NCBI GenBank assembly: GCA_964016885.1 | Contig: OZ024742.1 | Coordinates: 270,816,001 to 270,880,000, forward strand | From: Eledone cirrhosa | Lineage: Eukaryota | Length of the DNA: 64,000 nt | Direction of reading: 5' to 3' | In this document: positions 1 through 64,000 of the stretch, piece after piece | Layout of the letters: each line of letters starts with the position of its first letter | Numbering within the stretch: position 1 is the stretch's first letter | The notes under the pieces: model-generated | Databases searched by the model: none | What the model saw: only the letters and a program-made list of their open reading frames with translations | Told to the model about the DNA's origin: nothing | Position numbers and translations under genes: made by a program

Positions 1-703
1 ACTCCACCGCTTATAAATAAATAAAAAATATATATAAAGAAAGAAAGAAAACAATATAACTGATGGAAAATAAATACCCAGCGAAAGATATTTAAGTATT
101 TGCAGCTATTGAAAATACTGACAGAATATTCTTTACATGAATGCAATGAATAGAAGATGTTCTTAAACAAGGTATATGGGGCAGAATATAGTCGATTTAC
201 TTCAATGCATACATTTGTGTGATGTCTTGCGGGAAGACCATTCTACTAATATATACAGAATTGAATATATATTTTTTATTAACTTTAGGTTCCTCTTTAC
301 ATCGTGATAGGGATCTGAGATAGATTTTTTCAGTCGTATATGTATGATTTATCCTGTTTATCAGATATTGTATACAAAAAGAAATATACAAACTGGCCAA
401 CAAAATTATAACAAAACGTCTACAAAGACAAGCTCAATATTTGCAACTTTACAAATACATTTATTTGTTAGAGAATAATGATTTTTATAGCTTCAATTTT
501 TAACAAAGATTTAAAGATAATAAAAGGAAAATGCCTTTCTTGATGTACTGATAAAAGAAACATACAAGGCTGAAAACGTGCGAAAGCGTGTTATGGAATA
601 TTGAGAAACACAGACACATAAACACACGCACATACACGCACACGCATCGACACACATACGCACACACACGTACACACAGGCACACACGCAGACCCATACA
701 CAG

Positions 704-758
<55 letters not shown>

Positions 759-855
759 ATATTGTAAAAAAAAGAAAACTTCTATTATGAAGTACATTCA
801 AGTATCACATCTGGGTACATTTGTTTGGTCTCCAGGAATTATTTTACGCAGAACG

Positions 856-2022
856 ATGGCGCTATGTTCTGTATCTGGTATTTTGGGTTCAATACTATTA
901 CTGTCATTGAGCTTCAGTATTCCTGATGAACTCACAGAACATCCGCTCCGCTCTTTTGATAATAGCTTACTGAGTAAATCTACGGTGAATTCACATTCAG
1001 GTGGCCTGCATTCGGTGAGAAAGTTCACACGTGTTGCTATGTCAAGCAACGACTATGACGCTCGCGCAAATCACTTACAGCACCAACAAACAAATGAAAC
1101 AAATTCCACAACATTTCTGACTACTCCTCTAAAGAATGATATGTCTCAAGAAAGAATAGGTTTGTTGGGAAGTGATGAGGTAAACGTCACAACTGAAGTG
1201 GGCATTGTGCCTAAACACTTTCAACAATATAATAGTGCATTTCTAGTTGTAATTGTGTGTAGTCACCCAGAACGTCTGGAGTACCGCCAGGCAATACGGG
1301 AAACATGGGGTTCATCTAGAGGCCAGGAATTCCATGTATTGTTTCTAACTGGTAAACACGAAGATCCGTATTGGAACGCATTGATGGATAAAGAAAACGC
1401 ACTCCACGGTGACATCTTACAAGTGGATGTTATTGATAGCTACAGGAATTTATCTTTGAAAGTAATTGGCGGCCTTTGCTGGATAACAGACAGTTTCCAA
1501 AATGTTGATTATGTCATGAAAACAGACGATGATGTGTACATAAATGTTTGGTATTTACTAAAACTTTTAAAAGAAAATGTTATTAGTCAACAGCAAATCC
1601 TAGGGGCTTTGTCAATAATGTCTCCAGTAAAAAGAGACCTCAGAGATCCGTGGGGTGTGAGATTCAGCGAGTTTGCTCCCAAGACGTATCCCCCGTACGT
1701 ATCAGGAGGGGCCTACGTTATGTCACAGAAGGCAGGTAAGAAACTATGTGTGGAGAAATGGAAAAGACAGTCACCTTTTATTCATCTAGAAGACGTTTAT
1801 GTAACAGGTATTTTAGCACAGGCAACCGGTATAAGCCACGTGGCTCATCCAGGTTTTTCATTTTGGACTAGCAAAAAGGCTAAAGCAGCCGATATTGCTA
1901 ACAATAAACGTGTGTCTAGTGTTAATATGACACCTAATCAAATTTACAAACTCCACAGACAATCGAATGCGTTACTTGTGAGTACAACATCATCGGTAAA
2001 TTCGAAAAAGGTTGAACGATGA
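856..2022 (+). CDS. GT31 family beta-1,3-galactosyltransferase-like type II membrane protein (B3GALT1/5-like), coding region in one exon
   Basis: ORF open from 787. Likely start is ATG 856 (MALCSVSGILGSILLLSLSF, hydrophobic anchor), just after an acceptor-like ...TCTCCAG at 835. GT31 motifs: RQAIRETWG, GDILQVDVIDSYRNLSLK, YVMKTDDDVYIN (DxD), YPPYVSGGAYVMS, LEDVYVTG. Stop TGA at 2020-2022. Confidence 0.93.
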   Translation: MALCSVSGILGSILLLSLSFSIPDELTEHPLRSFDNSLLSKSTVNSHSGGLHSVRKFTRVAMSSNDYDARANHLQHQQTNETNSTTFLTTPLKNDMSQERIGLLGSDEVNVTTEVGIVPKHFQQYNSAFLVVIVCSHPERLEYRQAIRETWGSSRGQEFHVLFLTGKHEDPYWNALMDKENALHGDILQVDVIDSYRNLSLKVIGGLCWITDSFQNVDYVMKTDDDVYINVWYLLKLLKENVISQQQILGALSIMSPVKRDLRDPWGVRFSEFAPKTYPPYVSGGAYVMSQKAGKKLCVEKWKRQSPFIHLEDVYVTGILAQATGISHVAHPGFSFWTSKKAKAADIANNKRVSSVNMTPNQIYKLHRQSNALLVSTTSSVNSKKVER

Positions 2023-2094
2023 AAGAGGACATCAATTGCTTATGGCATATATGATTTGTGTATGTTTAAGTGGGAGTTATCTGGGATGATGATG

Positions 2095-2150
<56 letters not shown>
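2095..2150. repeat. (AAT)n microsatellite, one example of many (TA)n, (CA)n, (AG)n and (AAG/AGG)n tracts in the window
   Basis: Directly visible. Other examples: (TA)n 2425-2520, (AG)n 32680-32778, (CT)n 33520-33642, (AAG)/(AGG)n 38411-38587. Confidence 0.95.
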
Positions 2151-2151
<1 letters not shown>

Positions 2152-2420
2152 TCAACTAACAATAACATCAACTACTACAATAAAATCGCAATATAAAAGG
2201 TAAAAATGATAAAGATGATATCAATGAAAATGATGATTGATCACCTTCAAGCCAATAGGCTTAGAAGTGAAATACTGGGAGTGAAGAGTGAATAGGAGAG
2301 AGCAATGGCGCTTGTTAAATACGATATTACTAAATAGCAACAGTGTCGGAAAAGGTGACATCAAAAGACTGGTGCTAAAAGGAGCCAGGTATATTTAAAG
2401 AGATAAATATATATTATATA

Positions 2421-2525
<105 letters not shown>

Positions 2526-3337
2526 TATACATATACACACACATATATATATATATATACATTGAGAAGGAGAGAGAGAGGGAGGTGGAGAGAGAGTGAG
2601 TGTGAAATATAGATATGATGAATTCAAATGGTGAAAATATAAAACATGATAATAGTAACAGATAAAAAAGATATCAAACAGCTATGTAATAAACACAATT
2701 ATTTATATAATACTTAAATATTCCGGAAAGAACGTGTATAATACGAAAAGGAAAAAAAAAAGATTTTTTCGTTTTTAATAGTAAAAATCAAAAAGTAATC
2801 AACACTACATATAACAACTTAAGAATTCAAGCTAAACAAAAGAAAAAAAAAACTAAATATAATTCGCAGCAATGTAAAACAAAATGCGGAAGAAATATTA
2901 AAAATGAAAGGGGAATGCATGACCATATACTATTTGATTGAAATGCAATTAATATTGCATTGATGCACCGTCCTATAATGTAAAACAGTATTTGAGGTTT
3001 CACAACCAATCCCACACATAGAAACACAGATACTACAGCTATTAATGATATCAATAAAAAAAAATGTCAACAAAAAAAAGGGAAGAAGATACCACCGACA
3101 CCTATACCAAAGCCACAGTCATACAAATACCAATAACTGGGTGATTTTGTTTTAATAACTGCGTATGGAAGAAGCTGCCTTAAATGATTTTTTTTCCGAA
3201 TGTATTCTGATACAGACTCTATGTAGATATGTCTGCACCTGTTTCTCTCTAAACACACACATGTATATATATATCTATATATACATAAACACAAACACAG
3301 AGACACAGACACACAGACATATACACACACACACAAA

Positions 3338-3434
<97 letters not shown>

Positions 3435-3687
3435 CACAAGCCAATGTGTGTGTGCGGGTGGGTGTGTCTCTGTGTGTGCGTGTGTCCTTACTATATTCAT
3501 CAGTAAGTATATTCTCATTATCTTGCTCTGACACCCCCCACCTCCGTTTATAATGTATATATATGTTTATAATCCCCAACTCTTTCTATCTCTCTATGTC
3601 TATATTTATATAGAGTGCTTTACACCATTGGGTATTGATACCAGGTTTACTCTACATTATACACACACATACACACACACACACATG

Positions 3688-3775
<88 letters not shown>

Positions 3776-3861
3776 AATTCACGTAGGCACATACACATAA
3801 TTATACATATAATGAAGAGAGATGGGGTTACATATCAGACCTATTTTTACTCCAGTTCGTG

Positions 3862-4043
3862 CTATTCACATTTCGAGGGTATGGAAAGGTCCTTATTCAC
3901 TGATTATACCATATCTATTCATCAGACTCTCAGTTTGAACGTAAATAAAAATAAATATGTTTTTTATATTATGCGCAGCAGTTGAAGATGTGTAAAGATC
4001 ATCCGATTCGGAAGTATTTCCGTCCCTTCGAAATGTGCATAAC
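3862..4043. mobile_element. Small degenerate MITE-like inverted repeat
   Basis: GCTATTCACATTTCGAGGGTATGGAAA pairs imperfectly with TTTCCGTCCCTTCGAAATGTGCATAAC (~27 bp). Confidence 0.5.
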
Positions 4044-4075
4044 AGAATAACGTAATACCATTTCTTTTCCTTTTC

Positions 4076-4176
<101 letters not shown>

Positions 4177-4235
4177 ACAAACACATACATACATTTATAA
4201 GCACATTATATGTATGTGTGTGCGTGTATGAGTAT

Positions 4236-5377
4236 ATAGAGCGTTGCTCAGTTCTTTCAGGACATTTCCATAGATTGTATAAAAGACGCATTTATCATGA
4301 GAGACCTTTAATTGAGAAAAATAATGGTATGGATAATCTTGATATTCTTGACACAGCTTTTCAATGAATCTGTCGATAGCATCGATGTTTGTTTCATGTT
4401 CACATGTCTGAATTTTATTGACTTTATCTTTTATGGACATTCTACTGCTTATTATGGACCTCAGAAATTATATCGATTTGGGGTCCTTCATTCAATTACC
4501 CTTCGACTATGTACCATACGTAGTAGTCCAAAATATTCATATTTGGAGAGCTAAAACATGTTTTGGATAAGGTGATCGGGGAAATTAGAACTATTGGATG
4601 GTCTTGCTTATGGCGCGGTGCAGACTATTGTTGACAGGTGTACGGTGTTCCATTTCGCATGCATTTTACATAAGGCGGCACAGCCGTTCCAACATCTTAT
4701 ATTAATTAACCTTGAACCTAAGGTCTGAGAAAAGAAATGAGGAAGCATCACAACTCCCTCGTTGCACACCTCACGAAGGGCCAATATAGATGCTGGAAAC
4801 GTTATATGTATGTCCGCTGAAACGTCTTTTGTTTGTGAAGCATAACCTGCTGTCATTCGGTCTGATAACCTTTTGGACTTGATCAAATTTATTCTCATCA
4901 GTAAAAACCAAAATATTTCCAGTATCTCGATGTTCCAACGTCTTGGCAAGCGTTTTGCACGTATCAGATAATTATCTTTTGATTTTGCAGATAGGAATTG
5001 ACCTCTATGCACCATATTCTATGGAACGAACTCCTTGCACAATTCCCCGATAGTGTGCCTTGAAAATAAATGAGGCTAATTGATTTCTGGTGTTTAACGA
5101 TAGTTTTCTGCACCTTTACTGGATATTTGTGGAATGCAATGTTAGTAAGACATTTAGCAGGAATGTTACGTTTCGCTACTGGTACAGTGACATGTAATTT
5201 TTAGCAAACGGCGGCAGCAACGGCAATGTGTAAGTCATTATTCTCTGCCATTAATTCAACTATTATGTTTTTTCACTCGGTGAGTTAGGTTGAAGTCTGG
5301 CATCAGAAATGAAATGATTTTCAATTTAGTGAAAAGCTGGAGCTATTACAAGCCAGGTCATCAAAGAACCGAGAGAT

Positions 5378-5380
<3 letters not shown>
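4236..5380 (-). mobile_element. Decayed Tc1/mariner transposon, maT/DD37D-like
   Basis: Frameshifted minus-strand peptides HRGQFLSAKSKDNYLIRAK, FPASILALREVCNEGVVMLPHFFSQ, FQQ*SAP and SPNMNILDYYVW (cf. SPDLNPLDYYVW). Degenerate inverted ends CTCAGTTCTTTCAGGAC (~4246) and GTCATCAAAGAACCGAG (~5357). Confidence 0.8.
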
Positions 5381-5448
<68 letters not shown>

Positions 5449-5631
5449 ATGTATAGGCACATGAACACTTACACACGGACATACATACACACACACATAC
5501 ACACACACATACACACACACTCACTCACCCACTCACACACACACCCAGACACACACACACATATATATATATATATACATATAACCCTGAAAGTCTCTGT
5601 GGAGATGCAGACTTAGACTGAGAATTTACAT

Positions 5632-6340
5632 AATAATAATAATAATTTATTCCTGATGACCACAAGGACCAATAAAATGGGAGCTGGGAGTACATTAGAC
5701 AGAGACGGTGAGGGTTTACACTGAAATCGTGTAGATAGAAATTGACAAACAAATAACAATAAAGAAATAACAAAATAGGTAATACCCCAATAAAGGGAGA
5801 ACAGCCAGAGGTGAATTAGAAATCCACACAAGCTAAAGCACCCGACGGTCGAAGAACACCCTAGGAGGATACCCCTCTCCTCTCTAAGTCAGCCAGCCTA
5901 CAGGTGTACTCGCATGGGTAATTCTTGCAACATTCACCCACCAATTAGCAAAAGCAGTGGTGGGGAGAGGAGGCAGCGGTTCTCTCTCCATCCTAAACTT
6001 TCTTTTCAAGTGAAACATGAACAAGTTGATGAGGAATTGACTGAAGAGAAAGAGTCCATCTCCAGTCCTTTCAATCTTGTTCACTACAGAGGAAAATTGC
6101 CTCTCCTTCCATGCTAAAACATGGTGGTGTAGTGATCTTCACTACGGACTCGTTCGCTAGCCGCATCAGTCCTACACGTGACCACATCTGTTCGACATGA
6201 CTCCAAAAGTCAGTCATACAGGGATACTGGACGGGTGCATACAGAACGATTTCGTCTATCTGTGCGCATCTCATGCTAATCCGCCTGAGGGGCTTTCCGT
6301 GATGTAGAGATTATCTCGAAACTGCAGTTACGCCCGGTAT
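5632..6340 (-). mobile_element. Tx1/L1-like LINE 3' fragment
   Basis: Minus-strand RCAQIDEIVLYAPVQYP...LINLFMFHLKRKFRMER matches the C-terminus of the copies at 29.7 and 50.4-50.9 kb. Ends in CCTTGTGGTC..AATAAA(TTA)n. Confidence 0.8.
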
Positions 6341-6363
6341 ATATATATATATGTGTGTGTATG

Positions 6364-6443
<80 letters not shown>

Positions 6444-6537
6444 TATATTTATTTATTAAAATAACAGATTAAAGTTTAAGCAAAGAATCGCTGTTTTCGG
6501 GCCCTCTTTGGACTTTAGTCTTCGAATTTATTATTAT

Positions 6538-6592
<55 letters not shown>

Positions 6593-6806
6593 ACAAGGTA
6601 TGTATGTATATGTGTATATGTTAAGGAAGTTGTTATTTAAGCGTCACTTCTCAAGAAATCACAACTTTCATTGATTTAGATATGTATACTTCTAAGTTAT
6701 AGAAGCAAGTATTGTGAATGTTTTTTATGTGTTCTTTTACGTATATGTAAATTTTCAGATTTCGTCTCGTTACATCTCTCAACAATCCATTTCTACATCT
6801 TTCTTC

Positions 6807-6855
<49 letters not shown>

Positions 6856-6952
6856 GTATGTATGTATATATATATACACGCACGCTCACACAAACACACA
6901 CATACACACACACACACACAGTGACACAAACACACACGCATACACACACACG

Positions 6953-6996
<44 letters not shown>

Positions 6997-7016
6997 CACA
7001 TACGAGTATATTTAGA

Positions 7017-7297
7017 ATAAGTGTTTCTACTTTTGGCACAAGGCCACCAAAATACCCAGTACATTACTGGTAGATTATTTTATCGACCCCATAAGGATGA
7101 AAGGCAAAGTTAACCTCGGCGGGATTTGAACTCAGACCATAAAGGGCCGTAACTCTATGCGTCAAAGCATGGCGCCCGACCCTCTACCGATACTGCCAAT
7201 CCACCGCCCTATATTTAGAATAATTGTTTCTACTTTAGTCACAAGGCCAGCAATTACCCAGTGCATTATTGGTACTCTTATTTTATCGACCCCGTAA
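7017..7297 (-). mobile_element. tRNA-head SINE (7017-7209) plus a second 3' portion (7213-7297)
   Basis: Minus strand reads GGCGGTGGATTGGCAGTATCGG (A-box-like), GAGTTCAAATCC (B box), and core TTTGCCTTTCATCC..GGGGTCGATAAAA. Same family at 18.1, 30.1, 30.6 and 51.2 kb. Confidence 0.85.
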
Positions 7298-7299
7298 GC

Positions 7300-7588
7300 G
7301 AGGTAGTTTTAGATGTTAAAATCCTTTATTGATAATGCTGTGAAGCATGTTTCAATAACGACAGTGGCCACACGATACCGCGTACTGTACCCAGTGCCAT
7401 AACATCACCAGACAGCTTCTTCCATAATAAGGTTACGTTCCCCAGGCAATCCAAAGTGAAACGTCAAGGGATAGGACAAGGCGTGTGTTCTTGGCACTGG
7501 GTACACGGAATCACGTGGCCACTATCGTCATTGAAATATGTATCACAGCATTATCAATAAAGGACTTTACCATCTGAAACTACTTCGT
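7300..7588. mobile_element. Foldback MITE with ~100-bp terminal inverted repeats
   Basis: CGAGGTAGTTTTAGATG...GTACCCAGTGCCA is the imperfect reverse complement of TGGCACTGGGTAC...CATCTGAAACTACTTCG. Confidence 0.75.
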
Positions 7589-7867
7589 ATTTTCTTGTTC
7601 TCTCTCTCTCTCTATTTATATATATATATATATATATATCCAGAAGCGTTATATGTAATCGACTATTGTTTTGCTGCGTGCTGATGATAGGATTAAATAA
7701 TTCAGAATAATTCAGAAACACTTGTATTGATAACGATATAAAAAATATTTAGAAATATAGACATATTATTATAAATCTTCTTTATAAGATATTTAATTTT
7801 TTTAGATTTTATCACATCTTCATTCTATCCCTTACAAAACATGGATAAATCAATCAGATAATGTGTG

Positions 7868-7904
<37 letters not shown>

Positions 7905-7939
7905 CTATATATAAATATATATATATAAATGTACTAACA

Positions 7940-8133
7940 TGTTAGTACATTTTTAGGAGTCTATTTACATAATAATCTACACCAATCAATGCAAAGTATA
8001 GATGTATATACAATATATTTAATACAATATTATATTTAATATATATGATACCCGCGATTGAACTCGGGATAAACTTATATATTATATATATATATATACA
8101 CACACACATATATGTATATATATATATATATAT

Positions 8134-8222
<89 letters not shown>

Positions 8223-8300
8223 ATGTGTGTGTGTATATATATTATTACATTGATTGATGTAGATTATCATGTAAGCAGAGTCCTAAAAATATACTGGCAT
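7940..8300. repeat. Inverted repeat (~55-bp arms) enclosing (TA)n
   Basis: AGTACATTTTTAGGAGTCTATTTACATAATAATCTACACCAATCAATG vs CATTGATTGATGTAGATTATCATGTAAGCAGAGTCCTAAAAATATACT. Confidence 0.65.
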
Positions 8301-8656
8301 ATCATATATTTAAGCCGCTTGTGTCATATAGTCTACAACCAATTGTTTTTATGTTTTGCTCATATTCATCCATTAAAGATAGATTTCATAGGCTGCATTA
8401 TTTCGCCACACAAGATTACCGGATGCATGAAAGCAATTACAATATTATAGCTAGTAATGTCGCACAAAAACATCGAAAGTACAATACATTGATTATTCTT
8501 GTAAATTCTCAGTCAGTGTTTGAATAATTCTTTCGTTCTCACTGTCTATTAATATCCATATTTCTGTGTATTCACACACACACACACACACGCACACACA
8601 CGCGCACACACACGCGCGCACGCACACACACACACACACACACACATACACACACA

Positions 8657-8723
<67 letters not shown>

Positions 8724-9515
8724 ACTTTCATATATATGTGTGAATGGGATATATTATATAGCAGTATCGTATATTTACAGACTTCAATCATCACATTAAA
8801 GATATCTTTATATATCTGAAATGTTTACTTGTCTTTATTTGAAAGATAGCCATGTGCACTTGAATTAAATATTATAATTATTAAAATATTATATACCATC
8901 TTCATTGACACTGAGAGACATTAATACGCATATACATTCAGGCAAAATGACAAACTCATAAATAAATGCACGTACACAATTTCGCTCACATACGCAATTA
9001 TTTACAATTTACAATTTACTATATATTTTTTTCATAACTTTGGGAATTTACGACAACATTCCTCCATTTCAAACATTTTTTTTAAATGTATCATAAAAAA
9101 AAATCCAAACAAATTTCAATAAATATATTGTATCAAATTTACAAAGAAACAAGCAAAATACATTTTAACTCAATTTAAACAATTTATCGAGCAATCTCGA
9201 AATGGCAATAACTGGACAGATTTAAGTATGTAAGCAACAATTGATGAAAATACACAAAGAAAAGGTATAATATGAATAAGATGACTCTTCTTAAATATTT
9301 TTCTCCCTTTCATTCATCCTAATCAGAAGAGTGGCAATAAATACTAGTATTGGTATGTATGAATATCGTTTAACATCAGAACCCGTGTGATAGCATATCC
9401 AAGATAATGTTTGTATATGTTTGAATGGGAGTCTATTTCTGTAATATTGTATGTATGAATGTATAGATATGTATAGATATTTTTGCATTTATGCACACAC
9501 ACACATATACACACA

Positions 9516-9578
<63 letters not shown>

Positions 9579-9803
9579 ATATGAATGTATGTATGTACAT
9601 TTGAAAAGATTCAGGACCTCGACACCGGAGCTCTGACCGTTTCAACAGCTAGTTTCGAACTGGTCCACCCGGTATCTTAACACAGCCTATACATATATAT
9701 ATATTTGTGTAAATATATATCTGTATCTATAAATATATATATGTATATATATATATATATTTGTGTAAATATATATCTGTATCTATATCTATATATGTAT
9801 ATA

Positions 9804-9972
<169 letters not shown>

Positions 9973-10287
9973 CATACGTGGTGTTGCTTTTATGATTCAC
10001 ATGTTAATTTTTACGACTTGAAGCTTAATTGTAAGAAGAAAGATGTTTTAAAAATAAAATATTTTTCTATGAAATTGTTTGACTTGTTATTTTTTCACTC
10101 TGTTTCTTTTCTTTAATAAGTAATCATATTTAAAGGCAAACGCTCCCCCCCCCTATGTATATATATATATGTATATATATATATATAAAAGGATCGATCG
10201 ACTTTCGTCAAATCGGACCGAGGAAACATTGTTTTCTTCGGTCTCTCCAGTTGCTAGTACTATATATCGGTCGCAACTCCGGGTAGA

Positions 10288-10395
10288 ACGAGCAACGTGA
10301 AATAAAGTGTCTTCCTCAAGGACATAACATATCGCCCGGTCAAGGAACCGAACTCACAACATCCAGATTCTGCATCCAATTCTTTAACCTCTCAA
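10288..10395 (-). mobile_element. Second tRNA-derived SINE family, 5' part
   Basis: Minus strand: GGTTAAAG...GTGAGTTCGGTTCC (B-box-like)...TGTCCTTGAGGAAGACACTTTATTTCACGTTGCTC. Confidence 0.6.
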
Positions 10396-10397
10396 TA

Positions 10398-11383
10398 AAA
10401 GGTAAACAGAAATAACAACACTATCGGTACAGTATGTATTAGGATATATTAGGTTAGCGGTTGATATAGCGGGAAGAGCGTCATAACGTTTCGGACTCTA
10501 GTTCTTCATCAGAAGAACGGAAGAGAAATAAGATATATTGAGGGGACGGGCTGGTTGGAATTGCAAAACATGTCTTTCATAAAAATAACTGGTCCATTCA
10601 AGTTGACATCTCTTGCAAGACTGCTAGTGCTGGCGTTTTGTGTATGATTTATTTTTTAGAATAGTGGATGATGGAGCGCGTCTACCTGAAATGGAAAAAA
10701 AAAAACGTTTTGTAAAAGGAGCTATACTTCTGTATGTGCGTAAGCATGTGTGTGTCTGTGTCTGTGTTATTATACGTCCATTCAAAGCTAAGACGAAATG
10801 TGTGTGCATATGTGAGTAAGAGAATGTGTGTGCAAGTAAGTACGAAGCTATGAGTAAAAGTATGTCAATATAAGGTTGTTTATGAGTGTATACAGAGAAG
10901 TGAACGGAAAAGTGGAGTGAGCATATATAGTCGTCCTGTATTGGTTGTAAGAGAATATGTTAATGATTAAGCGAAAACGATAGCAATCTACGGTATGATA
11001 ATGGATGGTGTATTAGAGAAATTGGGGAGGTGAGTTGAGTCGAAGCGGGGAATAGGACACAAGGCGGTGAATCAAAATTTGTTCAGTCTTGGTGCGCGAA
11101 GCCTGTGATCCATGATGTAAAAGGACACCCATGACTGAAACATGTAGGGAAGAATGACCAGGTTAACAGAAATGACAGGCATAAGGAGTAACCAAACCGA
11201 GTCATTTGTCCCTCATATGCTCGGCAAAACGGTCCGCCATATGGCGTCCCATTTGTCCAATATATAAAGACCCGCAAAGGGAACACTGGTCATAGACAAC
11301 GTGGGTGGATGTGCGGGTGAAAGTCTGGCGGATACGGAAAATACTTTATGGCCTATAAGAGTGGTGAGGGTGGAAATGAAGGG

Positions 11384-11387
<4 letters not shown>
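10398..11387 (-). mobile_element. Penelope-like element 3' fragment: GIY-YIG endonuclease remnant plus pLTR
   Basis: Minus-strand frames give TFTCTSTHVVY..CSLCGSLYIGQMGRHMADRFAEH...HF..PGHS...EQILIHRL, followed by a non-coding tail with an HHR-like motif. Confidence 0.85.
10484..10515 (-). ncRNA. Minimal hammerhead-like motif, degenerate
   Basis: CTGATGA-A-GAAC-TAGA-GTCC-GAAAC-GTTA. One stem II mismatch; stem I is not convincing. Confidence 0.5.
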
Positions 11388-11462
<75 letters not shown>

Positions 11463-11520
11463 AGGAATATGTCCGTGTCGTGTAACACAAATGAATATAT
11501 GATAGGGATGAACACTGATA

Positions 11521-11730
11521 TATATACAAATGAATATATGATAAGGATGAATACTGATACAAGTATACATGTGTTCGCATTGCAAATGACCAAGTTACCT
11601 AGGTTGAAAAATATTAATTAAATAATTTTAATTAGTATTTTTCAACCTAGCTAACTTGGTCATTTGCAATGGAACACATGTATAATTGTATCAGTATTCA
11701 TCCCTATCATATATTCATTTGTATATATAT
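11521..11730. repeat. Near-perfect ~210-bp palindrome made of two inverted pieces of the 40.6-41.3 kb HHR element family
   Basis: Arms TGCAAATGACCAAGTTACCTAGGTTGAAAAATATTAATTAAA and TTTAATTAGTATTTTTCAACCTAGCTAACTTGGTCATTTGCA. The same sequence occurs at 40800-40880 and 41255-41290. Confidence 0.85.
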
Positions 11731-11776
11731 ATATATATATACTATTTATGTAATAAAAAAAACATAAGTTAATTAT

Positions 11777-11837
11777 TTCATTCACCGGTGCTTTCTTGAA
11801 AACAGATATTTTGTATATCTTCAGTCGTCAGAATGAA
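11777..11837 (-). ncRNA. Type I hammerhead motif, probably inactivated (GUG triplet)
   Basis: Stem I TTCATT/AATGAA; core CTGACGA; stem II TGAAGATAT..ATATC..TTCA; GAAA; GCACCGGT-G. Downstream tail matches the HHR at 35465. Confidence 0.6.
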
Positions 11838-11926
11838 TAAAAAACATGCTCTAATTATTAAATATGGATTTGAAAACAAAATTTAGGAAATATGAATGTC
11901 AGGATAAAAAAAAAACGGGCGAAAAG

Positions 11927-11957
<31 letters not shown>

Positions 11958-12352
11958 AATATAAATATCCAGAACGTAAACATACACGGACTCAATTACG
12001 CGCATATACTAAAAAGTACGTAGCTGGACACTTTCTCACATAAGCGTATTTGCGACTACATAGAAAAACGGACAGGAACATACCTACACATACATATACA
12101 CAGATATATATGCACTCAAAAATGTACACACAAATAGGGACAGTAGTTACGAAACAGAAATAACTATCTAAATAAATAAGAACAAAATGTACAAAAAATA
12201 TATGTATATATTTAATAATATATGTAGAAATAAACACAGTAAATTCCGTGTCTAAAATTATGAGGGTAGAGAATGCCACAAATGTTTTATATATTTAATC
12301 TGAAACATACAGAGGGATATAATTATATACAGACCGTATCAATAACCATTTC

Positions 12353-12441
12353 ATCTCTCGGACAGGTTAGATATTTAATCTGTTTCGCCCTGAAAATTGT
12401 GTTTGTAACAGATAATCAGTAGGCTTTCCTCGGTGAGAGAT
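12353..12441 (-). ncRNA. Type I hammerhead copy with core CCGAGGA
   Basis: Reverse-complement copy of the 12917-13005 motif. Stem II GCCT..GGGC, U4C change in the core. Confidence 0.6.
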
Positions 12442-12916
12442 TAGATCAAATGAAACAAACACATCTAACAGCAACTCAAGAAGTAAATAATACACCTCGT
12501 GGGTTGTACACTATACGTGGTATGAGTGGTTATGCTAGAAATAATAGCCTTATTACACTCAACTTATAAGCTCACCAAGTTAGGGAGCCGAAATACAAAT
12601 AAAATAAAGAGTTATTAACTCATATTCATACCCTGCAATTAACAAGCTCAAAGTATAAATACTGAGCATTATATAATAATATATGTAGAAATAAACAGTA
12701 AATTTCGTGTCTGAAATTACGAGGGTAGAGAATGCCACAAATGTTTTATATATTTAATCTGAAACATACAGTAGGATATAATTCTATACAGACTGTATCA
12801 ATAACCATTTCATCTCTCGGACAGATTAGAGATTTAATCTATTCCGCCCTGAAAATTGTGTTTGTAACAGATAATCCGTAGGCTTTCCTCGGATGTGTTT
12901 TGTTTCATTTGATCTA

Positions 12917-13005
12917 ATCTCTCGCTGAGGAAAGTATACGGATTATCTGTTACAAACACAATTTTCAGGGCGAAACAGATTAAATCTCTAACCTGTCCGA
13001 GAGAT
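12917..13005 (+). ncRNA. Type I hammerhead ribozyme
   Basis: Stem I ATCTCTCG/CGAGAGAT (8 bp); core CTGAGGA; long stem II region (5' arm mutated in this copy); GAAA; stem III ACAG..CTGT; GUC triplet at 12995-12997. Confidence 0.75.
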
Positions 13006-14355
13006 GAAATGGTTATTGATACTGCCTGTACTAATTATATCCTACTGTATGTTTCAGATTAAATATATGAAACATTTGGGGCATTCTCTACCCTCGTAAT
13101 TTTAGACACGGAATATACTGTGTTTATTTCTACATATATTATTATATAATGCACATAACCATATATATTCTGAAACTACATTGCCCAGGGTACTTGGATA
13201 AGTATACTTCATTTTCATCAAATGGTTCCCCGGAGGCAGAAACACCCACGAAAAATGTTTACCCTTTGATTTATATGAAATTTAAACCATAGGTAAATGA
13301 CAAGATATGATGCCTATTAACAACATTTCAGCAAAATTCAATTATATTAAGACACCCTAACAGAGTTTTTCTCCCTAAATTACATCACTGATTTAAAATC
13401 AATCATCACGTTCTTACAAAAGAAATGTGTGAAACGCAGCAAGGTGCTGGTAATTCGGCTAGTATGCACATAAATACATAAATAAATGAAGCTAAGTATC
13501 CAGTAATATAGATAGTAACTCTGTTTTTTAGTCAAATTGTGTAATAAAAAGGTGATAGCTAAAAGTAAGTAAAACACAAAATCAGTTGTGTTGTACTCTC
13601 CTCCAATAACTCTCATTTCTGTAACACGACAATGGCATTTCCTTACGTATGAAACCCTGGTGATCCGACTTAATCTATAGATTTAAACATAAAATACAAA
13701 TCTATGCACTTAAAACTTACTTTATACTAATGCTTTTTCCCAAAAGGCATCTTAGAAAATCGTCGCATATGTACTAGATATACATTATTTAAACTCTTCC
13801 AACCCACTAATTTGTACACTAATATACACTACTATTGTTATGTCCGGTAAAACATGACAATTAAATATTATCGCAACTTTTTCTCCATACGTCATTTATT
13901 CTTGACGGATTCTAAAGCTTTAACACACATACTAACACACACATGCCATTTCTTAATTTATACTTCTTAATAAGTTCTTGTCTGAATTGTTGATTATTTC
14001 TGTATATTTAAACCAACATTCTATGCAATAGACAACACATCAACCTGACTATTATGTGAACTAATTTAAATGTGTTAGAATTTCATCGGTGACTGATGCC
14101 ATTCGTTAATTGTTCACAGATAAAAGATATTAATTATGAACTCACAACAGATATCAGAAAATTGGAATCCGACAGATTGACTTGCGAATTAGTTCGTTTT
14201 ATTAATAAATTATGGATGAGGTAACAGTGTTTTGTTTCAATGGTATTGTGTATAACAAAGAATAACCATAGATATTAGCAAACACTATGAATAAGAGGTA
14301 TACAAAAGTATGTCTCTAACTCACACAGACACACACACACACACTAACTCACACA

Positions 14356-14420
<65 letters not shown>

Positions 14421-14427
14421 TTGTATG

Positions 14428-14524
<97 letters not shown>

Positions 14525-14594
14525 CCAAGGAAGTGGCGTAGGGAACTAGATGGACCATAACGCACCAGAGTACTCAATACATAGGGTAATAGAG

Positions 14595-14670
14595 TGGGTA
14601 ATAGAAAAATGTTCAAGACCTCGACGACAGAGCTCAAGCCGTTTCGACGGCTATTTCTGGTCAATTTTCC

Positions 14671-14747
<77 letters not shown>

Positions 14748-14822
14748 ATGTTCAAGACCCCGACGGGAGAGCACAAGCCGTTTCGGCGGCGGCTATTTCT
14801 GGACCAGAAATTTCGGGTCATG
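14595..14822 (-). repeat. Two short copies (a third at 9603-9690) of a repeat carrying the 3' half of a hammerhead
   Basis: Minus strand GCC-GAAAC-GG..CC-GTC-GGGGTC, with upstream GACCC able to form stem I. The CUGANGA core is missing. All copies abut (TA)n. Confidence 0.5.
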
Positions 14823-14823
14823 T

Positions 14824-15388
<565 letters not shown>

Positions 15389-15444
15389 ATATATATATAT
15401 ATATATAGAAAGATTTGAATGGATACAGTTTAGTTGAAAGGAAT

Positions 15445-15561
15445 TTATTGACACGTGTTTCTATAACAGTTACATAACCTAAAACAGCTATCTACAAACT
15501 TTTAGTTATGCAGACATTCAATATTTCAATGTTATTATTTACTGTCATTTCATCAGAATAA
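15445..15561 (-). ncRNA. Type I hammerhead with giant stem II (inverted copy of 17272-17388)
   Basis: Reverse complement of the 17272-17388 motif. Confidence 0.7.
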
Positions 15562-16127
15562 TATTACTGAGGACCTATTTAGTTTTTATAGAGAATATTA
15601 GGAGGGAGGGGTGAAGTTGTTAGAAGAATAGTTGAAGGAGTGGTTTTTCGATAGCTGTGAGAATTCTTGGTGGCAGTGAGTAATTAGATTCCCATCTGTT
15701 GTTTTGACATTTTTTATAGAATATATTATTGGTTATTTTTCTAAATCTATAGAAGGATTAGAGATAGTAAATATATGCGTGGTTGGTTTTGTGTTTGCAC
15801 TTAATTAACATTCAGACTTAAATTTTTCTTTCAAGTGTACGTATCCTTTCACCCACGCATTCATACACAAATATATTTGCACACCTCTACAAAATACATA
15901 TACTCACAATTCACATATTCATACTTACATATATATACACATGCATACACATATATATACACACATGTATTCATGTACATACATACGCGCTCATGTGTAT
16001 ACATTTTCATACTCAACTTATCTTTATATACACACGTATAGACACACACATATATACATACATACTCTAGTCCATGTGTACACACATACACATACATACA
16101 CATCCATATACACATACATACATACAC

Positions 16128-16194
<67 letters not shown>

Positions 16195-17271
16195 TACATA
16201 CATATACACACATATATATATATATATATAAGCACTTTAATACATGAATACACTTACATCTAACTATACACATCAAACATATATATATATTTACTTAATT
16301 ATATACATTTTCACATATATATACATACTTATGGACGTTTTTAGACACATTCATTATCGCATATTTGTACCTATTCTCATCAGCATATCTTTTCATTATT
16401 AGTATGGTAATTTAAGGTTATTAATATATGTTGAGAAGAGATTGTTTTTATATTTTTCTAACTAGATTAAGGTTTATATAGTTGGGGGATGTCCCTCTTT
16501 TATGTAATATTCGGCTTGTAGTGGGAAAAAAGGGTTTTAGTTCTGTGACGGCAGAATAATGTTCGTTCAATTCTGTTATTCAGCAGTTTCTTCTTGTGTG
16601 TGATTATGTAATAAATCTCAAGATTACACAATTTGCAGAAATTTTGGCTCCTGGAAAAGCTTTGGGTTTTAGCTAATTTTTCCCATTTTAGGGTAAACAT
16701 TTGATTGCTATCCCTGAGCGTCCAAGCTTTTTCTGCTAAAGTTGTTACATAAAGTTGTTACGAGTATGTATGTATGTATATATGTGTGTGTCTATACGTG
16801 TGTATATAAAGATAAGTTGAGTATGAAAATGTATACACATGAGCGCGTATGTATGTACATGAATACATGTGTGTATATATATGTGTATGCATGTGTATAT
16901 ATATGTAAGTATGAATATGTGAATTGTGAGTATATGTATTTTGTAGAGGTGTGCAAATATATTTGTGTATGAATGCGTGGGTGAAAGGATACGTACACTT
17001 GAAAGAAAAATTTAAGTCTGAATGTTAATTAAGTGCAAACACAAAACCAACCACGCATATCTTTACTATCTCTAATCCTTCTATAGATTTAGAAAAATAA
17101 CCAATAATATATTCTATAAAAAATGTCAAAACAACAGATGGGAATCTAATTACTCACTGCCACCAATAATTCTCACTGCTATCGAAAAACCACTCCTTCA
17201 ACTATTCTTCTAACAACTTCACCCCTCCCTCCTAATATTCTCTATAAAAACTAAATAGGTCCTCAGTAATA

Positions 17272-17388
17272 TTATTCTGATGAAATGACAGTAAATAATA
17301 ACATTGAAATATTGAATGTCTGCATAACTAAAAGTTTGTAGATAGCTGTTTTAGGCTATGTAACTGTTATAGAAACACGTGTCAATAA
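17272..17388 (+). ncRNA. Type I hammerhead with giant stem II in pLTR
   Basis: Stem I TTATT/AATAA; CTGATGA at 17277-17283; stem II ATGACAGT/ACTGTTAT enclosing ~70 nt; GAAAC-ACGT-GTC (palindromic ACACGTGT); AATAAA directly after the cleavage site. Confidence 0.7.
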
Positions 17389-17535
17389 ATTCCTTTCAAC
17401 TAAACTGTATCCATTCAAATCTTTCTATTTTTCTCCGGATTACTTTTGGAACTACAACTGGAACCGTCGAGCAAACTCTACGTGAGCTGATAATCTACTG
17501 TGTGTAATATTTATATTACAACACAACGGAAAATA

Positions 17536-17578
<43 letters not shown>

Positions 17579-17708
17579 AATGTATATATAGTGTATTTTG
17601 CAATACATTGTATGCTTAATTAAAAGCATTTCGAAGACCTTATGCTATTGGTTTAGAGTAGTAACAGTCTCACTTACTTTAAATGTTCAGCAAACAGGGG
17701 GAGATAAT

Positions 17709-17751
17709 GCTGACAGAGCTATGTTTCGTACTGATTGGTACTTATCAAAGC
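17709..17751 (-). ncRNA. Type I hammerhead, U3-A8 core variant
   Basis: GCT-TTGATAA-GTAC-CAATCA-GTAC-GAAAC-ATAGCTCT-GTC-AGC, enclosed by a 13-bp inverted repeat (17686-17698 / 17763-17775). Confidence 0.7.
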
Positions 17752-18084
17752 CAAGTACCACACCTGTTTGCTGAAAATCATGAATGTTTGATTCTTATAG
17801 AATTTCTCGTAATAATCAGGAACTGATTATATACAGCGGTTAACATATAATATAAGCAAGCCAGGCCAGCACTTGAGAATACTTTTCCGACAGTCGACTT
17901 ATTTTTCAATCAGTAAGCGATATTTACTAATTTGTTGGCTAACAATCCTGAGACATTCCCACTTACCCCAGTCGATTTAATATTTGTTTGCAATACTTCC
18001 TGAGACATAATCACTTACACCCTTTGCACACATTATTATTGGTGTTAGTACCAAGCCATATGTCCCATTACGTACATAGATAGA

Positions 18085-18272
18085 AATAATTGTTTCTACG
18101 TTAGGCACAAGTCCAGCAATTACTCAGTGTATTACTGGTACTTTATTTTATCGACCCCGTAAGGATGAAGGGCAAAGTTAACCTCGGCGGGATTTGAACT
18201 CAGAATGGCAAGGGCCGTAACTCTATGCGCCAAAGCATGGCATCCGAAACTCTACCAATACTGCCGATCCAC
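18085..18272 (-). mobile_element. tRNA-head SINE
   Basis: Same family as 7017-7209. Confidence 0.85.
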
Positions 18273-18320
18273 ATAAATAATGGACTTTTGAGAAAGCCCC
18301 CGCCAAAAAATATCCCCACA

Positions 18321-21300
18321 TCTATGTTAAAAATCACATACGCTGGCGTTAAGCGGTAATGTCTAAGTATCTTAGTACAGACAATACAGTGCAGAGAGGC
18401 GGAATATTGTTAAGGCAAACTGTCTTAAGTTAAGTCGACAATTGTAGTTGTTGAGGCACGGTTGAAGGGCATAGGGTTAAGGACTAATGCATACACATAC
18501 GGTGGTTCGACAATCTGTCACAACTAAACTATCACCCGAGGGAGTTTTAGACTGAAAACTATTAACCTCTTCTACATCAACTAACCTAAGTATGAACAGA
18601 TACTTAAACTTACTAGCCCCCTTTGCACATGGTTTTCTGCATCCACAAGTTATACGTTGTTGTTTAATATATCCTAGGCTAAGACCCCAAAGAAGAGAGT
18701 TTGTTTCGGAAGAAAAACGCCCTTTTCAAAAAGACTGCAAATGCGGAGAGCAAATGAACAGTCCCCAGAAGCTGCTATTACGCCATTGCAAAAGGATGCA
18801 TCAACAGCCACTGCCCGAACTGCTGAGAGTAACGGACAGAGTGACCTTAGACCGGCAATAAATGATTTATCAGAAACCGACATCCGATCTGCTGAGGATG
18901 ACGACCAGTGTGCCCTGCGAAAAGCACGAAAAGCTGCATTAAAAGCCGCTGCCCGAACTGCTGAGACTGCAGAACAGCGTTACCTGCGTCTAAGAAAACT
19001 GCTGCATCAACTGCTGCCACTCGAACTGCTGAGAGTGCAGAAGAGCATGCCCAACGTCAACCAGAAGTTGCTGCGTCAACTGCTGCCACCCGTGCTGTTG
19101 AGAGTGCAGAACAGCTGCCTTTCCTCAAGCAGGAGATGCTGCATCAACTGCTGCCGCCCGAGCTGCTGAGACCTCCGACGCCTGACAGGATCGCCTGGAG
19201 AGTATCGCCCACCGTAGAAATACTTGGCAGTGTGTTTCAAGGCTATGTAGTTCAAGATGGATACTAGAAGCATTTGAATATAAGCCCGACAGCGACTATG
19301 CTAACCATCCAGACATGCTAATTTCGAGTATGCGAGATACTTCCACATTTTGCTCTGCGAATAAGTGGCCAGGAGAACCAGCGGACATGTATTGTGCAAA
19401 TGGAAAGGTCAAGTTACCCGCTCTAGAGGATTCGCCCCAGCCATTGCTGCTGCCTCTTACAGGCACAAACCCCAGAATCAAATCATTTCCTAAGTAATAC
19501 CAGAAAGTACAACTGTGCCGTTCAAATGACCTATTTCGGGGCGAATATCGCTAGGGAAGGTGGGTTTATGCCTACGTTATACATTCCAAGGGCATGTTTA
19601 CCATAGGACAGGACCACTTTAGCCCGTTGCGAACCAAGAACCTTAGTTTCCTCAACTGTACTTCGTTGGCAGCTACCAAGAGCAAGCGAGAAGACGAAAT
19701 ACTATATCACCCGGCACTAATTTCGAGCTGACATTGCAGCTCCAAGAGATGTTACATGCAAAATCAGTTATGTGCAGACTTTAAAATATATGTTAGAAAC
19801 AGCATCAATCCCCAATTTTAATGTTGTCATTAATGCTGACAAACGGCCATCTGGAGAGCATGCTGGCCGCTATAATCCGCCTACATGCAACGAAATCGCC
19901 ATTGTGCTTTAAGGTGAGCAGCCAAATCCAAGGGGCATCGTCTCACGTGTCGCGACAACACTCTTAAGCGAATCACTCAAATCCACCGATCCTACGACGC
20001 GCTAAAATACCTGTTGCTCTTCGTGAATGGAGAAGACGGTTATCATTTGGGCATACACCAGCGTAATCCTCACAGACCAGACGAGTCTATGCATACTGCT
20101 TCATGACCCGAAGAAACTGCCTGAATCATCTCCACAGTTCACGCGAGCTATTCCATCAATTTGCACTCGACATGTGCGCCAAGATGGAGTCCGAGAGGCT
20201 GCGCTACATCAGGTTCAACCAACAAAAGCTGCGTTCAGAGAGTTATATTCACCTTCGTGATGTTATCAACAATGACGGTGCTCCTGGAGGCTTAGGGCAG
20301 GTGTGCATTTTGCCTTCCACCTTCAAGGGGGTCCGCGGTATATGCATGAGAGGACGCAAGACGCCATTACATATGTGCGCCACTACGGTCGGCCGTTAAT
20401 TCATTACCTTTACCTGCAACCCCAAGTGGAAGGAGAGGAGGCTGAACTCTTCCAAGGCCTGAATGCCAAAGACAGGCATGACCCTCTAGCCAGGGTCTTC
20501 CGACTTAAGTTACAGAAACTCATGGACCTTATCAAGAAACGGCAGGTATTTGGGCCTGTAAAATGCGACATGTACACAGTTGAGTGGCAAAAAAGGGGTC
20601 TGCCACATGCCCATATTCTTATTTGGATATCAACAAAGATTAACTCCATCAACATTGACAGGCTTATCTCGACAGAACTTCCCAACCCCTATGTTGACAA
20701 AAATCCTCTATGACATAGTGCGGGCAAACATGGTTCATGGTCCATGCGGGCGTGAATTTAGCCTACACTCACCATGCTTGAGAGATTCAGTTTGCAGCAA
20801 AAAATTTCCGAAGCAGCTTCTTCAAGAGACCCAGACCGGCAAAGACGGATACCCCCTGTACAGACGAAGAAAGCTGGACGATGGCGGGTTTACAGTGCAC
20901 ATTGGGCCATACGAATTAGACATGTAGATAGTGCCATACTGTCCTACTCTATCCAAGGCGTTTAATGTAGAGTATTGCAACTCCGTGAAGTCCATCAAAT
21001 ATGTCTGCAAGTACACAATAAGGGCTCAGATGCTGCTATGTTCGACCTGCAGCAAGACGGCAATCGGGACCAAGTTACACTGTACCAAGGAGGTAGGTAC
21101 ATAAGCAGTAACGAGGCCTTTGGTGCCTTTTCGGTTTCCCCTTGCATCAAAGGTACCAACCCATCCAACAACTTGCTGTTCACCTTGAAAACGGTCAACA
21201 CGTATACTTCACTGCTTCCACTGCTGCTCGATTGGTCGAGGAATCGAAGAACACTACCCTCACTGCCTTCTTTAACTTTTGTCAAGTCGATCCATTCGCC

Positions 21301-24300
21301 CAAACTTTGTGATATCTACAGGTACCGTCCTACTACATCTGGAAAAAAAACAAGTGGCAACGGAAGAAGATGGGTCAACACGTTCATGGATACTCTGCTA
21401 TTAAATTTGACATTTGACTCGGGAGAGTTTACACAGTTCATTCAAACCAACAAGAGTGTTTCTACCTTCTTCTGCTACTTCAGGATGTTAGGGGACCAAC
21501 GTCTTACCAATATTTGAAAACAGTCTACGGTCGGCTTTGCGCTACTTTCAGAGAGGCCTGCTTAAGACATGGACTTTTAGAAGTCTGCGCACAGTGGGAT
21601 GCTACGTTCGCTGAGGCCGCCTTTTCACAGTCGCCGAAAAGTATCAGGGCTCTCTTTGCAGTGCTCCAGCACATTTGCGAAGTCTCAGATCTCGTATCTC
21701 TGTGGTTGAAGTATAGAGATGCTCTGGCGGAAGACTTTTACCACCAAACACAATTGCGGTATCCTAGCCTTGATGCTGCCAGTGACGACGTCTATAACTG
21801 TGCTTTGATTGACGTGGAAAACAGGACAGTTTCACTGGGTGGGAGTACTTCGCCAACGTACAGGCTGCCGCAACCAGTACGGACAGGGATTGATAACCTT
21901 CCGACAGAGCTCATTCGCGAAACAGCCTATGATATTGACGCTGTTGCCCAATACGTCCGTGAAACAGAGCCACGATTCTTCCGGTACAGCAGCGGGCCTA
22001 CAACACTATTTTCGACCATGTGCGAAACCGGAAAGGGGGAATCTTCTTCCTAGATGCACCTGGAGGGACAGGAAAAACGTTTGTAACTAAGCTCCTTCTA
22101 GCCAAAGTGAGGCAGCACAAGGACATCACGTTAGCCGTGGCATCCTCTGGTATTGCTGCAACTTTGTTACCTGGCGGTAGGACACCACACCCAGCCTTTA
22201 AGCTCGCCCTGAACTTGGCAACATCCGAGACACCGTCCTGCAACATTAGCAAAACTTCGGAAAGGGACTGGTTCTCCGATGGCATCAGCTCATAGTGTGG
22301 GATGAATGTACGATGGCCCATAAAGGAGTTCTGGAAGCACAAGACACTACTTTGCAAGGCATCAGAGACTGCCAGACTGCGATGGGAGGTGTCACCTTTC
22401 TCCTATCCGGGAAATTCTGACAGAACCTTCCCGTTATTCCCTAGGGAACCACGGCAGATGATGTCCTGGCGTGCCTCAGGTCCTCTCCGTTGTGGGAAAA
22501 GGTAACAAAGTTGACCCTGACAACTAACATGAGAGCCCAACTGCACGGCGACCAACTGGCAGCAGAGTTTACTTCGGATATTTTGTCACTTGGCGATGGC
22601 AAGATCACACTGGATGGAAATGGCGATTTGTCACTGTCAACACAGTCGAGGCCCTCAAGGCTCAAGTGTTTCCCAGTCTTCCTGATAACTATGTGAAAGA
22701 GCCATTTTAGCTCCAAAAAACAGCACGCTCAACGCTATCAACGAGCAACTGTTGCATTCTCTTCCTGGAATGCTGCATATTTACAAGTCCGCCGATACAG
22801 TCCCCGACCAAGACCAAGCGGTAAACTACCCTGTTCAATTCCTCAATTCGCTAGAACCTCCTGGACTGCCTCCTCATAGACTGGGACTAAACGTTGGAAC
22901 TCCAATAATGTTTCTTAGGAATTTGGATCCTCCAAAACTTAGCAACGGTACACGTCTGGTTATAAAGAAGGTAATGCAGCACGTCGTTGAAGCCACCATT
23001 GTTTCAGGGTGTGGCAAAGGAGAGGATGTGTTCGTTCGTAGAACACCACTCATTCCATCAGGTGCAGAAATTCCGTTTAGCTTCAGACATCTTCAATTTC
23101 CGCTTCTCATAAGTTTTGCCATGTCTATCAACAAGTCCCAGCGGCAGACAGTCTCGGTGGCAGGACTTCCCTTGGTAGAATCATGCTTCTCACACGGTCA
23201 AGTATACGTAGGCTGCTCCAGGGTGGGGAGCAAAGAAAGTTATTTCGCGAACACTCCACGCGGGAAAACAAAGAACATTGTCTACGAAGAGATTTTACGC
23301 CAATATACCATGTGTGCTCAAATGGACTAATCAAGGTAAGGTTGTATACTACTGCCCCTATATAATTTCCTATTTACACCTTCCTATTACCATCCTCACT
23401 ACAATCAGGTATAAGTCAGGAATTCGGAAACAACCACAGGCAGAAGGAATGACCAAAAAGAACTCGGATGAAACCTTCCACAGTTTTCCACTACATCAAA
23501 CGGCCACTGCTATATCCTCTGCAGATTGACACGTTGTAAGCAATGTCAATGTTACTACTGCTACATAGGACTCCCATTACCATCCGCAGTAGTCAGTTTA
23601 TTGAAGAAGAAAGAGAAGGGTCTCCCATTTGCCCTCCAAAACGCCATTGACAATAACGAAAACCGCTAACATCAATGGGGAATAATACAATGTAGGTCGC
23701 TTTAACCTTCTTTTATTAATCAAAAAACTTCTTGCCAATAAACATTAACCCTTTGTGCACCATTCATCTAACTGTAGACCAATATATTCTAACTAAACGG
23801 AGGATTGACAAGAACGATGGCGAATGAATCTTTGAGGTAAGCAGTTTCCTCCTGAGATGTTGGTTCAAGCAGGATTCTCTGCTACACCTTTTCGTAATAA
23901 TACCGAACAACCTACTGCTGGTCACTCCTTCTTCCAAAAGCCGTTCAAAGCGGACATGCGCATCAGGCAGATGGATTGGGTGCAAATCTACACCAGGCCT
24001 ACGCGAGAAATTCGCAAGGGTCTGCACCATGAGGGATTGAGAGAAAGAGTAATTTAGTGGAAAGAGTGCGAATGAAATGTTGATGTAAGTAGCCTACGCC
24101 TTACGGCTATGACACTGGGACCTTCTGCCAACTTAACCTGTGACTTTCTCTTTCACATTTACTCCAATAGGCCAACACAGAGGAGTATGGAAAGAAGGGG
24201 CTCAACAATATTTCTATGAACAATGCACGTAGACAGCTAGACTGTACTTTCAACTTCTTAATTTTCTCCAAATAAAATAAGTTTCCTGTCGGTATATTTT

Positions 24301-24403
24301 CGTGAGTTTTTAACAGGCACTCACAAATAAACGTTTCCCATTGTAGGTGCTATTGTAGGTGCTATTACCAATGTTCTTACCCGTGCAACGCCGGGACTGC
24401 TAC
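18321..24403 (+). mobile_element. Helitron, near full-length, decayed
   Basis: Putative 5' end A|TCTATGTTAAAA at 18321. 3' hairpin CCCGTGCAACGCCGGG (24380-24395) followed by CTAC|T (degenerate CTRR). Internal RepHel pseudogene. Confidence 0.8.
18670..23300 (+). pseudogene. Helitron Rep-helicase (HUH Rep + PIF1-like SF1 helicase), many frameshifts
   Basis: N-terminal RxAETAEQR-type repeats; FCSANKWPGEPADMYCANGKVKLP zinc motif; ITFTCNP; VEWQKRGLPHAHIL; KYVCKY; DAPGGTGKT; WDEC; QFPLLISFAMSINKSQ; FSHGQVYVGCSRV. Confidence 0.95.
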
Positions 24404-25943
24404 TATATTATAAGTTCATCGACAGTTACAAGATGATTAACTTTCAGCAATGTAATTCGCTTTACGCTGGAAATAATTAAGGTATTGGCTGGTAAGGGAC
24501 AAGGATCCAACTGCAGTGTGGGCAAATAGAAGCGGAGAGATTGATGTTTGAGTTGCGTTTGAACAAAAGCAGTAAGTCAGCCTCAACCAAACAGCATAGG
24601 CCACTGTAATAGTGATAATGATTTGAAGGAGACGAGGTAGCAAGTTTCTTATCCAACAGATGAAATGTGTTGATTGATGAATACATACTAATTCTTCTGT
24701 TATTATATATATGATGCAGTCAAACATGTGTAAGCTTATTTCAATTACATTTGCACTTGAGATTAGTATAATCGGTCTGTGAAGCGTAATTCTGTTCTTT
24801 GTCTTACATGTGTTACTACGTTGTGAATGTACATCTGGTAGGAGAGAGTGTTTGGGACAACAATATAAGTATGTATTGTGGCTTGTGGAACTTAGTGTAC
24901 GGTGCATAATCATGGCGGGCAATTATATATAGTTAATATGTAGAGTAATTGTGTCTTGTAAAATGAGGCCTTTATTACCAAAATGCAAATCATGTTTTAA
25001 TATCCTTTTCATTTTCGGCAAGAGATGAATATGTGCAATGTAGATGACGCTTGTGTGAGGAAAGTGTGATTATAGGTTTTAACTAGATTGAATCGTGAAT
25101 TGGTACTTGATGTATAGGAGCGATTTGTATGTTCAAATACATTTATTTAAGCTTGAAAAACAATAGTCTTTTTTAATCTATGTCAAACCCAGAAAACCAT
25201 GAACCTATTTTACGGGTATTCATTATAAAAGATATATAGACAGCTTTTCAAAGTATGTTGTATACCATCATATTAAGAAAATTCTTTCCAGATGTCGAGT
25301 CCAAATTTTGCAGGGACAAATGTTTGATTAAAATTGACATTGGTACGTACGGCTTTTGAAGAACGCATTTGTTGATATCCTTACAGGTGGTTCTTAAAAA
25401 AGACACTTGGATAGTTAGGTTGCTATTTGGATCATGGTAATTGGAATTGAGTCATTTGTGGTAGGTTTCCAATGAGAGGGATCTATGTCTGGAAGGATAG
25501 AAAGAGACACTGCAATTTAAGGAATTGAGTTATAAATCGAGCACACTCTGACGGTAATAGAACGTACAACGCCAGAGAAAGTCACGTGTATGTTTAAGAT
25601 TCCCCGCTGGTCTTTGTTACTTGACATGAATATATCAATGTTGATGCGTCAGAAGAAGAATAGACAGCAGAGAGAGTTGCACACGTTTTCCCCAGATTGG
25701 GAAGTGGTAAATAGAAGAGACAGCATGAAGGATTTATGTAAATAATTTCCTTGGGATTATCAGCTTTTCGACTATTATGATTGTGCTTTGTAATGTAGGT
25801 TAATAGTGCAAAATCATACATCATAGTTACTGATGATCGAGGAGAGGAAAAGTGTTTTGGAACTGCGGGGAATATTGGCATATAATAAGTTTCGGTTACT
25901 GTAGTCTTGTTAATGCAATAGTGATATGTAAGAACTGTCAAGG

Positions 25944-25976
<33 letters not shown>

Positions 25977-25977
25977 G

Positions 25978-26082
<105 letters not shown>

Positions 26083-26122
26083 AGGAAAGCGAAAATGCAA
26101 TATATATATATTTATATGGTTC

Positions 26123-26158
26123 CTTTACAGGTTTCGCAGTTCTTCTGCTTTTCAAAAG
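26123..26158 (-). ncRNA. Minimal type I hammerhead, U3-A8 core variant
   Basis: CTT-TTGAAAA-GCAG-AAGAA-CTGC-GAAAC-CT-GTA-AAG. Stem II is perfect; stems I and III are minimal. Confidence 0.55.
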
Positions 26159-28214
26159 TAGAGTTGAGATGGAGGGTCTGTGGTTTTTCACATATATATA
26201 TATATTGCTTATAGTATGAGACGGATGAGAGGCACACGTGACACTTGTTTACATTTTCCGATATTGATGGAGTAAGGTGGTTATCTCCAAATCAGAGATT
26301 TGACCAGAAAGAGAGAAAAAGAATGCATAGACTGAATTCCTCCCAGAGTCCAGTGGTGGAGTAAGGCACGGTATAAGTTTTTCTTAAATAATAGAGTTAA
26401 CTTAGAGTTAACTTAGAATGTTAAGTTAGCTTCGGCAAGTCGATTTGAAATACCAAACGGCCAGAATGCATTATGACGATGGAATGTTGCGTTATATACG
26501 GATGCACAGGAAATAGCATTTCAATATTTTGCGCTAATAAAATTCAATATTTACTTGTATTTACTATCAAATATCATATTAGTCTTTCGACTAGCTGAAC
26601 ATGTTCATTCAGAGCACGGTGTATTTTCAGTTTGGAATTCATTCGTTGTTGACTCATATTTTCATAGAGCCGGGCTCGATAAAAAAGTATTCAAAATGGA
26701 AACTATTCAGTCACATGTACGATTGTTCCTACAGATATATATTGTGTGACGGCTATATAAGAAATCAATATCTGTGTGTGTAAGAGTCAACGACTTTCGA
26801 TTGCGCATTGTAGATAATTGTGATTCTGTCCTGCAGTGGGAGACTGGTATAGTTAGCAGGGCACAATATAGAAATATTATCATTGTGACTTATAACACGA
26901 GATTCTACATCGACGATGCAAATACGTTTTAAATATCATGAATACATTGTAAAATACAATAGATACATAGTGTAGTTTAAAGTGTGAATACAAATTAATA
27001 CTAGACATAATTAATGTTGTGAATTCCATGTCATAAACTTGAAAACATCGAACCATTACAAAGTGTACTTTGAAGGTTGAAATATATAATGACTTTCAAA
27101 GCTGTACCATGTATTAAAAAAATGAGAAATAATTCGCAACATAATACAATATATTTTATTTCATCATCTCATTTTGTTAAACGTATTTTATTAAAAATAT
27201 TTTTAAATACATTATGATAGGTGCAAAGGCATATTTACTAAATTAAGATATTGTAATGAATCAGTTGAAACTTCATACATTTAGTAACACAAAAAATGAT
27301 GTTTCTAACGAATAGTTCGATAATTCTGCATTGTGAGGTCTGTATACAATTGTATTCTTAATAGATATTTATAGATATATTTTAAAAATGCTATTCTTTA
27401 TAGAACAAGTAATAGCAAATTTGAATTTTGAGTGCATGTTGAATATAATTCCGTTTCATGTGCGCAATTAATTATCTTCGTTCCAATATGGACATCTCAG
27501 CATTTATGACTATCCAAATTCGACGGTGCATGCGCATTTATTCATAACTAATTGATGAAAAAAACAAACAACGTGGAGAAAGAAGAAAAACATTGCTAAT
27601 GAACGTGCGACAATATTTGTTAGAGATACAGCTGCTTCTCATTTATCTCAGGTACAGCAAAGATGTAATTCGAATGCATCTAACTAAATGTATAATTACA
27701 TAATACAACCAATGTATTATATAATTATGTTGATCGTCTGCGAACAATTAGCTCATCAGACGTTTGCACAGACACATTTTGTGCTACATTGCCCCCAGGA
27801 AATTATTTGGCTTTTATATACACTATTCTATGGACCAAAAAGCCAAGATAAAGGAAAAGACCGAGTAAATATTCAGTGTATAAGAATAAGAAAATAGGAA
27901 ATAAATACGTAAAAAAAGTACAATTATATACGTAAACATGAAATATAACATTTTAAAATTGTTTTGAAAATGAAATTCAAAGACGAGGATGACTACCGTT
28001 CAGTTGAAAGGAGCATATAGAGGCTGCCTTAAGGGTATTCATGAATGTTTTATTTGCTACCATGACGTATGATAAGACAATCTTGAATATTTAAACCAAA
28101 TCACGTCTGGCATAGAAGAAGCTTTTTGAAGAAAATAATTTAAAAAATAGATGAACAAATATAGACATAAAGTTTAAAATTAAGACAGTCGAAGCACCTT
28201 GCATATTTTAACTT

Positions 28215-30000
28215 ATTACATGGACCACAAATTTGTGATCTTAGAAATTGACTTAGATAGACTCCATAAGCAAGGACCTTGTTATTGCAAAGTAAATGCT
28301 TCATTACCGGCACGAAAAGCTTACAGAGACAGGGTTGGCGAATTAATTAAACGAGCGTTGACGAGGGCAATCATCAACAACAAATGGTGATTTGCCCTGA
28401 AAAGTGTGATTGGAATAGAGTCCATTTGGATTAGAAAACTGTTAGCAATAGACAAAAACAGAGAATGTGAACTAGTTAGAAAGCTAGACAAAACGCTTAG
28501 TAATGGCATCGCGCCCGATGTATTTGCAGCCAGTTTGGCCCTCGTCCTCTCAGACACGAGGGGACGAAAGCCGCTCGATGGGCCCGCGTGGTGGAGACAG
28601 GTCGTGGCAACAAATCAACGAACCGGTATTTGGAGGACAGCAAAGGACGAATGTTACTCGATCCTGAACAGATGTGTTCGGCTTTTAAGCAGCACTTCGC
28701 TCAGCTGTTCGGGGGCAGCTGCGGGCTGGACCGCGGGATGGACTTTAGTGCTTATCTTGACAATCTGCCACGGCTCTCCACCACTGAGTAGCGTTGTGAA
28801 AAGCCGATAGCAGCCGCTGAAGTACGGAGGCAATGACTGGTTGCACGATAGCTAAATCGTTTGGTTTAGATGGTCTGCCCTATCAGCTTCATGTGACCCT
28901 GCCAGACATGTTGCGTGACCTCTTGGCGGCAGAATGGGAAAATTCCCAGCTCTGTGAGCCGAAAGGCCGTGGAGCTGCTTATAAAGGTCCTTAACAAAGG
29001 GGTCAACATAGATAATTTCAGGCCCATAACTCTGCTAAACACAGAGTTCAGGATTTTGGCCAAGGTGCTAGCAAAGAGGTTGGGGCTTGTCATGGGTGGA
29101 TTGGTGGGAGAAGCGCAGATATGCGCCATTCAAGACATATACATGGTCACGAGCAGAGTGGCCTCTCTCATCCAGAAATGGACCGAGAAATGGGCGCGCT
29201 CATACATCATCTCCATCATCTAAAACCGCTTGACCGTCGTGCCCTCTAAGCCTCGCCTGACAGCGCTGGAGCGTTTGCTCTTTCGCCTATTGAAAAGGGA
29301 CGCACATCGATGGTTAGTCGGTCCATTTGCTGTCAACACCCTCTACGTGGAGTGCTCGGCATCCCGGGGTTGATGATGCGCAAACTTGCGCTCAGGCACG
29401 GAATCTCCCGTTGTTCCTCGGCCTTGAACACGTTTGGTCGGCGTTTGCTAGACGCATTTTCCCCCTGCTCGTCTCCTTGACGATGATGCAGTTCTGGTTC
29501 AAAGGAAGACCGATAGGCAGCGCTTGGAGATTGGAATGTCATCAGGAGCTCACATCCCTCGACCAATCGGGGGATGTGATCGGTGTAAACCAAGCCATGG
29601 CGTTCTATAGAAATATAGTTGAAGGAAAGTGCGACGACATCCTTGGGGAGACTCTGTGTGTCATCGGAAATCAACTAGCCAATCGCTTCGGGGGTATCTC
29701 GGGCCAGGGGCCACGGACACTTTCCAGAAATCCCTGGCCTGGCAGTGCTACCAAGGAGATTTACCTGTTCAGTCTAATCTCTGCAAGCATGGAATTGCCG
29801 TCAATCAGGCCCGTCCGAGGTGCGCGCAGGGTGATGAAAACTTTCTGCACACATTTGTCCAGTGTCTGAGTATTGCTGACATGTGAATTTATGTCGAGTA
29901 CCTACTGCCACATGTACAACGGATCCGACTCTCTACTGAGTCCATTGTGAACATCACCGCGCCGTCCTGTTATAGAGAGGAAGGGCAGCCATTGGGGAAG
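28215..30000 (+). mobile_element. Tx1/L1-like LINE ORF2 fragment with internal deletions
   Basis: DHKFV (end of APE endonuclease), NFRPITLLNTEFRILAKVLAKRL..Q.CAI, FQKSLAWQCY..PRCAQGDE..HTFVQC. Colinear with 62.4-64.0 kb. Confidence 0.9.
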
Positions 30001-30049
30001 TGGTTAAGTTTGTCTTAAATGTTTATTTTCTTAGTCTCTTTTATAAATG

Positions 30050-30210
30050 AATGTTTCCTAGCTCATTACTGGTAATTTATTTTATCGACACAGTTAGGAT
30101 GAAAGGCAAAGTTAACATCGGTGGGATTTAAAATTAGACCGTAAATTGCTGTAATTATTTGCTGCAAAGCATAGCATCTGACCTTCTACCGATACTGCCG
30201 ATCCACCGCC
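30050..30210 (-). mobile_element. tRNA-head SINE
   Basis: Diverged copy of the 7017 family. Confidence 0.75.
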
Positions 30211-30273
30211 AATCTACTTGCAAACAAACCGAATATTAATATTCGCTTTGTTTGTTTGCAAGAGCCTTATAAT

Positions 30274-30508
30274 CACCACATGTTAGGTGACAACGTCAAT
30301 CTTTTGTCCAGCGAATGCAAATGAGGCAATCAGCCAAAGTATACATTTGAGAATACTATCTAAGCTTAGCAGTTCTAGTGGGTAGCAGTGAGCAGAATAC
30401 ACAATCTTGACAAGGAGCAAATCATTCCTAAACACTTGTCAATTGTCGATTGCTTTCTCTCAGCTACCGCTAGAACAAAAGAATAACTCTGTCATCTAAC
30501 ACATGGTG
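30274..30508. mobile_element. MITE-like element with ~19-bp TIRs
   Basis: CACCACATGTTAGGTGACA pairs with TGTCATCTAACACATGGTG. Confidence 0.55.
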
Positions 30509-30571
30509 CTTTTTATGCCGTTTTTTGTAAACAACATGAATATTAATAATATGATATTATTATAATATTAT

Positions 30572-30768
30572 TGCGGTGGATTGGTAGTATTGGTAGAGGA
30601 TCGGGTGCTATGCTTTGCAGATTCGAGTTACGGCCTATTACAGTATGATTTCAAATCCCACTATGTTAACTTTATCTTTCATCCTTACTGGGTCGATAAA
30701 ATAAAGCACGTGTAATACACTCGGGTAATTGCTGATCTTGTGCCAAAAGTAGAAACAATTATTATTAT
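30572..30768 (+). mobile_element. tRNA-head SINE, full length
   Basis: GCGGTGGATTGGTAGTATTGGTAGAG...TTCAAATCCC...GTGCCAAAAGTAGAAACAATTATTATT. Confidence 0.8.
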
Positions 30769-30814
30769 GGTATTACTATTCTCTCACGAATTTGTATGTA
30801 TACATTGCAAATTT

Positions 30815-31620
30815 GAAGAATTATTAGATAAAATATATCCAGTCTTTCCTCACCCTAGTCCGTAGAAATCAACTAGATAAATAATAATTTAAACGGAGCT
30901 ATGAGTTTAAAATGTAACTGTGAAGAAATAATAGATCAATGATACAGACTATTTTCCGCGAGGAACAGTCAGATAAAATTCATCCAGTCTTTCCTCTTAG
31001 CCCGTATAAATTAACTAGAGAAATAATCAATTAAACGGAGCTAAGTTAGAAGTAAAATGCACATAAACTTCACCAAAATTCCTCTAATCACGGCTATCGA
31101 TATTTTCGCTCGTACTTTGGGGATATATCCGGTCGTGGTATTATCCATGAAGCTTAGAGCTTATCAAGAGACCCCCTCAGGTTTGGACTAAAGTTTCTAC
31201 AGTGATGACCGCCAAAAGATGAATTCAAAAAGGGCTAAGAATCATCAGGTGGCTAGTGGTCAAAGTAGAAAGTTGTGAATGGTGGTCAGGTGGCAGGTAG
31301 GCTGGCTGCTAGAAAGAGCAGTCAGATACCGCCTAAAGTTTTACTCTACCAAATGGGAGTATATATTAAATTCATAGGGATATATGTATATATTTAGACA
31401 TATATTTTGACATAGTCACAGATACATATATGAGTGTGGCTAACTTTCCGGTGTGGCTCAATGAAAACATTTAATTAAGCAAATAATTATTAATCAGAGC
31501 TAAATATAAAATTGCAAGTATGAAGAATTATTAGATGAAATATATCCAGTCATTCCTCACCCTAGTCCGTAGAAATCAACTAGAAGAATAATCATTTAAA
31601 CGGAGCAATGAGTTTAAATA
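30815..31620. repeat. Three dispersed direct copies of a ~90-bp sequence (30815, 30970, 31522)
   Basis: ATCCAGTCTTTCCTCACCCTAGTCCGTAGAAATCAACTAG...AAACGGAGC is repeated. Confidence 0.8.
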
Positions 31621-31913
31621 TAAATATATTTCGTGAAATAATCTTTTCAAGACTATACAGAGCATTTGTAGTTGTCCCAAATTGAAGGATGAGTATTTTA
31701 AACTTTATTTTATCATGAGGTAAGGCTCTATTGATTTCTCCCTGGATTTCACTAAATTCTGTTGGATAAATCTATATCCTGATTCTTTTTTGAATTGAGT
31801 TTGAATTATTTTTCCCACATGTTACGTTCACTATTTTCCCATTTTGACGCTATAGTCACTTATATATTATGGAATGCTGTTGGCTTCTTGCTACAATACT
31901 TTCTATACCTTTC

Positions 31914-31983
<70 letters not shown>

Positions 31984-32563
31984 TTTGGTTACAGCAAGGG
32001 TTGTTCAAAAAGTGTCCTAAATATTTAGGGCATTATGTTCATTTATTTATAAGAGAACAATTTGAAAATATTTAGTAGACTTATTTCGTTAGTCAACATC
32101 CGAATCAGGTATAGAAAAAAATTATATATATGGAGTTAAGGATATTTTCTCACATATATATAGTATATGTATATAGTTATCTATTATTTTTCTAATAATG
32201 TTCTAAATTTTAATTTGTATCGGAAGCGTTACTGATTGTATAATGTTGAGACATTTCAAATGGAGTGTTTTCAAATCTAATTCCACATATCGATATGTTA
32301 CGATGTCACTTTGTTTATGTCCCTTGTCTAAAACCCTTTACATAAACTGTGTTTCATATCTTTGTGATCATTTATATATAATTATTTATAATTTCGTACC
32401 TGTTCTAGTTAGCTGTTGTGATGGAGTGAGGTAGAAATTATTGTATATACATTTAAATAGTGAGAGAGAGGGGGGTAGATGGAGAGAGGGAAATGGATGG
32501 ATGGATGGATTATTTTATTGTTTGATTGATTTATTGAGCCATACTGCAGAGTAAAGGAGTATA

Positions 32564-32612
<49 letters not shown>

Positions 32613-32672
32613 GGAGAGAGAGAGTGAGATGGGAGACATAATTATAGAGAGGGGGGAGAGCGTGAGTTACAG

Positions 32673-32780
<108 letters not shown>

Positions 32781-33516
32781 ATGAAGCTAGTAGCTTAGAA
32801 TATAGTATATACCGACCGAACAGAAAATAATTTCTGGGTTGAAATTGACGTCAGTCTAATATATGTCTTTTATGCAACCAGTGTTGTTAAAAGAAGCAAG
32901 GGTAACATACTGAATTCGATTAAATTATTGTTACTTCCTTGTACTTATTTGTGGCATCAGATAATTTGCACAAAAGCGATATTATAGATAGAGCAACTTC
33001 CCTTTGTTTTTGTTTATTACATTCGCAAATATATGTGAACTGCTAAACATACAACGCAGAGGTTTTCACGATATACAAATATTAACAAATGTGATAAAGA
33101 ACGAGATAATTATAACAAGAAATGTTTTCATCCGTTTCCTGTTAACAGTTAACTTCAATTTGCTCCTTTATATCATCAAATTATGTGAACATTAATATAA
33201 TACACAATTCGTTGCATACTCTCCACTAAAATGTGGACTTGTTACGAGAAACTGTTTGAATCAATTTTTGTCAATATAAACACTTCCATCTAAGCACAAT
33301 CTTAATTAACTTTTGTTGATGAAAGGAAACTCCTTGTATATGAAAAAAAAAACAAATACTACATGGTTTATAGATAGTTTACATTACGTTAAGCTAACAT
33401 CGGCCAATTCGCACGGTATCAGCTTTTATATGCTTTGTGCTTAAACACTACCTTGCCGAATTTAAAATTAATCACATTAGGTCGATAAATAAAATAGCAG
33501 AACTTACTGAGGCATT

Positions 33517-33645
<129 letters not shown>

Positions 33646-35301
33646 CTGGGACGTTGTAGTAGCTAATCCAAGTATATCTTTCACTACCATTCTGTGATCA
33701 ACAAAATAAGAGATCTAATGTAAATCATATTATATTAGACGTTATAAGCAGCATGTATACACCGCTTACTTGACCCCGGAGACAACGATTTAATTCGGGA
33801 GTCGCGTGTGATGTATATTGTACATTCTCTAAATATTGTTAGCTTATTTAGTCAACAGTGAGACAATGATGCCAAGGCATATACAATTAGTTGCCTTAAA
33901 ATGAATCAAAAAAGAATTGAATACATTGCAATTCACCCAACTAGTAACATTAATATAGTTAGCCTCTAGCAACATCCTTGTACAAACTCAGTCTTAAAAG
34001 GGCCACTAAATATTAGAGCAAGTGCTTTGTTGACTTCCTTCTATTGTAACTGAATTCGGAAAGCAGTTACGGATTGAGTTTGTCAAGTTGCATTCAATTA
34101 TGTGAACATAAATTTAGTTTTATACTCAGACAACTTGTGAGAAACCTATTCCGTTCCTAACTACATGGAATATATTCTTTGCGGCTTTAATAGCAGCAGT
34201 TTATGGCATCAGAAAAAAAAAAGAGTTTAATATTTGTTTAAATCATATATTCTGACATATTTTACTTAAATATCCACAAATAATTGTTTATTTCGAAAAC
34301 AAAAGTATATTAGGAATTGTAATAAAATAAAATTTTTATGCGCACAAATTCAATAATATATGTTTATACATTGCTAATATGAATAAACGCATAGAAAATA
34401 TCGGAAATGAAAATAAATCTATCGAACCTTATGAACATTACTGCAATAAATTGGTCTGTATATGTAATCAGATTTGCCGTCCCTTCCTTTTTATCACCAA
34501 AGCAAGCAGAATTTTTCTAATATATTTGATGTTGAATATGTAAGCATCACACACACATGCACATACTCATATGAACACATATGCAGCCAAGCACGCAATT
34601 ACACACATATATGAATATATATATATATTATCAAGAAAACGAAAATTCAGTGATGGATTTGGACTTAGTTTATTTCGTGTTACAAATGTTTCGCCGGCAT
34701 GTAGCTCGAGTCATGGTCCTTGTATGGATCTGGCTGATTCTACCTCTGCGGGTTCTTTCTGACACGGGTGTTATGTCCGGATCAGATGTTATCATCAAAA
34801 CAACACCCTCAAAAAACCCTCTATCCACTCTTGTCATGCCATTGGCTGTTTTTACTGCACGTCATCACAAGTTCTGGTCAGATCTGCTGCCACACGGTTC
34901 ATCAACCTTTTTCCGTCCGACACATTTCAATGGAGTCATGCTGGGTTCAGTACTTCACACGTCTGCTCACACTTCAGGGTAGGCACCCACACATACTAGA
35001 ATAAAAACATAACACACACATATTCAGTCACATACCTATCTATGCATTCACACTCGTACGTCTACATGCGCAGACACACACACGGCCACATACATACATC
35101 GCAGTATATATACTCACACACCCTCTCTTCCTCACTCCCATAGACCCAGTCACACACACTTGTTGATACATGCGGCCATGAGCCTTCTGACTGTTCTGTA
35201 TCAATTGGGTAAGCATGTCCTATTCAAACGTACACATGTATACATACACATGCGCGCACACACACATACGGCCAACCTTCTATACATTTAAATATATATA
35301 T

Positions 35302-35375
<74 letters not shown>

Positions 35376-35464
35376 GCTCATACATACGCATATATACATA
35401 CACACATACATTCACATACATACACACCTACGTGTAAACACATATATATACACACTTTGGATTT

Positions 35465-35524
35465 TTTCATTCTGATGAATCAAAGCAATATCGTTTGCTT
35501 TAAAGAAACGACTGGTAAACGAAA
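35465..35524 (+). ncRNA. Type I hammerhead motif at the 3' end of a pLTR-like fragment
   Basis: TTTCATT-CTGATGA-..AAAGCAA/TTGCTTT..-GAAAC-GACTG-GTA-AACGAAA. Stem I pairs at 6 of 7 positions. Confidence 0.65.
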
Positions 35525-35679
35525 TAATTATCTTATGTTGTTCATTAGATAACTATATGTATATATATACATATATATATACACACATATACATACATAC
35601 ACACACATATATACAGAAACGTAAACTCGCACATGTCCGCACACATATACGTGCATAAACATTGCCTACACACGTACCT

Positions 35680-35756
<77 letters not shown>

Positions 35757-36003
35757 TGTGTATATACACACAACCATATATACACACAACCATCGATTAC
35801 CTGCAATTACAGAAATTTATAAATTCCTAAATTTATGAATTTATTATAATAAATTGAAGTGAAAGCTTCTGTTGCGTTTGTTTCTTATTGGCAACATGAC
35901 CCTCCCAAAGTATTACAATATATATGTATATATATATATATATATATGGGCAGCATGGGCGTGCATTTGTGCGCTTATGTTAGTTGATATATTAAATTAT
36001 CTA

Positions 36004-36136
<133 letters not shown>

Positions 36137-36478
36137 ATGTAAATATATATACCACATTTTATATAATATATTTCATTGTATATTTTTCTTATGTTATTAC
36201 ACTGCTTTATTTTATTATAGTGTTTTATGTTATTATACTGTTTTTTATTGCATAATGTATTTTCAACTGTTCACTTACATGTGTGTTTATATATGTACAT
36301 GTATATGCGGTGGCACTTCTGTGTGTGTAGGCAGATGTGCATCCATGCGGCAGCATGTATGCGTACGCACGTGTAGATGTATATATATTGGCCTATGCGT
36401 GGGTATTTGTATGTATATGTATGTATGTGCGTAGGCAATGTAAGTTGTCCTTTTTCCTTTTTTGTGTGTATATATGGG

Positions 36479-36511
<33 letters not shown>

Positions 36512-36720
36512 TATATATAATGTAGGAGGTGAGTTATATATATATATAATGTAGGAGGTGAGTTTTATTGTAGTACAATAAAGCAATGCAGATATCGGAT
36601 AATAAGCACTCTACAGTTTGTAGGACTGGAGTATACATAATATATAAGAACAAAAGATGGTTAAAAGAGTTCCATTTGCATAATAAAATACATGGAACTC
36701 TTTTAACCATCTTTTGTTCT

Positions 36721-36787
<67 letters not shown>

Positions 36788-37059
36788 CGTGTGTGTGTGT
36801 AGGTACGTGTGTAGGCAATGTTTATGTACGTATGTGTTCGTATGTGTGTGCGGACATATGCGAGTTTAACTGTGTGTATATATATGTGTGTGTATGTATG
36901 TAAATGTATGTGTGTATGTATATATGCGTATGTATGAGCGGGTGTATATATATATATATAAATATATATAAATATATATAAATATACATAAATATATATA
37001 AATATATATATATAATTTAAATGCATAGAAGTTTGGCTGTATGTTTGTGTGCGCCCATG

Positions 37060-37900
37060 CGGATCTCCTTGTTAAAACTTACCGGTAAAGTATATGCGAT
37101 GTTTCTGGAAAAGAGAGGTAGGGATATTGTCAAAACAACGCTAGCTGATGAACAGTGTTGTTTCCGTCCCGGACGCAGCAAATCTGACTCAATATTCCGA
37201 CTGTCTTCGAAAATTTGTCGGAGTATTACCAAGAAGTATATTCTTCTTTTGACGATCTTGCTAAGCCATATGACCACATTCCTTGGGACCTGTTGTGAAA
37301 GGCTAAGCAGGAACATGGGATTGATTGTCAGCTTCATGCTGCCCAGATGTCTCTATAAGAATACCCTTGTATTAGTGTTTGGATATATGGTGTTAAATTG
37401 AAACCATACAATGGGGAAATCGGACACCACCAAGGGTGCGTACAGTCACCTCTCCTGTTCACTATTTAGATGTGCAGAGTGTTTGAAGTGGTATCATTAT
37501 TGGAGTGTGTAAAATAAGTCGGCTAGAATTTGTAGACGACATGGTGTTACTTAACACGACAGAAGATAATCTTCCATTTGCAATTGATAGGTTTGATGCC
37601 GAGCGCTGCATGGCAGGAATGAAAATCAAATTTGCATAAACTGAGACACTCATCATCGCAAGAAACCCAACCCAATGCACGCTATATGTGAATTGATTTC
37701 CACTGAAGTATGTAAATAAGTTTAATTATCTCAGGAGGCAAGAATTGCAAAAGCCGGTGCAGTAATATGCTAGCTTCAGCATTTAATAATCCAAAGAAGG
37801 GAGGTGGCCATGGAGTCCAACCTCGTTATCTTCAATTCGATTTTCGTTCCAATCCTTGCCTATTATCATGAGTCTTGGGTAATGACGAAAGATTACGATC
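37060..37900 (+). mobile_element. RTE-like LINE reverse transcriptase remnant
   Basis: ISLLKLTGKVYAMFLEKR..EQCCFRPGRS..D, DLAKPYD, QGCVQSPLLF, EFVDDMVL. Confidence 0.8.
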
Positions 37901-38059
37901 GGTTACTTCTAACAAGACCCACCGCAAGGAGTGATTGAAGACTCTTCCCTGACGACCGTCTCAAGATATGACAGTTGTATTTCTGCATTGTAGTATATCT
38001 GATATTTTACATTGAGGTAAATATGTGTCTGACAGTCTGCACAAATATGTGTCTGACAG

Positions 38060-38410
38060 TAGGTAGCCAATGCTCAAAATTGTAGTGAAAGAGAAGACAG
38101 TAGACCAGGGGATGTCCAAGGAAGAAATAACAGCTGGGAGGAAGAGCAACCTTCGTGGACAATCTCTCCATATCACCTTCTTTAAGAAAACAGAATTCAG
38201 AGATCCACAGACATAGAACTGGTTAAAAAGAGGAGACCTTAGAAAAGCTACAGAAGGAATGCTAATGGCTGCGTAAGAGCAAGCCCTCAGAACGAAGTGG
38301 GTGAAACACTACATAGACAAGGAAGTGGTTAGCTCACTGTGCAGGAGCTGTGGAGAGAGAGGGGTGAGGGTGATTAACATAGTATCTGAGTGTAAACAGC
38401 TAGCCCAGAC
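38060..38410 (+). mobile_element. R4/Dong-like (REL-type) non-LTR retrotransposon fragment
   Basis: WLKRGDLRKATEGMLMAA*EQALRTKWVKHYIDK..LCRSCGE...IVSECKQLAQ (region preceding the REL endonuclease, CCHC knuckle). Confidence 0.75.
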
Positions 38411-38699
38411 AAGAAGAAGAAGAAGAAGAAGAAGAAGAAGAAGGAGGAGGAGGAGGAGGAGGAGGAGGAGGAGGAGGAGGAGGAGGAGGAGGAGGAGGAG
38501 GAGAGAAGAAGAAGAAGAAGAAGAAGAAGAAGAAGAAGAAGAAGAAGAAGAAGAAGAAGAAGAAGAAGAAGAAGAAGAAGAAGAAGAATTGTTGCTATTA
38601 TTTGTTCTGCTTTACACAATTGAAGTGAAAGCCAACAAATATTTATGTTTCATTGACAATATGACCTTCCCAACGTATAAACATATTTATTTATAAAAT

Positions 38700-40320
38700 T
38701 TTGGAATATTAATTGCTAGAAATAACTACCTCATTCAATTGCTATGAATATCTAAAAGGAATGAAGGAAAGGATTCCGTCGGAGGTGTTGGATTCCTAAT
38801 GTCTCGTGAACGCATTACAAAATTTGCCATAAAGATCAAATAACTGCATGATTTTTGAACATCAAATCATGTAACCGCTGTTATCAGCTGCTATAAATGA
38901 AGTCGATGAATTTTACAAAGACCTTAAGTCTGTCTGCAGTCACGTGCCTGCTCATAAACACTTGATAATCTGTGGTCACATCAATGATAAACTGGAAATA
39001 TTTGATACAATACTGTCTTTTGCCACCTAAATTAATCGAAATGGGTTAAAGTTATTGATGAACAACGAATACTTTATTCATGAACAAACCAAATAATTTT
39101 GGGGCTATTCAATACCCTTCTAGATGCAGGACTCAGCTGGAATATATCTTAGGAGGAAGGACAACAGCATTAAAATGTGCCGTTCACGGCAAAATAAAAA
39201 ATACATCCACTTGTGTGCACAGAAGAAGCGACAAAGAAAATTATTTGAATCACATTGACTGGCATGTTGTTAGAAATGATGACAACTTTTCAAACTACGC
39301 TGTTTCAGTATTTAATCACTTAATATCCAGAACACCCAAATGCAATTGCCGAATACAATTTCACCAAAGAACGTGCGGATGATATTGCTCTTAACACATT
39401 ACACCCACACAACGTAAAAGAACAACAAAAACAGTGTGGTTTACACCAAGGATGGAGTAAGAAATGCAAACTATGAACTTACTAAAGCAAATAATGAATT
39501 TAACTCGTGTCCAACATTGGAGAACAAAGCAAAAGTCCCAAGAGCTCAAAACGATCTTCAGGCAACTTATGATAGTGCTACTTAAAACAAAAATCCCAAC
39601 GTATCCGATCAACACAGAGCTGGTCACGATGCGGCGGTTTGGGTATCTATTAATGAGATAAGCGCTACAAAGGACAACTATTCTTTCAAATTTCAATGTC
39701 GCTCTGCTCCAAAGCGTAAATCTATATGGTGAAGAGCTTTTTGTAAAAACTACCAAGTTAATACCTCATCTTCCCAAGATTAAGGTTTCTGATCCACACA
39801 GTATTGTTAAAACCCCCTTCGCAATTGTATTACTGTCGGCTCTTCCCGAAGCTCTACCTAAAAATAAAGCCATTATTCCGGAAAATATACTAGTAATTAT
39901 TTGGGAAAGTTAAAAATGTCTACACTCTCCTTGAAATCTCAAAAAATCGTGAGGTAATGTTTGATACACTGCCGCATTATGGCAATCCGGAAAATATAAT
40001 TAAAACAATAAGAGCATTATATACCAGCACAAAATCATGACTTGCATCCAACGATGGAGACACAGACTATTTCGTTTTAGTGGATGGTGTTCTTCAAGTG
40101 TATTCTCTAGTCCTATTATTCTTTATAATTATTTTGGATTATATCATATGTATTTTATTATTTGGGGATAAGACGAAAGGGTTACTGCTTAAGTCTGGAA
40201 GAAGCAGAAACTATCGTGGTTTGTTTGTCACTGATCTAGAATTTGCTGATAACTTTGCTCTCTCTCAAACCCAGCCGCGAATGCTCGATAGCACGTTCAT
40301 TGCTAGAATGAACTGGTGCT
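38700..40320 (+). mobile_element. Heavily decayed APE-RT LINE (RTE/RTEX-like)
   Basis: GGVGFLMS, EVDEFYKDL, NRNG, GVLQ..LFFIIILDYI, DLEFADN. Confidence 0.65.
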
Positions 40321-40337
40321 CATGGTAGTCAATACTG

Positions 40338-40585
40338 CAAGGGCGTGCAACAGGTGGCCCGCGGACCACAATTCGGCCCGTTGTAACCCTTATACATTTT
40401 CTCTTATTTGGCCTGTTCTCAATGACTTCACTTATAGAGTTAAGTGTGTTATAATTTCCCAGTCCCATACTTTGGAAAGAAGTTGTGGTGAATTTTTGGA
40501 ATAGTGCGTAATAAATATTAATGGCCCTAATAGTTGTTCCAATGTTCAAAAGTGGCTCACCAATGAAATATGTTGCACACCCCTG
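40338..40585. mobile_element. hAT (Charlie-like) MITE
   Basis: TIRs CAAGGGCGTGCAAC / GTTGCACACCCCTG, subterminal GGCCCGCGG..CGGCCCG, and 8-bp TSD CAATACTG / CTCTACTG. Confidence 0.8.
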
Positions 40586-40649
40586 CTCTACTGCAATGAC
40601 TAAAAAGCTGAGTTTACCTCAACGGAAACTGGCGTTATCATTGATACAC

Positions 40650-41389
<740 letters not shown>

Positions 41390-41805
41390 CCTCGATGTCA
41401 CGTGATTGATTCTTTTGAATTTGCCACCGACCATGTAGGCAATGATTTTTTCAATGTCTTGGTACTTAGTCCACGCTTTGCTTTTTTCCATCCACTGAAT
41501 TATTTTTGTATAAGTTCCCTGTGTCCACGCATTGCCTGGGAACTTAGCTGAGAATAGACTTCTCTGATGACGAAAGGATTTCTCCGTGTTGTTCCATTCG
41601 GAAACCATGTTTATTCCCTTTCAGAAACTAATTAGTTGGAGTGAAATTTTAGTAAGTAAGTTAATTTTTATAATTTTCTTATTTTACGTCTTACATAGTA
41701 TTGTTATGCATCCCCTTGCATTGAACCACAAAGTTACTAAGACAATACCTATATATTTGCTAGCATATGTATGCATCTGTATATATATGTTGGTAGATAT
41801 ACTAA

Positions 41806-41876
<71 letters not shown>

Positions 41877-42278
41877 TATACGTATGCACACGTATAATAT
41901 GGGGCTTCCAGTTTCATTTCACATTGTATACATGTCTGTGTATATTTTAATTATTTAAAAATATTGTAAGTGAACATGACCAAATGGGTCACGGATGGTC
42001 TAGTAACCATTAGACATATACAGGATTATATTCCTTTCAAAATAGTACAAATATCTAAGAAACCCACTGACAGGCATTTCGTTAAAATGGCTGGCTGAAC
42101 AGTAATTTGTATTTTGTCCAATTTTATTTTTCTTCTTCCGCTCTATCTTTTCATTTCTTCTTCTATTTCTCATTCTAACTTCCGATGAAAGGCTAATGTT
42201 CTAAATGGTAAGAGACTTTTCCTATTCTACAAACGTTAAACTAATGTATTTCTTCACAATACTGTATTGTTTGCTTTG

Positions 42279-42365
<87 letters not shown>

Positions 42366-42689
42366 TTATATACACACACACACATATATATATATATGTG
42401 AAATGAGAGAGAGAGAGAGTAGATTGAAGAAGTAAATAATAGAATGTTGGCAATGTGACTACTAGCACGAACAAGCTTAAAATTGGAATTTAGTTCAAGT
42501 TATATAGTCAATATATGGAACCAGAAAATTACCTACTATAAGATTCTGTTTGAGAATTGTAAATAAAAACTATGTTCATCGTAAAGAATAATGATATCTG
42601 TAGTGCTGGAATATCCTTATGTAAATTGTTAATTATTTGCTGATATATTTTGGGAGAAACTCCCAAGTTTTAGAAGATAAGGAAATTAA

Positions 42690-43450
42690 ATCGAAGCCGA
42701 AGAAGCTTGAGTGTTTCTCATGGCACATTTTTGACACAGACACATCCTATTATATGAAAAATTAAAGTGTCCTCTGTGTCGGCCATGTTTACTTATTTTT
42801 CTCCTAAGGAGGGAATCTCTCCCGAAATATATCATGCAAAATTTATACATTTTCAAAATAGATTTCCAACAACATTGATATAATTGAATGCATATCATTT
42901 CATTGATATAACAACAAAATTGATAGCAGCAAAATTGCTGTTATAATTGCTTGGAAGGTATTCGTTGTGAAAGAGAGGAAGAGAATATGAATGTCAATAC
43001 ATACTAAATCGGTGTATGAAGTAGATTTTAGAACGGTTTGAAAGGTGAAATATATATGTCAGCTTAATACCTTTGTTTTTCAGCGTGGTCAACTTCCATG
43101 ATAAATTGTATATCAATAATATCATTCCCATATATAACTGACACTCTATCCTTGTTTACTCCAGTGATAAACTGATAGGACCATGATCATTATTGATTTT
43201 CTTACAGGCACATAATTGCCCGATTATCCAGGAAGCGCCATTGTCATGTCTCGCACGATTCGCTTATTTCTTCACAGTTTAGCATCGTGCTTAGTTTCTA
43301 AAATTTCCCTTTTCAATGTACTACCAAATGAACATTCATGACTCTTTGTTTAAATTTCACAAACAAAGGAATTTGCTTCTTGGTTGTTATTAATTTTAAA
43401 ATATGACCGCGAACTTCACATACTCTTACACCTTATAGTCATTACCGCCA
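42690..43450 (-). mobile_element. Possible very old hAT (Ac-like) transposase remnant
   Basis: Faint BED-finger-like SYF..VCEI..FGST..LETKH and a CWKSILKM (RWNS-like) segment on the minus strand. Confidence 0.3.
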
Positions 43451-45054
43451 TACGTAAACTCAATCTTGATTTTGCTTTGTTTCAACACCTCCCTTAAACT
43501 TTCTCGTTCGCCATTTGGTTAAAAGAATAAAATTTACATGTCATTAGTTGCCAATACAAAGAATGTGGTGCATTGCTTATTTGTTCAAGGTATGGATATG
43601 TCACCAGTTAAAAACTGGTATAGTAGACTAGTATGGGGCAACCAAAACATAGATGCATGAACCCCATATTGTGTTGCTTACTGACCGCCACCACATTCAA
43701 CTAATATTTATATATTTACCTGCTTAGAACATGCTTTGATGATACTGTGCAGCGAAATGTTTCGATCCACTCACCTGGAATTAAGTTTGCGAAATTCAAC
43801 ATACTGTTACTGTTTATATTTTCCTTAATTATACTTTTAGGCAGGAGTGGATGGAAATCAAAAATTATTATTGTGCAGCATGTGATACTGAATCGAGGGC
43901 TTTAGTGTCTCCTAATGTTACTGCAATCAGTCCGGCTAATATCATAATAGACCAAAAAATATGACCATCCTGATTACTGAATGAGATTATTAACATGACA
44001 GATGATGCTTCTTACAATATATTACTATTAATGTTTCGTAGCTCTTTCATACATATCTAAATATGTTCTAGAATAGTTCAATGTATTCCTGAATTTCGCC
44101 CAAATATTGATAACTTTACACAATTAAACGTTTTAAATGAACATTTTGAGAAACAAGATTTTTAACTTCTCCTCAAGGCGAAGGTATATCTTATCTCTCA
44201 CATAATTGATCTGACATTTAGTGTCTGAAAGTTCCACTGCCACTTTAATTCGCCGAAACATTTCATATTTATTTAGAACGTATCATATATAGGCCGTTCG
44301 CATTTTTTTAATTACAAATATGTATTGGTTTAATTAACAATTTCATTTTTTAAATGATGCAACTGTAACCAACACATTTCCGATAAACAGATTTTATGAA
44401 TAATTAACAGTATTGCTATATTATATCTCTTGAAATAATATTTAATGTTTTAGGTGTTACGATACACATAGCTATGATGAGAATGTAACTTCATAATAGG
44501 GACGTATGGAATTTATCAATAATACTTAATTGTTTCATTAGAAGGCAAAATGTTTAGAAACAATACATTTTTGTATCCAAATATTTAGTCACTCTACAAA
44601 TAATTGATATATATGTACAAAAGTCTGCGCATTATTTAAATCATCTCACAAACAAATCGAATAATTCGAACCCAGGTATCCGGCAAGTGACTCCCTACTT
44701 GTATTATCCAGAGACACAGATAGATAATTTCATTATATGTCTCTATTTCACTTTGGCGCTTTTGGCTAGAATAAATCCATGGCAACATCGGTTATGCTAT
44801 TTCCACATATTCAAAATTCGAATCTCATGTTTCACAGTTTCTGCTGTTTCTGTCTCATATCTGCCATTACTGGAATATTCCACCAATTTTCCAGAAAATC
44901 CAATATTATTGGGTGTTGCGCGAGCATTAAGTATATTATTAATAACTCCTTACAAAAATTTAAATTTGAAAATTTAAATAGCGGCCAGCCAAAAGCATGT
45001 ATTCTTTATTTCTACAACGGGCTACTACATATTTTAGATGGGTTTTCCAACCGC

Positions 45055-45091
<37 letters not shown>

Positions 45092-45226
45092 TACGATTCT
45101 CTTCAGCTTTTGACTTTCTTTTAATTTGATTTGATGCCTTATAATTAGCCAGCCTCATTCTCAAAATAACTAAATTTAAATACATTATATGACATAACAT
45201 AAGTTGTGAATTAATTGTTAACAACT

Positions 45227-46465
45227 GTATATACTACGTAAATGGCAATTTCTGGCTGTGTATCTGTGTATATTCTTTGGCACCTAAACCGGTGATACGA
45301 ACCTGATGAAACTTTACACGCATATTAAGCTAATATTCAGAAATAGGACTGGCTAATTGAATTTCAATAAGAATAAATAATCGAACCCCAGGGGACATTT
45401 TTACAAAGGAGGAAAGAGAAAACCTTTCAGTGAGAGAGGGGGAAGAGGACATACTACTGCTCCATGATAAACCCTCCCACCCATTACTTCTCTTCCTCCT
45501 CCCACAACTCAGTGCTCCAAAACGGAGCAACAACTCATTAGAAATATGCATAAAGAAATATCAAATAAAGCAGAAGACAATATAATTGTGGCTGACGACT
45601 GAACATATATATATATATATATAAATATCACATCCTCTGATATGGATTCTGAACACGCGCAAACGCATAGGTCTCATTAAGATCAACTGCAGGAATCGGT
45701 GATAAGTTCCAAAAAATATGATGATCATTGACCTGGAAGTTGTCTTACCATGAGATTAGTCCGAAGAATAAAACTCAAATCATATGTAGATCAATATTCG
45801 TACAATCGGCATGTTAATTATATCATGCCGTCTTTGAGAGTAGAGTTTATTTTCTCGATATTTCAAAGTGTCGGATCATGGAAAGAATAATACGAATTAA
45901 CAGTCACCATTTCAATGCTCTCTTTAGGGACAACACTTCTGATTGTTTATCCAACTCATAACGGTGTGTTTTCTCGGGTTATGTCTACTATAAGGGAAAC
46001 ATGGGATGGTTATATTGAATTGCTTCACAAACGGCGATATATCCATAAACGGGGATATACAGGGTGCTTGAACAATAGCGGAATATTTTCACTCAGTTAT
46101 AATTTCTTTCAATAATTGCGATGACTTCCTCAATTGATCTGTGTTTGTTCTTGAGCGCTAAGGCAGTAAGTTTGCTGCTCTTATAAAGAAGAGTCTGTTG
46201 AATAAGTTCGATACTATTCGATACTATTCGAGCTCAACTTTACTTATTAACTCTGAAGGAAGAAAGCTGGATGGAAGAACGACACATGACTTAAACAGCT
46301 ATTGAAAGTTCCACACAAAAAAAAATGGATTGCCATAAATACACCTAGCAACGGTTGCTATTGAAAATCCCATATGAGCACCCAGGGTCGCTAGCATTTT
46401 CAGTCGCACTCTGGGAAATGCGAATAACCCCACATTTCCCGGGTATTACCGGGAACTGCAGCTAG
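45227..46465 (+). mobile_element. Non-autonomous Helitron-like element (3' end clear, 5' end tentative)
   Basis: Perfect hairpin TTCCCGG-GTATTA-CCGGGAA (46436-46455) followed by CTAG|T at 46462-46465. The region near 45227 (TGTATATACTACGTAAAT..CTGTGTATCTGTGT) resembles Helitron-N starts. Confidence 0.6.
45638..45858 (-). mobile_element. Gypsy-like LTR 3' fragment
   Basis: Copy of 49717-49940. Minus strand reads AATAAACTCTACTCTC...CCATATCA. Confidence 0.6.
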
Positions 46466-46683
46466 TTCTTAATATATAGAGATTTGACCTCTATCGCTCG
46501 CCCTAAATAGCCCACTGTCTCAACAGTGATACTATTTCTTTGGTGAAGAAGAAACTTGATGATACGCTGCCTATTTCGCTCCCAGTAACATTACTAACGT
46601 AATCATTTTCAAATGTATATATATATATATATATATTAGTGAAAAAGAACAAAGGAACTATTATGACATTATAACAAGTTTAT

Positions 46684-46730
46684 TGCCGACAGCCGTTTCG
46701 TCCGACCCCATGGTGGGACTTATCAAGGCA
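46684..46730 (-). ncRNA. Type I hammerhead, U3-A8 core variant, apparently intact
   Basis: TGCC-TTGATAA-GTCC-CACCATGGGGTC-GGAC-GAAAC-GGCT-GTC-GGCA, followed by AATAAA overlapping the stem I 3' arm. Confidence 0.8.
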
Positions 46731-47654
46731 TATAACATGTGATTGCAAGATCATTGTTTACATCAACGTATCACTCAAGGCTAGCAGTTTGAAATTGTTG
46801 TATACATCAGCAACTCCGCTTTAAGGGGGGCTCTTTTATATTAGTTGTCGGGGTCAGGGATTGAAGTTTAAAAATTAGACAAAAATATATAATTCACGCA
46901 TCAACATTAAACCAAAAGACTTGGGGTCCCGTAGAAGCACCTCAGAAAATCCCTCAATGAGTGCATAAAGCTTACAGGCTCCAATAAACCTATTAGTCTA
47001 GAAGAAAATTAAGAGGCTAATAAAATAAGAAAATAAAAATATAAAGTTTCCCTAAAAAATATATAGAGTTCCTATGAAATTTCTTCTAGAGAAAAATAAT
47101 TTTTTCCGAAAGAAAAAAAACCCTCTTCCCCCGAGATCACGTTTACAAAATTCAGAAAACTGAATTGAAAACTAGGTTGAAAGAAACTATTCAATTAGAG
47201 GTTAATTCAGAGAGCCTTCCATAAATCTCTCAGAAAAGGCCCCTTTACTATTTCCAATAGGAACTTCTTCCGAGAGACCCTTCGAAGAATTAAAATTTTA
47301 GAGAGCCTTTAAGGATAAATATAAAAACGAATTGAGGAAAATTATACATTAAAAGTTAAAAATTAAAAATTACGGTATTTGGGATATCCGAGGAATTTTC
47401 AAAGGGCTGCTTCAACAGATACAACTTAGGCATGATAGATACAATAATCTAAGCCATTTAAGTAATTTAATTAGGGAGCAATTCAAGGAGTTTATCAAGT
47501 TGGGCAAGATTAAAGAAAGTGGCAACTAAGAAAATACATAAGCAAAAAGACAATAATCATAAAATGTATCTTTAAGAAGCTATAAGGTAGCTTCAGTGAT
47601 CTAACCCTGTATTATCACAAAAAAACATTCTAAAACTATTGATACAGGATTAAA

Positions 47655-47805
47655 AATTATTACAAAATCATTACAAAATTACCACAAAATCATTACAAAA
47701 TTATCAAATCATCACAAAATTACCACAAAATCATTACAAAATTATCAAATTATCATAAAATTATCGCAAAATTATTACAAAATTATCATAAAATTATTAC
47801 AAAAA
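47655..47805. repeat. ~11-bp minisatellite (CAAAATTATCA-like)
   Basis: Directly visible, about 13 units. Confidence 0.85.
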
Positions 47806-48263
47806 TATAACAGGATAAACAGTACTGGTGACCGTGTGGGCGCGATATCCATTCTGCCTATGCAGTCCCCTGCACAGCTCCAGGCACGATATCCATTAGG
47901 CGTAAGCAGTCATCTGCATAGCTCCAGGCGCAGCTGGTCTTGTTTAAACGTTCATAGATCACCTGGGGTTCACTATTATCTGCGTGGACTCTCTGGGAGA
48001 TGTACCTGTGGATCTAATAGCCAGTGGTTGCCGGATGTGGTCCGTTCGATCTTTTAGTTTCAGGGGTTGAATGCTTTCGCGATAGACGAGCCTGCTGGTT
48101 CTAAGTCCAAGGTTTCGCCACGCATGATGTATTGGTCCACATGCTATATTGTTAAAAAACCAGTGTGAATTTGACTGGGGTGGTATATTACGAACTCCAA
48201 GTCCACACGCGACTGGTCAAAAGCGAAGGGCTGTCCTCTCTTTGTTTGCTGTATGGGTCGGTC

Positions 48264-48296
<33 letters not shown>

Positions 48297-48308
48297 GGAG
48301 ATGTGTGC

Positions 48309-48339
<31 letters not shown>

Positions 48340-48341
48340 AA

Positions 48342-49630
48342 TATGTGAATTTTGTATAACTAAATACATACAGTATGTTTAACAAATAAACATTTTGAAA
48401 GCCCAGGTATCAATATTGAAAGACTGAGAGTCAGCGCCATCTAGCAGATTCCAGCTGAGACGGCGGTGACAACGGTCTATATGCATTTCAATCTCTGCTA
48501 TCAATAGAGCAGTGCTTCACCTGCTCTGTGATGGACATTTGAACAGGTGAAAATATATAGGTGTTTCGCGTTTATAGGTGGGCTGATAAGCTTCACTTTC
48601 TTATGGAGCTCTGTAAGCTTACTCAATATGAAAGTATAATTAATATTTAGCCCCAAAATAGCTGTATACATACAGTTATGTGAATTTCGTATATCTAAAG
48701 ATATACGGTATCTTTAATAAATAAATATCTTGAAAGACCAGCTATGAATATTGAAAGGGTGATGGCCAGTGCCCTGTAGCACATTCCAGTTTAAGCAGTC
48801 AGTAACATCTGTCTATGTTCACTTCAAGTTCTGGCCTTCATTAGGACCGTGCTTCTCCTGCTCTCTTGTGGAAATTTGAACAAGCGAAAATAAATAGCCT
48901 TTCACCTACGTAGTTGAGCTGATTAGCTTCATTTGCGTATAAAGCTCATAAATCTGCCTCATTTTAAAGGCAGAATTAAAATGCAGCCCCAAAATATGTG
49001 TAAACATAGAGGTATATAAATTGCGTATATCGAAATTTATAAGTTATATTTAATAATTACACATTTTGGCTGCCCAAATATGAATATTGAAGTGTACCGT
49101 CCAGCGCTGTCTATGTGCACTAAAAGCTATGGTTATCATCAAAGCAGTCCTTTCCCCTCTTCTCTGTTCGAACGTAGAACAGATGAACATACATGCTTCA
49201 ATCGCGTATGTAGGTGGGCTGAGTAGCAACATTTGCATATGGAGCTGTGTAAGATAAATTACATTTTAGATCCGATATTGATGTATACAAACAAGTACGT
49301 GAATTCTGTATAGCTACAGATATACGCTATGTATACAGCTATGTTGTGGCTATAAATTTAATTATGCTTTTGAGTTTAGCGTACTTATGCAGGCCCGTAT
49401 GCAAATGAGGCTAATCAGCCCATCCACACAGGCAAAACAAACTATATACTTTCGCCTATGTTGATGATAGACTGAGCCTGAAGTGTGCATATACAGTTGA
49501 CTTCCGCTGATTCTTTGTAATCCAAGACGGCGCTGGCTGTCAGTAATTCAATATCCATAACATGTCTTTCAAATTGTTTATGTAAGAAATATGCAGTATA
49601 TCTTTATATAACGGAATCCACATAATCGTA
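48342..49630. repeat. Old ~335-bp repeat: three tandem units plus one inverted unit
   Basis: Units start ATGTGAATTT.. at ~48342, ~48678 and ~49015. 49330-49630 is an inverted unit. Confidence 0.75.
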
Positions 49631-49636
49631 TACACG

Positions 49637-49710
<74 letters not shown>

Positions 49711-49716
49711 ATACAC

Positions 49717-50157
49717 TGTTATGGATTCTGAACACGAGCAAACGCATAGGTCTCATTAAGATCAACTGCAGGAATCGGTGATAAGTTACAGAAAAAGTGT
49801 GATAATCAATGACCTGGTAGTTGGCTTACCATGAGATTAGTGCGAAGAATAAAACCCAAAGTGTATGTCGATCAAAATTCGTACACACGGCGTGTTAATT
49901 GTAACAAACCGTCTTTGAGAGTAGAGTTTATTTTCTCGATTCTAACACAGGATTTTTATTCTATTTCAGTTTATATTTTTCAGAATTTTTGATATTGGTT
50001 GTAACACACATGCATTCTTTATTTGTTTGTCATACGCCACAAAGTGAAATGGTGGCAGGATAGATGCCAGCCTACACACAAATTCTTCAGACCATAACAG
50101 CAGCATACTAAATTGACCTGATAACTGACCTCTTAACACCACTACCTCTACCAACAC
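49717..50157 (-). mobile_element. Gypsy-like LTR, 3' part
   Basis: Ends CCATAACA on the minus strand and has AATAAA. 49935-50157 is inverted at 57243-57465, whose element starts TGTTATGG. Confidence 0.65.
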
Positions 50158-50159
50158 AG

Positions 50160-51215
50160 TGCTAGTTTTCTAGACGTGTTTTTCCATAGCTCGTCCCATT
50201 AACGGAGCTGCAGTGCTGTATCAGGAAAAAAACCGAGGGATAGCGCTTGGAAGCTGGAATGTCTCCAAGCGCTCACAACCTTCTACCAGCTGGGCACTAG
50301 TATCGGTGGAACATCCACATCGGCGTTCAACAGAGGAGTAGTGGAGAGGAAATGTAACGACGTTCTCGGCGTTGAAGACGATCAGCTGTTCGCTCTCTTC
50401 AAGAGAACTGTCAACCCGGGGCCTATGGACAACTTCCAGAAATCCCTGGCCTGGCGATGCTACCGGGGAGCGTTGCCGGTTAGAGATAAGCTCTACAGGC
50501 ACGGAAGTGCCGTCAGCCGAACCTGTCCGAGATGCGCACAGGGGGATGAAATCGTTTTGCACGCACTCATTCAGTGTCCGACCATTGCTGTCTTGTGGAA
50601 CTATGTCGAACATTTGCTATCAGGTGTAGGACGGATCCGGTTATCGTGAGTCCATTGTTGAATATAGTCCCGCCGTCCTCCTTTAAGGAGGAGGAAGTTC
50701 AGGCAGTTTCCATCTGCCTGGTGGCCATGGCGAAAGAGATTGTGTAGTGGACAAGGTTTAAAGGATTGAAGACCCACACTTTGCTCTTTGGGGAATCCCT
50801 GATTAACTTTTTCAAATTTCACCTGAAGAGGAAAATCAGGGTGGAGAGGCAAGTGCTGTTTTCTAGTAAGTTTGTTGAAAGGTGGGTGAAAGTGGCGAGT
50901 CTGGTCCGAGTGAACGGGCCCGTTCCGAGTATGCGCCTGTAGACATGGAGAGGGAAACTTAGAGAGGGCGCCTGTCCTGGTGGTCAGGGTGGCCGTGGTC
51001 TTCTCGGAGGTTTCTCCCCTATTAAGTAATTGTTTTCATTGTTTGAACTTTCATTTTTATTCTTTATATATATATATGTTTCTATGTCTTTTTTCTTTTT
51101 TGTTTCTTATATAAATAATAACAACTTTTACACGCACAAATCCCACATCGTACCGTCCTGCACCGTCCTGTGCCGTCTATAATGCGTTTCTTGATGTCAG
51201 CCCTTGTGGCCAATC
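50160..51215 (+). mobile_element. Tx1/L1-like LINE 3' end
   Basis: FQKSLAWRCYRGALPVRDKL..CPRCAQGDEIVLHALIQC (zinc knuckle), LINFFKFHLKRKIRVER, and a 3' UTR ending CAGCCCTTGTGGCCAAT. Confidence 0.9.
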
Positions 51216-51220
51216 ATTAT

Positions 51221-51362
51221 TGCGGTCCTTTACATTCTGAGTTCAAACCCGCCGAGGTTAACTTTGCCTTTCATCCTTACGGGGTCGATAAAATAAAGTA
51301 CCAGTAATACACTGAGTAATTGCTGGCCTTGTGCCAAAAGTAGAAACGATTATTATTATTCA
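51221..51362 (+). mobile_element. tRNA-head SINE, 5'-truncated
   Basis: GAGTTCAAACCCGCCGAGGTTAACTTTGCC...GTAGAAACGATTATTATT. Confidence 0.85.
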
Positions 51363-51913
51363 TATTTATATAATGCTAATGAGTCTACCAGACAGACGAC
51401 CAGTGGTTTGAGTGGGGCAAGCTGCTAGAAACGGTAGCCCAAAACTCAAATTAAGAGGTTCCACAAAACAGAGAGAGAGAGAGAGAAGAACGTTGTTAGG
51501 AGCAATATATGGTCTCGTACACGCATCTCCTCCCACGTTTTGCAAGTCAGTTATTTAAGCGCTCAGAGCGTTGTTTGGAATGTATACACCTAACACACAC
51601 TAATGAACGTGCGCTAATTCAATTCAAACACTGTTTTTCAAGCGAAACATTCTCTCAGCTTTTAAGTGCGTAATGTATAGTCTTAAAGGTGGGTTGTTTC
51701 ATTTTAATTTTTCTTTTTAATTATAATGTATCTGCCTCACTTTTCTTAGTTTATAAGTTCAATACATAGTGGTATTCTCTGCAACTTCATAAACACACGC
51801 AATTTCTCTCGCGTGCTTTCTTCTGCATACTATATTTGAAGAGCCAGGGAACGTTTGTCCTCTGAGCTCGTGAATGACAGGGTCTAACGCGAGTTTTTGA
51901 CTCCGTTAGTTCA

Positions 51914-52018
<105 letters not shown>

Positions 52019-52314
52019 AATGAAAATAGAGAAATTAATGTGGGCAAGAAGCCAACAGTATTTCATAATATATAAGTTACTATAATGTCAAAATGGAAAA
52101 TAATTGGCGTAAGATATGGGAAAATAATTCAAACTCAATTTAAAAAGACAGAGATTTTATCGACAGATTTTGTGAAATCCAGGGAAAAAACCAATAGAGT
52201 CTTAACTCAGAATAAAATGAAGTTTAAATACACATCCATCAATTTGGAAAAACTACAAATGCTCTATATAGTTTTAAAAAGACTATTTCACGAAATTTTT
52301 CAGTGGGATTAGTC

Positions 52315-52526
52315 ACCGTCGAATTAATTAATTCGACGGTAATAGTAGAGTATATACAGTATTTAAAATAGAAATGGTACCTACATGAATAAAACACTCT
52401 TATTTGAAGGAAATAGTAGAGTATATACTGTATTTAATATAGAAATGGCTTCTAAATGACTAAAACTATCTTATTGGAAGCAAATAGTAGAGTATATATA
52501 GTATTCAATATATAAATGGCTTCTAG
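52315..52526. repeat. Perfect 26-bp palindrome followed by a ~71-bp tandem repeat (x2.6)
   Basis: ACCGTCGAATTAATTAATTCGACGGT (52315-52340); AATAGTAGAGTATATA.. at 52341, 52412 and 52483. Confidence 0.85.
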
Positions 52527-53123
52527 AGTATCAGCCGTACTAAGACTCAGAAATGAATTTTCATTTTTTCGATTTATCGTTTTCGGAACACCGGGCCGAC
52601 TAACTAACTCGTTATGCAAATTAGGTTGCTCATTCGTTAATATACACGAGGAAAGTATATACTTTCAAACGTTCAATCGACAGACAGGGAGTTATACGAT
52701 GCTGATGACAGCTAATAAGCTATAACTAGTTCACCGTTCCTTAGTCAGTGTTGAACAAACGAGCAACGATGGTTGCCGAACACTTTACGGCTAATAATTC
52801 GGGCTGTTTGTTTACAAACAAACCGAGAATTATAATAAATGTTCGGTAAATCCATACGTACATATATATATGTGGGCATGTATGTGTGAATATACAGACT
52901 AGTGTACGTATGTATACATATATGTATGTACTTATAGATACTTATATTTAAGTATCAGTCGTACTAAGAGTGAGAATGAAATTTCGTTTCATTTTTTCCA
53001 TTTATCGTTTTCGGTGCGCTCGGTCGTCTAACTCACTCTATAATCAAATTAAGCTGCTCAGCCGTTAATATGCATAATGAAAGAATATACTTTCAAACGT
53101 TGAATCGACTGACAGGTAGGTAT

Positions 53124-53166
53124 ACGATGCTGATGACAGCTAATAAGTTAGAAACTAGTTCATCGT
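53124..53166 (+). ncRNA. Minimal type I hammerhead (array unit 2)
   Basis: ACGATG-CTGATGA-C-AGCT-AATA-AGTT-A-GAAAC-TA-GTT-CATCGT. 6-bp stem I, palindromic ACTAGT stem III, GUU triplet. Confidence 0.75.
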
Positions 53167-53903
53167 TCCTTAGTCAGTGTTGAACAAACGGGCATCGATG
53201 GTTGCCTAACACTTTACGGCTACTAATTCGGGCTGTTTGTTTACAAACAAACCGAGCATTATAATAGATGTTCTTTAAAACCATACGTACATATATGTAT
53301 GTGTGCATGTATGTATGTACATACTAGTGTACGTCTGTATCCATATATGTATGTACGTATACATAATTATATTTAAGTATCAGTCGTACTAAGTAAGATG
53401 ACAATTGAAATTTCATTTTTTCCATTCATCGTATTCGGTACACCCGGCCGACTAACAAACTCGATATGGAAATTAGGCTGCTCAGCCGTTAATATACAAA
53501 AAGAAAGTATATACTTTCAAACGTTCAATCGACTGACAGGAAGGTATAAGATGCTGATGACAGCTAATATGCTAGAGATTAGTTCTTCGTTCCTTATTCA
53601 GTGTTGAAAAAAAGGGCAACGATGGTTGCCGAACACTGTACAGCTACTAATTCGTCTGTTTGTTTAGAAACAAACCGTACATTATAATAAATGTTCGATA
53701 AACCCATACGTGCATATATATATGTATGTGCATGTATGTATATACATACGGGCAACAATGGTTGCCGAACACTGTACGGCTACTATTTAAGGCTACTATT
53801 TAAGCATAATAAATGTTCGGTAAACCCATGCGTACATATATGTGAGCATGCATGTATACATATACATACTAGTGTACGTCTGTATACATACATATATTTA
53901 CGT

Positions 53904-54884
53904 CGATGGGGAAATATCAAAGAGGATACAGAAAGCCAGTGATGCTTTCGGAAAACTGAACAAGCGTCTCTGGCCTCAACACGGAATTTCGGTAAAGACA
54001 AGGTTCAAAGTGTATCATGCGTGTGTGCTCACGGCACTTCTTTATGCTTGTGAAACATGGGTGGTCTACCGTACACAGATGAAGCAACTTGAGAGGTTCC
54101 ACCAGTACTGCTTACGTCGGATCATCGGCATAATTTGGCAAATGTTTGTCAGTGACGTCGAGGTTCTGGACAGAAGTGGCTGTGATAGTGTCGAGTCCTT
54201 GATTTTGAAACATCAACTGCGCTGGACAAGCCATCTTATAAGGATGAATGACAAGCGAATGCCAAAGCGGCTGATTTATGGCGAGCTCCAAATGAGAAAA
54301 AGGAACACGAGCAAACCAAAGATGCGTTTTAAGGACTGCAACAAGGGGGCTCTCAAGAAAAGTAACATCCCTTTTGAGCACTGGGAAGCATGCGCTAGCG
54401 ACCGATCGCATTGGAAGAAAGCAGTGGCTAGTGGCAAGAGACTATTTGAGGAAACAAGGCACGCGACACTAAAACGAGATGTCCGGAAAGGAATCCATGT
54501 TGGCCTTCCCGAAGGCACTGACAGACGGTCTGACCTGACATGTGAGACCTGTAATAGGGTTTGTCTGAGCATAGCAGGTCTAAAGAGTCAGCTGAGAGTG
54601 CACAAGAACAGGGAAGTAGGCACCTATGGAGCTATAAGTGTTCATCAGACGACGCCATGTACTGTTTGTGGAAGGGTATGCAGGTCGATTAGTGATCTCA
54701 CACGACACCTTGGGTCACATGGTACCATGGGCCAAGCACTTGGTGTCAATAATTGTCACAATTGTAGTGTTTATACCTGAGTTTTCAAGTCGCTGGCTGG
54801 ACTAAAAACCCACACACGTTCAGCGCTTCGGTAGGGGTTCTCCTACATGGATATAAACTAGTGGCCGCCGAGTTGGCAGCCGCC
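53904..54884 (+). mobile_element. 5'-truncated RTE-clade LINE with C-terminal C2H2 fingers, inserted in array unit 3
   Basis: DGEISKRIQKASDAFGKL..LLYACETW..QLRWTSHLIRM..RMPKRLIYGEL (RTE thumb / C-terminus), then CETC..H, CTVC..H..H and a degenerate third finger. Candidate TSD ATTTACGT / ATGTACGT. Confidence 0.9.
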
Positions 54885-55078
54885 ATGTACGTATACATAC
54901 TTATATTTCAGTATCAGCCATACTAAGAGTGAGAAATGAAATTTCCTTTTTTCCAATTATCGTTTTCGGTACACCCGGCCGACTGACTCACTCGATATGC
55001 AAATTAGGCTGCTCAGGCGTTAATATGCATCAGGAAATTATATACGTTCAAATGTTTAATCGACTGACAGGAAGGTAT

Positions 55079-55122
55079 ACAATGCTGATGACAGCTAATA
55101 AGCTAGAAACTAGTTTCATCGT
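55079..55122 (+). ncRNA. Minimal type I hammerhead (array unit 4)
   Basis: ACAATG-CTGATGA-C-AGCT-AATA-AGCT-A-GAAAC-TAGTTT-CATCGT, with one extra T at the cleavage site. Confidence 0.65.
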
Positions 55123-55542
55123 TCCATAGTCAGTGTTGAATAAAAAGGCAACGATGGTTGCCGAACACTGTACGGCTACTAATTCGGGCTCTTTGTTTAC
55201 AAACAAACCGAACATAATAATAAATCTTCGGTAAACCCATACGTACATATATATATATATATGTGTCTGCATGCATGTATGTATATCCATACTAGTGTAC
55301 GTCTGTATACTTATATGTAGGTACGTATCCATACTTATATTTAAGTATCAGCCGTACTAAGAGTGAGAAATGAAATTTCATTTTTTTCCGTTTATATATA
55401 TATATAAATCAACTATTGGTGATAGCGTTTTCCAGACATAATTATTTGCTTTTTAGTCGATGAAATATATGTTAATGTAACCCTATTGTATCACTTAATA
55501 TAACCCTATTGTATCACTTATCCCTGTTAATCACCCTCTTAC

Positions 55543-55582
<40 letters not shown>

Positions 55583-55766
55583 TAAACGGAATAGAAAATG
55601 CTGACAAATTGTTCACAGTTGAAAAATGGTTTAATTAGGAATAAAAGAGTATTAGTGATTGTATAGGTTAGTATTCAGTTGTGGTTTTAAGTTTTTAAGT
55701 TTTTACCGGTTGCGCATTTCTAAATGCTTTTCAAAAATAATTTTGAGATAGAGTGTCCGTGCAGTG

Positions 55767-56716
55767 TCAATGAAGCTGTTGGTAGCAGCCAAGCCAACGA
55801 ATACAGTTTCGGTGTACAGCTAAGCTCTCAATGGAGAATATCACCCCAGAGTTATAACATTACGTTTAGACAGCTTTGCAAATCAAATACTGCGACCGAT
55901 AGACGGGCCGCAGAGACCATAGCGACGAAAAAGACTGAACTCAGGAAAAATGTTTGACTGACCTGGACCATCGCGTAGACATTACATGAAACAAATAATG
56001 TATACCATACAATATACATCACATACAACATACAACATCTCCGCTAGGTTTCTGTAAATCCGAAATCGACAAAATCCACTTGCAGGGTTCTGTAAGTTAA
56101 TGGCTTTTGACGACAGAATAAAGGAATTTACTTCGTCAACAAGTTTGTTCTTCTGTTCCTCATGGGTGTGCGTTCTAGCAGTAAGCACAGCAAAGGCACA
56201 TGGTTCTCCGAAAGGGAGGTAACCCCCATTTTTTCGGTCAATTCGAAATTTGGAACAAAGGAATAAAATTCCCTTACACAAACCGAATTAAGCACTCAAC
56301 TAGAAGTTATCAAACAAACATAAACAATTAATCAATCAATAGAATTGTATAATTAAATTAATCAATTAATCATTAATTTTATGAGTTAATAATACACATT
56401 TTAGAACAGCATCAACGAAGCTTTTGGTTGCAGCCAAGCTAACGAATGCAGTTTCGGTGTGCGGATAAGCACTCAATGGAGAATATTACCCCAGAGTTAT
56501 AACATTACGTTTAGACAGCTTTGCAAATCAAATAGAGCGACCGATAGACGGGCCGAAGAGACCATAGCGACGAAAAAGACTGAACTCAGGTAAAATGTTT
56601 GACTGACCTGGACCATCGCGTAGACATTACATGAATCACATAATGAATACCATACAATATACATCACATACAACATACAACATCTCCGCTAGGTTTCTGT
56701 AAATCCGAAATCGACA

Positions 56717-56723
<7 letters not shown>
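55767..56723. repeat. Highly similar ~310-bp direct repeat with 645-bp period
   Basis: 55767-56078 matches 56412-56723. The second copy ends at (TA)n. Confidence 0.85.
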
Positions 56724-56747
<24 letters not shown>

Positions 56748-57070
56748 TTTGAGTATATGTTGGTTGTTTACCCACACCTCAGTGTGCACATTGGAGCAAT
56801 CGACGAAGTACGCAGGTTGGCTGGTTTACTCAGGAGTAATGTAAAATATAATAAGTCAAATATGCAAAATTTGGCTTCCTTTATTATAAATTATAAATTT
56901 ACTGCTATATATATATAGCACTGACAGCTATTATTAGCAGTGACCTCTTCACGAAGTCCAAATTGGTGTGGAAAAGACTGGTTCACATGTTGTTGAAGTG
57001 TGTTTCACTCTGTCAATACATCGATATGTCCAGCTCCTGGGTGTGTTGTTAGTCCTCCGAGGAACTGGAA

Positions 57071-57465
57071 TGTTATGGGCTAGATCAAGCGAATTTCTGC
57101 GTCATAGGACACGCTCGTATCCAATTGGTCAGTTGTGAGATCACTTCTCAATGAAAAGTCTAAAGAAATTCTTCTGAGGCAGGTCAGCCTGTTATAGTTG
57201 TTTTTGTCAGAATGTTTAAGTACAGCTAACCTCCTTCACCGAGTTGGTAGTGGTAGTGGTATTAAGGTGTCAGCTAGAAGGTCAACTGTAGTATGCTGCT
57301 GCTATGGTCTGAGGAATGTATGTGTGTAGACTGGCATCTATCCTGCCACCATTTCAGGTGCTGGGGGATGCCAAACGAATAAAGAATGCGTGTGTGTTAT
57401 AAACAATATCAACACTTTTGAAAATTATAAACTTAAATAAAAAACCTGTGTGTCAGAATCGAGAT
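57071..57465 (+). mobile_element. Gypsy-like LTR, 5' part
   Basis: Starts TGTTATGG and overlaps in sequence (inverted) with 49935-50157. Confidence 0.6.
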
Positions 57466-57809
57466 GTATAAAGAATTACAATTCTTATTCTAGCATAGTG
57501 TGATTGTCCGTCAGCGCGCACCGTTGCGCGTACACACGTATAAACAGAGGCTCGGTGCATTCACCTATTTACGTCCACATACTCTAACAAAAAATGGGTG
57601 CGATTTAAAAACAACTGGGGTAAAAGCGGAGTGAAAAATACCAAAAAGCCTGTGTGTCAAAATCCAGAAGTGTAAAGGACTACAATTATTATTTCAGCAT
57701 AGAATACATATGCGTTTATGTTTGTCAACGCACATCGTTGCAAGCACACAAGCACAAACACAGGCTCAGGTGCATTCCCATATTACGTCTACACAATCAC
57801 ACACACGCA

Positions 57810-58440
57810 TGACTCATGCGTGCGAAGGGGGTCGGGTTCGAAGCAGGATATCCTCCGGGTATTCCGGTCACAAGTCGGGGTTGGGCGTTGGAGCCCGCTG
57901 GTCGGAAACTTAGGGCGCCGATTTCCACAGAGGATAGGACTCCACTGACGTACTTCGTCTATTTATATCATCTAGTGTCAGCTAATTTGAGTTCTGGTTA
58001 AGGAAGTGAGAGAGAGGGGTTGACCACAGCGTGTGAGGCATGGTTTAGCTGCTAGGAGTTGTGTTGCTATATGAGTCGATTGAGGCGGGAGTAGAGGTGG
58101 GGAGTATGTAGGGGTTGGTTTAACTTGGGCTCGGTGAGACGGGGCTGCTGTCCCTATAGCTTGAGAGAAGTTCCTATCCCAATGGGTTGTTATCCATATA
58201 GCTTGAGGAAGGTTCCGGCCCTGAAGTATCTACATATATCAAAGAAGTCGGTCCTAAGGTTGATTAGGCTGCTCCCACCTCTGAGTATCTCGAGGGTTTC
58301 GCTCAGACATAGGTTGCAGATGCCAGATACCCCTCTATCAGGTGGCACATTCCTGATTTGGGACCAGACAGAGAGTACAGGGTCCTGTCGAGCTTGAGCT
58401 TTCAGATCAATTCGAAAAGACCCGTACCTTTCCTTTTTCC
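57810..58440 (-). mobile_element. Penelope-like GIY-YIG C-terminal remnant plus pLTR
   Basis: Minus strand WSQIRNVPP..GICNLCLSETLEILRGGSSLINLRTDFFDICR. Degenerate HHR CACT-AGATGA..GAAGTACGTC-AGTG at ~57942-57980. Confidence 0.7.
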
Positions 58441-58649
58441 CTCCCTATTAAAGAAATGACGATAGTTATATCATTTGTCTTTGAAGCTCGTTGATGTGGC
58501 TCCTATGTAAACAAGACACCTAAACAAAACACCTACTCTAGTGATTAATTGCCTTAAATTATATAAGTTATCGTTGGTTGCCATAACCGCAACCTGCACA
58601 CTATTCCTTACACAGACACACATATATTTCAGTACGGATCCCCCCATCC

Positions 58650-58981
58650 CCACAATCTAAATGTTACTATATGCGTGGGTATGCCCGCACACATACATCC
58701 GCAGATATATATGCGTATGTAATATTTTATAGGTTCATCAAGTACCCACTACCCAAGGCAAATAAATGGAGGTGAACCAAACGTTTGTCTCCATATAATC
58801 TGGAATATGCTTGTGAGCGTCTGTGTGTGCGAGTAAACACTCAGCCATAGGTGTACATTTACATATCCAAGCAAAGATGTCTAGCAAGTATCACTAGCAA
58901 ATCAAATTAGCTACAAATGAACTAAAATCTAGTTATCAAAAATATAAAAAATATATATATATAAAGGATGTAAATAAAAAA

Positions 58982-59040
<59 letters not shown>

Positions 59041-59650
59041 CATATATATAAAATAAGGACAGAAATAAAACTGAAATCATTTGCAAGGAAGTAACTGTCT
59101 GAGATGCACTCAATAATATAATTGTCACAATGTCTCCAATGATTTTATCCTACCCTAGTCAGGTTCCATAATTTTATAGTAAAAGGAGTAAAGTGTTTTA
59201 GGTTGACAAGATGGAGTTAATTAATTTCTTGCATTTCGAATATCGAATTTGTATCTCAGTATTTCGAACGCCCCCGTTAAGCAATTATTACATTTAGATC
59301 TATTTACCGCATAAAACCTTGCTCTATTAATCAGATAATTCTTAGTATCATACCTAACCTTATCTTCTTTAAAATGCCTTATTAATTTTGCCAGCAGAGT
59401 TTTATTTTTCAGTTTCCTGTTTTTAAATAATTGAGTACGAGCGTAAAATATAGTTTTGAAATTATTGGCAGTAGCACCCGTATCTATATATAATATTTGC
59501 CTTAAAGCATTCAGCATCAAATGGGCAAATGGTTTGGTTTCTGCAATTACAAATCACAATAATGGGGCGATTATAATTGTTGCTAATAACCCTACTATTA
59601 TTTCTACCATCAAATGTATCTCTAATACAATTAGCCACGCATAAATGTTC
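58650..59650 (-). mobile_element. Penelope-like GIY-YIG remnant plus AT-rich tail
   Basis: CNCRNQTICPF..C, TGATANNFKT...NKTLLAKLI..K...KCNNCLTG.FEI...NARNE-like. Confidence 0.7.
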
Positions 59651-59859
59651 ATATTTTTAAGCATTTACCCTATTATTTAATTTAGGTTCATCCATTATTA
59701 TTATTATTATTATTACTGACCACATGTCTGAAGACGTTACAAGTCTGCGGGAGAAAAGGTTCATAATTTTAAGCTGTTTTAAAGTATCATTTTTGTATTT
59801 TCTTGTCGATAACGAAACATAGGGTACCCAGCTTGTTTCCAAGGAAGGGACACCTTACA

Positions 59860-62800
59860 ATATTCGGGCTTTAAGACCGAATATTCAGATATATTTTAAA
59901 AAAGAAATATAAGGATAATTTCGACCTTGAAACGGTAAACAACGTACAGGTCAAAATGTGTAAAATGGCCACTATAGCTCCCATCACGACGACTACTACT
60001 ACAACAAACATTTCTGTCGTCCACTTCACTGAATGTAAAAAGAAAACAAAAGAATTCACATCACAACCGCTCCCTACTGTGATAGTAGCAGTACCATCTC
60101 AAAAGACATCACCACCACAACACCAACAACAGGAACAACGAAGGCGCAACCTTTGCAGCGGCCGCAGCGAAAAAAAAGCGCTTCTTCAATATAGATATCA
60201 GCGATAAGGAACAACAGTTGGCCGAAGCGTGAGGTTAATTAAACGAGGGAAGTTCTGGGCCAACCTAACTATCCCTGACGACGCAATAACAGCCATGCAA
60301 AGGAGGACGGTGTACTTTCGGTGCATTTCGGTGCAGACACGCAAAGTGGAACTCGCCAGCCAAGCTGAAGTCGAGTCTGCTTTAAAGTGCATCGGAAGTG
60401 ACATCGAGTACAAAGCAAGGACCAAGCAGTTCGGTAGTGTTCAAAACCGAGGCCCTTGCTATTAAGCACTCTGTGATCCCTCCAGAACGGAACGCATTAT
60501 CATGCACCCGTCCTACATGGGCAAAAAGACAGTAAAGGTCCGCATTCCTAGGATCCCACCAGGAATGAACATATGATGGCTCCTGAGATGCGTAATCGAG
60601 GAGGGAACAGATACTACGCTCCTAGATATCTAGAGAAGACTGGTCCAAAATGGATTTGGAGATTCTTCTCCAAATGAAACCAGAGGACCTCAACAACATA
60701 CCGGATTTTGCTCGTCTGCAGTATGGGACAACAATCCAATTAATCACTGGGGAAAGAAGGTCGCACTGGGGGAAGCAACGCATCTTCAAGACTTCTGCCC
60801 TTAGCTCAAAAACGAGTTGGTCGCGAGGCTCCTTTGTTGCAAACGCCAGTGTCAGCACGGAAAGCTGCACCACCACCTCCAAAAACAACACCAACAATGA
60901 CACAGCTAACCCAACCAACATCAAAACAGCCGGACCACCACCAGCACCGAAACCAACTCAAGGGGCAAACGAGGAAATCTGTCATACTCCCTTTACCCCT
61001 CCAATTATATACATAGACAAAACAATGAATGTACACACAGACACAGATACACTCACAACCACAGAACCTTTGTCTTCCAGCAGTGAAGATGAAGGAACAT
61101 CCAAAAGTGCCAAAAAACAAAAGAAAACCTCACCTCAAAAAAGCCCCCACAAAACACCAAAATCATACACAACAAAAAATAGAGACACAACTAAAGCAAA
61201 TACTTCCCCCAATAACATCAACAGCAACATCAACATCAACACCACCCAACACAAACGACCTAAACAAATACAAGAAACACAAACTACCTAAACGAAACAC
61301 AAACGACCTAAAGAAATACAAGAACACAGGCACCTGGAATTGCAGTCATCACACCTACAACAATCACAGATATACCAGAAACAACACCACCGGAACCATC
61401 ACCACCACAGTCACCAAAACAAAAACAAATACAACCATACGAACAACACATGGAATACTTCGTGCTTGTCAGAAGGGCCAACGATAAATGTATGGCACTC
61501 TTAGCACGAACCGAGCACATTCAAACAGAGAGGGAGATCTTTTAATTGAGCACATTTTGCGTGCCGGAAGATTTTTTTCTGGCGCGAATGTCGCTCCATT
61601 CATACAAAGATATTCGAGAGAGCTTTCCTCAAGACGTGGGAACACCGAACGTGAAACCCACATCGAGACTTTTAAAAGGGTTCACAAAAGAAATCCTACC
61701 AACCATTCAGGTCGAACCACCCGACCGACAAGACCCCGGGTGGTAAGTGAACCTTCGCTCTCTCTTTTAGCCTGCCACACATGGCCATATTAAGAGTAGG
61801 AAGTTTAAATGTTCGTGGCCTGGGTTCACTCTGAAAGCAGGGTCGCCTGCCTTACGAACACAGGTCTCCGGGAATTGATGTGAATGCCGTCAGCGAGAAC
61901 ACTAACCCCCATTTTTGACGACTATCAGATCTTAGCATCTGTTAGCAGGTCGAGAAAGGGAGGTGGGGTAGTAGTACTGTTTAGGAAAGGCCTGGATCTC
62001 GGAGTAAGGTCGATCTTCCGGGACATGGACGGTAAGTTGGTGGTCCTGGATGTGAGCAATAGCGAAGGTGGTGCCTTTAGACTGCTGGCCGGGTACACCC
62101 CTACTGGAGTCGGACGACCAGACATATTTAGGCCCCTAGAATCCTTTCTGGCTACGTCTCGCCCTTTACTGTTAGCGGGTGACTGGAACGGCATCTTAGA
62201 CGCACGATGGGATTGTGTGGGAGTAGCTGGTGTGGACGGTGAAAAAGCCTAAAGCACCTAATCAGCCAATTCCAGGTGTCTTACAGATACCGACTAGATT
62301 TCCACAATGCGCCAGTGTGGACGTCGACCGCCGCATAGGGTCATCTAGATCGTATATAGATAGGATCTTCAATAGGAAAATTGATAGAAAAGTGTAGGCT
62401 GCCCATTTGCTTAAATGGTCGCCTATTCAGATCATAAATTTGTGATCTGAATAGTCGACCTAGATAATACGCGTAGGTTACGACCTGCTTATTGGAAGCT
62501 GAACAAGTCATTTCCGGCACGTAAGTCTTACAGGGACCGAGTCAACAATTTAGTTAAGCAAAAGTTGACACGGAGGATCTTCAATAACAGATGGTGGTGG
62601 TGGTGGTGTGTGTATGTGGGGGGGGGGGGCTTCTCAAAAGGCAGATATAGAGTAACTTCGATAGGGTTTAGCAAAGAAGTAGCGCTAGAGAAAAATAGAA
62701 AGTGGGGGAGCTGGTGATAAGTTAGACGAGGCTATTTATAATGGCATTACAATGGACGTACTAGCGGGGAGAATGGCGATAGACCATTTTTTCAATGCGA

Positions 62801-64000
62801 AACACGAAGGTTACATTGTCAGAGCTAAGGCATGTGCGCTGAAAGACGAGGGAACCAAAGCTGTTCGATGGGCCCGCGTAGCAAACGCGCTGCATGGTAA
62901 TAAAACCACAATTCGGTCTTTAGTGTACCGAGACGGACACCAGGTAAGCGATTCCAAGCAGAAGTGTGAGGCCATTCGCCTGCACTTTGCTCGGATGTTC
63001 GGCGAAAGTGGCGGGTCAGATACAATAGAGGACTACAGTCCCTACCTTGACGGCTTGCCGGGCATTTCGACGGTTGACGCGGAGAGCTGCGAAAGGACGA
63101 TTACTTCAGCCGAAATTCAGGATGCCCTTGTCGGCAGCATGAAGCGCAAATCACCAGGTTTGGATGTCCTGCCCTACAAGCTTTACGTAAATATGCCAGG
63201 CTTGTTCTCCGATCTCCTCGAATCACTCTACTGCAACTGGCAGGAGAATGGAAGTATTCCCAGTTCTGTGTGCGGGGGAGTCCTGACGCTGATAAGGAAA
63301 AACTAGAACAAGATGGATACATTAGACAACTTCACGCCCATAACTCTGCTCAACACAGAGTTTAAGATATTGGCCAAGGGTTAGCAAAGAGATTGGAGCT
63401 TGTGGTCGAGGATTTGGTTGGGGAGGCGCAAACTTGCGCAATCCCAGCATGGTCCATACACAATAACCTTCGCCACATGCGATACACCATTTAGTGGGTT
63501 GGGTGTAAACCTGGCTTCGGTGGGGCACTGATCAATTTATATCAATCAAAAGCCCATACCGTCCAACAGGGTCGTGGGGCGCTGGACGGACGGACGGGTA
63601 AAGTTGCTCGGGGTTTGGTTTGGACCAGACCTCCAGGTGGAAAAGAATTGGGACGAGGTAACGAGCAGAGTAGCCAGTCTCACCCAAAAATGGGCTGGGA
63701 GGAAGCTATCACTGAAAGGTCGCGCGGAGGTGGCGAATGCGTACATCGCGTCCGTCATCTACTACCGCCGTACCGTCGTGCCATGTCCCCGTCCGCGCCT
63801 TGTCAAGCTGGAACGGCTCCTCTTCAAATTCTTGTGGAGGGGACATGTTCCGTTGGTGAGGCGGTCCATCTGCTGCCAGCACCCTCTACGCGGAGGGCTG
63901 GGCACGCCGGGGATAATGATGCGCAGACATGCGTTGAGGCTGCGACATCTCCAGATATTCAGCCTCAACGGTGAACAGGTGTGGTCGCCGTTTATCAGAC
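59860..64000 (+). mobile_element. Tx1/L1-like LINE with 5' end, ORF1 and ORF2 (decayed, runs off the window)
   Basis: ORF1 remnants ~59956-61750 (PSYMGKKTVKVRI.., Thr/Pro/Asn-rich tail). ORF2 from ~61781: GSLNVRGL, GGGVVVLFR, LAGDWN, SDHK (APE); KSPGLD.LPY, RPITLLNTEFKIL, KLLGVWFG, LSLKGR. Confidence 0.92.

Follow-up and report, generated by a model that had tools for sequence, protein, structure and literature searches.

The question raised by this locus is what function is served by the RNA elements shared between two divergent hammerhead-bearing insertions in a 64,000-nucleotide stretch of the Eledone cirrhosa genome (the window, meaning the whole stretch analysed). A sequence-only reading had described a three-hairpin module common to the units at 12 kb and 40 kb, and proposed for it a selected RNA structure, such as a reverse transcriptase (RT) recognition or priming signal, a ligation element or a second unknown ribozyme. 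All blocks that it named in the two units are present where they were placed, and the parts of the two insertions, here assigned to families A and B, are as follows.

12199..13157, no strand: family A insertion, back-to-back arms of an ORF-less 467-nt hammerhead unit (minus arm 12199-12892, about 1.5 units; plus arm 12892-13157)
12355..12439, minus: type I hammerhead of the family A minus arm, with core change CCGAGGA for CTGAGGA in the window copy
12534..12548, minus: H4 of family A (GCUA..UAGC), seen only in the A/B lineage; pairing retained, registers differ
12570..12588, minus: H3 of family A, second bulged hairpin
near 12593, minus: site 2 of family A, about 5 nt 5' of H3, from end mapping
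12609..12621, minus: H2 of family A (GAGUU-3-AACUC), lineage-specific, without covariation, within the 'tail'
12636..12641, minus: TAATTG block, common to families A and B, within the 'tail'
12646..12667, minus: H1 of family A, first bulged hairpin (GCUC..GAGC), a motif also found in autonomous Hydra leaders
near 12670, minus: site 1 of family A, about 3 nt 5' of H1, from end mapping
12919..13003, plus: type I hammerhead of the inverted family A arm, intact core, altered stem II
40649..41288, no strand: family B insertion, back-to-back arms of an ORF-less 498-nt hammerhead unit, both outer ends off-site (minus arm 40649-40929; plus arm 40930-41288)
40685..40700, minus: H3 of family B, minus arm, with site 2 near 40706, about 6 nt 5' of H3
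40718..40730, minus: H2 of family B
40745-40750: TAATTG block of family B
40755..40780, minus: H1 of family B, with site 1 near 40787, about 7 nt 5' of H1
40957..40972, plus: H3 of family B, plus arm, followed by H4 at about 40995-41013 (plus)
41099..41176, plus: type I hammerhead of family B; the CAGAAGA core variant is the family consensus, and the window copy is without one A of GAAA

Several other features were observed in the window. A decayed back-to-back fragment of family B type occupies 11457-11724, its right arm stopping at site 1 in (TA)n, and further ACUC..GAGU bulged hairpins at 56497, 36632 and 31360 (all minus) probably belong to other Hydra-type families. Decayed fragments at 16512-16856, 58205-58533 and 59176-59551 resemble the Hydra endonuclease region, and a tandem repeat with a 424-bp period (2.8 copies) spans 52550-53749. 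In addition, an open frame of 420 aa at 760-2022 (plus) is presumably related to a glycosyltransferase exon, and the broken frames at 20966-23330 (plus) we take to resemble a Helitron helicase.

Two families of short hammerhead units

In a search of the 3.0-Gb assembly, family A returned 1947 first-look candidates and family B 1658, with 40 scored for each, and a pattern joining H1 to TAATTG matched the genome 2456 times as compared to 10 matches for the reversed control. The consensus units, built from about 30 copies each, measure 467 nt (A) and 498 nt (B) and contain one type I hammerhead per unit, arranged as stem I-core-stem II-GAAA-stem III-UC-stem I, with CAGAAGA as the core variant in family B; the Rfam covariance models give the window hammerheads of the two families no score. 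The longest stop-free frames of the consensus units are 55 aa (A) and 80 aa (B), and loci mostly hold one or two units. None of 71 A/B-type H3 copies runs into a Hydra ORF start, therefore, as far as sampled, families A and B are ORF-less units and not the ends of coding elements; a hammerhead follows within 400 nt after H3 in 64 of the 71. Being short, non-coding, present in high copy number and equipped with a type I hammerhead, they appear to be non-LTR retrozyme-like units. Animal non-LTR retrozymes are described as short, AT-rich, non-coding and partly tandem, with a type I hammerhead, and it has been proposed that they derive from Penelope-like elements as non-autonomous forms (Cervera and de la Pena 2020, PMC7229834; Li et al. 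2026, 10.64898/2026.07.22.740005); as far as these texts were available, they name no cis signal and leave open how retrozyme RNA is recognised and primed by an RT.

Comparison of the two consensus units locates their likeness. The module is the best-preserved part, with 88 of 134 positions identical (z 8.6 versus shuffles), which together with the genome-wide pattern counts bears out the claim that the resemblance exceeds chance. The stretch from the cleavage site to H1 reaches z 4.0, the hammerhead z 4.5, and the interval from H4 to the hammerhead is at chance level (z -0.5); since z differs along the unit, its decay is non-uniform, although homology still extends beyond the module. That A and B align outside the module as well, and that their stems lack compensatory change, would fit plain common descent, with the hairpins persisting as functionless relics in both families; the positions at which copies end, discussed below, bear directly on this explanation.

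The functional core is probably not a set of three hairpins, as first described, but two copies of one bulged hairpin (H1 and H3), with the form RCUC-[stem-loop]-2-nt bulge-GAGY and a length of about 20-35 nt. Folding of the two whole modules gives modest z values (-2.0 and -1.2), the minimum free energy (MFE) fold of the 12-kb module loses H1, and the local MFE folds of H1 in A and B slip from the 2-nt-bulge register; H3 of family A has a 1-nt bulge. Because the stems are identical in sequence between A and B, this pair alone displays no covariation, and no compensatory change was found in H2, which is deleted in one subfamily (locus L086). Rfam 15 returned no covariance-model match for 12530-12670 at E up to 10, and for 40673-40770 one sub-threshold lncRNA match (E 7.7) and nothing relevant.

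The twin hairpin in autonomous Hydra-clade elements

The Hydra clade of Penelope-like elements, including Hydra-1_Obim, was described by Craig et al. 2021 (PMC8557442), where it is marked by an RWK-type motif, DKT, a CxCX5C linker before the C-terminal GIY-YIG domain and the lack of a CCHH motif. A search of the present genome for the GIY-YIG family yielded at least 150 scored matches. Hydra-1 was reached through ORF fragments adjoining modules in two loci, L010 and L090, which were not used as proof of partnership; L090 appears to be a nested insertion and L010 is ambiguous. Hydra-1 has intact 709-aa ORFs (18,877 candidates, 150 scored), and in the copy at L142 its motifs lie at positions 37 (RWR), 115 (DKT), 346 (YRDDG), 564 (CNCRNRADC) and 598 (YIG). 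A single CxxC, relevant to the CCHH motif, was located near the C-terminus by pattern search only, and a Pfam search with the Hydra-1 protein found no significant family. Hydra-2 has an ORF of 717 aa with RWR, DKT, YRDDG and CNCPDRSIC, and a copy of it is about 50% identical to Hydra-1. The motif content suggests that both are Hydra-clade Penelope-like elements, and both have a hammerhead in the pseudo-LTR (pLTR) and insert into (TA)n. Thus, the relatives found here match the clade as published in a single ORF of 709-717 aa, RWR, DKT, CxCX5C, a pseudo-LTR hammerhead and (TA)n targets, whereas families A and B differ from it in encoding no protein (PMC8557442). A very young Hydra family was also noticed (L161-L177), with many near-identical intact 717-aa copies, some of them in 3.5-kb tandems.

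In both of these protein-coding families a twin hairpin lies between the hammerhead and the start codon. The leader of Hydra-1 consists, in order, of the hammerhead, a GCUC..GAGC hairpin, a spacer, a GGCUCC..UUGAGCACU hairpin and the ATG, and that of Hydra-2 has the same layout in unrelated sequence, its first hairpin being ACUC..GAGU. In the available supplement of PMC8557442, a consensus listed directly ahead of Hydra-1_Obim terminates in a hammerhead followed by GCUC..UUGAGCACU and a short spacer; in the main text of that paper, a term search found 'hairpin', 'bulge' and 'initiation' all absent.

Conservation of the motif was assessed in Hydra families from metagenome contigs, which were scanned with an alignment of 34 proteins (one query and 33 of 120 listed homologues). 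The scan gave 78 loci at about 40% identity, of which 54 include the N-terminus; the 47 with 120 nt or more upstream collapsed to 36 families. A loose form of the motif occurs at least once in 35 of the 36 leaders and at least twice in 25, compared with 4.3 and 0.25 in shuffles, and with 29 and 2 of 303 windows taken from ORFs. The strict form, which ignores upper-stem pairing, is present in 34 families and occurs twice in 23, at a spacing of 55-83 nt. If a bulge of 2 nt on the 3' side is assumed, the three pairs that follow it are of Watson-Crick type in 53, 37 and 29 of 57 instances, against permuted expectations of 37.5, 19.4 and 14.9 (0/5000 each, permuting within position class and ignoring kinship), and all four pair types are found at the second and third upper pair. 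For bulge sizes of 0, 1 or 3 the excess is not comparable (best 195/5000). The bulge bases are UU in 38 instances, UC in 10 and UA in 5, and the basal helix yields little covariation because it is nearly invariant. Pair counts were made by script; a MAFFT alignment of six hairpins came out of register.

By these results, the proposal of a selected RNA structure stands for the H1/H3 motif, whose upper stem covaries in autonomous leaders, and gains no support from covariation in the A/B pair taken alone or in H2. Likewise, the module is carried by autonomous leaders in respect of its twin H1/H3-type hairpin; the middle hairpin H2 is found in none of the 36 metagenome families, and TAATTG occurs in just 5 of them, counting its presence anywhere in the leader. 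Conversely, an ACU 3' of GAGC is present in most autonomous copies and absent from A and B.

Where copies end and how the ends are paired

Genomic copies of the units stop at the hairpins. The first 90 loci contain 115 distinct H1 instances; the full module was scored for 56 of them and not for the other 59, most of which stop in the linker directly before H3 and are followed by (TA)n. When the ends were mapped on circular units, they formed two clusters, directly 5' of H1 (site 1) and directly 5' of H3 (site 2). Counting as on-site any A/B end within 12 nt 5' of H1 or H3, for which a uniform distribution predicts 5-6%, 93/124 of the 3' ends of family A are on-site, and 57/60 of those followed by TA; the corresponding figures for family B are 73/109 and 63/75. 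The 5' ends, used as a control, are on-site in 4/129 (B) and 27/133 (A), and the latter value is probably inflated by SINEs that interrupt site 1.

The repeat responsible for these interruptions, which we take to be tRNA-headed and SINE-like, breaks family A in antisense orientation, with no fewer than 12 of 30 anchored loci (L259-L288) affected at site 1. Its copies in family A have differing 5' truncations and short duplications, and therefore represent independent insertions. A special system in which the SINE targets family A was considered and rejected: it has 95,787 exact matches genome-wide, and the 100 listed adjoin varied AT-rich sequence ending mostly in ATAAT. Its occupancy of site 1 in family A still appears high.

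Samples anchored upstream of both sites gave a similar picture in four families. In family B, 30 of 31 copies stop at one of the two sites. For family A, 15 of 19 scored copies are on-site (including one SINE junction and one locus counted twice), three end elsewhere and one reads through; 12 non-aligning copies were left out of this sample, and all 11 that were inspected are SINE insertions at site 1. The 51 anchored copies of Hydra-1 comprise 19 that stop before the first hairpin, 19 before the second, 12 that enter the ORF and one that ends elsewhere, and the 25 of Hydra-2 comprise 8 and 10 at the two sites, 6 entering the ORF and one other. Thus, in families A, B, Hydra-1 and Hydra-2, the 3' ends accumulate about 0-7 nt 5' of one or the other hairpin, where (TA)n follows, in locus samples that were anchored on best matches or patterns and are non-random, and at positions blurred by a few bases through TA microhomology. 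In the metagenome families, 57 leader matches were sorted by eye, and after 11 contig ends and 25 cross-family matches had been set aside, 12 of the remaining 21 same-family ends stop 0-4 nt before a hairpin, one stops before a variant hairpin and 8 lie elsewhere.

These ends speak to three of the explanations that compete with a priming signal. Since copies of A and B themselves stop at the two sites, the signal was in use when the families spread, and the relic explanation is largely refuted for H1 and H3; as an account of the A/B likeness as a whole it is highly improbable, and it probably holds for H2, TAATTG and H4. A second possibility is that each hairpin directs cleavage of the RNA directly 5' of itself, as a second small ribozyme or through a host nuclease, and that the new RNA 3' ends enter ordinary end-primed target-primed reverse transcription (TPRT). 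The same genomic ends would be expected, and the motif has invariant unpaired bases (the UY bulge and the ACU tail) that a cleaving RNA might require; nevertheless, it is only about 20-35 nt long and has no Rfam match, we know of no catalytic core that it resembles, and the offsets range from 0 to 7 nt and vary between families. Furthermore, the Penelope-like element PAc starts internally on unprocessed RNA (PMC11167929), and RNA cleavage is accordingly very unlikely. The earlier suggestion of a second ribozyme found no support and is itself unlikely, nor was any support found for a ligation element.

The third of these explanations places the choice of ends in the linkers, to which a nicked (TA)n primer would anneal, with the hairpins serving elsewhere, for example in translation control before the ATG or in RNP assembly. 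It draws on the composition of the 8 nt 5' of the hairpins in the metagenome families, which is 78% AT, and on the TAT microhomology between ends and target. We consider it distinctly unlikely: TATA or ATAT occurs at 19 positions per unit in A and 13 in B, yet TA-followed ends cluster at two hairpin-adjacent spots, the ends of Hydra-2 share just about 3 nt with the target, and the hairpins are retained in the ORF-less A and B. Free annealing also fails to predict how the two ends of an insertion are combined.

This combination was examined in back-to-back insertions, defined by two outward-facing 3' ends, of which the loci analysed in this genome contain 100 blocks. After removal of 15 SINE-junction blocks, 85 were scored; both ends are on-site in 53, and at least one is off-site in 32. 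Site 1 is paired with site 2 in 52 of the 53, site 1 with site 1 once, and site 2 with site 2 never (p of about 6e-15 versus 50%; independent choice gives at most 50% mixed pairs), and before SINE removal the mixed pairs were 53 of 63. They are distributed over family B (18), Hydra-2 (14), Hydra-1 (11) and family A (9), and 48 of the 52 have TA on both sides. The two main insertions of the window both break this rule, the one at 12 kb being the single site 1 plus site 1 case and the one at 40 kb lying off-site at both ends. Two small leader fragments in the window follow the pattern:

6448..6543, no strand: autonomous Hydra-1 leader fragment, back-to-back, with (TA)n at site 1 on one side and at site 2 on the other
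14524..14670, no strand: Hydra-2-type leader fragment, back-to-back, with a hammerhead and an ACUC..GAGU hairpin and (TA)n on both sides

In the 12-kb insertion, the right end (window 13150-13175) stops two bases into H1, after which come a few bases similar to the last part of H4; this may reflect an internal deletion, and the single site 1 plus site 1 case would thereby be explained. Many tiny back-to-back insertions were also observed, at L016, L026, L039, L065, L076, L123, L156, L159, L165, L299 and L309 (Hydra-2 type) and at L145 and L169 (Hydra-1). Their arms differ by about one tail length (e.g. 59 and 140 nt), and thus both stop at nearly one 5' point, which lies upstream of the cleavage site and within the hammerhead region.

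A putative start signal for reverse transcription

Of the functions originally suggested, RT recognition or priming is the one favoured by ends that lie directly 5' of H1 and H3 in four families and by the conservation of the motif in Hydra leaders. H1 and H3 are likely to be a reverse-transcription start signal that is read twice per insertion, each a putative RT-binding bulged stem, and double reading of this kind would explain the one-sided 'tail' of Penelope insertions. The closest known counterpart is PAc, a Poseidon element of Anolis, for which Frangieh et al. 2024 (PMC11167929) report internal RT initiation. The PAc protein, for which dimerisation is predicted, cleaves AT-rich DNA on both strands and extends both, two internal start sites bound the tail, RNA 3' of the start is required, and uncleaved RNA is used (PMC11167929). 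The signature described here is genomic and comes from four families; as in PAc, two putative internal starts lie downstream of the hammerhead and mark the limits of the tail. [quoted passage not shown] The tails are also longer, about 55-90 nt, as compared to 30-40 in the Hydra clade as published (PMC8557442).

A more specific model has, in our estimation, a slightly better than even chance of being correct. It holds that a twin RNA handle, common to the whole clade, brings two telomerase-like RT active sites onto one transcript, one per hairpin, so that both (TA)n strands are primed in one event; the handle would set the insertion ends and the one-sided tail, and would be the minimal cis signal that retrozymes keep. 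The Hydra protein would nick both strands of the (TA)n target, and two RT active sites would dock on RNA that is uncleaved or circular, one at each hairpin. They would each prime on one nicked strand and copy the RNA 5' of their own hairpin, with template reading starting in the single-stranded linker 5' of the hairpin, and the two cDNAs would then join head to head. The stretch from H1 to site 2 (79-88 nt here) would consequently be found as a 'tail' at just one of the two ends. In this view, loss of the ORF would have made parasites of families A and B, and their retention of the hammerhead and the twin hairpin suggests that they are copied in trans by a Hydra RT.

The remaining alternative transfers the action of the hairpins to the DNA or resolution stage, where the GIY-YIG endonuclease would recognise them in cDNA or DNA and trim directly 5' of each. 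Genomic ends alone fit priming and trimming alike, Craig et al. attribute the tail to endonuclease-mediated resolution (PMC8557442), and the D. virilis endonuclease required the tail for recognition (as cited in PMC11167929). We nevertheless regard trimming as unlikely, since the two RT starts of PAc were mapped directly and coincide with the tail ends (PMC11167929), and since the hairpin responsible for an end is not part of the copied DNA and would be present only in the RNA template, unless the cDNA first extends past it.

A full-text search of the literature, with subscription papers, Repbase notes and most supplements outside its scope, returned no description of the twin hairpin or of the end pairing, which apparently makes the twin hairpin an undescribed RNA signal of a known element class. 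As compared to the available accounts of retrozymes, a putative cis signal and a partner clade can be named here. Penelope-like RTs are the sister group of telomerase, and the work cited here leaves open how they settle on an internal start, what makes their insertions back-to-back and tailed at a single end, and by which means an RT recognises a retrozyme. A short motif, repeated twice, at a fixed offset to the ends and with near-strict use of one site per end, makes all three questions testable. If the proposed role is true, the twin hairpin would provide a portable tag with which an RT could be directed to any RNA for copying into (TA)n sites, and would offer a simple means to assign retrozymes to their partner clade.
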